From Sumerlaeia bacterium (GTDB taxonomy: Bacteria; Sumerlaeota; Sumerlaeia; SLMS01; JAHLLQ01): a stretch of 64,000 nucleotides of DNA. The notes beneath the pieces were generated by a model. It saw only the letters and a program-made list of their open reading frames with translations. It searched no databases and was not told where the DNA came from. Below are positions 1 to 64,000 of the stretch, in pieces; the stretch's first letter is position 1, and every line of letters begins with the position of its first letter. The stretch is from assembly GCA_040219255.1 (NCBI GenBank), contig JAVJSW010000012.1, forward strand, positions 64,001-128,000, given 5' to 3'. The position numbers and the translations under genes are program-made.

Positions 1-229
1 CCACTAATGAGACACGATTGTCATTTGTCCGCTGACAAGGGATCTCGAAGGGCCCCGATTTCCGATGCGAAGACTTGTCAAAAAACGACTTGGGCTTGCG
101 ACCCGAACAACCGGTGCAATCCTGCCCCCGTCACCCCATTATCTGTGTGCAGAGGTGGAAGTCCGAAGGGAGGGGCCAGAATATCGGCGCCTGCCACGAT
201 TCGATTTGGGATTTCTGTAGCCGCATAAT

Positions 230-259
230 AAAACCAGACCCCGATTGTCCGGGGTCTGG
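230..259 (-). terminator. Rho-independent terminator of secA
   Basis: Stem CCAGACCCCG/CGGGGTCTGG (234-243/250-259); the A-run at 230-233 is the U-tract on the minus strand, ~40 nt after the secA stop. Confidence 0.7.
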
Positions 260-300
260 CGAAGGAGGTTCAGGAATGGGACCGGTTTTCCGGCGCTCGC

Positions 301-3765
<3,465 letters not shown>

Positions 3766-3818
3766 GGTGTTCTCCTGCCGGATTCGTCCGGCGCTCTTCG
3801 TCGATTGGGGTCAGGGTT

Positions 3819-4367
3819 TCAGACAGCGGGGAGAACCGTGCGGCCGGCGGCGTCGATGGCGACGCCTTCGCGTTCGAGAAGCCAGCGCTTCATTTCCAGA
3901 CCCCCGCCGTAGTTGCCCAGCGAACCGTCGCTGCGCACCACGCGGTGGCACGGAATGAGAAGCGGGAGAGGATTGCGCGCCATCACACCGCCGATGGCCC
4001 GGCTGCCCTTGGGATTGCCGACCGCTTTGGCCAGTTGCCCGTAGGAGCGGACTTCCCCGCGGGGAATGGCGGCGCAGGCTTCGGAGACTTCACGGGCGAA
4101 GGGCGTCAGCTCGGGCCACACCATTCGTTCCCGCAAGTCTTCGAAACACCCCGAGCCATCGCAAGCCTTGGCCAGCAAATCCGCCAGCTCCAGCGATTCG
4201 CGGGTTCTTACGAACCGGAAGCGCTCGCCGGGGCGGGTGGCTTTTTCCAGCGCGGCGTTGGCTTGCCCCATGGTCAGGGGTGGCAGCCAGAGGGCCACGA
4301 TGGCTCCCTCGCGGCTGGCGACCAATCCTTCTCCGAACGGCGTCTTGAAGACGCTGCCGTCCAGCAC
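3819..4367 (-). CDS. ogt: Methylated-DNA--protein-cysteine methyltransferase
   Basis: IPRGEVRSYGQLA, NPLPLLIPCHRVV active site, KRWLLEREG; GTG start at 4367 chosen (SD-like AGGTG just upstream) instead of the track's 4643. Confidence 0.92.
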   Translation of the reverse strand: MLDGSVFKTPFGEGLVASREGAIVALWLPPLTMGQANAALEKATRPGERFRFVRTRESLELADLLAKACDGSGCFEDLRERMVWPELTPFAREVSEACAAIPRGEVRSYGQLAKAVGNPKGSRAIGGVMARNPLPLLIPCHRVVRSDGSLGNYGGGLEMKRWLLEREGVAIDAAGRTVLPAV

Positions 4368-4371
4368 TTTG

Positions 4372-4794
4372 TCACCTGGGATTGGGCGGACCACGGCGCT
4401 TGAGGGGCAGGTGCCCGGGTTCGAGGGGACGAACGGCGCTGGCGGCGTCGGGCGAACCCTGGGCGGCGTTGGAATGGAAATTCTGAAGGGAGAACGATTT
4501 GGGCCGCGCGTGACCGCTGAAGCAGCGGGGAAAGGGCGAGGGCGTTCGCTTCTGCGTCTCTTCGCGGGACTCGGTGGCCGCCTGCACCAGAACGGCTTCC
4601 ACGATCTTGCGCTGACGCTCGCCCATGGCGGCTCGGACTTCACCCCGCGCGTAGGGCATCCACCAGTCCGCCGCCCGGCCGGGCCCGGGTGTGACGCAGG
4701 TCGCCGCCAGCGGCAACAGCATCACCAGCACCATCGGCGGAATGCGCCGGTGTGTCGCGGAGGAGAAGCTGGTGCGCTGGTCGCTCTGTGCCAT
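4372..4794 (-). CDS. Putative secretion-monitor leader protein (hydrophobic N-terminal segment, C-terminal RGPP)
   Basis: 140 aa; RRIPPMVLVMLLPLAATCVT near the N-terminus; ends LKRRGPPNPR*; stop lies 4 nt before the ogt start; TTGACA on the minus strand at 4827-4832. Confidence 0.6.
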   Translation of the reverse strand: MAQSDQRTSFSSATHRRIPPMVLVMLLPLAATCVTPGPGRAADWWMPYARGEVRAAMGERQRKIVEAVLVQAATESREETQKRTPSPFPRCFSGHARPKSFSLQNFHSNAAQGSPDAASAVRPLEPGHLPLKRRGPPNPR

Positions 4795-4962
4795 AGGGAC
4801 CCACAAGACGGTCAGAAACCGCGTGATGTCAAAGGAAAGTGCCAGTTGCGGGCCAACCGCCAAAGACCTTCGATTCAGCCATTCCAGCTTGCCCGCTCCA
4901 ACCGTCTGCGGTTCAATCGCATTTGCCTCTCGATTTTTGAAAACCCAGGAAAGGGCTCCGCT

Positions 4963-6477
4963 TTGACTGCCTCCTCCCTGACGCGACAGACCTTACTCGG
5001 ACTCATGGCCTCCGTTTTGGCGGTGCCGCTCCTGGCCCAATCGCCTCCCCGCGGCCTCGTCATCATGGCCCAGGGCGAAGGCCTGCGGAGCACCCGCGAA
5101 GTGTCCCGCCTGGTCGAAAACATCGCGCCCGTGGCTTTTGACCAGCTCATCCTGGAAGTGCGCGGCTACGACGGTACCCTCTACGATTCCGATCTGGAAC
5201 CCCGCGCCTACGCCACCAGCCCCGGCGCCCCGGAGGACCCGGTGCGGGCTTTGGAGGACGCGCTGACCGATGACGGCCGCACCTCCGCTGCGATCTGGCT
5301 CCTGATGGAAACGCTGCCGTCCTACGATGCCGAGTTCACTTCCCGCCCGCCGGAGGGCTCGACCATGGACCGCCTGAGTAGGGCCACCATGTTCCGGGCC
5401 GACGGCGAGAAGCTGACCAGCGAGCGCCTGATGCTGCTGGACCCGGGCGTGCGGGCCACTCAGGAGCACCTGCTGGCCATGATCCGCGAAGTGGCCGAAC
5501 GCTACCAGCCCCCCGGTATCGTGCTGAACGGCATCGCATTCCCGAGCGCCGAATGGGGCTACAACGCGCAAAGCATCGCCGCCTTCCGGGCGGCCGTGGG
5601 CGGCGTGGGGCCGCCGCCGCCGGACAATGGCGTCTGGATGGTCTGGCGCCGAGAGGTCCTGACCTACTTCCTGCGTCAGGTTGACGAAATGCTGGCCGAA
5701 GTGTCGCCCGACACGCGGCTCGGCGTGATTGTCAGTGCGGAAGGTCCGGCGCCCAGTTCCTGGGCCGAATGGGAAGCTTCCACCGCCTATCGCGACCGGC
5801 TGCAAGACTGGGTCGGTTGGGCCGAGGAGGGTCTGGTGGACGTGCTCTACGTGAGCCGGCCGACACGCCCAGGCCTGGAAGAGGAGTACGAATTCAACGA
5901 GTGGCTGGATTTCGCCCGGGCCCATTCCTACGGGGCGAAAGTCACGGCCTGGATCGACGCCGAATCGGCCATTCCGGCGGATCTGATCGGGCGCCTTCGT
6001 GGAGCCCGCCGGCGGGGCGCGGGCGTGGCTTTGTCCCATTACGCCAAGCCCGCTCGCCAGGTCCTCAACGATTACTTCGAGCAAATGCTGCCCGGCGCCC
6101 TCGGCGTCAGCGCCGCCGTGGTCCGCCCGGACGAACCCTTCGAACACCAGCGCCGCCGTCCAGACTTCAGCCGCGTCACGACTCCGCCACCGTCGCTCGA
6201 TCCCACACCCACGCCGACCCCCACCCCCACTCCGGAACCCCTTCGCCGCACCCCGGCGCCGACGCCAACGCCCGACCTCTTCGATGCCCCCCCACCGCCG
6301 CCGCTCCTGGAGCTGAATCGCCAGACGCAGCGCATCGTCATGAAAAACGGACAAATCATCGAAGGCGTCGTCGTCCGTCGCGATGACCTGCGCGGAACCT
6401 TCCGCGTCCGTCTCGACAACGGCACGATGCTGACCCTTGAGGACGCCCAGGTTGAATCCCTCTCCCCCCTGGAGTGA
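4963..6477 (+). CDS. GHL10/YddW (DUF187)-like TIM-barrel secreted protein with Pro/Thr linker and small C-terminal beta domain
   Basis: Signal peptide; LDPGVRATQEHLLAM, WMVWRREVLT, QDWVGWAEEGLVD resemble GHL10 motifs; PTPTPTP linker; TTG start after AGGAAAGG (ATG 5005 is an alternative). Confidence 0.75.
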   Translation: MTASSLTRQTLLGLMASVLAVPLLAQSPPRGLVIMAQGEGLRSTREVSRLVENIAPVAFDQLILEVRGYDGTLYDSDLEPRAYATSPGAPEDPVRALEDALTDDGRTSAAIWLLMETLPSYDAEFTSRPPEGSTMDRLSRATMFRADGEKLTSERLMLLDPGVRATQEHLLAMIREVAERYQPPGIVLNGIAFPSAEWGYNAQSIAAFRAAVGGVGPPPPDNGVWMVWRREVLTYFLRQVDEMLAEVSPDTRLGVIVSAEGPAPSSWAEWEASTAYRDRLQDWVGWAEEGLVDVLYVSRPTRPGLEEEYEFNEWLDFARAHSYGAKVTAWIDAESAIPADLIGRLRGARRRGAGVALSHYAKPARQVLNDYFEQMLPGALGVSAAVVRPDEPFEHQRRRPDFSRVTTPPPSLDPTPTPTPTPTPEPLRRTPAPTPTPDLFDAPPPPPLLELNRQTQRIVMKNGQIIEGVVVRRDDLRGTFRVRLDNGTMLTLEDAQVESLSPLE

Positions 6478-6505
6478 GGCCGCCACCGAGGAAGACTCCG
6501 GATGG

Positions 6506-6961
6506 ATGGACCGGGCGCTGGGCTGGGCGCGTTTGGCCGCCCGGCGCGGCGAAGTCCCCATCGGCGCCGTGATCGTCTCCGCCGAACGGGAACTCCTAGG
6601 CGGCGCCCACGATGGCAAGGAAGTCTTCCTGGAGCCGACGGCCCACGCGGAGATCCTGGCGATTCGCCAGGCCGCCGCCGCCACTGGCGACTGGCGCCTC
6701 GATGACGCGTGCCTTTATGTGACGGCCGAGCCTTGCCCCATGTGCGCCGGAGCCATCGTCCACGCCCGTATCGCACGGGTCGTATACGCCGCGCCGAACC
6801 CGCGCTGGGGCTGCTGCTCCGGCGAACTGAATCTGCTGGCGCAGCCGCGCTTCAATCACCGCCCGATGGTCGTTTCCGGCGTTCGTCAGGAGGAATCGGC
6901 GGCGCTCCTGCGCGAGACCTTCCGGCGTTATCGCCAGGAGCGTCAGGCGGCGGAGGAATAG
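6506..6961 (+). CDS. tadA: tRNA adenosine(34) deaminase
   Basis: GEVPIGAVIV, TAHAEILAIR, EPCPMCAGAI, FNH motifs; start uncertain (6437 or 6506). Confidence 0.93.
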   Translation: MDRALGWARLAARRGEVPIGAVIVSAERELLGGAHDGKEVFLEPTAHAEILAIRQAAAATGDWRLDDACLYVTAEPCPMCAGAIVHARIARVVYAAPNPRWGCCSGELNLLAQPRFNHRPMVVSGVRQEESAALLRETFRRYRQERQAAEE

Positions 6962-7106
6962 CGCAGGCTTCGCCCTGGCCCTCGCCCGAGCAGCAAGGCT
7001 CCACATTGGTGCCGCAGCGGGCGCACTGCACATGGCCATGCACGGGCACCGGCGAGTAAGGCGCACCACAGAACGGGCATCGGACAAAGGCGGGCCGGAG
7101 CGTCAT
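6852..7106 (-). CDS. Small Cys-rich zinc-ribbon-like protein
   Basis: MTLRPAFVRCPFCGAPYSPVPVHGHVQCARCGTNVEPCCSG: CxxC...HxxCxxC...CC; the core occupies the tadA-yjbQ gap. Confidence 0.55.
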   Translation of the reverse strand: MTLRPAFVRCPFCGAPYSPVPVHGHVQCARCGTNVEPCCSGEGQGEACAIPPPPDAPGDNAGRSRAGAPPIPPDERRKRPSGGD

Positions 7107-7163
7107 GGACCGCACCTTGCCCAGCCAAACCCGCCCGGCACAAGCCCCGCGAAAGGACTCGCC

Positions 7164-7586
7164 ATGGAAATTTCGACTCAATCCCTTAGCTTCGAGACAA
7201 AGGGCATGACCGACATCCTGGATATCACGCCCCAGGTGGAAGAGCTGCTGCTCGCCTCTGGCCTGCGCGAAGGCACGGCGACCCTCTTCGTACCGGGCGC
7301 GACGGCGGGGCTCTCGACCATCGAGTTCGAGCCGGGCCTGCTGAAGGACCTGCCGGAGTTTTTCGAGGAAATCGCCCCCTACGGCCGCGACTGGCACCAC
7401 CACAAAACCTGGGGCGATCGCAACGGCGCGTCGCACATCCGGGCGCCTCTGATCGGGCCTTCGCTCGTTGTGCCGTTCGTCGATGGGCGCCTGACGCTGG
7501 GAACGTGGCAGCAGATCGTACTCTTCGATTTCGACGACCGCCCGCGCCAGCGCCGGGTGGTCTGTCAGTTGGCGGGCGTGAAGTAG
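7164..7586 (+). CDS. yjbQ: YjbQ/UPF0047 family protein
   Basis: NGASHIRA, LGTWQQIVLFDFD motifs; AAGGA RBS. Confidence 0.92.
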   Translation: MEISTQSLSFETKGMTDILDITPQVEELLLASGLREGTATLFVPGATAGLSTIEFEPGLLKDLPEFFEEIAPYGRDWHHHKTWGDRNGASHIRAPLIGPSLVVPFVDGRLTLGTWQQIVLFDFDDRPRQRRVVCQLAGVK

Positions 7587-7587
7587 C

Positions 7588-8745
7588 GTGCGGTGGCTTT
7601 GGGCGCTGGGGCTGTTGGCGACGGTGCTCTGCGCGGGTTGCCGGGCGGGGCGGGAAACGTTCGTCTATGAAGCGAACCCGGAGCGCGCCGGCTTCTCGCG
7701 CGACGCCTGGACCCAAATCGCCCTGCCCATCGAAGACGCGGTGCGCCAGGGCCAGATGCCCGGCGCCGTGATTTCCGTCGGGCGCGACGGCCGCATTGTC
7801 TTCGAGCGCGCTTTCGGCACTCGCGATCCGATGGCCAAAGGCCGCCCCCCCATGACCCGCGACACCCTGTTCGATGTGGCGTCACTGACCAAGCCGGTGG
7901 CGACGGCGGCGGCGGTGGGGGCGCTGGTCTGCGAAGGCCTGCTCGCGGCGGACGGCGGAATTCCCGGCGAGGAACTGTCGCTCGACGCTCTTCTGACCCA
8001 TTCGGCGGGTTTGCCTGAGTACATCGACCCACGGCGCCTGGCGAGTGTCCCCGGCGGCCCTGGCCGTCCCGGATCGACGGCGCTGGCCCTCGCCCGGGCG
8101 GAGAACGTTCTGAGTCCGGGCGGCCAATACCGCTACGGGAACCTGGGTTATCTGCTGCTGTCGCAGTTCGTGGAGGACCAGACCGGCGAAGCGCTCGGCG
8201 ATTTCGCCGCGGACGAGGTGTGGCGGCCGCTGGGCATGACGCGGACGACGTTTCATCCGGCGGCGGTCGAAGAACGCCTGGCGCGGTCGGCGGGCGATGT
8301 GCCGCTGGGCCGGCCGTTCGATCCGCTGGCGCATTGGGTGCTGCTGAACGCGCCGGGGCGGGACCCGGGCCACAGCGGGTTGTTCTCGACAGCGACGGAC
8401 CTGACGCGATTTGCGCAGTCGGTGCTGGCGCCGGCCGGCCAGCGCTGGCAGTGTCTGTCGGCCTTTCTTCTCGGAGGCGGCCGGGAAATCCCCCACTGGC
8501 CCGGGCCGGAGGGCGTGGCCCTGGCGGGCGCCGCCCGCCGCACCCGCGCCTTCGCCCTCGCTGACGACGGCAGCCTGAGCCACACCGGCTACACGGGGGC
8601 GGTGCTCTATCTGGACCCTGAGACCGGGCTTTCAATTGTGCTGCTGACGAACGCTTCCTATGGCAATGCGGCAGAGTTTGAAGACCTCTGGGCGGCAGTG
8701 CTCCGCACCACCCGCCGCAGCCTGAAAGAAGATCGCTCGCCATGA
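7588..8745 (+). CDS. Serine hydrolase, beta-lactamase/AmpC family, probable lipoprotein
   Basis: FDVASLTK (SxxK), LLTHSAGL, YRYGNLGY, HTGYTG; lipobox-like LCAGC. Confidence 0.88.
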   Translation: MRWLWALGLLATVLCAGCRAGRETFVYEANPERAGFSRDAWTQIALPIEDAVRQGQMPGAVISVGRDGRIVFERAFGTRDPMAKGRPPMTRDTLFDVASLTKPVATAAAVGALVCEGLLAADGGIPGEELSLDALLTHSAGLPEYIDPRRLASVPGGPGRPGSTALALARAENVLSPGGQYRYGNLGYLLLSQFVEDQTGEALGDFAADEVWRPLGMTRTTFHPAAVEERLARSAGDVPLGRPFDPLAHWVLLNAPGRDPGHSGLFSTATDLTRFAQSVLAPAGQRWQCLSAFLLGGGREIPHWPGPEGVALAGAARRTRAFALADDGSLSHTGYTGAVLYLDPETGLSIVLLTNASYGNAAEFEDLWAAVLRTTRRSLKEDRSP

Positions 8746-9242
8746 CCGAACCCCAAGACCCGACGCACCAAGACCTGACCCACCTGAACGCCAAGGGCGA
8801 AGCCCACATGGTCGATGTGGGCGCGAAAGCCACCACCGGCCGCGAAGCCATCGCGGAGGGCGAACTGCTCGCCCGGGCCGAGGTGCTCGACGCGCTCTTC
8901 GGCGGAAAGCTGGCCAAGGGCGATGCGCTCGCCGTGGCGCGGGTCGCGGGGATTCAGGCGGCGAAACGCACCGCCGAACTGATTCCGCTCTGCCATCCCA
9001 TCGCCACGACCTACGTGGCCGTCGACATCGACCGTGCCGCCGGCCGCGACGCCGCCGTTGTGCGCGCCACGGTGCGCGTGACGGAGAAAACCGGCGCCGA
9101 AATGGAAGCCATGACGGCCGTCGGCGTGGCGCTCTTGACGCTCTACGACATGGGCAAAGCCCTGCAGAAAGACATGAAAATCACCGCTCTCCGCCTGCGC
9201 AAGAAGACCGGCGGGAAGAGCGGTGACGTGGAGTTTGACTGA
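8742..9242 (+). CDS. moaC: Cyclic pyranopterin monophosphate synthase MoaC
   Basis: HMVDVGAK, LIPLCHP, TGAEMEAM, YDMGKA, KTGGKSG. Confidence 0.96.
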   Translation: MTEPQDPTHQDLTHLNAKGEAHMVDVGAKATTGREAIAEGELLARAEVLDALFGGKLAKGDALAVARVAGIQAAKRTAELIPLCHPIATTYVAVDIDRAAGRDAAVVRATVRVTEKTGAEMEAMTAVGVALLTLYDMGKALQKDMKITALRLRKKTGGKSGDVEFD

Positions 9243-9253
9243 TTGGCCGGGGG

Positions 9254-9418
9254 TTACTTCCCGAAGATCAGGTACAAGGCGTGCAGGAAGCCGAGGATCC
9301 AGAAGCCGATGATGGTCAGGACCAGGTTGATCCAGAAGTCGGCGTTGATGCCGCTGCGGAGAAAAACCGCCAGCGGCGGCAGGAAGAAGGCGATGATGGC
9401 GAGGATCGGTTTGCTCAT
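9254..9418 (-). CDS. YqaE/Pmp3 family small membrane protein (54 aa, absent from the ORF track)
   Basis: Manual translation MSKPILAIIAFFLPPLAVFLRSGINADFWINLVLTIIGFWILGFLHALYLIFGK shows the LPPLAV...FWINL.LT...G..HALY signature. Confidence 0.93.
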   Translation of the reverse strand: MSKPILAIIAFFLPPLAVFLRSGINADFWINLVLTIIGFWILGFLHALYLIFGK

Positions 9419-9505
9419 GAGTATGATGTTCCTTGAGTTGGTTATGCAGGAAAGGATCGGAGAACCCTTCCGTGGTTCAATCCCTCAAGCAACATCAGGT
9501 CCGGG

Positions 9506-10249
9506 TCAGACTTTTTGCGCCACCAGAACCATCTCCGTGCTTTGACGGGGATCGAACTCTTCGTCATCAAAGTCCTCCGACACGCTTTTTAGGGCAAGCC
9601 CCACCTTCGTCATGGCCCGTTCGATTTCCGTTTTCGTATAAAGCCGCAGGGCGAATTGCCAGGCCTGCTCCTCGCCGGTGCCCAGATGGCGCCAGACGCC
9701 GCCGCCGATCAAGGACTTGCTGTCCTTGTCCACGCGGTACTGCTCGGTCAGTTCGTGATCGCCGCTGATCATCATGCGCGGTGCCGTCTCGCGGATCAGC
9801 GACGCCATACCGGTGCGATTGGGAATCTGCATGACGAAGGGAGCACCGGGCGAGAGCACCCGCGCCCACTCGGCCAGCATCGCCAGGTTGTCCTCGTGCG
9901 GAAAATAGCCGAAGGTGTTGAATACGCAATAGAGCCCGGAGAAGGCCCCGCCAGCGAAAGGCAGTGCCCGCATATCGCCCTGCACGGCGCGGCGGCCGCG
10001 CTTGGGATGGCGGTCCAGCAGATGGCGGAAGCGGTCGATCCCGACGACATCGATCTTCTGTTTGCGCAGGCGCTTCAGATGGCGGCCAAAGCCACAGCCC
10101 ACATCGAGCACCAGACCGCCAGCGGGGGCGAAGACTTCGGCCAGGAAATCGGCTTCGATCTCCGTCTGGTCCTCATCCAGGAGAGGACCTTCGTACATGG
10201 AACGGTAGAGCGGCGAGAAGTAGGTCCGCCACCAATCAACTGGCAGCAC
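9506..10249 (-). CDS. Class I SAM-dependent methyltransferase
   Basis: VLDVGCGFGRH, GDMRALPF, FNTFGYF. Confidence 0.9.
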   Translation of the reverse strand: MLPVDWWRTYFSPLYRSMYEGPLLDEDQTEIEADFLAEVFAPAGGLVLDVGCGFGRHLKRLRKQKIDVVGIDRFRHLLDRHPKRGRRAVQGDMRALPFAGGAFSGLYCVFNTFGYFPHEDNLAMLAEWARVLSPGAPFVMQIPNRTGMASLIRETAPRMMISGDHELTEQYRVDKDSKSLIGGGVWRHLGTGEEQAWQFALRLYTKTEIERAMTKVGLALKSVSEDFDDEEFDPRQSTEMVLVAQKV

Positions 10250-11360
10250 CGGCGGTCTCCCGGCAGTCGCGGATCACGGCGCGAACTTCGTCGTCCGTCA
10301 CGTCTCGGACGATGTCCACGTGGCCCAGGCGGGTGGGCAGGACGTAGTTGACCTTGCCGTTGCGGGTTTTCTTGTCGATGCGAGTGCGGCGGAGAAGCTG
10401 CTCCTCGCCCAGGGTGGCGGGAATACGGGTTGGCAGGTTGGCCTTCTCGATCAGCGCCACCAGGCGCTCGTGCTCTCTCTCGGTCCAGCCCTCGATGCCG
10501 CGCCTCACGGTCAGCAGCGAGGCCGCCACCATACCGATAGCGACACATTCGCCGTGGCGCAGGCCGCCGTAGTCGGCTTCCGCCTCGACGGCGTGGCCCA
10601 GCGTGTGGCCAAAGTTCAGAATCGCCCGCAGGCCCGACTCGCGCTCGTCCTGAGACACCACGTCGGCCTTGATTTCGACACTGCGCTGAATTGTGTGGAC
10701 GAGGTGCGAGACGTCGGCGGGATCGAAGAGAACCTCGATGTGCCCTTCAAGAAAGGCGAAGAACTCGGCGTCGTAAATCACACCGTACTTGATGACTTCG
10801 GCGAGGCCCGAAGCCCGTTCTTCAGCGGGCAGAGTTTGCAGCAGATCCAGATCGGCGACCACGAGGCGGGGCTGATGAAAGGCGCCGACGAGGTTCTTGC
10901 CTTGCGGAAGATTGATGCCCGTCTTGCCGCCGACGCTGCTATCGACCATGGCGAGAAGAGTCGTCGGGACCTGGACAAAGGAGACGCCGCGCAGGTAGCT
11001 GGCCGCCGCGAACCCGGCGAGATCGCCGACCATGCCGCCGCCCAGGGCAACAACGCTGGACCCGCGATCAAAGTTGCCGTCGGCCAAGACGCCCCAAATG
11101 CGGGCCACTTCGTCCGCGTTCTTGCTGGCTTCGCCGCTGGGCACCTGATGGATGGCACAGTCGAAACCGGCGTCTGCGAGCTTGCGGAAAATCAACTTTC
11201 CCGCGGGCGAGGCGACCGCTTCATCGCAGACGATGAGCGTCTGATTGCCAGCGACGGCGGCACGCAGCGTTTCGCCCAGCGTGTCGATCAGGCGCCGGCC
11301 GATCAGAATGTCATAGGAGCGGTCGCCCAAGGCGACGGAGACTCGAGCCTGAGGAGCCAT
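10236..11360 (-). CDS. aroB: 3-dehydroquinate synthase
   Basis: GGGMVGDLAGF, PTTLLAMVDSSVGGKTGIN, LNFGHTLGHA, HGECVAIGM. Confidence 0.97.
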   Translation of the reverse strand: MAPQARVSVALGDRSYDILIGRRLIDTLGETLRAAVAGNQTLIVCDEAVASPAGKLIFRKLADAGFDCAIHQVPSGEASKNADEVARIWGVLADGNFDRGSSVVALGGGMVGDLAGFAAASYLRGVSFVQVPTTLLAMVDSSVGGKTGINLPQGKNLVGAFHQPRLVVADLDLLQTLPAEERASGLAEVIKYGVIYDAEFFAFLEGHIEVLFDPADVSHLVHTIQRSVEIKADVVSQDERESGLRAILNFGHTLGHAVEAEADYGGLRHGECVAIGMVAASLLTVRRGIEGWTEREHERLVALIEKANLPTRIPATLGEEQLLRRTRIDKKTRNGKVNYVLPTRLGHVDIVRDVTDDEVRAVIRDCRETAGAAS

Positions 11361-11393
11361 AAGCTGGGCCGGAAGGGAAGCGGAGAGAGTGGA

Positions 11394-11813
11394 TTATTCG
11401 GAGACAGGGGCGGCTTCGCCACCGGCGTCCGGCGCCGCGGCGGCCGGAGCGGCGGAGGGGACGGTCTGGACGCTGGCCGGCGCGGGCTGATCGTCGGCCA
11501 AAGTGCCCAACGGCGAGGCGCCGCGGGAATTGCCCATGAACGTCAGCAGGAAGCAGAGAACGAAAAAGGCGCCCATCGTAATGCCGGTGATGTTGGCGAG
11601 TTTCCTTTCGGCGTCGGTGGCGCCGAAGGATTCAGTAATCGCCGTGCCGGCGGCGCCACCGCCAAGACCGCCCATGCCGCCGGATTTCGACGGCTGGATC
11701 AGCACCACCAGGATGATGAAGAGGCAGAGGATGACGAAAACGAGACCGAGAAGAAAAAGAAGCATGATGACGTTGGCTGCCGTTGAGGACACGGGATTGG
11801 AGCGCGCGAACAT
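11394..11813 (-). CDS. secG: Preprotein translocase subunit SecG
   Basis: TM1-VLIQPSKSGGMGGLGGG-TM2 pattern; the start may be the later ATG (MLLFLL). Confidence 0.9.
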   Translation of the reverse strand: MFARSNPVSSTAANVIMLLFLLGLVFVILCLFIILVVLIQPSKSGGMGGLGGGAAGTAITESFGATDAERKLANITGITMGAFFVLCFLLTFMGNSRGASPLGTLADDQPAPASVQTVPSAAPAAAAPDAGGEAAPVSE

Positions 11814-11862
11814 AGCGCTCGCACGAAAGGGGCCGAAGCGTGGGCGCGGGGCGGGCGGGCTG

Positions 11863-12429
11863 TCAAGGGCAGAAGGCTGCCGGGCCCGCCTTCGCGTATT
11901 TCTCGCGGTACAGTTCGAGGGCGAGTTCGATCTGGCGCTTGGCGTTCTTCGCGCCCTTCCATCCGAGGCCGCGGACGCTGGTGCCTTCCAGGTCCTTGTA
12001 GGTCGCGAAGAAGTGGGCGATTTCGTCCTGGGCGTGCTCCGACATGTCGTCGATGTCCTGCCAGTGGCGGAACCGGGGGTTCGTGGCGGGGACGCACAGA
12101 ATCTTGTCGTCGTGCTGACTTTGGTCCAGCATGCGGAAGATGCCGATGGGGCGGGCGTGGATCACACAGCCGACGCGGGTCGGTTCGTCGAGGATCACAA
12201 GGACGTCGAGAGGGTCGTCGTCGAGGTAGTGGGTCTGGGGTATGAAGCCGTAGTCGCCCGGGTAGATCATGGGCGAGTAAAGCGTGCGCGAGAGTTTGAA
12301 CATCCCCGTCTCTTTGTGCAGTTCGTACTTATTGCGCGAGCCCTTGGGGATCTCGACCACCACATTGATAATGTCGGGGGGGTTCTCGCCCGGAGAAAGT
12401 TCGTGTAGAGGATGCATCGGCGCGTCCAT
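11863..12429 (-). CDS. ppa: Family I inorganic pyrophosphatase
   Basis: VEIPKGSRNKYE, YPGDYGFIPQT, DDDPLDVLV, DDKIL; start 12429 or 12417. Confidence 0.96.
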   Translation of the reverse strand: MDAPMHPLHELSPGENPPDIINVVVEIPKGSRNKYELHKETGMFKLSRTLYSPMIYPGDYGFIPQTHYLDDDPLDVLVILDEPTRVGCVIHARPIGIFRMLDQSQHDDKILCVPATNPRFRHWQDIDDMSEHAQDEIAHFFATYKDLEGTSVRGLGWKGAKNAKRQIELALELYREKYAKAGPAAFCP

Positions 12430-12499
12430 ATCGGATAGGTATGACCCATTGCCACGCGGCGGGCGGGGTGGTGTCAAGGCCGGGGGGCGCCCCAGCCCA

Positions 12500-13138
12500 T
12501 CAAGGCAGCCCAACGACCTTGTGCAACTGAAGGCTCAGGGACCATTGGGGATGCTCCAGACAATAGCGCATCGCCGCCCGCAGATTGGCGTCCTGATCCG
12601 GGCCGTCCATCGGTTGCAGGTAGAAGCGGTCGAAATCCAAATGGGCGACATCTTCGGGCCGCAGCGCCGTCTGCGGATAGACGAGCTTGAGTTCGTTGCC
12701 GCGCCTCAGGACCAGTTTGGCGTTGGCTTTCGGGCTGACGCAGACCCAGTCCACGCCGCCGGGCACGGGGCGGGTGCCGTTGGTTTCGACGGCGACCTCG
12801 AAGCCGCGGGCGTGCAGGGCCTCGACCAGCGCCGTGGTCAGTTGAAGGAGCGGCTCTCCTCCGGTACAGACCACGTAGGGACGGGCGTGGGCGGCCTCCG
12901 CTGGCCAGAGGGCGGCAATGGCCTCAGCAAGGCTTTCGGCGTCCGGAAAGTGCCCGCCGCCGGGCCCATCGACGCCCAGGAATTCGGTGTCGCAGAACTG
13001 GCAAATGGCGCGGGCGCGGCCTTCCTCGCGGCCCGACCACAGATTGCAGCCCGTGAAGCGGCAGAAGACGGCGGGCCGGCCGGCGTGGGCGCCTTCGCCC
13101 TGCATGGTGTAGAAGATGGATTTGACGGCGAAACTCAC
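12500..13138 (-). CDS. queE: 7-carboxy-7-deazaguanine synthase QueE (Cx14CxxC radical SAM type)
   Basis: QGEG, GCNLWSGREEGRARAICQFCDT, TGGEPLLQ, ETNGT, VSPK, QLHK. Confidence 0.96.
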   Translation of the reverse strand: MSFAVKSIFYTMQGEGAHAGRPAVFCRFTGCNLWSGREEGRARAICQFCDTEFLGVDGPGGGHFPDAESLAEAIAALWPAEAAHARPYVVCTGGEPLLQLTTALVEALHARGFEVAVETNGTRPVPGGVDWVCVSPKANAKLVLRRGNELKLVYPQTALRPEDVAHLDFDRFYLQPMDGPDQDANLRAAMRYCLEHPQWSLSLQLHKVVGLP

Positions 13139-13141
13139 GGG

Positions 13142-13837
13142 TTATCGGTTCGGTTGGTACTCCACGGGATCGGTCAGGCCGGCTTCGGCGAAGCCTTTCA
13201 GCCGCAACTGGCACGAGTCGCAAAGGCCGCACGGGCGCCCCTGATCGTCTGGATCGTAGCAGGAATGGGTCAGGCCATAATCCACGCCCAGGTCCGTGCC
13301 ACGGCGAATGATCTCGGCCTTGGTCAGGTGGATCAGCGGCGTGTGGATTTGGATGCTCTGGCCGCCGCCTTCGACGCCGGCCTTGGTGGCGAGGTTGGCC
13401 ATTTTCTGAAAGGCCGAAATGAACTCGGGCCGGCAATCGGGATAGCCGCTGTAATCGAGGGCGTTCACGCCGATGAAGATGTCGAACGCGCCAAGGACTT
13501 CGGCGTAGGCCAGCGCATAGGACAGGAAAATCGTGTTCCGCGCGGGGACATAGGTAACCGGAATGTCGGCCGCCATGGCGTCGGCGCCGCGGGATTTCGG
13601 TACGGCGATGTCGCTGGTCAGGGCGCTGCCGCCAAAGGCGCGGAGGTCGATGTGGACTTCGCGGTAATCGGCCACGGCGAAGGCCTGGGCCACGCGGCGC
13701 GCGGCCTGCATTTCGACGTGGTGGCGCTGCTGGTAATCGACGGCGAGCGCGCTCGGTTCGAAGCCCTCGGCTTTGGCGATGGCGAGGCAGGTGGTCGAAT
13801 CGAGGCCTCCGCTGAGGAGGACGGCGGCTTTTTTCAT
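13142..13837 (-). CDS. queC: 7-cyano-7-deazaguanine synthase QueC
   Basis: [30 protein letters not shown]...CGLCDSC. Confidence 0.97.
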
Positions 13838-13958
13838 CGCGGTGGCAACGCCCCTGTGGTCAAAGTTTCACGGCCCGGCGGCGCCCGCCGCGGCCCCAAA
13901 GCGAACCCTAACAACGGCAACGCCCCCCGCCTGTCAATGGCGGAGGCCTCGTCATTCC

Positions 13959-14077
13959 TTTTTTGGCCGCGGATGAATGGGATAAATGGGATCATTATTT
14001 TTGGGCCATGAGCCGGCCATTGAGAAACTTCACTTAAGAAAATCCCATTCATCTGCATTTATCCGCGGCTAAAAAAA
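13959..14077. repeat. Short element bounded by imperfect inverted repeats (MITE-like)
   Basis: Left TTTTTTGGCCGCGGATGAATGGGATAAATGGGAT versus reverse complement of right arm TTTTTTTAGCCGCGGATAAATGCAGATGAATGGGAT. Confidence 0.7.
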
Positions 14078-14097
14078 TCAAAGGACCACCACCCCCC

Positions 14098-14520
14098 ATG
14101 ACCCATCAGGCCCCCCTTTCCGATACCACCGGCGTGACGATGCTGGGCTCGAACGAGCGCCAGCCCTCACCGCGGCTCGAGAGCTTTCCCTTCAAGGACC
14201 GTGGCCGATACACCACGGTGATTTTCCGCTGCACCGAATTCACCTGCGTCTGCCCCGTCACGGGCCAGCCCGATTTCGCCAAGCTCGACATCGAATACAT
14301 CCCCGCCGCCCGGGCGCTGGAGAGCAAGTCGCTGAAGAATTACCTGTGGAGTTTCCGCGACACCCCCGGTTTCCACGAGGACGTGGTGAACAAGATCCTC
14401 GACGACATCCGCGGCTTCCTCGATCCGGTCTGGATCCGCGTGACTGGCTACTTCAACATCCGGGGCGGCATTGCCATCGACGTGGTGGCCGAGACGGGGC
14501 CGAAGCCGGAGCAGCCGTAA
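14098..14520 (+). CDS. queF: NADPH-dependent preQ0 reductase QueF (type I)
   Basis: EFTCVCPVTGQPDFA, ESKSLKNYL, FHEDVVNKI, RGGI. Confidence 0.96.
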   Translation: MTHQAPLSDTTGVTMLGSNERQPSPRLESFPFKDRGRYTTVIFRCTEFTCVCPVTGQPDFAKLDIEYIPAARALESKSLKNYLWSFRDTPGFHEDVVNKILDDIRGFLDPVWIRVTGYFNIRGGIAIDVVAETGPKPEQP

Positions 14521-14540
14521 GAGGGCAACTTCAGAAGAAT

Positions 14541-14841
14541 TCACCACGGAGACACGGAGGCACGGAGATGGTTGTTGCAAGGGAGGTTACGTGCAGCAGA
14601 TAGGAGATTCCATGCTTTGTGGGATGGCGAGGAAGGGCGATTTGCTGCATTCAAGGAAGTCTACGAAGCTCCTGCAAATCGACAGATTCCCTCGCTACTT
14701 TCTGCGCGAACGGACAAAAACAAGCGAACAGCGCTCTGCGCCCCAGATTATGAGTCATTGAGAAAACTGAGTCTGCCAATTCATCAAGCCGCCCCTCTAT
14801 CACTCCTCTGTGAAACCTCCACCCTCTGTGATCTCCGTGGT
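14541..14841. repeat. Element bounded by CACGGAG/CTCTGTG-type tandem inverted repeats
   Basis: Left TCACCACGGAGACACGGAGGCACGGAG; right CTCTGTG...CTCTGTGATCTCCGTGGT. Confidence 0.6.
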
Positions 14842-15023
14842 TTAATGATCGAAAAACGACTCGTGTGGTCCAAGATTCCCCTTGCCCCGCACGAGCCCAG
14901 GGAGCGACCCGTCTCCGTTTGTTGAGAGGTCCTCCCCTATTTCTTCACTGTTCGTGTAACGATTCGAAATTGCCTTTAGTAAAGATTGATCTTTAGATTT
15001 TTCTGCTTCGATGGTGGAATACT

Positions 15024-16445
15024 TTGCTCTTTAACTCCCTAACCTTCGTTGTCTTCTTCGCCGTTGTGTTGATTTTGCACAACATGCCGTTTTCCTGGAA
15101 GACGAAAAAGCTGAACCTGCTGCTGGCCAGCTATCTGTTCTACGCCGCGTGGAACCCGCCGCTGATTGTGCTGCTGTGGATTTCCACGATGGCGGACTGG
15201 TACTGCGGCAAGGCGCTGGCCCGCGCCGAAGGCTCCGCCAAGCGCCGCCTGCTTCTCGCCGTCAGCCTCGTCGCCAACCTGGGGATGCTCGGCATCTTCA
15301 AGTACGGCAATTTCCTGCTCGACAATTTCGTGTTCCTGACCGGCAAGCTCGGCATGACCTACTCGCCGCCGGAATGGAGCATCATTCTTCCCGTCGGCAT
15401 TTCATTTTATACGTTCCAAACGTTGACCTATACGTTCGATATTTATCGCAAGCGCCTGGAACCGGTGAAGTCCTTCCTGGACTACGCCCTCTATGTGACC
15501 TTCTTCCCCCAGCTCGTCGCCGGCCCCATCGTCCGCGCGGCCGAGTTTCTGCCCCAATGCGTCGAGCCCCCCAAGATCACCCGCAACCAATTCGTCTGGG
15601 GTCTCTACCTGATCACGCTCGGCCTGTTCCAGAAGGTCGTCCTCGCCGACGGCTTCCTGTCCGATCCGGCGGAGGCGGTCTTCAGCCATGCGGGATTCGT
15701 GGTGCCGCTGGATGCCTGGGCGGGAGTGATGGCGTTCTCGGGCCAGATTTTCTGCGACTTCGCCGGCTACACGACCTGCGCCATCGGCACGGCGCTGTGC
15801 CTGGGGTTCATGCTGCCCGACAACTTCCGCTTTCCCTATGCGGCGCTTGGATTCTCCGACTTCTGGCGCCGGTGGCATATCACGCTGTCCACGTGGCTTC
15901 GCGATTACGTTTACATCTCCTTTGGCGGCAACCGGCGCGGCACGATCCGCACGCTGATCAACCTGATGGTGACGATGTTTCTCGGCGGGCTTTGGCACGG
16001 CGCGGCCTGGACCTTTGTGGTTTGGGGTGTGCTCCATGGGCTCTACTTGGTCGGGGAACGCCTCCTCAAGGCCGCCTTCGGCGGTGCCGCGTGGGTCAAG
16101 ACCCTCGGCGCCGAGATCGGTCTGGTGCTGCTGACCAACGCCCTGGTGTGCGTGGCGTGGGTGTTTTTCCGCGCGACGACCTTCGAGGGCGCCGGCCGCG
16201 TTCTCCAGTCCATGTTCGCCCTCATGCCCGAAGCCGCCCCCGTCCTGACGACGTTCGACCTGCTGGCGGCGCTGGCGATTTACGCGGGGATTTTGCTGAC
16301 CCATTGGTTCCTGCGCCATTCGCGGACGGAAAACTTCGTATCCCGCGCGCCCGGCTGGGCCGTGGCCATCGTGTGGGCCGCCATGCTGGTGGCGCTGATT
16401 CTGACGCAAGGAGGCGGCGATGCCTTTATCTACTTCCAGTTCTGA
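15024..16445 (+). CDS. MBOAT family O-acyltransferase (AlgI/DltB-like)
   Basis: MLFNS, LPVGISFYTFQ, FFPQLVAGPIVR, FWRRWHITLSTWLRDY, GLWHGA, C-terminal FIYFQF. Confidence 0.95.
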   Translation: MLFNSLTFVVFFAVVLILHNMPFSWKTKKLNLLLASYLFYAAWNPPLIVLLWISTMADWYCGKALARAEGSAKRRLLLAVSLVANLGMLGIFKYGNFLLDNFVFLTGKLGMTYSPPEWSIILPVGISFYTFQTLTYTFDIYRKRLEPVKSFLDYALYVTFFPQLVAGPIVRAAEFLPQCVEPPKITRNQFVWGLYLITLGLFQKVVLADGFLSDPAEAVFSHAGFVVPLDAWAGVMAFSGQIFCDFAGYTTCAIGTALCLGFMLPDNFRFPYAALGFSDFWRRWHITLSTWLRDYVYISFGGNRRGTIRTLINLMVTMFLGGLWHGAAWTFVVWGVLHGLYLVGERLLKAAFGGAAWVKTLGAEIGLVLLTNALVCVAWVFFRATTFEGAGRVLQSMFALMPEAAPVLTTFDLLAALAIYAGILLTHWFLRHSRTENFVSRAPGWAVAIVWAAMLVALILTQGGGDAFIYFQF

Positions 16446-17478
16446 TCGGCCCGTTCCCGATCAAGCCTGGGGCCGTGTCGGCCTCGGTATGGTGGCCCTC
16501 GCCGCCGCGGCACTCCTCACGTGGGAGATCATCGTCCGCTCCGCCCTCGGCTATGGCCAGAGCTACACCGACGGCCCGCTGCTCTGGGGCTTCTGTCGCG
16601 ACCGGCTCAAGGGCTGGGACGACAACGCCGTGGCCATCGTCGGGTCCTCGCGCATCCGCTTCGACCTCGTCCACGATCAGGTCTCCGAAGCCTTTGGCGA
16701 TGCGCCCATCGCGCACCTCGCCATCAACGGCAGCGTCCCACGCCCGGTCCTCCACGACCTGGCCCAGGACCCGTCCTTCCGCGGCACGGTCCTGGTCGGT
16801 TACACGCCGGGGCTGTTCTGGGTTCCCGGCGGCCCCAACATGACCATGACGACCGAGGTGACCGACAAGTACCCGCGCCGGACGCCGTCGGAGAAGGCGA
16901 GCCAATACATCGCGTTTCTGCCCCAATCGGTTTTCGCCTTTCTGAACAAGGAAGACTTGGCGCTGCCCAAGCTGCTGCGCGAGACCCTTGCCCTGCCGAA
17001 CCGCGAAGGCGTCATGGTGCCGCCGCGCATGCCCCCTTACCTGGCCAAGGTGGAGGCCGACCGAGGCGAGCGCATGTGGGAGAAACTGGAAACCGACCCG
17101 GAATTCCAGGCCGAAGTGCAGGGCATTTGGAAAACGCTCTTTCAGCTCGCGCCGCCCCTGCCGCCAGAATTGATCGCCAAGGAGCGGGCCGAAGTCGCCG
17201 CCGACGTCGCCGCCATCCGCGCCCGAGGAGGCGACGTGATCTTCATCCGCTTCCCATCGAGCGGCTGGATCCGCGAACACGAACGCGAGAACAACCCCCG
17301 CGAAGCCCTTTGGGACCCGCTCATTGAAGAAACCGGCGCCGTCGGCATCCACTTCGAGGACTACCCCGAACTCTCGGGCTACACCTGCCCCGAATGGTCC
17401 CACCTGACACGCGCCGATTCGGAAACGTTCACGCGGGATTTGCTGCGGATTCTGAAGGAGCAGGGGGCGATTCGGTAG
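16420..17478 (+). CDS. SGNH/DltD-like periplasmic partner of the MBOAT protein
   Basis: N-terminal TM, VGSSR, C-terminal EWSHL; overlaps the MBOAT stop. Confidence 0.75.
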   Translation: MPLSTSSSDRPVPDQAWGRVGLGMVALAAAALLTWEIIVRSALGYGQSYTDGPLLWGFCRDRLKGWDDNAVAIVGSSRIRFDLVHDQVSEAFGDAPIAHLAINGSVPRPVLHDLAQDPSFRGTVLVGYTPGLFWVPGGPNMTMTTEVTDKYPRRTPSEKASQYIAFLPQSVFAFLNKEDLALPKLLRETLALPNREGVMVPPRMPPYLAKVEADRGERMWEKLETDPEFQAEVQGIWKTLFQLAPPLPPELIAKERAEVAADVAAIRARGGDVIFIRFPSSGWIREHERENNPREALWDPLIEETGAVGIHFEDYPELSGYTCPEWSHLTRADSETFTRDLLRILKEQGAIR

Positions 17479-17483
17479 GGTGT

Positions 17484-18110
17484 TCAGGTGGCCAGGATCG
17501 GACCCTGCTCGCCAAAGCGCGCCCTCAGCTCGCGCAGGAGCCGCTTCTTGCCCTTGATGGAATCGCTCAAGGCGACCTCGAGAGTCTGATCCGGCAGCGG
17601 AATCCGCAGAGATAGATTGTTCAGCAAGTCATCCATAGCGACGTCCGACTTGTCGAGACTGGCGCGGAAGCGCTGAGTTTCCAGCAGGACTCGGTTTCCC
17701 CGGAAGGCGAGAGCACCGAAGCATTGCCCGGACTCGCCGCTTCCGAATTCAACAGCGACCTCAATCAGATCCTCCTCTGGATTGAGTAGCGGCTCACCAA
17801 AGCCGAAGATACCGAGGCGCGGCAGGTGCCGGCTGGCCCAGCGCATCGTGAGTTCCAAGAGAACGCCGCACGGCAGGAGCAGGCCGAACGCAATCGCCTC
17901 GCGAAACAAGTCGGCTTCGATAAAGCCGAACCACGCCCTGAAGCTGTTCCAGAGGAAAACTCCCAAGAATGCGAAAAACAGACCGGTGAACGGTTTCACA
18001 ACCGCTCCAGTGCCAAGAAGAGCGGGGATAAGTCCCTGTGCCGGCGGCTTCCACTGAAACCATGAGCGGCCGCTGGGGAGTGTTTGACGTTCGGTGGTTA
18101 GCTGAGCCAT
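17484..18110 (-). CDS. Hypothetical membrane protein
   Basis: Two to three hydrophobic segments; start uncertain (18110 or 18194). Confidence 0.5.
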   Translation of the reverse strand: MAQLTTERQTLPSGRSWFQWKPPAQGLIPALLGTGAVVKPFTGLFFAFLGVFLWNSFRAWFGFIEADLFREAIAFGLLLPCGVLLELTMRWASRHLPRLGIFGFGEPLLNPEEDLIEVAVEFGSGESGQCFGALAFRGNRVLLETQRFRASLDKSDVAMDDLLNNLSLRIPLPDQTLEVALSDSIKGKKRLLRELRARFGEQGPILAT

Positions 18111-18428
18111 CGGACCGGCATTCCCATTAATTTCAAACCTTTCTCTAGTACGAGAGACGCTCCTTGTGGGCAATCGGAATTCGATTTCCAACAACGAGTT
18201 GTTCGCTTGCCCTGGCGAATGCGGCCCCCGCGAGCCTGTTCCTTCAAGAATTCAACACCGAGCACCTCCGACTACCAGGGATCATTGCACCGCCAAAGAG
18301 TCGATGCTGGGTGCAAACACTCCGTCCCCCGCGGCGCAGCGTGGTGCAGGGATGAGGCCCGCGCAAAATCCCAAACTTCCCTCTTGACCAGCGGTGCTTC
18401 CTTCCGTTTCATCTCGGTCCGCGTTTGA

Positions 18429-18504
18429 GCTGGTGTAGCTCAATTGGCAGAGCACCTGATTTGTAATCAGGCGGTTGCGGGTTCGAGTCCCATCACCAGC
18501 TCCA
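18429..18504 (+). tRNA. tRNA-Thr(TGT)
   Basis: GCTGGTG/CACCAGC acceptor stem, anticodon arm CCTGA-TTTGTAA-TCAGG, GTTCGAG T-loop, encoded CCA. Confidence 0.97.
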
Positions 18505-18546
18505 TCACTTCAGCAAGGCTGGCGAGGCGCGGAAGACAAACATTGT

Positions 18547-18633
18547 GGTCGGGTGGCAGAGCGGTCAAATGCAGCGGACTGTAAATCCGCCGAGGTAATC
18601 TCTACGTTGGTTCGAATCCAACCCCGACCACCA
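18547..18633 (+). tRNA. tRNA-Tyr(GTA)
   Basis: GGTCGGG/CCCGACC acceptor stem, GCGGA-CTGTAAA-TCCGC anticodon arm, long variable arm, GTTCGAA, CCA. Confidence 0.97.
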
Positions 18634-18645
18634 CTGATTTGAAAC

Positions 18646-18688
18646 GAAAGCCCCGCGGATGTCTCGTCCGCGGGGCTTCTTTGTTTTT
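18646..18688 (+). terminator. Rho-independent terminator after the tRNAs (possibly bidirectional)
   Basis: AAGCCCCGCGGA/TCCGCGGGGCTT stem followed by CTTTGTTTTT. Confidence 0.88.
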
Positions 18689-18694
18689 CCGGCG

Positions 18695-19723
18695 TCATCC
18701 GGCGTGTGCCCCTTGGCCCTGCTGGGCGGCGGCCGGCGGGGCGGAACCGCTTTTGAGCCAGTGCAGCACGGCGGCCAGGAACGGCTGGATGATGACTTCC
18801 CAGGAATCGAGGAAGTAGGACCCGAAGGCCACGCCATAGGCCGCGTCGGCCTTGGCCCGATCGTCCGCCGCATCCCACGCCAGCGCGGCCAGGATGTGCG
18901 CGTACCAGTCGTCGGGCCCCATCGGCTCGACAGTGCTCAGGAGCGCGAGGGCGGGTTTGGCTTCACCGCTGTCCAGCAGCCCCCACGCCAGCAGCGCCGC
19001 CACCACCGGATGGGGAAAATCGTCCGCGTCCCGTTCGCGGTCGTAGACATCCAGCGCTCCGGCGATCACTCCGTCCAGAAAGGCCCGGGCGTCGGCCGTG
19101 CGGCCGCTGTGCAGCAGGCACAGAGAATAGAGCCGCGCGGCGTCGTTGTCGGGATGGGGAAAGACCTCGGCCGCGGGGAGCAGGATCTGGGCGGCGAGGG
19201 CGAAATCGCCGAGGGCGACGGACTTGGCGGCGAGGGCGTAGAGGCGGGAACTGGCTCGCTGGGCGGCGCCGCTCAGGGCCTGTTTGCGGGCCGATTCCGC
19301 GTCCGCCGCCGCGCGCTTCTCCATGAGGCGGGACGCCTCGCCAAGGGCTTTTCGCTCCGACGCGTTGGGTGGCCGCTTGGGCTCGGCATAGACCGCCAGC
19401 ATGTCCGGCTCGGCGATGCGCAGGGGCCAGAAGAGCCGCAGGAATCGCTTGAGAAAATCGTGATGGGGAAAGAGGGGGCCGCCATCGAGGGCGCTCGCGG
19501 AGGCGGAGCGGTTCCCGAGCTGGAATTCCGCCAGGCCGAGATGCAGCCGCGCCACCGGGTTTTCCGGCTGGGCCGCGATCACGCCGACCAGCGCCTCGCG
19601 GGCCCCCGCGAAATCGCCAGCGTCGTACAACTCCAACCCGCGCAAAGTCCTTCGCGCCGCGTTTTCGTCCCCCTGGGACGCACCATTTCGGGGGGCGTCT
19701 GTCGGATTTTCCGTCGAGTTCAT
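18695..19723 (-). CDS. Tetratricopeptide-repeat protein
   Basis: Ala/Leu-rich helical repeats (GDFAGAREAL...PENPVARLHLGLA). Confidence 0.75.
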   Translation of the reverse strand: MNSTENPTDAPRNGASQGDENAARRTLRGLELYDAGDFAGAREALVGVIAAQPENPVARLHLGLAEFQLGNRSASASALDGGPLFPHHDFLKRFLRLFWPLRIAEPDMLAVYAEPKRPPNASERKALGEASRLMEKRAAADAESARKQALSGAAQRASSRLYALAAKSVALGDFALAAQILLPAAEVFPHPDNDAARLYSLCLLHSGRTADARAFLDGVIAGALDVYDRERDADDFPHPVVAALLAWGLLDSGEAKPALALLSTVEPMGPDDWYAHILAALAWDAADDRAKADAAYGVAFGSYFLDSWEVIIQPFLAAVLHWLKSGSAPPAAAQQGQGAHAG

Positions 19724-19836
19724 GCGGGTTAGCCTTGCGTCACGCTCAATTAATGCCTGAAGTGCATCATCAGAGATGCATTGGAACGAGAGACCCAACC
19801 CATCCCTGGTCCATACCTTTGAAGGAGACTTCTCCC

Positions 19837-20154
19837 ATGACGAGCGTCAGTGACAAGGACGTTCTCTTGCCAAACCAGGTTGAGGATGCCCTGACCGAAC
19901 TGCCCGGTTGGGAGTACAAAAACGGCCACCTTTGCAAGCAGTACCTGATGAAGACCTTTCAGGACTCCATCGACTTTTTCAACGAGGCCGCTGAACTCGC
20001 CCAGTCCATCAATCACCACCCCGATATTCTTGTCAGTTACAAGAAGGTGAAATTCATGCTCTGGACCCACAAGTTCGACGCGATCACAACGGTCGATGTC
20101 GAGCTTGCCAAGAAAGTGGAAGAGCTTTCAGTCACTCAAGGCCTCGCTCTCTAG
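19837..20154 (+). CDS. Pterin-4-alpha-carbinolamine dehydratase
   Basis: LPGWE, NHHPDI, LWTH...D..LA; AAGGAG RBS. Confidence 0.93.
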   Translation: MTSVSDKDVLLPNQVEDALTELPGWEYKNGHLCKQYLMKTFQDSIDFFNEAAELAQSINHHPDILVSYKKVKFMLWTHKFDAITTVDVELAKKVEELSVTQGLAL

Positions 20155-20173
20155 AGCCGGCCCGGCGAGCGTC

Positions 20174-20854
20174 CTAGACGCCCGCTTTCGCCTTGGCCAT
20201 TTCCACGATCTTCAACACCAGCTTCTCAATGCCCGCCCCCACTTCGCTGGGGCGGGCTTCGCCGTACATATAGGCCGGGGCGGAGACCACCCGCTGCGCT
20301 TTGTCCACGCAGATCTCGGTCACCGGCCGGTCCCGGTGCTTGGCGCCGAGTTTCTCGATGCCCTGCGCCGTGCCCGCGTCGTTGCCGATGGTCAGTTCCA
20401 CGCCGTTGCCCAGCGCCTTGGCCGCCACTGCCGGAGCGATGCACATGAATCCGAGGGGTTTACCGCGCTCGTGCATGGCGCGAATCAGGGACGCTACGTC
20501 TTCATCGATGCCACAGTCCGGGCCATTGACCCCGAAGTCGCACAGGTTCTTCGCCGCGCCATAGCCGCCCGGCAGCACCAGCGCGTCCAAAGCGTCCGGG
20601 TCCGCCGTCTTCACATCGGAGATTCTTCCGCGGGCGATGCGGGCCGATTCCGCCAGCACGTTGCGCGTCTCGCCCTCCGCCGGTTCACCCTTCAGGTGAT
20701 TCACCACATGCATCTGAGGGATATCGGGGGCGAAGAAATGCAGTTCCGCGCCCTCGCGGTCCAGGAAGTAAATCGTCAGCACCGCTTCCGTGATTTCCGC
20801 GCCATCCAGGAATCCGCACCCGGACAAAACGACGCCTACCTTGGGTCCAGCCAT
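20174..20854 (-). CDS. elbB: Glyoxalase ElbB (ES1/DJ-1 family)
   Basis: LSGCGFLDGAEITE, ESARIARG, PGGYGAAKNL, CIAP, PAYM. Confidence 0.95.
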   Translation of the reverse strand: MAGPKVGVVLSGCGFLDGAEITEAVLTIYFLDREGAELHFFAPDIPQMHVVNHLKGEPAEGETRNVLAESARIARGRISDVKTADPDALDALVLPGGYGAAKNLCDFGVNGPDCGIDEDVASLIRAMHERGKPLGFMCIAPAVAAKALGNGVELTIGNDAGTAQGIEKLGAKHRDRPVTEICVDKAQRVVSAPAYMYGEARPSEVGAGIEKLVLKIVEMAKAKAGV

Positions 20855-20936
20855 TGTCGTGTCTCCTTCAAATCAGAGGGGTTGTATTCATTGGTGCGTT
20901 TTGCGCACGCGCGAGGAATGCCAAGGGCGCTCTCGA

Positions 20937-23900
20937 TCAGTCTTCCGCCGCGGGTTCGCCGTGGCCGACCGCTTCCAGCGCCGCCTTGAGCAACGCCGCC
21001 TGCGCGCCGACGGGCTGCACGGTTTCCAGCGGGAAACCGAACAGCACGACCCGGTCGCCAGCCGCCGCCGCGACGCGGTTCGTGTCCGCGTAGGTCAGCG
21101 CCGCCTGCAACTGGCCCTCGACGGGTTCCAGACTTTCCGGCGATTCCACTTCGTAGATGGTCGGCAACATGTTGACCGGCTGCTCGAGATCGCGGCCAAA
21201 GCGGAACGGCGCGATGGGTTCGAACGCCGCCGCGCCGCCCTCGGCGGGGACCGCCGTGTTGATCCGGGTGGCATCGCGGCCGTAGCCGCCGAGCCCAAGC
21301 TGCTCCCGGGCAAAGGCCGCGCTGGCCTCGTCCGCAGCGACGCCGTCGAACAGGTCCTCTCCGATGTAGGCGCCGCTCAGGATCAGGTTGCCGCCGCCGC
21401 GCAGGAACTTCGTCAGCAGCTTGCGGCTTGCCGATGGCAGGACCTCGTAGCGCGTCCCCATCCGATCCGGTGCCCCCGGCGCCGTGATGCCGGCCGGCGG
21501 AGGCGTCGCCCGCTGCTCGCCCGCGATCCAGTCGATGGTGGCGTATTCCTGCCAGGGAAAGCCGCCGTGCTTCTCATAGGCCTGGCGCGTCGCGCTGTCG
21601 AACGGCACGCCGTTGGCCGCCAGGGCCTCGCCATGATCCACCACGTGATCGAAGGTATTGCCGCGTTCGAGCCGCGCCGTCATGTCGTCACCCGAGCCGC
21701 CGATCCCCGGCGTTTCCAGGTCGTTGGCCCATTCCGATTGAGTCACGAAATCGTACTGCTCGCCCACCAGGCCGTAGTTGTAGTGATCGCCCACGCCCTG
21801 GTCCTGGCTCCGGTCGAACCCCCGGACGAACTGGGCCAGCACCGGTGTCGCGACGCTGACGCGGTCGAAGCCATCGACGATCAGCACCGGGCGGTCGCCC
21901 TTACGGTCGCTGAACATGGCTCCCACGGTGCGGCTGCGTAGGGACTCGCCGCCGGCGTTGGCGGCGGTGATCTGAAAGTACACGCTCTCGCCCGCCGGCA
22001 CATCGTCCACGATGAGGTACTGCTGCGTCGTGTAGGTCCCATTGTCGTACGCCACGCCGTCCAGGCTCCGGTAGACGACATAGCCATCGGGTGCGGCGGT
22101 CGGCTCCAGCGGGTCTTCCGTCGGATGCCAAGTCACCTGGATGCGCCCATCGTCGAGCGCCCGCGAGCGGGGGGCGTGCGGGGCCAGGGGTTGAATCACC
22201 GGCTCGTAGCCATTGGCGGCGGCCACGAAGCGCGTGATGGCCTTGTAGAGCGCCCGCGCCACGTCCTTCTGGTATTCCGGGTTCAGGCCGTATTGCTGAT
22301 CGTGGAAGTTCTGATGCGACAGCAGTTCGAGGAGCATGACCGGCACGTCGGGGCGTCGCGCCTCGCCGTAGTTGCGCTCCCAGAGTTGGCGCATTTTCCA
22401 ATCGCTCGAGTAGTGTTCGTTGATGGTGCGCTGGATTTCCTGGTGCACCGAAGCCGCCAGATCGCGGTTCAGCCATCGCGAGCGCCCGTCGCTGAAGGTG
22501 TCGCCGCCATCGTGGCCCTCTACGCGGTAGATGGACAGCGTGCCGATGATGCCGTCGTTGTTGATGCCGGCGTCGGTGTGAAAGCTCAGGTACAGTTCGA
22601 TCGGCACGCCGAGCTTCCGCAATTCGTTGGCCCACTGGGCCCGCGCCACGATGTCGCGCCAGTAGTCGGGGCCAAAGTGCTCCTGGCCGCTGAAGTCCAT
22701 CGACTGATAGTTGCGCGGCAGGCCGCTGTAATTCAAGTAGTAGAGGGCGGCCTCGGCATAGCGCGGCTGGCCGCTGATCTGGCCGCCTTCGGGCGCCACG
22801 TTGCCCATGCCGCCGCCAAACCGCACCGCGTCGGCGCTGACGGTGACGGCTTCGCCGCCCGGGTGCGAGATCACGACGGAGGCGTCCGTGCCCTGTTCGA
22901 ATTCAAAGAAGCCCAGGAACACCCAGATGCCCCCGGCGACCTGCTGGTTCACCGTCAGGCTGGTGCTGCCGCCGCGATGGTTCACGGTCACAGGGACTTC
23001 CGCGCCGCGCGACTCGTCCGCGTTCCAGCTCATGTAAACGCCATAGCGCGCCGTCCGCGGGATGTAAGGCGTGTAGGTCGCTTTGGCTTTCGGATCGCTC
23101 GTTTCGATGGACGTGCCTTCCTGGAAAGGCTCGGAGCCCTGCGGAATCACCGCCGCGCGGGGGCCGTTCCAGCCCTCGCCCGCCACCGACCAGTCGCCCG
23201 TCGCCTCGAAGTCCGAGCGCGCGCTGGTCCCGTCGTTGTCGACGATCACCTCGTTGGTGTTGTAGTCGCGCTCGCGGACGCTGAAGACGTTCGCCCCGGC
23301 GTTTTCCAGCATCGGAAGCAGGAACGGGTTGATATAAGCCAGCGGCCCCAAATCCTCGATCGTGGTGAAAAGGCGGGCGCGCTGGAACTGCCAGCGGTTT
23401 TCCTTGTGCCAAGTGATGCCGTGGCTCGGGCCGGCGACCAGGGACTTGCCGAGCAGGCCTTGCTCCGGCGCGGGGCCAGGATAATCCGCCCGGCGCACGA
23501 GCGGCGCCTCCAGCGGCTTCATGCGGCTGTCGCTTTGCGCCCGCTTCGCGATGTTCTCCGCGCTCAGCGCCAGATCGCGCAGAGCCATCTTCTCCGACTC
23601 GCGCGAGGCGTCGAACGTCACCTCGACCACCACCGGCAACCTCTGCGCGAAAAACGGTTCGAGGGCGTCCGCCAGCATCCATTCCAGTTTCCCGATTTCC
23701 TCCGGCGTCCAGACCCGCTCGCTCATCGGCTGCGACAGCACCACGGTGGCGCGCTTGCCATCGGAGGAAACCTCCAGCACCTTGGTGCGGGCCGGAAAGG
23801 GTGCCTCGTAGGGGCGCGACGTTTCCAGATATTCGCGCTGCGTTTCGCGGATCAGGGCCTGCACCGCCGCCTCGGGGGTTTTCGGGTCCTCCTGGGCGGT

Positions 23901-23978
23901 CACGCTCAGCCCGGCGCAGAAGACAATGGAGAAAATCAGAGTGAAAAACCGGCGCATGAATCGGTTCCTTTTCCGCAA
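20937..23978 (-). CDS. Secreted multidomain protein: amidase_3-like domain interrupted by a golvesin/xanthan-lyase-type beta module, plus FN3
   Basis: Signal peptide; PSHG, FQRARLFTTIED, VIVDND...ADAVRFGGG, SFHTDAG, LLELLSH; FN3-like WHPTEDPLEPTA..GYVVY. Confidence 0.8.
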   Translation of the reverse strand: MRKRNRFMRRFFTLIFSIVFCAGLSVTAQEDPKTPEAAVQALIRETQREYLETSRPYEAPFPARTKVLEVSSDGKRATVVLSQPMSERVWTPEEIGKLEWMLADALEPFFAQRLPVVVEVTFDASRESEKMALRDLALSAENIAKRAQSDSRMKPLEAPLVRRADYPGPAPEQGLLGKSLVAGPSHGITWHKENRWQFQRARLFTTIEDLGPLAYINPFLLPMLENAGANVFSVRERDYNTNEVIVDNDGTSARSDFEATGDWSVAGEGWNGPRAAVIPQGSEPFQEGTSIETSDPKAKATYTPYIPRTARYGVYMSWNADESRGAEVPVTVNHRGGSTSLTVNQQVAGGIWVFLGFFEFEQGTDASVVISHPGGEAVTVSADAVRFGGGMGNVAPEGGQISGQPRYAEAALYYLNYSGLPRNYQSMDFSGQEHFGPDYWRDIVARAQWANELRKLGVPIELYLSFHTDAGINNDGIIGTLSIYRVEGHDGGDTFSDGRSRWLNRDLAASVHQEIQRTINEHYSSDWKMRQLWERNYGEARRPDVPVMLLELLSHQNFHDQQYGLNPEYQKDVARALYKAITRFVAAANGYEPVIQPLAPHAPRSRALDDGRIQVTWHPTEDPLEPTAAPDGYVVYRSLDGVAYDNGTYTTQQYLIVDDVPAGESVYFQITAANAGGESLRSRTVGAMFSDRKGDRPVLIVDGFDRVSVATPVLAQFVRGFDRSQDQGVGDHYNYGLVGEQYDFVTQSEWANDLETPGIGGSGDDMTARLERGNTFDHVVDHGEALAANGVPFDSATRQAYEKHGGFPWQEYATIDWIAGEQRATPPPAGITAPGAPDRMGTRYEVLPSASRKLLTKFLRGGGNLILSGAYIGEDLFDGVAADEASAAFAREQLGLGGYGRDATRINTAVPAEGGAAAFEPIAPFRFGRDLEQPVNMLPTIYEVESPESLEPVEGQLQAALTYADTNRVAAAAGDRVVLFGFPLETVQPVGAQAALLKAALEAVGHGEPAAED

Positions 23979-24023
23979 AAATACAGTCTATGACAAACCC
24001 GGTCCAGCCCCGGGCGGCAAGTC

Positions 24024-27000
24024 TTAATCCGGTTCGTCCAGCCCCGGCGCCGGGCCCTCGCCCAGCAGATAGGCGATGTCCTCGAACCCGAGCCGCCGGT
24101 GGAACTGCCCTTCGTCCATCAGCCCCTCCACCAGCGAGCGTTTGTGCTCTTGCAGTTCCGCGATGCGCTCCTCAATGGTGCCCTGCGCCACCAGCCGCAG
24201 CGCCACCACAGGCTTCTGCTGCCCGATGCGGTGGGCGCGGTCGATGGCCTGGGCCTCCACCGCCGGATTCCACCACGGGTCGAAGAGGATGACGTGCGAC
24301 GCGCTCGTCAGCGTCAGCCCCGTCCCGCCGGCTTTCAGCGAAATCAGGAACACCGATGGCTTCGTCTCCGCCTCGAAGGCCTCGATCAGTTCCTGGCGAT
24401 TCTTCGTATCTCCGGTCAGCATGCGGTAAGGAATACCGGCGCGATTGAGGTGCGGTTCGAGGCGCTGGAGCATCTTCACGAACTGCGAGAACACGAGGAC
24501 CTTTTCGCCCGAATCGATCAAGTCCGCCACCAGCGACTCGAATTCCTTGACCTTGCCCGACGCCATGTCGCCCAAACCGGCCAGCGCCGGATCGCAGCAA
24601 ATCTGGCGCAACCGCGTCAGGTCCGCCAGCAACGTCATGCGCGCCTTGCCCTGGCCCGGGCCCTTGGGCGCTTTCTTCGCTGCCGCCAGGGCCTCCTTCG
24701 TCCGTTTCACCTGCGCCAGGTAGGCGCGCCGCTGGGGCGTGGTCAGTTCGCAATCGACGCGTTCCTCGATGCGCGGAGGCAATTCCGGCGCGACGCGGGT
24801 TTTCTCGCGCCGCAGCAGCACGGGCCGCAGCCGCGCCCGCAGAGCCACCCACGCCGAGTCGCTCGAATCGCCCTTCGGCAGCCGGTCCACAGGCCCCAGG
24901 TATCCCGGCACGGCAAAGGCCAGAATGGACCACAAATCCTCGAGCCGGTTCTCCACCGGCGTGCCCGTCAGCGCGAACCGGTAGTGCGCCGTCAGCGAGC
25001 GAAGAGCCTTCGCCGTGGCCGTGTTGGCGTTTTTCAACGCCTGCGCTTCGTCGGCGACGATGGCCAGGAACGGTTGCTTTTCCAGCACCGCCTGATCGCG
25101 CCGCGCGAGGGCGTAATTCATAATGACGAGGTCGTGGTTCGCCAAGTCCTTCAGCACCTCCTTGCGCCCGGCGCCGCTTTCCAGCACCACCACCTTCTTC
25201 AGCGACGGCACGAAGCGCTCGGCCTCGCGGCGCCATGCGTGGGCGACGCTCGCGGGGCAGACCACGAGCGCCGGCAGCACCGCCTTCTTCCGCTTGCCCT
25301 TGCCCGCCAGATGCGTCCTCAGCGCCGTCAGCGCCGCCAGCATCTGCAGCGTCTTGCCCAACCCCATGTCGTCCGACAGCACCGCGCCGCCGAAGGTCTG
25401 ACCAGCCCACACCAGAAAGTCGGCGCCCTCGCGCTGATAGACGCGCAGAGGGGCGTCCGTTTCCTTGGCGATGGGGGCGGCGGGAACGCCGCGGAAATTC
25501 TCCAGGCTGCTGCGCGCCGCCTTGGCCAGTTCGTTCAGCCGCACCGACCCATGGCCGTGCTTGAGCAACCCCTCGGAGCCGCGTCCGAGCATCTGCATGA
25601 TATGGACGCGGTGGTTGCTTTCCTGGGCGTCGATGCCCATTTCCGCCAGCCATTCGATTTCGCGCCGCGCCTCTTCGAGGGCGTCTCGCCGGAACACCAT
25701 CGACCCCTTGAGTACCACCAACCCGCCGGTCTGCTGCGTCAGCGCTTCCTGGATTTCCGGCGCCCGCAGCGATTTGTATTCGTCTCGCCAATCCAGGCGC
25801 ACGTCCAGCCACGTCCCCCCCAGGTTCGCCGAAACGGACGCCGACGCCGTGGGGGAAGGCGTTCCCCGCAGCGTCAACAAGTCGCGGAAGGCCTCGTTCG
25901 CCAGATGCGTCACGGTGCGCGGCCGGTCCTCCCAGACCACGGCCAAGCCGATGATGGCTTCCGTGGTGGCTTTCCACTTCCAGACGATTTCGCCCGATTC
26001 CAGCGCCTCGGGCTTGGCGCGCTCCGGGATGATACGGGTCAGCCAATCCTCCGTCGGCGCCAGATCCTTGCGCGCCGGAAAGACCGCCAGCGCCTCCCCG
26101 CCCGCATCCGCGATGACCCGGTCGTCCTCCGCCAGGTCGCTCGCGCTCGTCGGCTCCAGTTCCGCCCCCACCGGCAGCGGCCCGCTCGACGACAGCCAGG
26201 ACCAGGGCGCTGACCGCTCGAAGGACCGCGTGCCCGCGCCCTCCGCCATGGCGGAGACCAGGAAATGCCCGCCAAGCAACCGGTAATGAATTTGGGTGCG
26301 CACCGGCACCTCGCGCAGGAGCGCGCCGTTGGACCCCGCCGCCTCGCCCCGCGCCGCCTCGGGCAGGAGGCGCCGCACCAGGACTTCGCCGAGGCCGCTC
26401 TGGCGCAAGGCCGCCAGACTCGTTTCGCCGGCTGCGCTCAGGGCCGCCAGAATCCGGCGCGGCATTCCCCCCGTGAAGATCGGCCGCAGCGTCGCCCCAT
26501 CCCGCCAGAACGCCCGCCCGCCGCCATCGAGCACCAACCGATCCGGGTCCAGCGGCTCCGGATCCTCGCGCCCCGGCAGGCGCACAACCCATTGAAACCC
26601 CGAGCCCTCGGTGCCCACCAGGCTCAAGTTCGCCTCCTCCGACTCGAACACCAACGGTTCGCTCAGGTCCTCCCAGAGGGCGGCCGCATCGCCAGACCAT
26701 CGGGAAAACCAATGGATCGCCTCCTCCAGAGGCCACAGATCCTCGCGGCGCATGAAGGTGGTGTTGAGCGCCTCGGCGTCCCGCACCGCCCAGGCGAGCA
26801 GCGCCCGGCTTTGCCGATCGAGCTCCCGCGTTCCCCCCGCTACTTCCTTCTGCAAGCGCAGAATCGCGTCCGGCTTGCGGGGTGAGGCCACCAACGTGCC
26901 AGAGGTCAGCAGCAACTGCACGTTCATGTCCCACAGACCGTCGGCGTCCGCCTCTGGCACCCAGCGCAATTCCAGCTTGCCCAGCGGCGCCCCCGGGCCG

Positions 27001-27884
27001 TCGCCGGCGCGCTGCGTGGTCAGCCAGTCGGTCAGCGCGCGCTCGCTTTCCTGGCGCGCGAAGTCGCGGAAAAGGGAGTGGGCCTCGGGCGAAGCCAGGA
27101 ATTGGCGCAAATCCTCGCACCCTTCGCCGGTTCTGCCGTACCCATGGCCGAGAGGCTCGGTCAACTGAACGAACTGCCTCAGGGCTTGGATTGGGTTGGC
27201 GATCGCCGTCAGCGACCGAATCTTCCAGTACGATCCCCAATGCCGGTTCGACTGGCCGACTGTCCGGCGAAAGCCCTTGTCGATCCACCGCTCCCGCTGG
27301 GCCGGTGTCTTCGCCCTCAGATAAGTCCGCCACCACGGCTCCGCCTCGTCCTCCCGCGCCGACTCGCCCGCTTCGATCACCAGCCGGTGGCAACCCTGAT
27401 ACGGCGAAATGGGCGGTGTCGATTTGCCCAGCAGCCACGCCCCGGGAAGCAAATCGTCGAACCTTTGCAGCCCATCGCATCCCCGCGCCAGAGCGTAGCC
27501 GATCACCCCCAGCGCCACCGCGTAGGTGTGTTTGCAATCGAAGGCCACGGGGCAGTCGCATTGCGTTTCGATCCCTTCCGCGCGGGTCAGGATCAACCGC
27601 GTCCGATAGGGCCGCGTGGCCGATCCGTCCACCGATGCGGTGATTTCATCGGGCAACGCGTCCGCCCGCAGGACCCGCCCTTCCAGAGCGTACTTGCGCC
27701 CCCTCTGGGCCGCGCCGGAACCGTCGAGCAAATCCAGGAATTCGAACAGTTGATCGCCCCAGGCGGGATCGAAGATCAGCTCGGACCCGGAAACGGGCCT
27801 GTTCTTGCGGTCGGTTTTTCGGCTCGGAGACAAACAGCCCGGCCCCCCTCGAAAAGATTGCATCCCCAAGGACACTCCCATCAT
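24024..27884 (-). CDS. SWIM zinc-finger SNF2-family helicase
   Basis: CDCPVAFDCKH (SWIM), DDMGLGKT, DEAQ, LTGTPVEN, SLKAGGTGLTL, QAIDRAHRIGQ; start approximate; the track's upstream extension is antisense to dprA. Confidence 0.92.
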   Translation of the reverse strand: MMGVSLGMQSFRGGPGCLSPSRKTDRKNRPVSGSELIFDPAWGDQLFEFLDLLDGSGAAQRGRKYALEGRVLRADALPDEITASVDGSATRPYRTRLILTRAEGIETQCDCPVAFDCKHTYAVALGVIGYALARGCDGLQRFDDLLPGAWLLGKSTPPISPYQGCHRLVIEAGESAREDEAEPWWRTYLRAKTPAQRERWIDKGFRRTVGQSNRHWGSYWKIRSLTAIANPIQALRQFVQLTEPLGHGYGRTGEGCEDLRQFLASPEAHSLFRDFARQESERALTDWLTTQRAGDGPGAPLGKLELRWVPEADADGLWDMNVQLLLTSGTLVASPRKPDAILRLQKEVAGGTRELDRQSRALLAWAVRDAEALNTTFMRREDLWPLEEAIHWFSRWSGDAAALWEDLSEPLVFESEEANLSLVGTEGSGFQWVVRLPGREDPEPLDPDRLVLDGGGRAFWRDGATLRPIFTGGMPRRILAALSAAGETSLAALRQSGLGEVLVRRLLPEAARGEAAGSNGALLREVPVRTQIHYRLLGGHFLVSAMAEGAGTRSFERSAPWSWLSSSGPLPVGAELEPTSASDLAEDDRVIADAGGEALAVFPARKDLAPTEDWLTRIIPERAKPEALESGEIVWKWKATTEAIIGLAVVWEDRPRTVTHLANEAFRDLLTLRGTPSPTASASVSANLGGTWLDVRLDWRDEYKSLRAPEIQEALTQQTGGLVVLKGSMVFRRDALEEARREIEWLAEMGIDAQESNHRVHIMQMLGRGSEGLLKHGHGSVRLNELAKAARSSLENFRGVPAAPIAKETDAPLRVYQREGADFLVWAGQTFGGAVLSDDMGLGKTLQMLAALTALRTHLAGKGKRKKAVLPALVVCPASVAHAWRREAERFVPSLKKVVVLESGAGRKEVLKDLANHDLVIMNYALARRDQAVLEKQPFLAIVADEAQALKNANTATAKALRSLTAHYRFALTGTPVENRLEDLWSILAFAVPGYLGPVDRLPKGDSSDSAWVALRARLRPVLLRREKTRVAPELPPRIEERVDCELTTPQRRAYLAQVKRTKEALAAAKKAPKGPGQGKARMTLLADLTRLRQICCDPALAGLGDMASGKVKEFESLVADLIDSGEKVLVFSQFVKMLQRLEPHLNRAGIPYRMLTGDTKNRQELIEAFEAETKPSVFLISLKAGGTGLTLTSASHVILFDPWWNPAVEAQAIDRAHRIGQQKPVVALRLVAQGTIEERIAELQEHKRSLVEGLMDEGQFHRRLGFEDIAYLLGEGPAPGLDEPD

Positions 27885-27920
27885 GTTACGCCTAAATTTC
27901 GTGTGCGCAAGGGAGCAATT

Positions 27921-28673
27921 GTGCGGCTCAGAGGAGTAACCATCACCGGACTGGAAGGCAAGCCCGAGGCGATTCTCTCCGCCGCCTTGGGCGAAGCATC
28001 TCTGCCCGGGCCGCTCCGCGTCTGGGGCAATCCGGAAATCCTCCTCGCGCCCCGCGCCGCCATCGCCGGCAGCCGCCAGGCCAGCCCCCGCTCCCTCGCC
28101 GCCATCGAAGGTCTCGCCGTCGCCCTCGCCCAGCGCGGCCTTTGCCTGGTCAGCGGCGGCGCCCACGGCACCGATTGCGCCGCCCACGCGGCCTGCCTCG
28201 GCGCCGGGGGCCGCACCGTCGTGGTGCTGCCTTGCGCCCTCGAGGACATCGACCTCGCCACCTGGCGCCCGAGGCTGGCGGGGCTGTGGAACGAGGAGCG
28301 GACGCTGTTCGTTTCGCCCTTCGCGCCCGGGTACCGCCCGACGCGCTCCAGCCCGGTCCTGCGCAATCGGCTGATTGCCTCCCTGGCGCAGGCCGCCGTC
28401 GCGGGCGAGACGGGATTGCAGGGCGGCACCAACCACTTTCTGACCTTCGCCCACGAGCGCCGGCTGCCGATTTTTCTCCTCGATGTGTACGGCGAAGACC
28501 CCGCCATGGCGCAGGCCCTCGCGCTGTTTCGCCAGCAGGGCGCCCGCACGTTCACGCCGGACGACGCCTTTTCCGGCGGGTTCGCCGACCATATCGCCCG
28601 CGCCGCCACCGTCTGGCGCCCGGCCCCGAGGCCCGGCGGCCAATTGGCTCTCTTTGGCGAGGACGCGCCATGA
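27921..28673 (+). CDS. dprA: DprA/Smf DNA-processing protein (Rossmann-fold core only)
   Basis: AIAGSR, LVSGGAHGTDCAAH, RNRLIASL, GGT; GTG start after AAGGGAG. Confidence 0.85.
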   Translation: MRLRGVTITGLEGKPEAILSAALGEASLPGPLRVWGNPEILLAPRAAIAGSRQASPRSLAAIEGLAVALAQRGLCLVSGGAHGTDCAAHAACLGAGGRTVVVLPCALEDIDLATWRPRLAGLWNEERTLFVSPFAPGYRPTRSSPVLRNRLIASLAQAAVAGETGLQGGTNHFLTFAHERRLPIFLLDVYGEDPAMAQALALFRQQGARTFTPDDAFSGGFADHIARAATVWRPAPRPGGQLALFGEDAP

Positions 28674-30964
28674 CATCCGCCTCCCGCTTTGCCCGCGTCG
28701 CCCTCAATCGCCCCATGCCGCCCTATACCTACGCGGTGCCGGAGTTCCTCGCCGGGAAGATCGCCCCCGGCGGACTTGTGAAGGTGCCCCTCGGAAAGAA
28801 AGCCGAAGTCGGTTTCGTGGTCGAAATGACCGATCACGACGAAGGCCTCGGGAAGAAGGTGAAAGCCATCGCCGACGTGGCGTCGCCGGAATACGCGATG
28901 ACGCCGGAGTTGATGGCGCTGGCGCAATTTGTCGCCTCGTATTACTTTTGTAGCATCGGCGAAGCCCTTGCCACCGTGTCCGTCGTGGGCTTTCGCGATG
29001 TGCAGACCCAGCGCGCCGCGACGTTCCGGCTGAGGCCCGATTGGGAAGCCCTCGCCCGGGGCCTGACCATGAAGCAGCGGGCGGCCTGCGAAGCCCTGGC
29101 CGTCATGGGATTCCCCGCCGCCACCCGCCCCGCCCTGGGCGAGAGCGCCGGCGTCAGCACGGCCATCATCGGCAAGCTGGGCGAGGCCGGGCTGCTGGAA
29201 GCCGCCGACCCGGATTTGCCGCCTCCCGCGCCGGTGGAAACCGCCGCCGACGCCGATCTCGCCCTCCTGCCCGATCAGCGCAAAGCCCTCGACGCCATCA
29301 CGGGCGCCATCGACGCCGGGGAGTTCGCCGCCTTTCTGCTCTTTGGCGTCACCGGCAGCGGCAAGACCGAGGTTTATCTGCAAGCCATGAAGCGCGTCCT
29401 CGAGCGCGGGGGGACGGCGCTGTGCCTGGTGCCGGAAATCAGCCTGACGCCGCAGACGCTGGCGCGCTTCGAAGCCCGCTTCGGGCCGCTGGGCGCGGAA
29501 ATCGGAGTCTTCCACAGCCAGCAGACGCGCCGCGAAAAACTCGTCCTCTACCGCCGCATCCAGGCCGGCCGCGTCCGCATCGTCATCGGGGCGCGGTCGG
29601 CGGTGTTTTCGCCCCTGCCCCGGCTCGGCCTGATCGTGGTCGATGAGGAGCACGACGGCTCCTACAAGCAGGGCGAGACGCCTCGCTATCACGCCCGCGA
29701 TATCGCCGTGCTGCGGGCCAATCGGCTCAAAATCCCCGTCGTTCTCGGCAGCGCCACGCCCAGCCTCGAGTCCTATCACAACGCGGAAATGGGCAAGTAC
29801 CGGCTGCTGACCCTGACCGAGCGCGCGTCGGGCGAAGCGCTGCCCCCGGTGCGCGTCGTGGACATGGCCGAGCAGGTCGTCGCCCAGGGCAACATGAGCC
29901 TGTTCAGCGTCGAGCTGCGCGCAGCCATCGCCGAGCGCCTCAAACGCGGCGAGCAAACGCTGCTGTTCCTGAACCGGCGCGGATTCAGCAATTTCCTCTT
30001 CTGCCCGTCCTGCAAGTGGGTCGCGCGATGCGACGACGACGACATCGCGATGACGGTGCATCGCCACGGCGGCGCGCGGAACGATGAAAACGCCGAGCTG
30101 GACCTGTTCGTGCCCGACGCCGATGTGGGCGGCAAGGCGGTGCTGAAATGCCACTTCTGTGGCGTGAAAGCCGACGCGCCCAAGGTCTGTCCCGAGTGCC
30201 AGTACGAAGAGCTGATGTCCGTCGGCAGCGGCACCCAGCGCGTCGAGCGCGAGCTGGCCACCCTCTTTCCCGACGCCCGCGTGCTGCGCCTGGACCAGGA
30301 CACGACGCGCGGCCGCCAGGCCTTTATTGACGCCTGGGAGCAGATGACGCGCGGCGACGCCGACATCATCCTCGGCACGCAGATGATCGCGAAGGGTCTG
30401 CACCTGGAAAAGGTCACCTTGGTGGGCGTGATGCTGGCCGATGTGGGGCTCTTCCAGCCCGATTTCCGCGCCGAAGAACGCACCTTCAGCGTCCTGACCC
30501 AGGTGGCTGGCCGCGCGGGCCGCAGCAGCGCCGGTCAGGTGATTCTGCAAACCTACCTGCCGCGCCACCACACGATCCGCTTCGCCTGCAACCACGACTA
30601 CACCGGCTACTACCGGGCGGCCGCGCCCAAACGCCGCCAGATCGGGTTTCCGCCCTTTGGCAAGCTGATCGCCCTGACGCTGAGCGACCCCGACCGCGAC
30701 AAGGCCTGGGCCGCGGGCAAGACCCTGGGGAACATCCTCTACCGCCTGAAATACCACACGAACGCCCGCGACGTGGTCATCAATGGCCCGCTGGTGGCGC
30801 CGATTTCGAGGCTGGCGGGGCGGTTTCGCTACCGCCTGATGCTGCGCGGAGAAAGCCCCAGCCGCGTCGCCGGGCTGCTGCGCAGCGCCCTCGCCGACCG
30901 CGAGTACAAACTCCCCGCCACCACCCGCGTCGCCATCGACGTGGACCCGATGGATTTGCTGTAG
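28670..30964 (+). CDS. priA: Primosomal protein N'
   Basis: GVTGSGKTEVY, DEEHD, LNRRGFS, Zn-finger cysteines, GTQMIAKG, QVAGRAGR, terminal DVDP. Confidence 0.97.
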   Translation: MTSASRFARVALNRPMPPYTYAVPEFLAGKIAPGGLVKVPLGKKAEVGFVVEMTDHDEGLGKKVKAIADVASPEYAMTPELMALAQFVASYYFCSIGEALATVSVVGFRDVQTQRAATFRLRPDWEALARGLTMKQRAACEALAVMGFPAATRPALGESAGVSTAIIGKLGEAGLLEAADPDLPPPAPVETAADADLALLPDQRKALDAITGAIDAGEFAAFLLFGVTGSGKTEVYLQAMKRVLERGGTALCLVPEISLTPQTLARFEARFGPLGAEIGVFHSQQTRREKLVLYRRIQAGRVRIVIGARSAVFSPLPRLGLIVVDEEHDGSYKQGETPRYHARDIAVLRANRLKIPVVLGSATPSLESYHNAEMGKYRLLTLTERASGEALPPVRVVDMAEQVVAQGNMSLFSVELRAAIAERLKRGEQTLLFLNRRGFSNFLFCPSCKWVARCDDDDIAMTVHRHGGARNDENAELDLFVPDADVGGKAVLKCHFCGVKADAPKVCPECQYEELMSVGSGTQRVERELATLFPDARVLRLDQDTTRGRQAFIDAWEQMTRGDADIILGTQMIAKGLHLEKVTLVGVMLADVGLFQPDFRAEERTFSVLTQVAGRAGRSSAGQVILQTYLPRHHTIRFACNHDYTGYYRAAAPKRRQIGFPPFGKLIALTLSDPDRDKAWAAGKTLGNILYRLKYHTNARDVVINGPLVAPISRLAGRFRYRLMLRGESPSRVAGLLRSALADREYKLPATTRVAIDVDPMDLL

Positions 30965-31054
30965 GGAAGGGGTGTGGCGGGGGATATTGAGGGATTGGGA
31001 AAGGTTCGTCATGGCGAGGCGCCTCCTGGGATTCGAGATCGAACAGGAAGGAGG

Positions 31055-31119
31055 GTCTCACAGGCCGGACGGTTTGTCCCCTCATGTGGCGCTTGTGGAG
31101 CAAGATAGACAAAATAGAC
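31055..31119. repeat. 65-bp dispersed repeat, copy A
   Basis: 53/65 identical without gaps (manual count) to 46341-46405. Confidence 0.85.
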
Positions 31120-31214
31120 TTACTGCACTTATCAGACACCAGGAGCTTACGAAGGGTAAGTTGAGGGAACGGAGGGATTGAGAGCCGCGAGATGGGCACG
31201 AATGGAGATTGTTC

Positions 31215-31343
31215 GTAGTCCCGCCTTCAGGCGGAATGGGGGGGAGGCCGAGGTAGTCAACAGCCCGCACGATGGGGGGCGAGGCAGGTGGCTGGCGCAG
31301 AAGCAAGGTGGATGTTCGGCTTGCCGCCTGAAGGCGGAACTAC
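31215..31343. repeat. Inverted pair of GTAG-type REP-like palindromes
   Basis: GTAGTCCCGCCTTCAGGCGG (31215-31234) and CCGCCTGAAGGCGGAACTAC (31324-31343), 19/20 complementary. Confidence 0.8.
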
Positions 31344-31351
31344 GAGCGGCG

Positions 31352-31519
31352 GGCAACCACACCTTCCGGGCGACTGGCATCACAGCGTTTATGGACAACG
31401 GAGGGCGCCTCGAAGACGCGGCCGCCATCGCGGCCCACGAATCGACCCGCACGACGATGCTCTACGACCGCACGGGGGAGAAGGTGACCTTGGATAAGAT
31501 CGAGCGGGTGCGGATATAA
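31352..31519 (+). pseudogene. C-terminal remnant of a tyrosine recombinase
   Basis: GNHTFRATGIT (HxxR), AAH, TTMLYDR (catalytic Tyr), IERVRI; N-terminal part missing. Confidence 0.85.
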
Positions 31520-31757
31520 CGTCCGTCAAGGCGACAGGGATCCCGCCCGGCGACCCGGCGGGCCGAATCGGGCTGAGGCCGCGCAGCGTCATGGTCAGAA
31601 GTTCGTCGTCCGCCAGGTCTTCTGCCAAGAGCATGACACTTCCAGCCAAGCCATGCCCGATGCCAGATTGATCGTTGCTCAGGCGTAAAATGCCAGTGCG
31701 AAATTCGGGGGCGACTCCGCTGACGAGGGGTAATTCATCGGGGCGGTCGTCGACGAC
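31520..31757 (-). pseudogene. Start-less fragment resembling the pre-toxin region at 33400-33640
   Basis: Open frame VVDDRPDE...GILRLSND.SGIGHGL...LRGLSPI..GSPGGIPVALTD aligns by eye with GIGRLALD..GGGHGL...MRLLSKI...AQGPIPVPLTD. Confidence 0.5.
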
Positions 31758-31771
31758 TCAGCCTCCTTGAT

Positions 31772-32806
31772 TTAGCTATCCCCGTCTATTCGAGGCAACT
31801 CGTAGACCAGCAGTTCCTTGTCGGCTGTAGGGACAACGAAGTGATGCTGGAGGAAGATCGCCGGGGCCACAATATGCTTTTCCTCCCTCCAGCAAGAAAC
31901 GAGTTTTCCACTGCGTCTCTCGAAGAGAGCCAACTCCGATCCGATTTCTGCCCCTAGGAGGAAGTCGTCATTGGCGCTGATACAGTGATATACCCTCTGA
32001 TGAGTCAGATATTGCTTCAGAACAATATACTCCCGTACAATACCCTCCGGACCAAATTGCATAATCTTGCTAGTTGACCCTATGTATAATGACTCGCCGA
32101 TCCTACGAAACATGGAAAAACCCTTCGGCAAGGACATTTGCCACTTGACAAAAAGATCATCGACGGAAATCGCTGTTAACGTTGGCTGGGATTTCTCGTT
32201 GTAGGGAACAGACACGATATACAAGTAACCCTCATGGACTATAAAGTCATACGACTTTCCGACTTCATAGACATTTCTTGTGACAATTTTTCCATCCCTG
32301 TCTATCGGGCCGAAGTGAACGGATGACTTATAGTCTCCGGCACGGGAAACGACCATGACACCTCTGTGGGTGTGAAAGGCTCTGATGAATTGGGTTCTGT
32401 CGTCTGACCAAAGCTCCTCAGGACGTGAGGAAGGGAGGATTTTGTACAGACGACTGACATACGTCACTTTTATTATTGTAAGGAAGAAGACTGTGTCGCC
32501 AATGCTCCAAGAATCTTCAAGTATCTCATCCTCACGCAGGTCATTCTTGGAGACCACAAATTCCAGCCTCCCCTCCCGGACAGCATAATACGAGTTATCA
32601 GTATTCAAAACGTAGCATGACTCCTGGTTCTTAACGACCACACCGCGCGATTCATAGTTGATAAGCTTGGACATCGAAACGCCAGTGTCATCTTCTTTCA
32701 AAAAATATGAGCCCGTGCTATTATTAATTATAGGTACTACTGAAGCTTCGCCAACTACTTGCCTCGTAAACCTTGCATCAGATCGTATAATGTGCTTAAT
32801 CTTCAT
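31772..32806 (-). CDS. AT-rich beta-strand-rich (beta-propeller-like) protein, candidate immunity protein
   Basis: Visibly more AT-rich than its flanks; ATG at 32806 overlaps the end of the upstream toxin-like ORF (32815 and 32851 are alternative starts). Confidence 0.7.
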   Translation of the reverse strand: MKIKHIIRSDARFTRQVVGEASVVPIINNSTGSYFLKEDDTGVSMSKLINYESRGVVVKNQESCYVLNTDNSYYAVREGRLEFVVSKNDLREDEILEDSWSIGDTVFFLTIIKVTYVSRLYKILPSSRPEELWSDDRTQFIRAFHTHRGVMVVSRAGDYKSSVHFGPIDRDGKIVTRNVYEVGKSYDFIVHEGYLYIVSVPYNEKSQPTLTAISVDDLFVKWQMSLPKGFSMFRRIGESLYIGSTSKIMQFGPEGIVREYIVLKQYLTHQRVYHCISANDDFLLGAEIGSELALFERRSGKLVSCWREEKHIVAPAIFLQHHFVVPTADKELLVYELPRIDGDS

Positions 32807-33641
32807 AACTGACATTTCCTTGCATACTTGGTGGAATTGAGTGATTTCCATTTCTGTACAGAAATATCACATCTCCTCCAAAAGTAGCATCGCCTAAAGC
32901 AATGCCTTGTCTTACCGCGTTCTCAATGGCGATTCGATCAGAATCCGAGTAGACTCTACTGAAAACATAATAGTACTTACGGCCAGCTCCAAAGACATCC
33001 ACATAGTTTTCACCATGCCTCTCGGCCTGCTCCTTCAGTCTTTCCAAATCCGGAACTCCCTCATGGTTCTTATACTCATACAAGTCGGCACCATGCGCAA
33101 TCACATCCATTTTCTGACTATCCGCGAGAATTGCAACATCTCCCGGAGCAAACCTCTGCCGCACATCCCATGCCTCGAAGTAATAGCCCTTCAAATGCCC
33201 CGGGGTGTTCCCCGCCAGGGCGATCCAGTTGGTGAAGTTGTTGTACTCGTGCATGTCGCCGATGACTTCCAGGCCATCTGTCACATCGAAATTCGATACC
33301 CCGAACATCCGTTTCATGACGTTATCGACCTTGGTCTCTCCGATTGCGACGTCCCCTGAAGCTTCAAACACCGCCAGCATTTTGACCACGTTTTTCGCCG
33401 CGTGATCGGTAAGCGGCACCGGGATGGGGCCTTGGGCGGCTCAGTGGAGGTGGATTTTCGACAGGAGCCTCATGCCGAGTCGGAAGCTTTCCTGCCGACC
33501 GGACGCTTGCCCGTACTCTTTCCAAAGATCGAACAGCGTGTCAAGAAGGCCGTGCCCGCCGCCGTCGGCGCCGGGATCGAGCGCCAAGCGGCCAATGCCA
33601 AGGAGCGCGTTGTGTTCTCCCGTTGCAAGTTCGGAAGGCAT
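32796..33641 (-). pseudogene. Polymorphic-toxin C-terminal cassette with PD-(D/E)xK nuclease-like tip; in-frame TGA at 33441-33443
   Basis: KGYYFE...KMDVI...LYEYK (E..D..ExK); track ORFs 33441..33641 and 32796..33419 share one frame. Confidence 0.65.
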
Positions 33642-33701
33642 ACGAGCGATTTCCTGCAGAAGACTCGCTGCCTCCGAAATTGGCCGGTCGCCCCTGTTAC
33701 A

Positions 33702-34571
33702 TTATCCCCCCGTCCGCCCGCTCTTCGAAAACTCATGCGTAATCGGCGCGAACGGCGTTCCGAGGTCGATGTCGCCGGTCAGGTCGTAGCTCGCCTGGCC
33801 GCTTTTCATCATGTTGAAGGCCGCGAGGCCGAGGTCCATGGGGCGGACGCTGAAGGGGATTTCGAGGGTTTGTTCGCCGCCGGCTTCGAAGTTGGCCGCG
33901 TCGCGCAGGGAGCCCTTGGCCACCGACGTCCCCGAGAGTTTCAGGTCGTAGCCCATCTGCGCCAGCGAGGCGGCGAATTCGTTGGTGTTTTTGACTTTGA
34001 GCTTCAGCACGCCGTCGGCGTTCGCGAGCGAGAGGTTTTCCCAGGCGACGTCCTCGACGGTGACTTCGGGGGCGGCGGGCACGGGCAGCTCGCCCTTCTT
34101 TTCGATGGGCAGCCGGATGGGGTCGCCGCCGGAGGGGTTCGTCATCGAGAGGTCGAAGTTGGCGCGGTAGGGCAAGACCTGGCCGGGGCGGACACCCTGC
34201 ACGGCGGTCAGCAGTTCCTGGAACCCGATGGTGAGCGGCAGTTCGACGGTGCGGGTGCCTTTGGCGGGCACGGTGCCGGTCAGTTTCTGGGCGCCCTGGA
34301 AGACGCTGGTGTCGCTGCCGCCAGCGGCCAGGCCATAGGTCACGTCGGTCAGGGGCAGCGCGAAGCCGTAGGGGTTTTCGATTTCGACGTCGAAGAGCAT
34401 GGTGGCGCTCTGCTGCGAGAGGTCCTGGAATTTGGCGCCCTTGACGGAGGCGCTGGGTTTCGGGGCGGATTTGACGACGTCGCCGAGGACGCCCTGCATT
34501 TCCGCGCAGCCGCTGAGGCCGAGGCCCGCGAGGGCCATCAGGCCCGGGAAGAGGATCGCTCGTAGATTCAT
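33702..34571 (-). CDS. LEA type 2 (WHy) tandem-domain lipoprotein
   Basis: Lipobox LSGC; VEIENPYGFALP and KVKNTNEF repeats. Confidence 0.88.
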   Translation of the reverse strand: MNLRAILFPGLMALAGLGLSGCAEMQGVLGDVVKSAPKPSASVKGAKFQDLSQQSATMLFDVEIENPYGFALPLTDVTYGLAAGGSDTSVFQGAQKLTGTVPAKGTRTVELPLTIGFQELLTAVQGVRPGQVLPYRANFDLSMTNPSGGDPIRLPIEKKGELPVPAAPEVTVEDVAWENLSLANADGVLKLKVKNTNEFAASLAQMGYDLKLSGTSVAKGSLRDAANFEAGGEQTLEIPFSVRPMDLGLAAFNMMKSGQASYDLTGDIDLGTPFAPITHEFSKSGRTGG

Positions 34572-34683
34572 GGGTCGGTCTCCGTTTTGGTTATTTCTAC
34601 AGCCTGCCGGCCTGCGAATGTCGGGCCGTACCGGAGGGAAGGACAATGCCAGAGTGCGCGCCGGTTCCCCCGCAGAGGCCAGA

Positions 34684-34699
34684 TGGCACGCTCTTCTCT
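34684..34699 (+). promoter_or_regulatory. Sigma54-like promoter variant, copy 1
   Basis: TGGCACG-CTCT-TCTCT, 65 nt upstream of ATG 34765. Confidence 0.55.
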
Positions 34700-34764
34700 T
34701 GTCCCTTGCAATCGGACCGCTCTTGATAAAAGAACACTCTGACTTTCGAACCTAAGGAAACTCC

Positions 34765-35784
34765 ATGACTTTTTCTTCCACGCAGCGCCCGGCCCTTCGG
34801 CTGATGGCCGCCGCCGCTTGCTTCGCCGTCCTCGGCGCCACCGCCGCCGAGGCTCAGGACGGCGAGAAGTACCAGCTTCGTTACAACCTCTCGCAGGGCG
34901 AGAGCTATGACTCCAGCGTCTCCACCGAGCAGGTCATCAGCCAGGAGATGATGGGCCAGAAGAGCGTCACCACCCAGAAGCTCGATCTGGCCTCTGGCGC
35001 CTCTGTGGCCGAGGTCGCCGAGGACGGCACGCAAGACATCCGTTACATCTTCGAGCGAGTTCAGGGCAGCGTCGAGGGCGACGCCATGTCGATGACCTTC
35101 GACTCTGACAACGCAGACGAAGAACCGTCCGGCCCCATGGCCGCGCTGTTCACCTCGCTGGTCGACAAGCCTCTGATCGTCTCCATCGAACCCGACGGCG
35201 ACGTGGCGGGCATCGAAGGCTTTGGCGCCGTGATCGACGATGTGATCGAAAACGCCGGAATCCCCGACGAGCAGATGAAAGCCCGCGTCCGCTCTCAGCT
35301 CCAGGACCAGTTCAGTGACGACATGCTCAAGGAAATCATCCTCGGCGCGGTCTTCTCCTACCCCGCCGACGCCATGGCGGTGGGTGATTCCTGGACTTCC
35401 GACGGCTCGGAAAGCGTCGCCTTCCCCGTTCAGATGACCGATACTTACACGCTGGAAAGCGTCGCCGACGGCGTCGCCACGATCAAGGTGTCCTCCGACA
35501 TCGTGCCCCTGCCCGACCGCCAGGCCCAGGCCATGGGCCAGATGCTGGTGGACGTGGCCCTGACCGGCACAAAGACGGGCAAGCTGATGGTTGACCTGAA
35601 GTCTGGACTCGTGACCTCGGGCGAGACGTCGATGGACCTCTCCGGCGAAATCAACGCCCAGATGGGCATGCCCAACGCCCAGGGCGAGTCCGAGACGATG
35701 ACCATCCCGATGTCCGTTAAGAGCAACACCACCGTCAGCAACAAGATGGTTGCCGCTTCCGAGGCCACCAAGACCGCCTCCTAA
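34765..35784 (+). CDS. Secreted protein, DUF6263-like
   Basis: Signal peptide AEA; YQLRYNL..G, FDSD, YP...VGDSW, D.KSGLV; AAGGA RBS. Confidence 0.75.
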   Translation: MTFSSTQRPALRLMAAAACFAVLGATAAEAQDGEKYQLRYNLSQGESYDSSVSTEQVISQEMMGQKSVTTQKLDLASGASVAEVAEDGTQDIRYIFERVQGSVEGDAMSMTFDSDNADEEPSGPMAALFTSLVDKPLIVSIEPDGDVAGIEGFGAVIDDVIENAGIPDEQMKARVRSQLQDQFSDDMLKEIILGAVFSYPADAMAVGDSWTSDGSESVAFPVQMTDTYTLESVADGVATIKVSSDIVPLPDRQAQAMGQMLVDVALTGTKTGKLMVDLKSGLVTSGETSMDLSGEINAQMGMPNAQGESETMTIPMSVKSNTTVSNKMVAASEATKTAS

Positions 35785-35852
35785 GCGGCACGGCGCGCGA
35801 CGCGCTTCCCCCCCGCCGGCAAGAATCTCTCCCGACAGAAACCCTCAGGGCG

Positions 35853-36833
35853 ATGACCCACTCCGATCCTCCTCCGCGGGAGGCCACCGCGCCTCCCGCC
35901 GCTCCCGCTCCCCCGCCGCCCTCCGTTTCCGTTGTCGTGCTGGCTTACAACAGCGCAGCCTTCCTTCCCATCTGCCTCGACGAACTCGGCCGCAGCCAAG
36001 GCGTGACCTTGGAAGTCATCGTCGTGGACAACGCCTCGGCGGATGATTCGCACGCCATCGCTCAGGCCCACCCGGCCGTGGATCGAGCCCTCCGCAGCGA
36101 GAAGAATCTCGGCTGCGCGGGCGGAAACAACCTGGGCTGGCGCGCGGCGAGCCATCCCCTCGTGGTGTTCCTCAACCCCGATTGCGCGGTGGACCGCCTG
36201 GCCGTGGCGCGGCTGGTGGCGCCTCTGATCGAGGACCCGGCGGTGGGTCTGACGGGGGCTAAGCTCTATTATCCCAACAGTCGAAGGCTCCAGCACGCGG
36301 GCGGCATCCTCTACACCAACGCGATGTGCGAACATCACGGGATGGGCAAAGAAGACCATGGCGAGTGGGACGATGTCTCGGATGTGGACTACGTCACCGG
36401 CGCCTTCATCGCCGTGCGCCGTGCCGATCTCGAGGCCCTCGGCGGGTTCGACGAGGAATACTGGCCCGCCTACTACGAAGAAACAGACCTCTGCACGCGG
36501 CTGCGGCGCTCCGCCAAGGCCGTGCGCTTCGTGCCCGCGGCGGTCGGTTGGCACTGGGAAAGCGTCGGCCTGGGCATCGAGAGCCCGCGCTTCATCCGCA
36601 CCAGCTACCGCGCGCGCATGACCTATGTGGTGAAGAACGCGACGGCGGGCTGGTTTATGACCCGCTTTCTTCCCTTCGAAGTTCGTTGGTTTTGCGGGCC
36701 TTACGCCCGGGGCTATCGCTGGGCAACAATTTGCAGCTACGCCCATGGCGTCCGATTTGCTCTCTTCTGCCTTTCCCGGTTCCGCCGCCGGCCGCGCGCG
36801 AACCCACCCCGCCTTTCACGGACGGTCTCTTGA
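35853..36833 (+). CDS. Glycosyltransferase family 2
   Basis: VVVLAYNS, VVDNASAD, NLGCAGGNN, FLNPD, YYEETDLC. Confidence 0.93.
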   Translation: MTHSDPPPREATAPPAAPAPPPPSVSVVVLAYNSAAFLPICLDELGRSQGVTLEVIVVDNASADDSHAIAQAHPAVDRALRSEKNLGCAGGNNLGWRAASHPLVVFLNPDCAVDRLAVARLVAPLIEDPAVGLTGAKLYYPNSRRLQHAGGILYTNAMCEHHGMGKEDHGEWDDVSDVDYVTGAFIAVRRADLEALGGFDEEYWPAYYEETDLCTRLRRSAKAVRFVPAAVGWHWESVGLGIESPRFIRTSYRARMTYVVKNATAGWFMTRFLPFEVRWFCGPYARGYRWATICSYAHGVRFALFCLSRFRRRPRANPPRLSRTVS

Positions 36834-38590
36834 AAGCCCTTCTCGCTCTTAAAGTCTATCTCGTCAAGTATCGGTGGCGCTTCCTTTTCGGCATCGTCTT
36901 CGTTTTCTTCGCCAACTACTTCTCGGCCAAGGTGCCCGTGTACGCCGGCAAAGCGATCAACGGAATCACCGACCGTGCCACTTTGATGCAGGAACTCCGC
37001 GACGCCGCCTTGCTCCTGGTCTGCATCGCGGGGCTCGGCGGGGCCTTCCGCTACTTGATGCGCCGCGTCCTGATCGATACCAGTCGCGACATCGAATTCG
37101 ACTTCCGCAACGACATCTACAAGAAGCTCCAGTCCCTCGACGCCACTTTCTACGATGGCAACAACACCGGCGATATCATGTCGCGCATGACCAACGATCT
37201 CGACATGATCCGCATGGTTCTGGGCCCGGCGATCATGTACACGGCGAACACGATTTTCGTGCTGCCGATCGTGCTCATTCAGATGTTCCGCCTCAACTGG
37301 CAGGTCACCGTGGCGGGCCTGATGCCGCTCGTGCTGCTGCCCGCGCTGGTCAAGATCTTCGGCGCCCGCCTCCACCACGGCTATCGCGCCCAGCAGGACG
37401 CCCTCGGCGATCTGACCACCTACACCCAGGAATCCCTCGCCGGAATCCGGGTCGTGAAGGCTTACGCGCAGGAGCAAAACCAGGAGCGCAAGTTCGACGC
37501 GGAAAACGACCACTACATCAAGGTCTCCCTCGACCTCGCCAAGACGCTGGCCTACTTCCGCCCGGCGATTCAGCTCATCGCTGGCAGCGGCCTCGCCATC
37601 ATCCTCGTGGTGGGCGCGCGCCAGATCATGGCGGGCTCGCTCGATTACGGCGACCTGACGGCGCTGCTGCTGCTCTTCGGCATGCTGGTCTGGCCCATGA
37701 TCGCCGCGGGGTGGGTGATCAACCTGTACCAGCGCGCCAACTCCGCCATGGAACGCATCGCTGGAATCACGGAAGCCAAGTCGATGGTCGGCGATTCGCC
37801 CACCGCCGTCTCCGCCGCCGATTTGCCCGGCGACCTCGACGTCGAATTCCGCGATCTGACCTTCGCCTATCCCGGCGCCGAGGAAGAACCGGTTCTCAAA
37901 AACATCACCCTCAAGATCCCGTCGGGCACCACCCTGGGCATCATCGGCCGCGTCGGCGCGGGCAAGAGCACCCTCGTCCATCTGCTGCTGCGCCTCTATC
38001 CGGTCGAGCGGGGCCAGCTCTTCCTTGGCGGCATCGACATCAATGACTGGCCCCTGGCCGAGCTGCGGCGCCGCGTCGCCATCGTGTTCCAGGAAACCTT
38101 CCTCTTCAGCGACACGCTCTCGGAAAACATCCGCTTCGGCGCGCTGAGTGAACTGACCCAGGAGCAAATCGAAGACGCCGCCCGCCAGGCCAACGTTCAC
38201 GACGACATCGCCGGTTTCCCCAAGGGCTACGAGACGATGCTCGGCGAGCGCGGCATCAACCTCTCCGGTGGCCAGAAACAGCGCACCGCCATCGCCCGCG
38301 CCCTGGTGCGCGATTCTTCGCTGCTGATCCTCGATGACGCCCTCTCGGCGGTCGATACGCAGACCGAGGAGCAAATCCTCGGGCACCTGGAAACGGTGAT
38401 GGCGAACCGCAGTGTTTTCCTGATTTCCCATCGCATCTCAACGGTCTCGATGGCCGATCACATTATCGTTCTGGAGGACGGAGTCATCACCGCCCAAGGC
38501 CGCCACGAAAGCCTCCTCGCCCAGCCCGGTCTCTATACCGAGTTGCACCGCAAGCAACTCCTCGAAGAGGAGGTGGAAGCCATTGGCTAA
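36830..38590 (+). CDS. ABC exporter ATP-binding/permease subunit 1 (YheI-like)
   Basis: TM domain, GRVGAGKST, LSGGQKQR, non-canonical Walker B ILDDALSAVD; TTG start overlaps the GT2 stop. Confidence 0.93.
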   Translation: MKALLALKVYLVKYRWRFLFGIVFVFFANYFSAKVPVYAGKAINGITDRATLMQELRDAALLLVCIAGLGGAFRYLMRRVLIDTSRDIEFDFRNDIYKKLQSLDATFYDGNNTGDIMSRMTNDLDMIRMVLGPAIMYTANTIFVLPIVLIQMFRLNWQVTVAGLMPLVLLPALVKIFGARLHHGYRAQQDALGDLTTYTQESLAGIRVVKAYAQEQNQERKFDAENDHYIKVSLDLAKTLAYFRPAIQLIAGSGLAIILVVGARQIMAGSLDYGDLTALLLLFGMLVWPMIAAGWVINLYQRANSAMERIAGITEAKSMVGDSPTAVSAADLPGDLDVEFRDLTFAYPGAEEEPVLKNITLKIPSGTTLGIIGRVGAGKSTLVHLLLRLYPVERGQLFLGGIDINDWPLAELRRRVAIVFQETFLFSDTLSENIRFGALSELTQEQIEDAARQANVHDDIAGFPKGYETMLGERGINLSGGQKQRTAIARALVRDSSLLILDDALSAVDTQTEEQILGHLETVMANRSVFLISHRISTVSMADHIIVLEDGVITAQGRHESLLAQPGLYTELHRKQLLEEEVEAIG

Positions 38591-40502
38591 GCCCGATTCG
38601 CACGCGCACGATCCGCAGGAAAACGCCGAAACCCCGGGAACGCAGGCGCCCCCCGCCCCCGGCACCGGCCATGGCCGCGTTCAGAACCCATCGCCTCAGG
38701 CCCGGCCACGCCGCGCCAAGAAGGCCGAGGTGGAGGAAGAAGCGCTCGAGTCCTTTGAAGACTGGACCCAGATCAAGCGCCTCGCGCGCTATCTCAAGCC
38801 CCGCAAAGGCGCCATCGCCCTCGCCGTCTTCCTTTCCATCATCATCGCCGGTTTGCAGCTCGCCCCCGGCCTGATGGTCAAACCCATCGTGGACGATTAC
38901 ATCGTGCCGGGCAACTGGACCGGCGTGATCTGGATGGCCGGGATCCTTCTCGTGATCTTCCTGGTCATGTTCGGCCTGCAAGTTTACACCGAATACCAGA
39001 TCGCCAAGATCGGCCAGCTCTCCATGCGCGATCTGCGCATGGACCTCTTCCGCCACATCAACAAGCAGGGCCTCGGCTTCTTCGACAAGCGCCCCGTCGG
39101 CTGGCTCATCACCCGCGTCACCAGCGACGTCAACGTCCTCAACGAACTCTTCGCCCAGGGCGTCGTGGGCATTTTCCAGCAGATGTTCATGCTCGTCGGC
39201 ATCGTCGTCGCGCTTCTGTTCTTGAACTGGCAACTCGCTCTCTGGACCTTCCTGGTGATCCCGGTGGTCATCGCGCTGTCGTGGTTTTTCCGCACCCGGG
39301 TCCGGCTCGGCTATCGCCTGACGAGGCTTCGGCTTTCGCGCCTCAACACCCACACCCAGGAAAACGTGACCGGTATGAAAACCGTTCACGCCAATACCCA
39401 GGAGCAACGCCAGTTCGGCCAGTTCGAACACCTCAACGATCTGCATCGCGACGCCCATTATCGCACAGTGTTCGCCTTCGCGACCTACTTTCCGGCCATC
39501 GAAGTCATTTCCGCCGTCGGCCTCGCGCTGATCGTCTGGCAGGGCGGCCACCAGTTCACCCTCCAGATGGTCACCGTCGGCGAACTCCTCGCCTTCGTGC
39601 TCCTTTTGGAACGCTTCTTCGCCCCGATCCGGGACCTGAGCGAAAAGTTCAATCTCGTTCAGTCCGCCATCGCCGCCAGCGAGCGCCTCTTCAAGATTTT
39701 CGACACCGCGCCCAAGATCAACGATCCCGAATCCCCCGCCGCCATGCCGATCAAGTCCGGCATGATCGAGTTCCGCGACGTCTGGTTCGCGTACAACGAT
39801 GAGGACTGGGTGCTGAAGGGCGTAAGTTTCAAAGTGCAACATGGGCAGAAAATCGCACTCGTTGGTCCTACTGGCTCGGGCAAAACTACAATGATGGCGC
39901 TGTTATGCCGTTTCTACGACATTCAGAAGGGCGAAATCCTGCTCGACGGTGTCAATATTCAACACCTGCCCCAGAAACAGTTGCGCCAGCGCATCGCTAT
40001 CGTGCTCCAGGACGTCTTCCTCTTCCGCGGCACGGTGCTCGACAACATCCGCCTCGGCGAGTCCGACGCGCGCATTAATGGGCAGCGCGCCGAAATGGTG
40101 GCCACGGCCGTCAACGCTCACACGTTCATCGAGCGCCTGCCCGGGGGCTACGACGCCAACGTCATGGAGCGGGGCGCCACTTTGTCCGTCGGCCAGAAGC
40201 AACTGCTCTCTTTCGCGCGGGCGCTGGCTTTCGATCCCGAGATTCTTGTCCTGGACGAAGCGACCTCGAACATCGACACGGAGACGGAGCATTTGATCCA
40301 GGCCGCCATGGAGCGGCTGGTGGAGGGCCGCACGTCGATGATTATCGCCCATCGTCTCTCGACGATACAATCCTGCGACCGTATTCTCGTGCTGCACCAT
40401 GGGCATTTGGTGGAAGAAGGATCGCATCAGGAGCTGCTGGGGCGCGACGGTCTCTATCGGCGTCTCTATGAGCTACAATATCGCGAGCAAGCCGCCGTTT
40501 AG
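38583..40502 (+). CDS. ABC exporter ATP-binding/permease subunit 2 (YheH-like)
   Basis: GPTGSGKTT, degenerate signature LSVGQKQ, LDEATS, IAHRLST; forms a heterodimeric pair with the upstream gene. Confidence 0.94.
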   Translation: MAKPDSHAHDPQENAETPGTQAPPAPGTGHGRVQNPSPQARPRRAKKAEVEEEALESFEDWTQIKRLARYLKPRKGAIALAVFLSIIIAGLQLAPGLMVKPIVDDYIVPGNWTGVIWMAGILLVIFLVMFGLQVYTEYQIAKIGQLSMRDLRMDLFRHINKQGLGFFDKRPVGWLITRVTSDVNVLNELFAQGVVGIFQQMFMLVGIVVALLFLNWQLALWTFLVIPVVIALSWFFRTRVRLGYRLTRLRLSRLNTHTQENVTGMKTVHANTQEQRQFGQFEHLNDLHRDAHYRTVFAFATYFPAIEVISAVGLALIVWQGGHQFTLQMVTVGELLAFVLLLERFFAPIRDLSEKFNLVQSAIAASERLFKIFDTAPKINDPESPAAMPIKSGMIEFRDVWFAYNDEDWVLKGVSFKVQHGQKIALVGPTGSGKTTMMALLCRFYDIQKGEILLDGVNIQHLPQKQLRQRIAIVLQDVFLFRGTVLDNIRLGESDARINGQRAEMVATAVNAHTFIERLPGGYDANVMERGATLSVGQKQLLSFARALAFDPEILVLDEATSNIDTETEHLIQAAMERLVEGRTSMIIAHRLSTIQSCDRILVLHHGHLVEEGSHQELLGRDGLYRRLYELQYREQAAV

Positions 40503-40786
40503 GGCCGGAATCTGGGCGAACGGGCGAGGCCTTCCCGGCCATGTCCTCGTCAAAACCTCGACAAATCCACCACTTTTGTCTTAGGTAAATGAGCGTACAC
40601 TTTTCCATTGCGGTTGCTGGCCCGATGTGTGCAACTGTTTGCCTTCGGTTGGGACGAAGCCCTTCACGTTGGCTCCAAAGTTGCGGCAATGACTCAGAAC
40701 CGGGACATTGCACCGCCTTTGGCCGGCAAAAAAGGGCTTGTGCCGGGACGGGCCGGGAACGCAGAGATTACAACCTTCGCCAAGAA

Positions 40787-40802
40787 TGGCACGGTTTTCT
40801 CT
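40787..40802 (+). promoter_or_regulatory. Sigma54-like promoter variant, copy 2
   Basis: TGGCACG-GTTT-TCTCT within a 777-bp intergenic region. Confidence 0.55.
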
Positions 40803-40812
40803 AACTCAGTTG

Positions 40813-41169
40813 ACGAGCCCGAGAAGCTGGACGACACTTCCAAGGTGAGTCGAACCTCGACTCCCGGAAACGAATCCAGAAACCGGCCACCCAAAAAATT
40901 TGCGAAAACGGTCACGCGAGGAGGAACAAACAACCAACCCCTACTGTCTAACGATTTGCTCAGTCATGGTGGGCTTTGCCAATTGAGGCGACTCTCCGGA
41001 CACCCGTCCGGGTTTTTCCCTCCTACTAACATCCCTCGCTCCCGAAAAGGGACAAACTTCCCTCCCAATCACATCCCTCCAATAGAACATCCCTCCTCAC
41101 AATTCCCTCTATTGGTTCCACCAGGCTAACACCGGCCCCCGCCACCCCGGCGGGGGCCGCGCTGTTTTT
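40813..41169 (+). ncRNA. Candidate ~355-nt sRNA with repeated UCCCUC motifs
   Basis: Lies between a promoter-like motif and a terminator; no credible ORF; six TCCCTC copies. Confidence 0.4.
41134..41169 (+). terminator. Rho-independent terminator
   Basis: GGCCCCCGCC-ACCCC-GGCGGGGGCC followed by GCGCTGTTTTT. Confidence 0.75.
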
Positions 41170-41279
41170 ACTCGCCCAAGCCATTTTTTACCCGTTGCTC
41201 CCGCTCCTCGCCTCGACTTCAACAGCCGTTCAAGTCCCACAAAGTTTAGCCCTAATCCAGCGTTTGGGAGACATCCGTC

Positions 41280-42500
41280 ATGTTTGGACGCAAGAAGTTC
41301 GAAGACCTCTATGAAGACGCCGTCGAGGCCTATCAGGAGGGCGATCTCGACGAAGCCACGCGCCTTTGCGAGAAGGCCCTCGACGCCGCCGGCAGCGCCA
41401 AGAGCAACCCCGATTCGGCCCGCGGCGAAGCCCTCAACCTCCTCGCCGGGATCTACCGACATCAGGACCGCCTCGAGGAAGCCCGCGAAGCCATGCTCGA
41501 AGCCCTTCCCCTCCTGGAGAAAGACCGCGGCGAAGACGACGTCGACTTCGCCGGCGCCGTGCAGAACGCCGGCGATCTTTGCCTTCAGACGGGCGATCTG
41601 GCCCGGGCCCGAACCCTCCTGCAAAAGGCCCTCGCCCTGAAGGCGAAGGTCGCTGGCGAAGACCACGAAGTCCTCTGGTTGCCTTACGCCTCGCTGGCCA
41701 CACTGGAGGAAGAAGAGGGCAACGACGGGAAGGCCGCCGAGTTGTTCGCCAAGGCTCTGAAGGCCGCCGCCCACGACGGCAGCGGCGACACCTTGGCCAG
41801 CCTGGTGGAAAAACGCGTCGAGGAACTGATCGGCATGGGCCGCGGCGAGGACGCGGCGGAGTTCGCCGAGAAGGGCCAGGCGCTCCTGCGGGAGGTTTTC
41901 GAGCAGGACATCACGCCCTACACCGAGGCGGAGGTGAAGACCTGGGTGTTCGATTTCCAGCTCGCCCAGATGGTGCGACGCTGCACGATGTATCAGGAAT
42001 CGGGCATTTTGCCGCACCCCCTGGTGCAAGTGATGCAGGCCCGCGCCAGCGCTCTGACGGCGGCCGAGCGGTATGCCGGCGCCGTCGCCGTGTTCGAAGA
42101 AGTGGACGCCGCGGCCCAGCGGGGCCGGCGGTTGTCGGGCCCCGAGGCGCGCTACCCTGAGGACATGCACCTGGACTCGCTGGCGCGGCGCGAATTCGAT
42201 GCCGCCAATCCTCTCGCGCCGGAGCCGGACACGAAGGAAGCGGCGATGATGAGCCTGGACGGCAACGCGGAGGACCCGAAGCTGCTGATCGACCGCGCCC
42301 AGTTCCAGTACCGCTTCGCCCTGGCGCTTCATTTCCTGGGCCAGCAGACCAAGGACGCGGCGGCGCTGCGCCGGGCCGAGGAACGCTATCTTTGGGCCGA
42401 GCCGATGTTCCAGCAGATCGTCCCGCCGCACCACCCGTTCTTCCAGGAATGGAACGCCAACCTGGCCGAGGTGCGCGAGGACTTGGCGGCGATGGGGTGA
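41280..42500 (+). CDS. Tetratricopeptide-repeat protein
   Basis: ALNLLAGIYRHQDRLEEA and GDLARARTLLQKALAL repeats; GGGAG RBS. Confidence 0.85.
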   Translation: MFGRKKFEDLYEDAVEAYQEGDLDEATRLCEKALDAAGSAKSNPDSARGEALNLLAGIYRHQDRLEEAREAMLEALPLLEKDRGEDDVDFAGAVQNAGDLCLQTGDLARARTLLQKALALKAKVAGEDHEVLWLPYASLATLEEEEGNDGKAAELFAKALKAAAHDGSGDTLASLVEKRVEELIGMGRGEDAAEFAEKGQALLREVFEQDITPYTEAEVKTWVFDFQLAQMVRRCTMYQESGILPHPLVQVMQARASALTAAERYAGAVAVFEEVDAAAQRGRRLSGPEARYPEDMHLDSLARREFDAANPLAPEPDTKEAAMMSLDGNAEDPKLLIDRAQFQYRFALALHFLGQQTKDAAALRRAEERYLWAEPMFQQIVPPHHPFFQEWNANLAEVREDLAAMG

Positions 42501-42521
42501 GAGGGTATTTCCCCGCGCCGC

Positions 42522-43664
42522 CTACACCTCCCAAATCACCGGCCAGGACTTCGTCCTGGGGTCGCGATAGCGCACGGCGAAACGCTGGGCCTGATGATTT
42601 GTGCGGACGACGATTTCGCTGTTGAATCGAAGAAAACGCGGCATCAGTTCAAAAGGCAGTTCCTTTTCCCAATCGGTCTCGCGAGCCTGACGGAGAAGCT
42701 CGTCGAGCGACTGCGCGGGAGCGATGCGGTCGAGGGCCTGCCGGGCGGCGTGGGGGGCATTGGGGCGGGTGTCGCGGGCGAGGACTTCGAGTTCCTCCTT
42801 GGCGGGCGACCACTTCCTGAGGCCGAGGCTTTCGGCGGCTTGGGCGGCGGTGAAGAAGTTGGGGTCGCGCAGGAACGGCACCAGCCACTGCGATTCCTCG
42901 CGGGGAAGGAAGGCGCAGATAGCGCGGTGGAGCGCTCCGGCGTGGAACCTGCCGGAGTCGTCCGGAGTCTTGTGACGTTCGTAGGCTTGCCTCAGGAGCG
43001 CCACCCGTTGCCGATCCGCCGGGTGCTCGCGTCCGGGCATCAAGCCGGGCCCGGGAAAATCCGCGGGCAGATCGCGAAAACCCGGGAAGCTCTCGGTCGC
43101 CGAAGGCACGAACCGGCGCCAGATGCGCCCGGCCTGCTTCTCCGCGATCAATTCCATCGAATCGCGGGGATGGCGGCAGCGGCTCTCGCTTTGGAAAATG
43201 TACCAGCGCTTGAGTTCCTCGGCGACCGGGTCGCGGCGATTCTCCCACTTTTCCAGCCGCCGCTCGTTGCGCACAGCCGCCATCAGGTCCCGGAGGAGCG
43301 ATGGCAGGCCGCGGTTGATCAGGCTGAGGGGATGGCCGTCGTGCTCCATTTCGACGATATGGCCGGTGAAAGGCTCGGCGAAGCAGTAGCCCAAGTAGTC
43401 GCTGTTGTCGTTGGTCCAGAGGAAGCGGAGTCCGAGGACTTCCCGGATGGGGTCGCGGAACCATTCGCGGCAGGAGGCTTCGAACGCGGCGGCTTCGCGC
43501 AGGGTCATCAGGCGGTAGCCCCAGCCATCGGGGGCGGTGGAGCCGTCGTGATGCCGATAGAGGGCGCGCAGATCGGAGGGAAAGGTCACGCCGAGTTGCC
43601 GTTCGGCCTCGGCGATCGCCGCGGGCGAGGCGGACGGGCCGAAACGCGAGCCTTGCCACGCCAT
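42522..43664 (-). CDS. SMI1/KNR4 (SUKH) domain protein with C-terminal HEAT-like repeat
   Basis: ASPAAIAEAERQLGVTFPSDLRALYRHHDG; LVPFLRDPNFFTAAQAAESLG. Confidence 0.8.
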   Translation of the reverse strand: MAWQGSRFGPSASPAAIAEAERQLGVTFPSDLRALYRHHDGSTAPDGWGYRLMTLREAAAFEASCREWFRDPIREVLGLRFLWTNDNSDYLGYCFAEPFTGHIVEMEHDGHPLSLINRGLPSLLRDLMAAVRNERRLEKWENRRDPVAEELKRWYIFQSESRCRHPRDSMELIAEKQAGRIWRRFVPSATESFPGFRDLPADFPGPGLMPGREHPADRQRVALLRQAYERHKTPDDSGRFHAGALHRAICAFLPREESQWLVPFLRDPNFFTAAQAAESLGLRKWSPAKEELEVLARDTRPNAPHAARQALDRIAPAQSLDELLRQARETDWEKELPFELMPRFLRFNSEIVVRTNHQAQRFAVRYRDPRTKSWPVIWEV

Positions 43665-43767
43665 CTTGACATGATACCATGAGAGGAGCATCGTGCGGCC
43701 ACCCCCGTTCTGCGATCGATGGAGGCAGAATTCGCTGGCGCCTGGCGGGCGCAAGCCCAGACCGCCT

Positions 43768-43783
43768 TGGCACGGACTTCTCT
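43768..43783 (+). promoter_or_regulatory. Sigma54-like promoter variant, copy 3
   Basis: TGGCACG-GACT-TCTCT, 55 nt upstream of ATG 43839. Confidence 0.55.
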
Positions 43784-43838
43784 TCTTGTACCGCCCGCCG
43801 CCGTGCGCGGCGTATTTCCTCGAAGGATTGACGGTCTT

Positions 43839-45320
43839 ATGGCTGATGCCACGACGCCCCCGGCGATTGCGACTCTTGGCGAGTTGAAGGCGAGCGGCTG
43901 GAAAAGCCGGTCGGTGAAGGATGAGTTGCGCGAGAACTTGATCGTCAAGCTGCGCGCCGGTGAGACGGTCTTTCCTGGCATTGTCGGTTACGACAAAACG
44001 GTCATCCCTCAGGTCATCGCCGCCGTTCTGGCGCGCCACGATTTCCTGCTGCTGGGGCTGCGCGGTCAGGCCAAGACGCGCATGATCCGCCAATTGGTGA
44101 ACATCCTGGACGAATGGATGCCGGTGCTGGGCGGGTCGGCCATCAACGAGGATCCCTACCACCCGGTCACGACCCGCAGCAAACGGCTGATCGCCGATCA
44201 GGGCGACGCGGCGCCGATTACCTGGGTGCATCGGTCGATGCGGTATCAGGAGAAGCTGGCCACGCCGGACGTGGCGATCGCCGACCTGATCGGCGACATC
44301 GATCCCATCAAGGCGGTCAGCAAGAAGCTCGATTTCAGCGACGAGGAAGTGATCCACTATGGCATCATCCCCCGGACGAACCGGGGCATTTTCGCCATCA
44401 ATGAATTGCCGGACTTGCAGGGCCGCATCCAGGTCGGTCTGCTGAACATTATGGAGGAGAAGGACATCCAGATCCGAGGCTTCCCGGTGCGGCTGCCACT
44501 GGACCTGGCTCTGGTGTTCACGGCCAACCCGGAGGATTACACCAACCGCGGCAACATCATCACGCCTCTGAAGGACCGCATCGACGCGCAGATCCTGACG
44601 CACTATCCAGAGAACATCGAGGACGCGCGGCGCATCACGGAGCAGGAAGCCTGGACGGACCGGGAGAGCACCGTCCACGTGCCGGCGCTGATTTCGGAAG
44701 CGATCGAGCAGATCGCCGTGGAAGCGCGCGACAGCGACTTCGTGGACAAATCCTCGGGCGTCAGCGCCCGCATGGCCATCAGTTACCTGGAAACGGTCTT
44801 CAGCGTGGCGGAGACGCGCGCGGTGGTGCATGGCGAGCGGGAGGCGACGGCGCGCTTCACGGATCTGTTCCAGAGCATTCCGGCGCTGACGGGCAAGATC
44901 GAGCTGGTCTACAAGGGCGAGCAGGAGGGCGTGGCGAACGTGGCGATTCACCTGATCGGCCGCGCCCTGCGCCATCAATTCAACAGCCGCGTGGTGGAGA
45001 ATTACCGCCGAGGCCGCGACCGCAAAGCGGACTTCAGCCGGTTCCAGCCTATCGTCGACTGGTTCGAAGCGGGCAACCAACTGCACCTGACCGCGGAGAT
45101 GAGTCAGGCGGAGTACGAGGCGGCGCTGAAAGAAGTGACGGGCCTGGAGCAGATCACCCGCGAGCTGAGCCTGAGCGAGAAGGCGGGCGAGCTGCCGGTG
45201 ATGATGGAGTTCGTGATCGAGGGCCTGCATCAGAACTTCCTCCTGACGAAGCACATCCGCGACGCGCGGATCACCTATACGGACGCGGTGGCGTACATGA
45301 TGAACGAGTTGGCGGACTGA
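43839..45320 (+). CDS. AAA+ ATPase, Mg-chelatase ChlI/MoxR-like family
   Basis: LGLRGQAKTR, EKLATPD, INELPDL, TANPEDYTNRG, LKDRI. Confidence 0.9.
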   Translation: MADATTPPAIATLGELKASGWKSRSVKDELRENLIVKLRAGETVFPGIVGYDKTVIPQVIAAVLARHDFLLLGLRGQAKTRMIRQLVNILDEWMPVLGGSAINEDPYHPVTTRSKRLIADQGDAAPITWVHRSMRYQEKLATPDVAIADLIGDIDPIKAVSKKLDFSDEEVIHYGIIPRTNRGIFAINELPDLQGRIQVGLLNIMEEKDIQIRGFPVRLPLDLALVFTANPEDYTNRGNIITPLKDRIDAQILTHYPENIEDARRITEQEAWTDRESTVHVPALISEAIEQIAVEARDSDFVDKSSGVSARMAISYLETVFSVAETRAVVHGEREATARFTDLFQSIPALTGKIELVYKGEQEGVANVAIHLIGRALRHQFNSRVVENYRRGRDRKADFSRFQPIVDWFEAGNQLHLTAEMSQAEYEAALKEVTGLEQITRELSLSEKAGELPVMMEFVIEGLHQNFLLTKHIRDARITYTDAVAYMMNELAD

Positions 45321-45325
45321 CGCCG

Positions 45326-46258
45326 GTGGCGGATGGCGAAACGCGGCTGGGGCCGCTGGTGCTGAAACCGGGGGACGGGCCCCGGATCATGGCGATTATC
45401 AACGCGAGCCCGGAGTCGTTCTTCGCCGGTTCGGTGGCTGCCGGGCGCGACGCGGTGCGCGCGGCGGCGAGCCTGGCCACCGAGGCCGGGGCGGATATCC
45501 TGGACATCGGGGCGATGTCCACGGCGCCCTATAAGGAAACACACGTCTCGCCCGCGGAGGAAGAGGAGCGCATGGCGGAAGCCGTGGCCGCCGCCCGCGA
45601 GGCCACGGACCTGCCGATCAGCGCCGACACGCAGCGCGCCAACGTGGCCCGCGCCGCCATCGAGGCGGGAGCCTGCATTGTCAACGACGTGATGGGCTTC
45701 GCGGGGGACGAGGACATGGCGGCGGTGGTGGACGAAACCGGTGCCGGTTGCGTCCTGATGGCGAACGAGAACGCCCTCGCGAACCCAGAGGCGGAGGATC
45801 CGCGCGACGTGCTCGAGTTGTGCGAAGCGCTGCTGCGCGAGGCCCTCGCCCGGGCGGAGGAGTCGGGAATTCCCCGAGAGCGGATCGTGCTGGACCCGGG
45901 CGTGGGGTTTTTCCGGCGGCGCGCGGAGGTCTGGGCGCGAACCCATGAGCCGCCGCTGGGCCGGCCGAAGGGCTTTTTCAGCCGGGGCTATCCCTACTGG
46001 GCCCAGTACGACCTGGCGCTGCTGCGGGGCGTGGGGGAGCTGGGGCGGCGGATGGGCTACCCGATGCTGGTGAGCGCGTCGCGCAAGTCGATGTTCAAGG
46101 CTTTGCTGGGCCAGCAGGATCCGGCGGACCGGCTGGCGGGGTCGTTGGCGGTGGCGGCCTGGTGCGCCGCGCAGGGCGTGGCGATCGTCCGCACCCACGA
46201 CGTGGCGGAAACCTGCGACGTGGTGCGGATGTGGCGATTGCTGGGGAATGGCGCCTGA
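45326..46258 (+). CDS. folP: Dihydropteroate synthase
   Basis: MAIINASPESF, GADILDIGA, ISADT, IVNDV, LDPGVGF, SRKSM, RTHDV. Confidence 0.93.
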   Translation: MADGETRLGPLVLKPGDGPRIMAIINASPESFFAGSVAAGRDAVRAAASLATEAGADILDIGAMSTAPYKETHVSPAEEEERMAEAVAAAREATDLPISADTQRANVARAAIEAGACIVNDVMGFAGDEDMAAVVDETGAGCVLMANENALANPEAEDPRDVLELCEALLREALARAEESGIPRERIVLDPGVGFFRRRAEVWARTHEPPLGRPKGFFSRGYPYWAQYDLALLRGVGELGRRMGYPMLVSASRKSMFKALLGQQDPADRLAGSLAVAAWCAAQGVAIVRTHDVAETCDVVRMWRLLGNGA

Positions 46259-46340
46259 TGGCCAGGCATTGTTGAGTAGGCTGCGGGTCTGGGTGGTCAT
46301 GGGGTGGGTGCTCCCTCGGAAGTGACGATCTGAGGGAAGT

Positions 46341-46405
46341 GTCTCACAGGCGAATCCGTTTGTCCCCTCATGTGGAGACTACGGAGCAAGATAGACAAGA
46401 TACAC
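46341..46405. repeat. 65-bp dispersed repeat, copy B
   Basis: Matches 31055-31119 in the same orientation. Confidence 0.85.
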
Positions 46406-46476
46406 ATAAACAGTCGAAATCGACTTGTGGAGCATCGGCCGAAGGCAAAGAGGGAAGCGGCGCGCCGTGGGGGGAT

Positions 46477-47451
46477 TCAATCGCGCACCAGTGGCTCGAC
46501 AATCTCCACGGCCTGGGCGAGGCGCTGGTCCCAGTCGCCTCGGATGATTCGATAGGGCCGGCCGAGCCGCTCCAGCTTTTCGCGGCACAGATCGAAGAAT
46601 TCGCGGCGGCAGTCTTCATAGAACCGCTGGCCATCGGGCACCCAAGGCACATCGACATCCAACAGCAAGGTCATGTCGTAGCGGCGGCGGGCCGCTTCGT
46701 CTTCGATCCAGGACGGACAATCCTGGAAGAGGCAGTGGCTCCAGATCGTCGTGGTGGCGAGGTCCGTGTCGGTGAACAGGACGCGATTGGCCTGGAGCGC
46801 GAGTGCGTCCTCGGAAGCCATCTGACCGCGGGCGATGCGGGGGATGTCGTCGCGGCCGCACTGGCCGTCCTGGAAGTCCAGCAGAGGCCGGGCGTATTCG
46901 GCGGCGTAGACGGTGCGGAAGTGCGCGGCGAGGTTTCGCGCGAGGGTGGATTTGCCGGTGGACTCGGGGCCGAAGACGCAGACGCGCTTGACGAAATAGG
47001 GCCGGGCCTGGGGCAGGAGATAGGGCCAATGGGTCATGGGCCGCTCGCGCAGGGCCGTCCCCGATACCGGCACCAGTTCCCGGGCGTGATCGACGGGGAT
47101 GTATTCGGCGCCGAGTTCCTCGGCGAGGCGGAAGCCATAGTCTTCCGAGGCGAAGACGTAGTCCGGTCCCTCGGGCAGAAAACGCCGGATGGCGCGGCGC
47201 CAGATGTCCCAGAAGTCCGGGTGCTCGTGGGGGTATTGGGGGATGTCTTCCGCCAGGTGGCAGAAGCGGACGGTGGGGAAAGCCTCGCGGAGCCACTGGT
47301 AGCGCAGGTGTCCGGGGATCGGCTCGCGCTCGAGCGTCCCCACCAGCACCGTCAGGTCCGGCGCGATGTGGCGCGCGAAGTCGATGAGGTACTGATGGCC
47401 GCGATGGGGCGGCAGGAACTTGCCGAGGAGAAAGCCGCTGGCGCCGGGCAT
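46477..47451 (-). CDS. nadR: NadR-type NMN adenylyltransferase / ribosylnicotinamide kinase (no HTH domain)
   Basis: GKFLPPHRGH, VFASEDYG, GPESTGKST, EYAR, WVPDGQR; directly follows pnuC. Confidence 0.9.
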   Translation of the reverse strand: MPGASGFLLGKFLPPHRGHQYLIDFARHIAPDLTVLVGTLEREPIPGHLRYQWLREAFPTVRFCHLAEDIPQYPHEHPDFWDIWRRAIRRFLPEGPDYVFASEDYGFRLAEELGAEYIPVDHARELVPVSGTALRERPMTHWPYLLPQARPYFVKRVCVFGPESTGKSTLARNLAAHFRTVYAAEYARPLLDFQDGQCGRDDIPRIARGQMASEDALALQANRVLFTDTDLATTTIWSHCLFQDCPSWIEDEAARRRYDMTLLLDVDVPWVPDGQRFYEDCRREFFDLCREKLERLGRPYRIIRGDWDQRLAQAVEIVEPLVRD

Positions 47452-47452
47452 C

Positions 47453-48040
47453 TTAGATGGCCTCGCCGGATGCCATGGCGCGCCTCCAGGCGAAGAACCC
47501 GAGTGTGGCCATGACGAGGAAGACGGCGTAGAGCACCGAGGTCTGGTGCAGGCCCTTGACCAGGTAGATACCGATGGCGAGGACATCGACGGCGATCCAG
47601 AAGAGCCAGGACTGGAGCACCTTGCGGCCCATGAGCCACTGGGCGATGAGGCTGAGAACCGTTGTCGCGGCGTCCCAGTAAGGGAGCGAGGCGTCCGTCG
47701 TGCGGCTCATGACCGTCCCGAGGAGCACCATTCCCACCAGCCCAGTCCCGATCCAGCCGGCCATCCAGGCCGCTGGAATGATGCGCACGGGCGCCCTGCC
47801 CCGGTCGCGGCCGCCATGCAGCCAGAACCACCAGCCGTAGATCTGGAGGCCGATGTAGATGACCTGAAGCCCCATGTCGGAGTAGAGCTTGGCGTTCCAG
47901 AAAATATAGACGTAGAGGACGACCATGGCGAGGCCGGTGGGCCAGCACCAAATGTTCTGGCGAATCGTCAGCCAAACGCACAGCAACCCGAAGATCGTCG
48001 CCGCCGTTTCAATCAGGAAATTCCACTCGGCGGCGCTCAT
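47453..48040 (-). CDS. pnuC: Nicotinamide riboside transporter PnuC
   Basis: WCWPTG, LYSDMGLQ, YGWWFW, PYWDA, WLFWIAVD. Confidence 0.94.
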   Translation of the reverse strand: MSAAEWNFLIETAATIFGLLCVWLTIRQNIWCWPTGLAMVVLYVYIFWNAKLYSDMGLQVIYIGLQIYGWWFWLHGGRDRGRAPVRIIPAAWMAGWIGTGLVGMVLLGTVMSRTTDASLPYWDAATTVLSLIAQWLMGRKVLQSWLFWIAVDVLAIGIYLVKGLHQTSVLYAVFLVMATLGFFAWRRAMASGEAI

Positions 48041-48047
48041 GGGCGGA

Positions 48048-49442
48048 TCAGTTGCCCCCTTCGGCGGCTTTCTCGGTGGGCGTTTCGGGCACGATGCCGA
48101 GGGCGTTTTCCGCCATGACGACGGCTTCGTGGATGTCGGCGAGTTGGATGGGCGTTTCCTTCGTGTCGATTTCCGCCAGGACCAGCCAGCCCCGGCCCGC
48201 TCCGGCGTCGTTCCACGAGCGCAGCAGATCGATCTGGTCGCTCTTCTTCAGTTTCCCCGTCTGCGGGTCCCAAACTTCCAGGGACTTGATGCAGCCCAGC
48301 GACGGCACCAGCGGATAGAAGGGCTCGTCCTTATAGAATTCCGGGTTGGTGGTGGTGCCGTGGGCGATGATGCCGCTGCGGCCTGCCTTGCCGGCGAGGA
48401 AAGCCTCCGTCATGGGGAAGTACCGGTTCCAGCCCTGGGGCAGCAGCGCCGAATAGGCCGTCTGAGTCATCGTGATCGTCGTTCCCGAGTCGTCGTCGAA
48501 CCAGGCGTTGGCGTGGATTTCGAAGGGCATATAGGCGTCGATAAAGGGGGTTGGGCCGATGAACTGGTTTTCCGAAACGCCGGTGCCGGTGATGGAGTAG
48601 AGGCCCTGGGGCGAGTAGCCGTTGGTGATGGTGCCGGGCAGGCCGGAGGCGGATTGGGCCAGGTGGGGGATGTGCCAGAGGGTGCCGTCCTCGCGCCGCA
48701 GGAAGGAGCCGTCGGCTTTGCGGATGAGGGCGATGCCGGGGATGATGCGGTTGTGGCGATGGAGGCTGAAGAGAACGGTGCGGCCGAGAAGTTCGCGGGC
48801 GCCGAGAAGATCCTCGAGCGGCGGGCGCTTCTCCAGGCTGGCTTGCATGTTCATGCGGGGGCGCAGTTCGCGGCGCAGGGCCACGATGATCGGATCGTCG
48901 GTCAGGTTGAGTTGGCCGAAGTGCTCGCTGGCCGCCTCGCGGATGGTCCTGCGCGTGCCGTCCGGGTCGATGCGCAGCAGGTAATAGGCCGCCATGGCGA
49001 ACTGCTTTTTATCGGTGATGGTGGGAAGAAGGGCGGTGATTTCGGCCTGGAACTCGGTGGGGAACAAGCCGTAGATGGCTTCCAGGGCCTTGCGCCGGGT
49101 TTCGTCGTCGGTTTGCGCGTGGTAATTTGCGAGGACCTGGCCGAGGGCGTTCTTGACCCGCTCGGAGCGGTCGCGCGTGTGGAGGGCGGCCCAGAAGGCT
49201 TTGCGGTAGAGGGCTTCGGTTTCGGGCGTCAGGGGCTGCGCCAAAGCCCCGGCGAGAGCCTCCGTCTCCATTTCCTTCTTGAAGGCCTCGCGGGCCTCCT
49301 TCTTCGTGCGCTCGGCGGTATGCACCGCCGGGTCCGGAATGGGGACCTGGCCCAGGAAGGCGGGTTCCTGAGCGGGGGCGGTGAGGGCGAGAGCGAGGAA
49401 GAAGGCTCCGCCGAAAATTCCAAGACGTTTTTGAATGACCAT
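48048..49442 (-). CDS. Secreted protein with helical N-terminus and C-terminal L,D-transpeptidase-like HG...SLGC motif
   Basis: Signal peptide APA; TNGYSPQG; IIAHG...PSLGCI. Confidence 0.7.
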   Translation of the reverse strand: MVIQKRLGIFGGAFFLALALTAPAQEPAFLGQVPIPDPAVHTAERTKKEAREAFKKEMETEALAGALAQPLTPETEALYRKAFWAALHTRDRSERVKNALGQVLANYHAQTDDETRRKALEAIYGLFPTEFQAEITALLPTITDKKQFAMAAYYLLRIDPDGTRRTIREAASEHFGQLNLTDDPIIVALRRELRPRMNMQASLEKRPPLEDLLGARELLGRTVLFSLHRHNRIIPGIALIRKADGSFLRREDGTLWHIPHLAQSASGLPGTITNGYSPQGLYSITGTGVSENQFIGPTPFIDAYMPFEIHANAWFDDDSGTTITMTQTAYSALLPQGWNRYFPMTEAFLAGKAGRSGIIAHGTTTNPEFYKDEPFYPLVPSLGCIKSLEVWDPQTGKLKKSDQIDLLRSWNDAGAGRGWLVLAEIDTKETPIQLADIHEAVVMAENALGIVPETPTEKAAEGGN

Positions 49443-49645
49443 GCCTATGAACCTGACTGTGGCGCCTTGCCGGCAGAGGCGCAGCGCGCGATGGGACTGA
49501 TTTCCACGGCGCATCGTGGGAAAGGGCGCGGGTCGAGGCAATGGGGTTTTGAGGACCTTCCCCCGATTAGCCCTCCCAATCTTCCGACCCCAATCGCCCA
49601 GCCGAATTCCGTCTCCCACAGCTGCGACCCCCCTTGTCGGAGCGA

Positions 49646-50161
49646 TCAACCGAGGCTCGCGATGGTCTTCATCGGGAGAAATAGCCGCCTGTCTTGACTG
49701 GGGAACTTTCGGAAACCAAAGCGCTCGTAGAACCGCACCGCGGCTTCGGCGATCGCATCGACGATCATGGCGACGGAACCGATATCGCGATTGGCCGCGA
49801 CGCTCCGCAGCAGAGCGTCGCTCAGAAGCAGTTGGCCAAAACCCTTGCCTTGATGCTCCCGCGAGACGGCCAGGCGACCAAGAAGGGTGGCCGGCAAGAG
49901 GGGATAGCGCGGCATTTTCTTCGCGAAATCGGGCGGAATCGCTTGGGGGTCGATGGCCGACGCGGAGAGCGTGTAGTAGCCTCCGATCCGGCCCGTCTCC
50001 TTCTCGATCAGAACGAACGGCGCGGCAACGAACTTGCGGGCTTCCTGGCCTGCTTGAGTCTGAAAATACCGGTCGAGGACTTCATTGCCGCAATCGAAGT
50101 GGCTCCGGTCGTGAGATGGAGAAAGTGGCTCGATGGACCAACCGGCGGGAGGGAGGGTCAA
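49646..50161 (-). CDS. GNAT acetyltransferase toxin (AtaT/TacT type)
   Basis: FDCGNEVLDRY, GYYTLSA, LLGRLAV...QGKGFG, VDA...FYERFGF. Confidence 0.93.
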   Translation of the reverse strand: MTLPPAGWSIEPLSPSHDRSHFDCGNEVLDRYFQTQAGQEARKFVAAPFVLIEKETGRIGGYYTLSASAIDPQAIPPDFAKKMPRYPLLPATLLGRLAVSREHQGKGFGQLLLSDALLRSVAANRDIGSVAMIVDAIAEAAVRFYERFGFRKFPSQDRRLFLPMKTIASLG

Positions 50162-50445
50162 CGCGGCTCACCGAAGTACTCGCGGTGTTGGCGAAAGGCT
50201 TCTTTGAGGGCGTCGTTCGCCTCCGGCGGATTGCGCAGTGCCTCGAAGAAAAGCTCCCGGTCTTGCTCCGTGAGCGTGATAATCTCGTGGGACTCGATGA
50301 CGTGATCGGCCTTCTCTCGAACGGCATCGACCACAAAATCGGACAGAGTGCATCCCTGGATGGCGGCCGCCTTGATCAGGCGCTCCTTCATGATAGGATT
50401 CACGCGGGCTTCGATTCGGCTGGTTTTCGTCGCGTTGGTGTCCAT
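50158..50445 (-). CDS. DUF1778 RHH antitoxin (AtaR/TacA type)
   Basis: RIEARV...KAAAIQG.TLSDFV, FFEAL.NPP; 4-nt overlap with the toxin gene. Confidence 0.92.
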   Translation of the reverse strand: MDTNATKTSRIEARVNPIMKERLIKAAAIQGCTLSDFVVDAVREKADHVIESHEIITLTEQDRELFFEALRNPPEANDALKEAFRQHREYFGEPR

Positions 50446-50471
50446 GGGCAAATCCCCCTCTGATGCCTTCC

Positions 50472-50499
50472 ATTGTACTCCATTTGTCGGGCAAGTCAA
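50472..50499 (-). promoter_or_regulatory. Sigma70-type promoter of the TA operon
   Basis: TTGACT-N16-TACAAT on the minus strand, 26 nt upstream of the antitoxin ATG. Confidence 0.7.
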
Positions 50500-50614
50500 G
50501 CGGTGCTGAGGTGGGGACCATTCCTCAAGGTGCCCTTCCAATCTTTCACGACGATGTAACCTGACAAGAAGTCGCCTTTCCCGCATCACTCCACTAAGTT
50601 CGACAAAGACAACC

Positions 50615-50635
50615 CTCTCCGCGTCTCCGTGGTGA
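50615..50635. repeat. Solo copy of the CACGGAG repeat arm
   Basis: Reverse complement TCACCACGGAGACGCGGAGAG matches TCACCACGGAGACACGGAGG at 14541. Confidence 0.6.
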
Positions 50636-50662
50636 TTTCAGGCAAGAAACGTGGCGCTGCCG

Positions 50663-51592
50663 TCAATGCAGCCGCCGCGGCTTGACGTCGCGCAGCGCCT
50701 CGCCGATGTCCTGCGGGCGGACGAAGGCGTCGTCCGGCGCGATGGCGCGCGCCGTGGCGCAGGCGGTGGCGAAGGCGAGCAGCTCGCCGCCGCGCTCGCC
50801 CCGGTTCCAGGCGTCCGCCATGCCCGCCAGAAAGCTGTCGCCGGCGCCCACCACGTCGCGGTCCACGGTGCGGCTGGGGGCGCAGGACCAGACCTGGCCG
50901 TCCTTCTGCACGAGGAGCGCCCCGTGCCGCGCATCCGTCAGGCAAACCGCCTCGCAGCCCTTGGTCAGGAACTCCTTGGCGGCGTCCTCGAGCCCCGCGA
51001 AGCCGGAGCCGATGGTCCAGGGCAGAAGCTCCTGGGCTTCGGCGCGGTTGATCTTCAGCACCGTGGGCGGGGATTTTTCGAGGGTCAGGCGCAGGGGTTC
51101 GCCCGCCACGTCGAGGAAAACCGCTGGCTGCCAGGGCTGGGCGCGGACGATGCCCGTCCAGGCGTAGTCCGGCAGGCCGGGCGGCAGGCTGCCGGCGAGG
51201 ATCAGGGCGACGTCCTGGCCGCGAAAGCCGGGCAGTTTGGCGAGGAACTCGCGGAATTTGGCGACGGAGACGGGCGCGCCGGGGGTGTTGATTTTCAGCA
51301 GGCGGCCCGATTCTTCCTCGCGCGCGTGGATGTTGATGCGCGTCGCCACGCCCGGGTCGGTGTGAAAGAGAGGCAGGTCCTCGCGCGAGGCGAGTTGGGC
51401 GAAATCCCGGTCGCAGAGCGCGCACGCCACCGTCGGCGAGCCGATGGCGTGGAGCAGCCGCGAGGCGTTGATGCCCTTGCCGCCGGCGAAGCGCCGTTCG
51501 TCCGGCGAACGCAGCACGGCGTCGAAGCGGATTTTCGGCACGGAAACCCAAAGATCGACGGAGGGGTTGAGGGTGAAAGTGAGTGTGAGCAT
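50663..51592 (-). CDS. PfkB family hexose kinase (1-phosphofructokinase-like)
   Basis: TLNPSVD, GGKGINAS, TRINI, GSLPPG, LKINRAE, VGAGDSFLAG. Confidence 0.93.
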   Translation of the reverse strand: MLTLTFTLNPSVDLWVSVPKIRFDAVLRSPDERRFAGGKGINASRLLHAIGSPTVACALCDRDFAQLASREDLPLFHTDPGVATRINIHAREEESGRLLKINTPGAPVSVAKFREFLAKLPGFRGQDVALILAGSLPPGLPDYAWTGIVRAQPWQPAVFLDVAGEPLRLTLEKSPPTVLKINRAEAQELLPWTIGSGFAGLEDAAKEFLTKGCEAVCLTDARHGALLVQKDGQVWSCAPSRTVDRDVVGAGDSFLAGMADAWNRGERGGELLAFATACATARAIAPDDAFVRPQDIGEALRDVKPRRLH

Positions 51593-52061
51593 GACGCGGG
51601 AACGGTAGGGGCCGGGGGGCGCGCGCTCAAGGCGCAAAGTGTGCGCCGCCCCGCCCTTGGGCGGAAAGGACGGAGGGTGCTCGCCGCGCCGCCTGGGCAC
51701 GCCGCCGGGAACGCATTGTGCTTCACTTCGCGGGGTTATCACCTGGAAGCGCTTCGCCGGCAGGCGGCACCAATGAATGCGGGAGGTATGAACTAACTCT
51801 CTTTTTTCCAGTCGTCTTGTCGATTCTCGCCGATGAATGACGAGTCGATTCTCCATGAATGTGAAAGTGATTTCGCTCCTCACTTCCCGTTGACGTGACG
51901 GTGCGAAGTGGGCACGGTGCGCTCCTATTAGCGGTGAGGCGGCTTGTCCGTCCTCGGTTGCGGTGGCGTGTTCCCAACCCCTGGGATGCGACCGAAATGA
52001 GAGCGACCGGCGGACAGGTCGTTCCGAACCCACCATCCGCAACACCGAGGATGACGACATT

Positions 52062-53174
52062 ATGTCCGTACCCTTTATGGATTTGGCCGCAGATAACGAG
52101 CCTCTTCTCGAAGACTTCCTGGAAGACCTGAAGGAAGTATTCGAGAGTGGCCACTTCGTCGGTGGACCGACCGTTCAGAAATTCGAAGAGACGTTCTCGC
52201 GATTTATCGGCGTGAAGCAGACCGTGAGCTGCGGAAGCGGCTCCGATTCGCTGACCATGGCCCTGCGGGCCGTGGGCGTGGGCGGCGGAGACGAAGTGCT
52301 CTGCCCCGCCTTCGGCTACGCCTCCGTTCCCGAAGCGGTCGCCCGCCTGGGCGCCACGCCGGTTTTCGTGGACTGCCATCCGGGCACCTACTGCATGGAC
52401 CCGGAGAAGGCCGTTTCGAACATGAACCAACGGACCAAGGCGATCATCGCGGTCCACCTGTACGGCCAGGCCTGTGACGTGAACAAGATCACCCACGTCG
52501 CCCGCACCGACAGCGTCATCGTTATGGAAGACGTGCGCCAGGCCACGGGCGCCCGCATCGGCAACCGCCGGCTGGGCACCTATGGCGATTTCGGCATCTT
52601 CAGCTTCCACCCGGAAAATCCGCTCGGCGGCGTGGGCGACGGCGGCGCCGTGACCACGAATCACGAGCGCCACGCGGAAACGATCCGTTTCCTCAAGGAT
52701 CACGGCCGCGCCAGCGGCGCGGAAGTCTCCGATTATGTCGGTTACAACAGCCGTCTCGACGCCATCCAGGCGGTTATGATCTTGCAGAAGCTGCAAGATC
52801 TGGACGAGGACAACGCCGAGCGCATCGAGAACGCGCGCCTCTACAACAAGATGTTCGCCGGCTCGCCGGTGCAGACGCCTCAATTCTTCGACGATGGCAG
52901 CCACATCTACTCGAATTACGTGGTGATGGTGCCGGAGCGCGATAAGCTGGTGGAGACGCTGAAGGCCAAGAACATCGGCTATCGCCTTCCTTGCCCGCAA
53001 GCCTGCCACCTACAGCCGGCCTTCAGCTACCTGGGCTATCAGCAGGGCGCTTTCCCCGTGGCGGAAGAACTGGCGGCGAAGGCGCTGGCGCTGCCGATCT
53101 GCCCGAACCTGAAGAAGAAGCACATCGAAACGGTGGGCGAGACGATCCTGGGCCACTACGGCGCCGCGATCTAA
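52062..53174 (+). CDS. DegT/DnrJ/EryC1/StrS family protein lacking the PLP Schiff-base lysine
   Basis: VPFMDL, VHLYGQ, EDVRQA, SFHPENPLGGVGDGG, GYNSRLDAIQA. Confidence 0.9.
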   Translation: MSVPFMDLAADNEPLLEDFLEDLKEVFESGHFVGGPTVQKFEETFSRFIGVKQTVSCGSGSDSLTMALRAVGVGGGDEVLCPAFGYASVPEAVARLGATPVFVDCHPGTYCMDPEKAVSNMNQRTKAIIAVHLYGQACDVNKITHVARTDSVIVMEDVRQATGARIGNRRLGTYGDFGIFSFHPENPLGGVGDGGAVTTNHERHAETIRFLKDHGRASGAEVSDYVGYNSRLDAIQAVMILQKLQDLDEDNAERIENARLYNKMFAGSPVQTPQFFDDGSHIYSNYVVMVPERDKLVETLKAKNIGYRLPCPQACHLQPAFSYLGYQQGAFPVAEELAAKALALPICPNLKKKHIETVGETILGHYGAAI

Positions 53175-53208
53175 ACCCGCTTGGCGTTCCGCTTCAGCTG
53201 AAACGTCC

Positions 53209-53243
53209 GGAAGAACCGCGGCCAACAAGGCTGCGGTTCTTCC
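53209..53243. terminator. Hairpin between convergent genes
   Basis: GGAAGAACCGCGGCC/GGCTGCGGTTCTTCC stem. Confidence 0.65.
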
Positions 53244-53259
53244 ATTTAAGGCCAAGGCA

Positions 53260-53655
53260 TCAGAAGGCGGCGCGCATTTCCAGCAGCGCGGCCCGCTCCT
53301 CGTCGATTTCGCGCATGGTGCGCACGCCTAGGCGCCGCAGCACCGCCAGGGGAGGGCACCAGCCCTGGAGGGCGTGCTGGAGCAAGAAGCCGCTGACCGC
53401 CAGCGGCAGAATCAGCGCGCGCCGATGACCCATCAGGCCCATGGCGGTGCCCGCCAGCATGAGAGTGGAGGCGTTGGCTTCCAAGGTGCGTTCCGTGTCC
53501 CATTCGCGATCGAGTTCCTCGAGACGGTGATCGATCAGTTCCGGATGGCGGGCGTAGAATTGGATGCTGCGCTCCGTGTTGGCTTCGATGCGGGCGTTCA
53601 GGCTGTCGCGGGTGTGCTCGGGAACCCGGCGGGAGGTTGCGGGGAGAGTGGTCAT
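53260..53655 (-). CDS. DUF2892/YgaP-like small membrane protein
   Basis: RLEELDREWDTERTLEANA, FLLQHALQGWCPP, RRLGVRT..EID.ER. Confidence 0.85.
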   Translation of the reverse strand: MTTLPATSRRVPEHTRDSLNARIEANTERSIQFYARHPELIDHRLEELDREWDTERTLEANASTLMLAGTAMGLMGHRRALILPLAVSGFLLQHALQGWCPPLAVLRRLGVRTMREIDEERAALLEMRAAF

Positions 53656-53741
53656 AGTGGTCGTTCCTTTGACGAGATGGTTTGCCGCTTCCGGAGAAGA
53701 GGTTTTGCAAGGGTCGTGACAAGGGACGGAGCAGGGGGCGG

Positions 53742-55907
53742 TCAGGGGGTGGAAATTTCCGCGCGAACGGCGGAGAGGTCGCGCTGGAGCTGGAGCTGGC
53801 GGAGTTCGACAAGGCCCTCGCGGTCCGTCAGGTCGAGGCGGACCCGCAAAAAATTCGGCCCGGCGGCGGCCCAGGACGGGTTCTCGAGCAACGGCACCCG
53901 AACCGAATGCCAGGTGCCGTCGGCAGGGACTCGGCGCGCGATGGAACGGTCCTCGCCAAATGGTCGGCCATCGCTGGTGAAGTAGACTTGAAACGTGGAT
54001 TGGCCGCCGGGGTCGCGGGGGACGACGCGCAACTCGACGGCGAGATGGCTGGCCGCGTAGGTCTCCGGCGGCAGGGGCAGGTCGATCCAGGAGTCGGTGC
54101 TGGTGGAGCGGAAGGCGAGCGCACCGTCGTCGGAACTCGGCTCGTCTGGTTCCAAGTGGGCGAAGGCCGCCCCGGAAGGCGCCCCGGGCCGGATTCGGGA
54201 GAGCAGGTTGAGACCGGTGGCGTCGGGGATCTGCTGGGTCGCGGAGAGCCAGCCCGCGATGGCGCGTTCGGGAGTGAAGCGCGTCCAGACCACCTTGCCG
54301 TCGCGGTCGGCGACGAGAAAGACCGTGCCGCCGGCGGAAGGAATGGGATCGTTCAGATTGGTTAGCACGCGGAAGTCCCGGCCGCCGGCCCAATCCTCCA
54401 GATACATCTCGTGAACCAGATAATAGTAGGTCAGCACTCGCGGCAGGTAGGGGCGGATGAGTTCCTGGGGGAAGTCTTGCAGATAGAGGGTTGCGCCTTG
54501 CGGGGCGCTGGCGAGGAGGGGGGCGAGCTGCTCGCGGTGGCGCTCCATCATGGCGCCGCCCTCGCGCCAGAGTTCGACCGCCACCCGCGTCCGCCACGCC
54601 GCGGCGAGCAACAGCAGACCGGCCACACCCGCGAGGCCCCGCCGGAGCCAAAGCGCGGCAGGGGGGGTGCCGGGCCGGGGCCAGAGCGCCTCAGCCACGC
54701 GCCCGAGCAGAATCGCCAGCAGCGCGACGGGCAAATAGTAGACGTAGCCACGATCGATGCCGGAATCGGCGATGGCGGGCCGCGGAACGAGCCAGAGGGC
54801 GTTGAGCTGGAACAGACAAAAGCAGGTCACGCCGAGCAGAGGCAAGGGCTGGCCGAGGAGCACGGCGCGGCTCCGGCGCCAGAGGAGGAGCACTAGCAGC
54901 ACCGTCAGCACCGACGCCGCGATCCCCGCCAGCAGGCCCACCGGGGCCGTGCCGGGAATGCCCAGCGGAATCGGGTTCGCGTAGAGCTGGATATCGTTGA
55001 CGAAGTTCCTGAGATAACGCAGCAGACGGGTCCGGACGGTGACTTCTTCAGCGAAGTAAGGCTGTGCCAGGGTCCCGAGGGCCACGCGCCGGACGATCAG
55101 GTAGGCCAGCGGCGCCCACGCGAGAGGCAGAAGCAGAGCGGCGGCGCGCCGCGGGCCGGGCACGCGGCGCAGCGATTCGATCAGCAGCCAAAGCCCAAGC
55201 ACGCCCATGGCGAGCGCCCCGATCTCGGCCACGAGAGCGAGGAAGAAGACGGCGGGCGAAAGGGCGGCGCTGGCGATGGCGGTTTGCCGGGCGGTTCTGT
55301 CGCTGGCGCGCACCAGCAGGACCTGGAACGCGGATGCCAGAGCCAGAAAAACCAGCGTCGCCGTGATCGTCCAACGCACCGCCGTGGCCGCGACGGCGGC
55401 GGCGATGGACGGATGAAGCGCCAGCACGGCGGCCCCCGCGAGCGCCGGACCGTCGCGCCGCCAGGCCGCGGCTCCCCCGAGTACCAGCGGCCCCCTGATG
55501 AAGAGAAACACGAGCGCCGCGCACGCCAGGTGCATCAGCAATTGCGCCGTGTGATTCCACGCCGCCGTGTCGGGGCCGATGGCGTTGATCGCCTGGTCGA
55601 CCACGCGCGAGCCAAAGCGGTAGTAGAGGCCGGCGCCTTCGTGCAGGTAGGCCGAGCGCAGAAAGAAGGCGAAGGGACTGCGGCCCTGGATGATGTTCTG
55701 CTCGACGGGGGCCTCGTTCATGAAGGGCAGCCGGATGACCGGGGCGTAGATCAGCGCGGTGAGCAGAAGGAGGCCGGCGAGCGCCAGCCAGGGCAGGAAT
55801 CGCCGGGCCGGGCAGGCTCCCCCAGTGGCCGGCAGAGCTTGCCCGCCAGGGGAAGGAAGGGGAAAAATCGCGCGCGCGCAGCGTTGCGTTCGAAGCCAAA
55901 GGTGCAT
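53742..55907 (-). CDS. Polytopic membrane protein, GT-C glycosyltransferase-like, with C-terminal soluble domain
   Basis: About 11-12 TM segments; YYRF, NH..QLLMH, LALHP, DRGYVYYLP; start approximate. Confidence 0.65.
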   Translation of the reverse strand: MHLWLRTQRCARAIFPLPSPGGQALPATGGACPARRFLPWLALAGLLLLTALIYAPVIRLPFMNEAPVEQNIIQGRSPFAFFLRSAYLHEGAGLYYRFGSRVVDQAINAIGPDTAAWNHTAQLLMHLACAALVFLFIRGPLVLGGAAAWRRDGPALAGAAVLALHPSIAAAVAATAVRWTITATLVFLALASAFQVLLVRASDRTARQTAIASAALSPAVFFLALVAEIGALAMGVLGLWLLIESLRRVPGPRRAAALLLPLAWAPLAYLIVRRVALGTLAQPYFAEEVTVRTRLLRYLRNFVNDIQLYANPIPLGIPGTAPVGLLAGIAASVLTVLLVLLLWRRSRAVLLGQPLPLLGVTCFCLFQLNALWLVPRPAIADSGIDRGYVYYLPVALLAILLGRVAEALWPRPGTPPAALWLRRGLAGVAGLLLLAAAWRTRVAVELWREGGAMMERHREQLAPLLASAPQGATLYLQDFPQELIRPYLPRVLTYYYLVHEMYLEDWAGGRDFRVLTNLNDPIPSAGGTVFLVADRDGKVVWTRFTPERAIAGWLSATQQIPDATGLNLLSRIRPGAPSGAAFAHLEPDEPSSDDGALAFRSTSTDSWIDLPLPPETYAASHLAVELRVVPRDPGGQSTFQVYFTSDGRPFGEDRSIARRVPADGTWHSVRVPLLENPSWAAAGPNFLRVRLDLTDREGLVELRQLQLQRDLSAVRAEISTP

Positions 55908-56232
55908 GGAAACCGGAGCGGCGGCTCCATTCAAACGATCGAAGTCTGATTCTGAGAAGGACCGCGCGGGGACCGGCAGGTCAAGGCCCCTTATGCCCGG
56001 CGGAACGCGTGGAAGAAAAACAAAGGCTGGGGAAAGTGGGAAGTTCGCGGCGCCGTTCGGCGGTTTGGAACGCAAAGGAGAAATGTGACGCAGTCGAGGA
56101 TCATGACACTTTTCTGTTGCCAATTCCCGCAAGACCTTCACATTGCGCCTCTTTTTGGGATGGTGGAGCGATCCAAACTCGGCCACCGCTGTGGGCTCCG
56201 CCCCAACATTTTGCTTTGAAGGATGAGGTTTC

Positions 56233-56910
56233 ATGGGCTTGAATGGACTTTGCCGCCGCGGCGGCTTCACACTGATCGAACTGCTTATCGTGGTGGCGAT
56301 CATCGCGATTCTGGCGGCCATCGCCGTGCCGAACTTTCTCGAGGCACAGGTGCGCTCGAAGGTTTCCCGGGCCAAGGCGGACATGCGCACCATGGTGACC
56401 GGGCTTGAGAGCTATGCTGTGGACAACAACAAGTATCCAGATGTGGATCGCAGCCTGCTCCCCGCCGGCGCACCGATCAAGCTGGGCACGGGCTATTCCC
56501 GTTTGGCCCAGTCGCGACTGACCACACCAATTTCCTATCTCTCGAATTCGCAGCTGCGCGATCCATTCGCAATTGGCGACCCGGGTGCGACTCCGGTGGC
56601 GGGTGGCTCGGCGACTCAGGTGACTTACTATGGATACGCCAACGCCGAAGCGGCCTTGATTTCACCGGACCTCGCGGCGGTCGGCATTTCCGCCACACCG
56701 GAGCAGAAATCCCAGTTCGACGAGCACCGCTTCGTGCTCCAGAGCGTGGGCCCGGACACGGAGAACTTCGCCTACGTGCCCGGCAACTTCCCCGTGGCGT
56801 TCGCCACCCTGATCAGCGACACGCCCGCCGTCGGCGATTTCTATTACGACGCCACGAACGGCACGATTTCCGGCGGCGACATCGTGCGCACGGCGAAGGT
56901 CGCGAACTAA
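56233..56910 (+). CDS. Type IV pilin / pseudopilin-like protein (N-terminal methylation site)
   Basis: GG|FTLIELLIVVAIIAILAAIAVPNF; LTTPISY, DPF, SVGPD, YDATNGT.SGGDI. Confidence 0.92.
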   Translation: MGLNGLCRRGGFTLIELLIVVAIIAILAAIAVPNFLEAQVRSKVSRAKADMRTMVTGLESYAVDNNKYPDVDRSLLPAGAPIKLGTGYSRLAQSRLTTPISYLSNSQLRDPFAIGDPGATPVAGGSATQVTYYGYANAEAALISPDLAAVGISATPEQKSQFDEHRFVLQSVGPDTENFAYVPGNFPVAFATLISDTPAVGDFYYDATNGTISGGDIVRTAKVAN

Positions 56911-56935
56911 GACCGCACAGGCCCAAGCCTAGGGC

Positions 56936-57706
56936 CTAGGCCTGGGCGGCCGAGCGTTCCTGCAGGATCGAACGGAGAAGGCCCCGGGTCCTCTCGAAGA
57001 CGGTTTGCGGCGAGCCTTCGGCGGAGATCTCGAGCAGGAGACCTTGGGCCTTGTAATACTCCTCCAGGGGCAGCGCGCTCGCTTCATACTGCTCCAACCT
57101 TTTGAGGATCGGTTCGGGCCGGTCGTCGTCGCGCTGGTACAGTTCCCCGCCGCACAGGTCGCAGACCTCCTCGACCTTGGGGGGGCTGAAGCGCAGGTGG
57201 TAGGTCGTCTTGCACTTGCCGCAAGTCCGTCGCCCCGAAAGGCGCTCGACAACGCTGTCGCGGTCGAGGGTGTAGCTGAGGACGGCGTCGAGTTCGAGTT
57301 TCATCTCCGCGAGCATCGCGTCGAGCGCCTTCGCCTGGCCGACGGTGCGGGGGAAGCCGTCGAGCATGAAGCCGTAGCCGCACTTCAGGCATCGGCCCCG
57401 CTCTTCCACCATGGCGATGACCATGTCGTCGGAAACCAGCAGGCCGTTGCGCATGGCCTCGATGGCTTCCCGCATCGCCGGGCTGATTTTCTCCTTAGGC
57501 ATGCCTCGGGTGGCTCGAAAGACATCGCCCGTGGAAAGCGGACAGGAGGAGAATTCCTCGGAGATCAGGTCGGCCTGCGTGCCCTTGCCAACGCCGGGGG
57601 CGCCAAGCAGGACCAGGCGCAACGGCCGCCGGGGATTACAGTCCGTCCGGGTGCATGTTCCTCCGTTTGGAAAGAGCCAGACCCCTTGTGAATTTTCGAT
57701 CGCCAT
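56936..57706 (-). CDS. adk: Adenylate kinase with Zn-binding LID
   Basis: GAPGVGKGTQA, LSTGDVFR, LDGFPRT, CGKC...CDLCGG, QRDDD. Confidence 0.95.
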   Translation of the reverse strand: MAIENSQGVWLFPNGGTCTRTDCNPRRPLRLVLLGAPGVGKGTQADLISEEFSSCPLSTGDVFRATRGMPKEKISPAMREAIEAMRNGLLVSDDMVIAMVEERGRCLKCGYGFMLDGFPRTVGQAKALDAMLAEMKLELDAVLSYTLDRDSVVERLSGRRTCGKCKTTYHLRFSPPKVEEVCDLCGGELYQRDDDRPEPILKRLEQYEASALPLEEYYKAQGLLLEISAEGSPQTVFERTRGLLRSILQERSAAQA

Positions 57707-57769
57707 TCGCCAGACCTCTCAGTGGATTCGAAGAGCCAGCTTCAGGGTAGGCAGAAAGATTGCCGCAGG

Positions 57770-60031
57770 TCAATTCGGAGCGTATGGACCGGTGTCTTGT
57801 TTGGCCAGAACCCCCGTCGCCCGTGTCAACTCGTCCACCCGCAGCGTCGCGAACGTCTGGAGGAGCGGCTTCTGGCCAGCGCGTCCGGCGGTCAGTTGGT
57901 ATTGGCCGGGGGCGAGGCCCCGGATCGTGACGACGCCGTCGGGGCCAGTCGTGCCGGCGCGTGGGTTCTGGATGCTTGCGGGGTCGAGGGGTTCGGCGCG
58001 CACCGGCAGGCCGGCTGCGGGCGAACCGTCGGCACGGGCGATTTTCCACAGGAGCGACCCGGCGCGGTAGAGGACGTCCTGGAAGGTCAAATCCTCGGCG
58101 GCGACTTCGATCTGGCGCTCCAGGACGCTGTAGCCCCAGGCGCTGATCTCCATGTCGTAGCGGCCGGGCGGGATGTTGTTCATGGTCAGGACACCGTCCG
58201 CCCCGCGATGGGAGGGGTCGAACCGGTAGGGCGTGCCGTCGGCGGCGGTCAGGTAGCACCACGCCTTCTGTAGCGGACCCTCCGTATCCAGGCTGTAAAC
58301 GACCGAGGTGATGGTGGCTCCAGAGGCGGGCTCGAGGACGATTTCGATCTGGCTGGCCTCGCCGGAGGAAGGCAGGGCGGTGAGGGTTTCGGTCTGATAA
58401 TCGGCGTGGCTGGCGGTGATGCGAAAGGTTGAGTCGAAGGATGGTTTCAACTCGAAGCGTCCTTCCCGGTCTGTGACGGCGGAGACGCCCAACTCTTCGA
58501 AGGTCAGGGATGTGGGTGGGTTGTCCGGTTCGGCGCTGATGCGAACACCGGGGATCGGCTCGCCGGTCGTATTGCGCACGAAGCCGGCGAGGTTGAGGCG
58601 CGGAATGTCGATGTCGTGCTCGACGCGTTGGCCCGGGCCGACGGTGACATCATGACTTTCAAAAGCCTGCAGGTTCCAATGGGGCCGGGCGACGACGGCG
58701 TAGGTGCCTGGAACAAGACCCGGAAAAGAATAGAAGCCATCGCGCGACTCGCTCCATTCGGCGCTGTATTCGGTGCTTTCCTCGTGCTGAAGAACCACCC
58801 AGGCCCGCAGTGGCTGGCCGCTGGAGGTGATGCGGCCAAAGACCTCGGCGGAACCGACCAGGATCGTTTCCTCATAGACATCCTCCGGGCCCCAGGCTTT
58901 CAGCTGAACGTCGCGATTGTACTCGGGCACTTCCAGCCGGTAATCCCCCGGCGGCAGGTGCGCGAATCGGGTGCTGCCCTGGGCGTCCGTTTCCTTTTCC
59001 CAGCTTTCCCATGTCGACTCGTTGCGCAATTGAACCTGGGTTTCCGCGACGGGGGAATTATTATTCGCTTGCCGGACATGGACTCTAATCATCGTGCCAG
59101 AGCCAACCTCAATGACCCCAACGTCCGACTCCCGTCCCTTCGGAATGTCGATCGACTTGTATGCGGTCACGTAGGGGTCCGACGGCAGGATCTGCAGGCG
59201 CGCCGGACCAGACGGCACCGTCAGCGTGAACCGGCCACCCTCATCGGTAATGGTGTGCTCGCTCGGCAGGCCGCCGAGCCGACGGCTGTCGGCCTCGGCT
59301 GGCATAGCCACGACGCGGCACCCCGCGATGGGCTCGCCATGAACGGAGTCGACCACCCGGCCATGGGCCGTGGCGGCGGGGCGGAGCAGCACCGCCTGCA
59401 TCGTTCGCGCAGAGGCGTTACTGAATGCGATACTTCCTGATTCGCCCGTCGCATAGCCAGGAGCCTGTACACGGAATCGCACGAACTCGCCGGACGTTCC
59501 GGTGACCTGAATATGGCTCGAAGGCTCCTTCAACAGGACCGGCGTGGGGCCTATGAGACGCTGGATGGTGAAGTCACCGATGGGCTGACTTGTGGAAAAG
59601 TCAACCACTTGAAACAGCAAGGTGATGGAGTCCGAGGGCGTTTCCTTACCACCGGTCTCCGCCGTTTCGCCGCCCGCGCCAATGGAATCTCCGGCGGTAT
59701 TGGGCGGTTCGACCGTCATCGCGCCTTCGGGCACCGGTGCCGGGTTTGGAGCCGCGGGGCGTGGAGAAAAGTCGACCTCCTCCGGTTCGGAGACTGCGGG
59801 AGCCGTGACGGTATGTGGCGCGGGAGAAATTTCGCCCCCCGAAGCGAGCGCCCCAGCACCGCCGTTCGGGCCGTCGGCCACGGCCGTGAAACCAGCGACG
59901 GCTGTTTCGGCCGGGAGAGGAAGCGTGGCATTGCCGCCGGGAGGGCCCTGCGACCGCCACGCCACCAGCACCAACACGCCAAGGCACGCGAGCACGAAGA
60001 TGAGAATGAGGGGCAGAACGACTTTCTTCAT
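57770..60031 (-). CDS. Membrane-anchored carboxypeptidase-regulatory-like (tandem beta-sandwich) protein
   Basis: N-terminal TM, Pro/Ala linker, repeated GRVVD..GEPI.G / TD..GRF / L.PG.Y motifs. Confidence 0.82.
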   Translation of the reverse strand: MKKVVLPLILIFVLACLGVLVLVAWRSQGPPGGNATLPLPAETAVAGFTAVADGPNGGAGALASGGEISPAPHTVTAPAVSEPEEVDFSPRPAAPNPAPVPEGAMTVEPPNTAGDSIGAGGETAETGGKETPSDSITLLFQVVDFSTSQPIGDFTIQRLIGPTPVLLKEPSSHIQVTGTSGEFVRFRVQAPGYATGESGSIAFSNASARTMQAVLLRPAATAHGRVVDSVHGEPIAGCRVVAMPAEADSRRLGGLPSEHTITDEGGRFTLTVPSGPARLQILPSDPYVTAYKSIDIPKGRESDVGVIEVGSGTMIRVHVRQANNNSPVAETQVQLRNESTWESWEKETDAQGSTRFAHLPPGDYRLEVPEYNRDVQLKAWGPEDVYEETILVGSAEVFGRITSSGQPLRAWVVLQHEESTEYSAEWSESRDGFYSFPGLVPGTYAVVARPHWNLQAFESHDVTVGPGQRVEHDIDIPRLNLAGFVRNTTGEPIPGVRISAEPDNPPTSLTFEELGVSAVTDREGRFELKPSFDSTFRITASHADYQTETLTALPSSGEASQIEIVLEPASGATITSVVYSLDTEGPLQKAWCYLTAADGTPYRFDPSHRGADGVLTMNNIPPGRYDMEISAWGYSVLERQIEVAAEDLTFQDVLYRAGSLLWKIARADGSPAAGLPVRAEPLDPASIQNPRAGTTGPDGVVTIRGLAPGQYQLTAGRAGQKPLLQTFATLRVDELTRATGVLAKQDTGPYAPN

Positions 60032-60168
60032 ATGTAAGGTCGTCGCGAAGGGGTTGCTCCGAGAGCAACGAAAAAGGCGCGGCAAAGGACCGGCGAGCGT
60101 GGCCTATCCTCGCATTCTCGGCACTCTCCCCTTGCCATTCCCACCCCGCCCCGCCCCAGTGAAATCAG

Positions 60169-62727
60169 TTGCAATGCGGAGAGTTTCCTGTGCGTCCGTC
60201 CATTCCTTGGCTATTACTTTTATTGGCTCTTTTCTCCGGTCGCGTCCCGGCCGCCGAACTCGCGTTCGACATCGTGGTCAATGGCGGGTCGTTTTCCGCT
60301 CCGGCGGCGGCGTTCGCGGCGGCGCGTGAGAATCCCCAGGCTCAGGTTCTCCTGATCGAGCCCACCGACTGGCTCGGCGGCCAGGCCACCAGCCAGGGCG
60401 TCTCGGCCATCGACAACGCCTATCACGCCCCCGCCAACGGCTGGATGGCGAACGACGAACCGAACCACTACGCCGCCGATTACCTCCAGTGGATCACCCG
60501 CATGCAGACCGCCCCGCCATCGGCCCCGGGCGAAGGCTACTCGGGCTTATCCGGCTGGGTATCGCGCGATTGCTACGACCCGCGCACCGGGGCGTGGGCG
60601 CTGGATCAGTTGGCGGCGGGCTTTCCCAACCTGACGGTGATGAAGTTGACGGTGCTCAAGGACCTGACCGTCGAGCCGGTCGCGGACGAGCGCGGCGCGG
60701 GCCAGCGCATCACCGGCCTCGTCCTGATCGAGCGCACGCCCCAGCCCGGCTACTCGCCCTTCGACGATTTCACGTCCGAGGAACTGCCCGACTGGTATTC
60801 CGACGCGGACTCCGCGCGCTTCACCAAGGCGACCCACACCGTTGTCGCCGCGCGGCCCGAGGTGGGGCTGGTGGTGATCGACGCCTCCGAAGTGGGCGAC
60901 GCCCTAGTGCTCAGCGGCGCCCGCTATACTCAGGGACGCGAGGTCTCGACCGAGGCCATCGCCGAGGACGGTTCCCTGCCCGCCCTGAACGACGACGAGC
61001 CCATGGCCACCGTTTATCCCTTTGCCGTTACCACCAGCAACGTGGTGTCCGACGAAGCGGAAGTCAAAACCCCCTGGCCCGATTTCGACGATTACCTGGC
61101 CCAGCGCACCGCCGATTACTTCGGCCTGGGCGGCTTCCCCTGGCACGAGGTCTGGACGTACCGGCGGCTGCTGGTCGGCCCCGGCGGCAGCAACGGCATC
61201 GCGGCGGTGAACCCGGGCGATGTCTCGATGCAGAACTGGAACCCCGGCAACGATTACCGCCAGGGCCCCTGGCTCCTGCCCATGGCCGCCACGAACGCTC
61301 AAGCGGCATCGGGATGGCAAGGCGGGGTGGACGTCGCCCAATTGGCCATCGCCGAGAAGCACGCCACGGCTTGGTATTTCTGGTACAAGGCCAACCGGTC
61401 CAGCGCTCTGCCGACCGCCGACACGCGGCTTCTGCGCGGGTCCGACGCACTGAACATGATGGATACGGCCCACGGTCTGGCTAAGTTCCCCTACATTCGC
61501 GGCACGCGGCGTCTGGTCGGGCTGGACGCGTTCCGCATTACCAGCCGCTACTGGCGCGACACCCGGGCGCCGGGCTACGCGAATGGGACATCCTTCCGCT
61601 ACTACGACAGCGTCGGCATTGGCGCCTATTCGGCGGACTTGCGGCCCCTGATCGGCAGCAGCGGCATCGCCCCGCCCTTCAGCCTGCCCGCGCCGTTCTA
61701 TGTGCCATATCGCGCTCTGGCGTCGGACAATGTACGCAACCTGCTGGCCTGCGGGAAACTGATGGCCCAGACCTACGTGACCAACTCCGCCTACCGGCTT
61801 CATCCCATCGAGTGGTCCTCTGGCTCGGCCGCGGGCACCGCCGCCGCGATCATGGCCCGCGACAACCTGGACAATCACGACCTGCTGCCGATTCCGGCGC
61901 TGCGGGCCTATCAGACCCGCGTCGCCGCCAATTCGCCGATTCGGTGGCTTCTGACGGGCGAGGCCGTGCTGCCGCCAGACGACGGCGACCTGGTGGTGAA
62001 CGGCTTCCGGCCTCTGTACGCCACCACGCCCTTCGCGGTCGAGGCCTATCACCCCACCGCCGGCCGCGCCGTGATCCGTGTCGATGGCGAATTCCTCGCC
62101 GAGACCACCCTGCGCAACCACGGCCGTCTGCTCCATAACGACGCGGGTCTCAACGGTCTGCCGGGTGTGCGCGTCTTCACCGTTCAGCTCTTTGAGGACG
62201 GCGCTCTCGTCGAAACCCTCACTGCCGAAGTCGAGTTCGGCGTCCTGCCCTGTGATCAGGACCCCACGGTCAGCGACAACGACGATCCCTCGGTCTTCAG
62301 CCTGACTGGCGACTGGAGCGCCAGCAGCGCTCAGTCCGACCGCTGGTGCCCGGAATCCACGCCGAGCACCTACAGCTTCAAGTTCGGCAACGAAGCCCCC
62401 GGCACCGCCACCTGGCGCCTGCGCACCACCGTGCCCGGCGTCTATCAGGTCGGCGTGTACTACTCGCCCTCCACCAACCGCGCCACCGACGCGCCCTTCA
62501 CCGTCCATCACCGCAACGGCTCGACCACGGTGCGCGTGAATCAGACGACCGGCAGCCGCGCCTGGATCGAGCTGGGCACCTTCGCGTTCGACGGCACCGC
62601 CGCCGACCGCGTGACCCTGACGAACGCCGGGATTTCCAACACCAGCCGCCTCGTCATCGGCGACGCCGTGCGGGCGGTCCTGATCGAACCGGACTTACGG
62701 GAGTTCGAGGGGTGGGCGGTCTATTGA
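60169..62727 (+). CDS. Secreted FAD-dependent oxidoreductase with C-terminal golvesin/xanthan-lyase-type module
   Basis: Signal peptide; DIVVNGGS, EPTDWLGGQATSQGVS, PYIR..RR, PFYVPYRAL, YRLHP.EW; DNDD...GDAVR; start may be GTG 60190. Confidence 0.87.
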   Translation: MQCGEFPVRPSIPWLLLLLALFSGRVPAAELAFDIVVNGGSFSAPAAAFAAARENPQAQVLLIEPTDWLGGQATSQGVSAIDNAYHAPANGWMANDEPNHYAADYLQWITRMQTAPPSAPGEGYSGLSGWVSRDCYDPRTGAWALDQLAAGFPNLTVMKLTVLKDLTVEPVADERGAGQRITGLVLIERTPQPGYSPFDDFTSEELPDWYSDADSARFTKATHTVVAARPEVGLVVIDASEVGDALVLSGARYTQGREVSTEAIAEDGSLPALNDDEPMATVYPFAVTTSNVVSDEAEVKTPWPDFDDYLAQRTADYFGLGGFPWHEVWTYRRLLVGPGGSNGIAAVNPGDVSMQNWNPGNDYRQGPWLLPMAATNAQAASGWQGGVDVAQLAIAEKHATAWYFWYKANRSSALPTADTRLLRGSDALNMMDTAHGLAKFPYIRGTRRLVGLDAFRITSRYWRDTRAPGYANGTSFRYYDSVGIGAYSADLRPLIGSSGIAPPFSLPAPFYVPYRALASDNVRNLLACGKLMAQTYVTNSAYRLHPIEWSSGSAAGTAAAIMARDNLDNHDLLPIPALRAYQTRVAANSPIRWLLTGEAVLPPDDGDLVVNGFRPLYATTPFAVEAYHPTAGRAVIRVDGEFLAETTLRNHGRLLHNDAGLNGLPGVRVFTVQLFEDGALVETLTAEVEFGVLPCDQDPTVSDNDDPSVFSLTGDWSASSAQSDRWCPESTPSTYSFKFGNEAPGTATWRLRTTVPGVYQVGVYYSPSTNRATDAPFTVHHRNGSTTVRVNQTTGSRAWIELGTFAFDGTAADRVTLTNAGISNTSRLVIGDAVRAVLIEPDLREFEGWAVY

Positions 62728-62736
62728 TTGAAAAAA

Positions 62737-62918
62737 TTTAACGCGAAGAAGCAGAGGAGCAAAGGTGCAAAGAATGTGAAATCAGCGATGGGGATTGATC
62801 CTCTCATCGCTGAGTCGTTTGGCCGCAGCTGGAAATCAAATGCACATCAAAGTACCAATCCGACGACTCCGCTTCGCCGCCAACCACCCCCTTTGCCTCT
62901 TTGCTGCTTTGCGTTAAA
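62737..62918. repeat. Element bounded by GCAAAG/CTTTGC-type tandem inverted repeats
   Basis: Left TTTAACGCGAAGAAGCAGAGGAGCAAAG; right CTTTGCCTCTTTGCTGCTTTGCGTTAAA. Confidence 0.7.
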
Positions 62919-62956
62919 TCCAATCTCTCGAACGGCCCATCGTCTCACTCGTCCCC

Positions 62957-63295
62957 TCACGTGATCGGCCCATCCTTACACGGATGGCGGCCTCCGCCGG
63001 CTTCGTCGAATTCTTCGAGGGCTTCGGCCACGCGGGCGCGGATACCCTCAAGGGTCAGGTTGCCCAGGTCGAATTGCAAGTCCACGCTCAGCCGCGACAG
63101 CTCGACCATGCGGTAGCTGACGTCGTTGGGGGCGAGGCCGTACTCTTCCAGCCAGCGCAGCACGGCGTCGGCGCTGACGCCATAGGTGGCGGCGACGTGG
63201 TGGGCGTTGGGGAATTTGTAGGTGCCCGCGGGCGTGATGCCCAGGTAGTAGTAGCCGAAGAGTTCTTCGCGGGGAGGGCGGCGGTCGGTCGTCAT
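62957..63295 (-). CDS. Hypothetical protein with HTH-like segment
   Basis: AHHVAATYGVSADAVLRWL; 4-nt overlap with the upstream gene. Confidence 0.7.
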   Translation of the reverse strand: MTTDRRPPREELFGYYYLGITPAGTYKFPNAHHVAATYGVSADAVLRWLEEYGLAPNDVSYRMVELSRLSVDLQFDLGNLTLEGIRARVAEALEEFDEAGGGRHPCKDGPIT

Positions 63296-64000
63296 GGCTG
63301 GGACTCTAGCCCGAGAGGCTCGGCCGCGCGCAAGGCTGTCTTGTCATTCGATAGAGAGGGCGATGTGGCGTCGTCGTCCTGGCGATCCGCCGGGGCGCCT
63401 TTGGCCGTAGCGAGCAACCGCTCCTCCTCGCGTTCGAGTGCGAGGAAGAGGGCCTGAAGTTCGGGAGGGAGCGGCCCGTCGGCGCTACGGCGGATCAGCA
63501 GGGCCTTGGCGTTCGCCAGCGCCTGAGCGGCTTTCGAGACCTCGCCCTGATCGCGGAAGACCGCGGCGATTTCCAGGAACAGCCGCATCCGGCGCGCCGA
63601 GGCTTCATCGTCGATTTCGCCGTCCGGCAGGGACTCGTAGTAACGCAGGGATTGGGTGGCCATGTCCGCCATCAGGTCGAGACGAGAGAATTCACGCAGC
63701 TTGTCACCCAGGTCTTCCACCATGAAGGCCAACAGTTCCTCGCCCCGGTCGCGCTCGGCCGCCAGGCGTTCGTTCGCCCGCGAGAGTTGGCGATAGAAGA
63801 GCAGCCCGCCCGCCAATGCCAGCACCGCCAGGACCCCGGCGATACGCAGGGCCCACCGCCGCTGGCTCACAATGGCTTGGCGCTCTCGCTCCTTCCTCGT
63901 CACGGCGTTCAGAAGTTCCTCGCGGTCCGCCGAGGACTCGGGCAGCGATTCGGCCTGGGAGCGCGCCAGCATCAGGTCGCCGTTCGCCAGCGCCTGGTTC
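63292..64000 (-). CDS. 3' part of a membrane-anchored protein with helical/TPR-like tail (kinase- or NTPase-type architecture possible); runs off the window
   Basis: Frame is open to the window edge; RRWALRIAGVLAVLALAGGLLFY TM, then AERDRGEELLAFMVEDLGDKL. Confidence 0.65.
   Translation of the reverse strand, partial: NQALANGDLMLARSQAESLPESSADREELLNAVTRKERERQAIVSQRRWALRIAGVLAVLALAGGLLFYRQLSRANERLAAERDRGEELLAFMVEDLGDKLREFSRLDLMADMATQSLRYYESLPDGEIDDEASARRMRLFLEIAAVFRDQGEVSKAAQALANAKALLIRRSADGPLPPELQALFLALEREEERLLATAKGAPADRQDDDATSPSLSNDKTALRAAEPLGLESQP

Follow-up and report, generated by a model that had tools for sequence, protein, structure and literature searches.

The small open reading frame (ORF) at 4372-4794 probably encodes a RAPP-class (RQH-like) arrest peptide that serves as a Sec monitoring substrate. 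It is the first gene of a presumed ORF-ogt-secA operon found in a single order, probably of Sumerlaeia. From the sequence comparisons, a probability of about 0.78 is given to this reading. The coding status of the ORF, its anatomy, its conservation throughout the order, its place ahead of ogt and secA and the geometry of the ribosome-binding sites (RBS) are directly established. The original prediction, a secretion monitor in this lineage, is supported by an ORF, a build and an R[GA]PP motif that are conserved across the order. It had also called the locus a candidate for an undescribed system. This part is superseded, as a class of RGPP/RAPP upstream ORFs (uORFs) of secA has already been described (PMC10987492), and the present family is a new one within it.

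The window is the whole stretch of DNA analysed, 64,000 nucleotides, and all coordinates refer to it. The features of the locus are as follows.

4827-4832, minus strand: TTGACA, resembling a -35 box, its end 32 nt upstream of the ATG; promoter candidate for a nearly leaderless ORF-ogt-secA mRNA
4372-4794 (stop included), minus strand: 140-aa ORF by translation; candidate RAPP-class arrest peptide and Sec monitoring substrate
4678-4743, minus strand: hydrophobic segment I18-G39 (IPPMVLVMLLPLAATCVTPGPG) with HRR just before it; predicted signal-anchor or uncleaved signal (hydropathy and AF2)
4606-4620, minus strand: E59-K63 (ERQRK), the E/D-R-x-R-R motif of the family, within a predicted long helix (alignments and AF2)
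4384-4395, minus strand: R134-G-P-P137, codons CGT GGT CCG CCC; predicted arrest motif (family invariance)
4365-4377, minus strand: ORF stop TGA (4374-4372) inside SD-like AGGTG (4377-4373), then a 4-nt spacer and the ogt GTG (4367-4365); this is the ogt RBS
3819-4367, minus strand: ogt, O6-alkylguanine-DNA methyltransferase, 182 aa, with PCHRV (PF01035, E 3.1e-33); second cistron
3766-3818, minus strand: ogt-secA spacer containing secA's own SD, GGAGAAC (3775-3769)
301-3765, minus strand: secA, 1154 aa (PF07517 and other Pfam SecA domains); third cistron and presumed regulatory target

The ORF runs from ATG 4794 to the TGA at 4374-4372. The protein starts with MAQSDQ, contains HRRIPPMVLVMLLPLAATCVT internally and ends with LKRRGPPNPR at the stop. 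The first description of the locus, a 140-aa ORF on the secA strand with this C-terminus, a basic-then-hydrophobic N-terminus and RGPP codons at 4384-4395, was accurate on each point, as was the overlap of the ORF stop with the AGGTG of the next gene. The GC content at codon positions 1, 2 and 3 of the ORF frame is 0.67, 0.59 and 0.82, with a GC3 of 0.84 for secA, and the periodicity extends from about 4830 to about 4470. By this frame-specific GC3 the ORF is protein-coding. In the genome as a whole, six of 7616 loosely coding-like ORFs end in R[GA]PP, and a gene-like codon-position GC is found only in the ORF at 4372-4794; no other gene-like C-terminal R[GA]PP gene, for example before secDF or yidC, was found in this genome. 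A longer version of the ORF starting at TTG 4863 is unlikely because the TTGACA box would then fall inside it, and because all 24 aligned orthologues begin at an ATG located 17-30 residues N-terminal of the hydrophobic segment. Pfam, NCBIfam and PDB searches with the ORF family matched no family, and one family member carries the source name "hypothetical protein".

The TTGACA box, which had been placed about 33 nt upstream of the ATG, is present and conserved. In 21 of 23 loci TTGAC[AT] ends 20-40 nt ahead of the orthologous ATG (29-35 nt in 19 of them), compared with 33 of 3214 crudely called genes of the own genome. No SD-like sequence was found before the ATG of the ORF. Together these suggest a near-leaderless mRNA. 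Because an E. coli-type scan of the locus gave no full promoter, we infer the -10 element and the transcription start.

The ORF lies upstream of secA, on the same strand, in all 25 species genomes of the order. Searching 40 relatives with the single sequence gave weak matches (E at least 6.7e-5), which acquire meaning from their synteny, since they lie just upstream of ogt-secA. Stop-to-stop ORFs upstream of (ogt-)secA showed one common build in all 18 loci with enough flank, and a profile made from these upstream ORFs found one match per genome in 24 of the 25 genomes of the order (E 4e-14 to 3e-36). The copy in the remaining genome, G012, was identified by eye; it is divergent and ends in RAPPVFRTNA. 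Six orthologues from outside the profile set all have R[GA]PP, with spacers of 94-110 residues. The family has 56 cluster representatives among 1.84 billion proteins, and all 55 further representatives have R[GA]PP. The same profile matched none of 50 genomes elsewhere in the phylum at E<=1e-3, and none of nine loci from class-level relatives outside the order has a TM plus RxPP ORF upstream of secA. Relatives were examined for an ORF or motif not conserved upstream of secA, a result that would speak against the original prediction, and the opposite was found: 25 of 25 genomes and 76 of 76 sequences.

These data bear on a rival explanation, a chance ORF in GC-rich intergenic DNA whose RGPP derives from the 5' region or the RBS of ogt. 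Long spurious ORFs are frequent at 66% GC, the ogt frame is open up to 4643, and the weakness of the single-sequence matches would also fit. The frame-specific GC3 contradicts it, as does the conservation of the ATG, length, helix, spacer and motif in 25 genomes. The codons of the motif vary synonymously (5 Arg, 4 Gly, 2 Ala and 4 Pro codons are used), and the motif persists in the loci that have no ogt. In its upstream part, the ogt frame is rich in R, P and S, much as an off-frame reading would be. The chance of such an origin is close to nil.

Proteins of the RQH class are shorter than 300 aa and without annotated function, and their ORFs immediately precede secA, secDF or yidC on the same strand; they have an N-terminal secretion signal or TM segment and a spacer of more than 30 residues before a conserved end (PMC10987492). 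The profile-found members of the present family have 106-178 aa, some being N-terminally cut, and the by-eye copy in G012 has 167 aa from its first ATG, all below 300. Topology was judged from hydropathy and AF2, by which there is one predicted hydrophobic segment with a positive N-flank, in line with the signal or TM segment of the class. In 67 full-length members the best 19-residue Kyte-Doolittle window has a median of 2.2 and the N-flank a median net charge of +2. AF2 predicts a helix at 20-34 and another at 46-83 (pLDDT 74-88), for an overall model with a TM helix and a single long helix ahead of a tail predicted as disordered (pTM 0.29). P28, L29 and A30 show little or no variation in the family alignments. 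A strict lipobox, and with it a lipoprotein reading, was rejected, since not all members have the Cys that follows PLAA(S/T). The spacer, counted from PLAA(S/T) to the Arg of R[GA]PP, is about 92-111 residues across the family, far above 30. It is also within the range of the Sec monitors in PMC10987492, whose spacers have medians of 71-133 residues as against 54 for MifM.

The C-terminal R[GA]PP is the conserved end. All 76 distinct family sequences have exactly one such tetrapeptide, 1-7 residues ahead of the stop (RGPP in 59, RAPP in 17; the divergent G012 copy also has RAPP), a count that is partly circular among profile matches since the profile includes the motif, and that comes from members of one order, which are not independent of each other. 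It is the sole long-range invariant of a family with a pairwise identity of just 16-30% and a mean column identity of 21-32%. R[GA]PP is retained in both loci without ogt and therefore selection acts on the peptide, not on the ogt RBS. In the crude proteome of the own genome RGPP, RAPP and RAGP are 3-7-fold rarer than expected (9 observed against 32.3 expected, 8 against 42.4, and 9 against 59), whereas the reversed motifs PPGR and PPAR occur at 1.08 and 1.16 of expectation. RGPP/RAPP uORFs of secA and secDF arrest both E. coli and B. subtilis ribosomes, and uA_RQH_Pseudomonadales, with R109GPP, has an fAP>0.9 (PMC10987492). RAPP/RGPP arrest is described as robust, refractory to EF-P and seen in diverse contexts (PMC12992588). 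By analogy with the P/A-site assignment in ApdA/ApdP (PMC10951233), the stall here is predicted between R134-G-P and the A-site P137.

The protein might instead be a small single-pass membrane protein with its own function, for example a translocon accessory, its R-G/A-P-P being kept for protein contact or processing with no regulatory arrest. The E/D-R-x-R-R motif was found by regular expression in 58 of the 76 family sequences; R60 is invariant in alignment A1 (18 sequences) and R62 is conserved in 90% or more of the sequences in A1 and likewise in A3. A conserved helix with such a motif suggests constraint beyond a bare spacer, and the family is single-copy and order-wide, both of which would suit a membrane protein. 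The tail before R[GA]PP, however, is disordered (AF2) and unconserved, and the motif is the exact tetrapeptide that stalls ribosomes in diverse contexts (PMC12992588, PMC10987492). Its avoidance elsewhere in the genome, its fixed placement close to the stop in all 76 sequences and its site upstream of secA, which fits the published class, also argue against this explanation and make it very improbable.

The nearest relatives in kind are the RQH uA groups (Fujiwara et al. 2024, PMC10987492). Like the arrest-peptide candidate, they are small proteins without annotation that carry a localisation signal at the N-terminus, a spacer well above 30 residues and a conserved R-G/A-P-P at the C-terminal end. 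They are encoded on the strand of secA and in its operon, as is probable here, and are conserved within one order with otherwise little sequence similarity. No sequence relationship to them is detectable. In the present family, unlike in those groups, ogt separates the ORF from secA in 23 of 25 genomes; further differences are that the predicted stall site overlies the RBS of the following cistron and that a conserved -35 box stands at leaderless distance. The main text of PMC10987492 does not mention Sumerlaeia, and all 19 groups and the orphans are listed in its supplements. The screen in that paper took the hypothetical gene directly upstream of secA, and would skip the present ORF because ogt intervenes.

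ApdA of Actinobacteria and ApdP of Alphaproteobacteria are RAPP arrest peptides, and their ORFs lie upstream of secDF (Sakiyama et al. 2021, PMC7897499; Morici et al. 2024, PMC10951233). By description, they too have a localisation signal and a C-terminal R-A-P-P; here the downstream sec gene is secA rather than secDF, and RGPP predominates over RAPP. The CruR/CutF proteins (DUF2946) are likewise small exported proteins with a C-terminal stall site, RAPP or PPP, that control downstream genes of their operon. Theirs is copper sensing through Cys/His motifs, with metal-related downstream genes, whereas the family here is without such a motif and the DUF2946 model gave no match in it. A PDB profile search with the family matched nothing.

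SecM of Gammaproteobacteria is encoded in secM-secA and has the motif RAGP. It is, like the candidate here, an exported or inserted monitor upstream of secA with a near-C-terminal arrest at an R-A/G-x-P type motif, predicted in the present case. SecM reportedly may also serve to direct SecA synthesis to the membrane, and the same may hold here. None of 18 family members matched the SecM models of Pfam and NCBIfam at E<=0.1, and by profile the ORF family is not a member of the SecM family. Unlike secM-secA, the present locus has a DNA-repair gene in between, predicted to be translationally coupled, and folds of the locus revealed neither a stem-loop joining the arrest site to the secA SD nor a conserved structure hiding the secA RBS. 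The folds covered the ORF end with the ogt start, the ogt-secA spacer and the two ogt-less loci; their z values were -0.2 to -1.8 with no common structure. The predicted accessibility of the secA RBS showed no consistent difference, averaging 0.40 in the "ogt naked" folds and 0.43 in the "gap only" folds (Wilcoxon p 0.92, 21 loci). The mRNA folding that was proposed at the outset yielded an anti-SD in the own locus, GUUCUCC (7 nt) at the end of ogt (3836-3830), which can pair with the secA SD. No conserved structure emerged, and this pairing itself is not conserved among the loci of relatives.

The geometry around the ogt start is unusual for a monitor of the SecM type. In the own locus, counting from the first base of the predicted P-site codon, the ogt RBS occupies +13 to +24 nt, and the ogt start lies at +5 to +23 nt from that codon in 19 of 21 loci with an assignable start. 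The ogt GTG at 4367 aligns with the ATG of relatives' ogt genes, where this start codon and the ORF stop are overlapping or adjacent (ATGA, ATGnTGA, TGAnATG). The ogt SD and start are under the predicted stalled ribosome and therefore classical unmasking of the next cistron's SD cannot apply. The ogt-secA gap in relatives is 53-247 nt, with an SD-like element before secA in most of them. In two genomes (G019 and G023) the ORF adjoins secA directly, with gaps of 121 and 126 nt.

We predict where transcription starts, that the ribosome arrests and is released through export, and in which direction and by what route secA is affected. The 5' end of the mRNA would be at the ATG or within a few bases of it. 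The N-terminal, positively flanked hydrophobic helix would bring the nascent chain to the translocon, with the spacer of about 100 residues following behind. At R134-G-P/P137 peptide-bond formation to the A-site Pro would fail and the ribosome would stall, masking the SD and start of ogt. Pulling on the nascent chain by the export machinery would release the stall; the ribosome would then read 1-7 more codons and terminate atop the ogt start, feeding ogt by coupling. A long stall, reflecting poor export, is judged most likely to raise SecA synthesis, either because the downstream mRNA refolds or because the transcript is retained at the membrane and secA is meanwhile translated from its own SD. 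The specific proposal, a monitor that works by occlusion of the ogt RBS and tethering of a leaderless mRNA at the translocon, or by long-range refolding, such that slow export switches synthesis from ogt to secA, is tentative and more likely wrong than right. Against induction of SecA weighs the position of secA, two cistrons from the ORF in 23 of 25 genomes.

If coupling from ogt to secA or Rho polarity dominates, a stall would instead lower SecA. The arrest peptide would then have a repressive output: the stall would block the coupled ogt, and Rho or decay acting on untranslated ogt RNA would reduce secA; alternatively only ogt would be controlled, with secA linked by old synteny. The closeness of the ogt start to the predicted P-site codon and the frequent stop-start overlaps agree with such an output, and the 7-bp anti-SD of the own locus is a classic coupling layout. 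An ogt-secA pair without the ORF is present in two class-level relatives outside the order. There is also a precedent in CruR, where stalling reportedly switches genes off, leading to Rho-dependent termination and no BfrG production (bioRxiv 10.1101/2025.02.05.636593). On the other hand, a drop in SecA upon export failure would be a positive feedback with no evident use, two genomes have the ORF directly before secA and no ogt, the anti-SD pairing is not shared by relatives, and secA has its own SD-like element in most loci. Repression is an unlikely output.

As an arrest-peptide family, the ORFs extend RAPP-type secretion monitors to a barely studied phylum dominated by uncultured members. 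A monitor two genes away from secA points to a blind spot of screens limited to the gene directly upstream of sec genes. The layout is order-wide: a promoter box at leaderless distance, a predicted stall site 5-23 nt before the start of the next cistron, and secA as third cistron. Here nature provides a clean way to ask whether arrest peptides can regulate by RBS occlusion or mRNA tethering instead of hairpin melting, and the family, with an invariant tetrapeptide in freely drifting sequence, is a compact model for answering this. If occlusion, tethering or refolding is true, the logic would be unlike the SD-unmasking stem-loop of SecM, VemP and MifM, and would explain why a DNA-repair gene is wedged between monitor and motor throughout the order.

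The original prediction named the unusual SecA as the likely target. SecA is the presumed regulatory target, and secA is syntenic with the ORF in all 25 genomes. An obligate tie of the ORF to the SecA insert was rejected; the insert is not required because G012 has the RAPP ORF together with a SecA that has no insert. The RNA and DNA runs speak neither for nor against transcription of the ORF: they cover small parts of the stretch, with no RNA-library contig over 4000-4900, and one RNA-library contig of 266 nt joins the last part of ogt to the beginning of secA.

An open reading frame of 140 codons heads the ogt-secA unit on the minus strand, and its product reads MAQSDQ...HRRIPPMVLVMLLPLAATCVT...LKRRGPPNPR before the stop. 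The original prediction had placed a frame with this end here, with RGPP at 4384-4395, a TTGACA about 33 nt upstream of the ATG, and a stop overlapping an SD-like AGGTG of the next gene. All three are present, the TTGACA standing 32 nt before the ATG and the AGGTG at 4377-4373. The features of the locus are:

5005 (start), plus strand: GHL10-like gene, divergent to the ORF (PF02638, E 2e-14)
4832-4827, minus strand: TTGACA, 32 nt ahead of the ATG (sequence)
4794 (ATG) to 4374-4372 (TGA), minus strand: ORF, 140 codons (translation)
4395-4384, minus strand: R-G-P-P codons (sequence)
4377-4373, minus strand: AGGTG with the ORF stop embedded (sequence)
from 4367, minus strand: ogt, 182-aa O6-alkylguanine methyltransferase, GTG start (PF01035, E 3e-33)
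53 nt, minus strand: ogt-secA spacer (sequence)
3765-301, minus strand: secA, directly after the 53-nt spacer
3313-3537, minus strand: AMP-binding_C-like insert after the SecA N-terminal helix, residues 77-151 (PF13193, E 8.9e-6)

The ORF frame is coding. Its GC content at codon positions 1/2/3 is 0.67/0.59/0.82, the third position of secA standing at 0.84, and the periodicity spans ~4830 to ~4470. A spacer of ~210 bp with lower GC (4795-5004, 0.56-0.63) separates the ORF from the divergent GHL10-like gene and must house the promoters of both. The GHL10-like product has a signal-like N terminus, MASVLAVPLLAQ.

Searching 40 relatives with the single protein gave weak matches (best foreign E = 6.7e-5), several of which sit just upstream of the relatives' secA. 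When stop-to-stop frames upstream of secA were examined, the same gene was seen at all 18 loci with sufficient flank. These orthologues start with ATG, are 128-148 aa long, and carry basic residues ahead of a hydrophobic segment that contains P-L-A-A-(S/T)-C, then an E/D-R-x-R-R motif ~30 residues further on. The tails are variable and end R-G-P-P (15 loci) or R-A-P-P (3 loci), with 1-7 residues left before the stop. The orthologues are each 17-30% identical to the window's protein, and the invariant alignment columns are M1, P28, L29, R60, R134, P136 and P137.

A profile built from this 18-locus alignment, R[GA]PP included, matched once per genome in 24 of the order's 25 genomes (E 4e-14 to 3e-36); gene calls in this analysis are crude. 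Elsewhere in the class, in 48 further genomes, only two weak matches (E 0.003-0.005) appeared, and none at E<=1e-3 in 50 genomes of the phylum outside the order. In the remaining genome of the order, G012 (80% complete), a divergent ORF was found by eye at the same place; it has MVLPLAAG, a 107-residue spacer and the end ...HPRAPPVFRTNA, and overlaps the ogt start. The ORF with a conserved RGPP/RAPP end upstream of secA, which the original prediction proposed to seek in relatives, is therefore in every one of the order's 25 genomes. Run on 1.84 billion cluster representatives, the same profile picked out 56 proteins, the window's own among them, and the other 55 all have RGPP (43) or RAPP (12) near the end. 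Pooled with duplicates removed, 76 distinct sequences have exactly one R[GA]PP each (RGPP 59, RAPP 17), always 1-7 residues before the C terminus, a count that is partly circular because the motif is part of the profile, and the members, all from one order, are not independent. Free of that circularity are the G012 copy and six genomic orthologues left out of the profile, all six with R[GA]PP and a spacer of 94-110 residues. The family had no match in Pfam, NCBIfam or PDB; one member carries the source name "hypothetical protein [Sumerlaeia bacterium]", and the taxon assigned to the family draws on this one name.

Across 24 genomic copies the motif is written with 5 Arg, 4 Gly, 2 Ala and all 4 Pro codons, and it is retained in both genomes without ogt after the ORF. 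It is therefore a by-product neither of the ogt ribosome binding site nor of an upstream extension of ogt; it is the peptide that is under selection. In a crude proteome of the window's own genome (3223 ORFs), RGPP, RAPP and RAGP are depleted.

Tetrapeptide counts in the 3223-ORF set, with composition-based expectation
RGPP: observed 9, expected 32.3, ratio 0.28
RAPP: observed 8, expected 42.4, ratio 0.19
RAGP: observed 9, expected 59, ratio 0.15
PPGR: observed 35, expected 32.3, ratio 1.08
PPAR: observed 49, expected 42.4, ratio 1.16
AAPP: observed 93, expected 63.5, ratio 1.46

The depletion suggests that the organism's ribosome is sensitive to these motifs; the same avoidance pattern is described for translation-impeding sequences by Fujiwara et al. 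2025 (PMC12992588). An R[GA]PP end occurs in 0 of the 3223 ORFs, a set whose filter excludes the ORF itself on account of its GC2 of 0.59. Six of 7616 loosely filtered ORFs have such an end, and gene-like codon-position GC is found only in this one.

The family shares the four bioinformatic features of the RQH class, RAPP-like arrest peptides encoded upstream of secA, except that it is usually not directly upstream of secA. On this likeness the ORF is read as a putative arrest peptide, whose stall would be relieved once the export machinery pulls on the nascent chain. In the RAPP-like class Arg and Pro substitutions abolish arrest (PMC10987492). The family's spacer of ~100 residues is in the Sec-monitor rather than the YidC-monitor range given in the same paper.

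In 23 of the 25 genomes ogt separates the ORF from secA (in G003 split over two contig ends), and in G019 and G023 secA follows the ORF directly, with gaps of 121 and 126 nt. No ORF with a TM segment and RxPP stands before secA in nine class-level loci; two of the class-level relatives (loci L037 in G035 and L038 in G026) have response regulator-ogt-secA without the ORF, so the ogt-secA linkage is older or wider than the ORF. Of 23 loci, 21 have a TTGAC[AT] that ends 20-40 nt upstream of the ATG (29-35 nt in 19 of these), against a background of 33 in 3214 crude genes of the window's genome, and between the ORF start and the secA start TTGACA is absent in 21 of 22 loci. No SD precedes the ORF's ATG. 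Given the usual promoter geometry, the transcription start would fall no more than a few bases from the ATG; a -10 consensus is not evident, and an E. coli-type promoter scan returned no promoter. Read data are thin, with no RNA-library contig over the ORF. A 266-nt contig from an ice-metagenome metatranscriptome library matches 3590-3855 with one mismatch and spans the ogt end and secA start, a weak hint of co-transcription and of the presence of a close relative in ice.

At most loci the ogt start overlaps or abuts the ORF stop (ATGA, ATGnTGA, TGAnATG); the window has TGAcaaaGTG. The first Pro codon is the predicted P-site codon. Relative to its first base, ogt begins at +5 to +23 in 19 of the 21 loci with an assignable start. 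Assignments are uncertain at the other two (+28, +41), and one further locus has none. An SD-like word is present in 12 of the 21, mostly encoded by the residues immediately after the motif. In toeprint geometry a ribosome shields ~15 nt downstream of its P-site codon, so one stalled at R-G-P/P would cover the SD of ogt and bar initiation at its start. Released from the stall, it would terminate on the ogt start, the layout of translational coupling.

For output on secA, local and long folds showed no shared hairpin masking its SD, and predicted accessibility of its ribosome binding site does not differ between naked and covered ogt (0.40 vs 0.43, p 0.92, 21 loci). In the window, GUUCUCC in the last ogt codons (3836-3830, minus strand) is a perfect 7-nt complement of the secA SD region GGAGAAC (3775-3769). 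This pairing forms in a 166-nt fold and vanishes in a shorter one; it is not conserved, with no counterpart in relatives. Two readings are favoured on physiological grounds: SecM-like induction of secA through long-range refolding, and mRNA tethering that would place SecA synthesis at the membrane. SecM reportedly has such a second role (Nakatogawa and colleagues, 2005), in SecA synthesis at the membrane. Less favoured than refolding or tethering is that the stall represses ogt and, by polarity, secA; stall-driven repression is described for CruR in a preprint (bioRxiv 10.1101/2025.02.05.636593).

The nearest known systems are first the uA_RQH groups (Fujiwara et al. 2024), next ApdA/ApdP and next SecM; by Pfam and NCBIfam models the family is no homologue of SecM. 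The original prediction saw here the best candidate for an undescribed system; we rate the ORF, with arrest predicted by analogy, as a new family and an architectural variant within a known class, and not as a new kind of system. The 2024 screen was confined to hypothetical genes immediately preceding a sec gene (PMC10987492), so 23 of the 25 loci here would have escaped it. The main texts of that paper and of the 2025 EMBO J paper (PMC12992588) do not mention Sumerlaeota, ogt or methyltransferase; their supplements hold all 19 RQH groups, orphan uORFs, and RGPP/RAPP uORFs with downstream genes, where an earlier listing is possible. A full-text literature search returned no paper on Sumerlaeota with secA, nor on Sumerlae* with "arrest peptide".

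AlphaFold2, given 59 of the 76 sequences (N-terminally cut ones and duplicates left out), predicted that the hydrophobic segment forms a helix at 20-34 and that a second, long helix spans 46-83, with E-R-Q-R-K inside it; residues 84-140 have no predicted structure (pTM 0.29). The proteins have one hydropathy window of TM grade (median 2.2), and its N-terminal flank carries a net positive charge. The Cys following PLAA(S/T) is frequent and not invariant, so a lipobox is no defining feature. From the membrane segment to R[GA]PP nothing is conserved except E/D-R-x-R-R (residues 59-63, window 4606-4620); that an arginine cluster after the anchor could render export SecA-dependent is pure conjecture. 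In most of the order's genomes SecA alignments continue through the insert region, and class-level SecA aligns only from residue 192, its N terminus being contiguous. G012, in the same order, has a SecA without the insert, yet its RAPP ORF is present.
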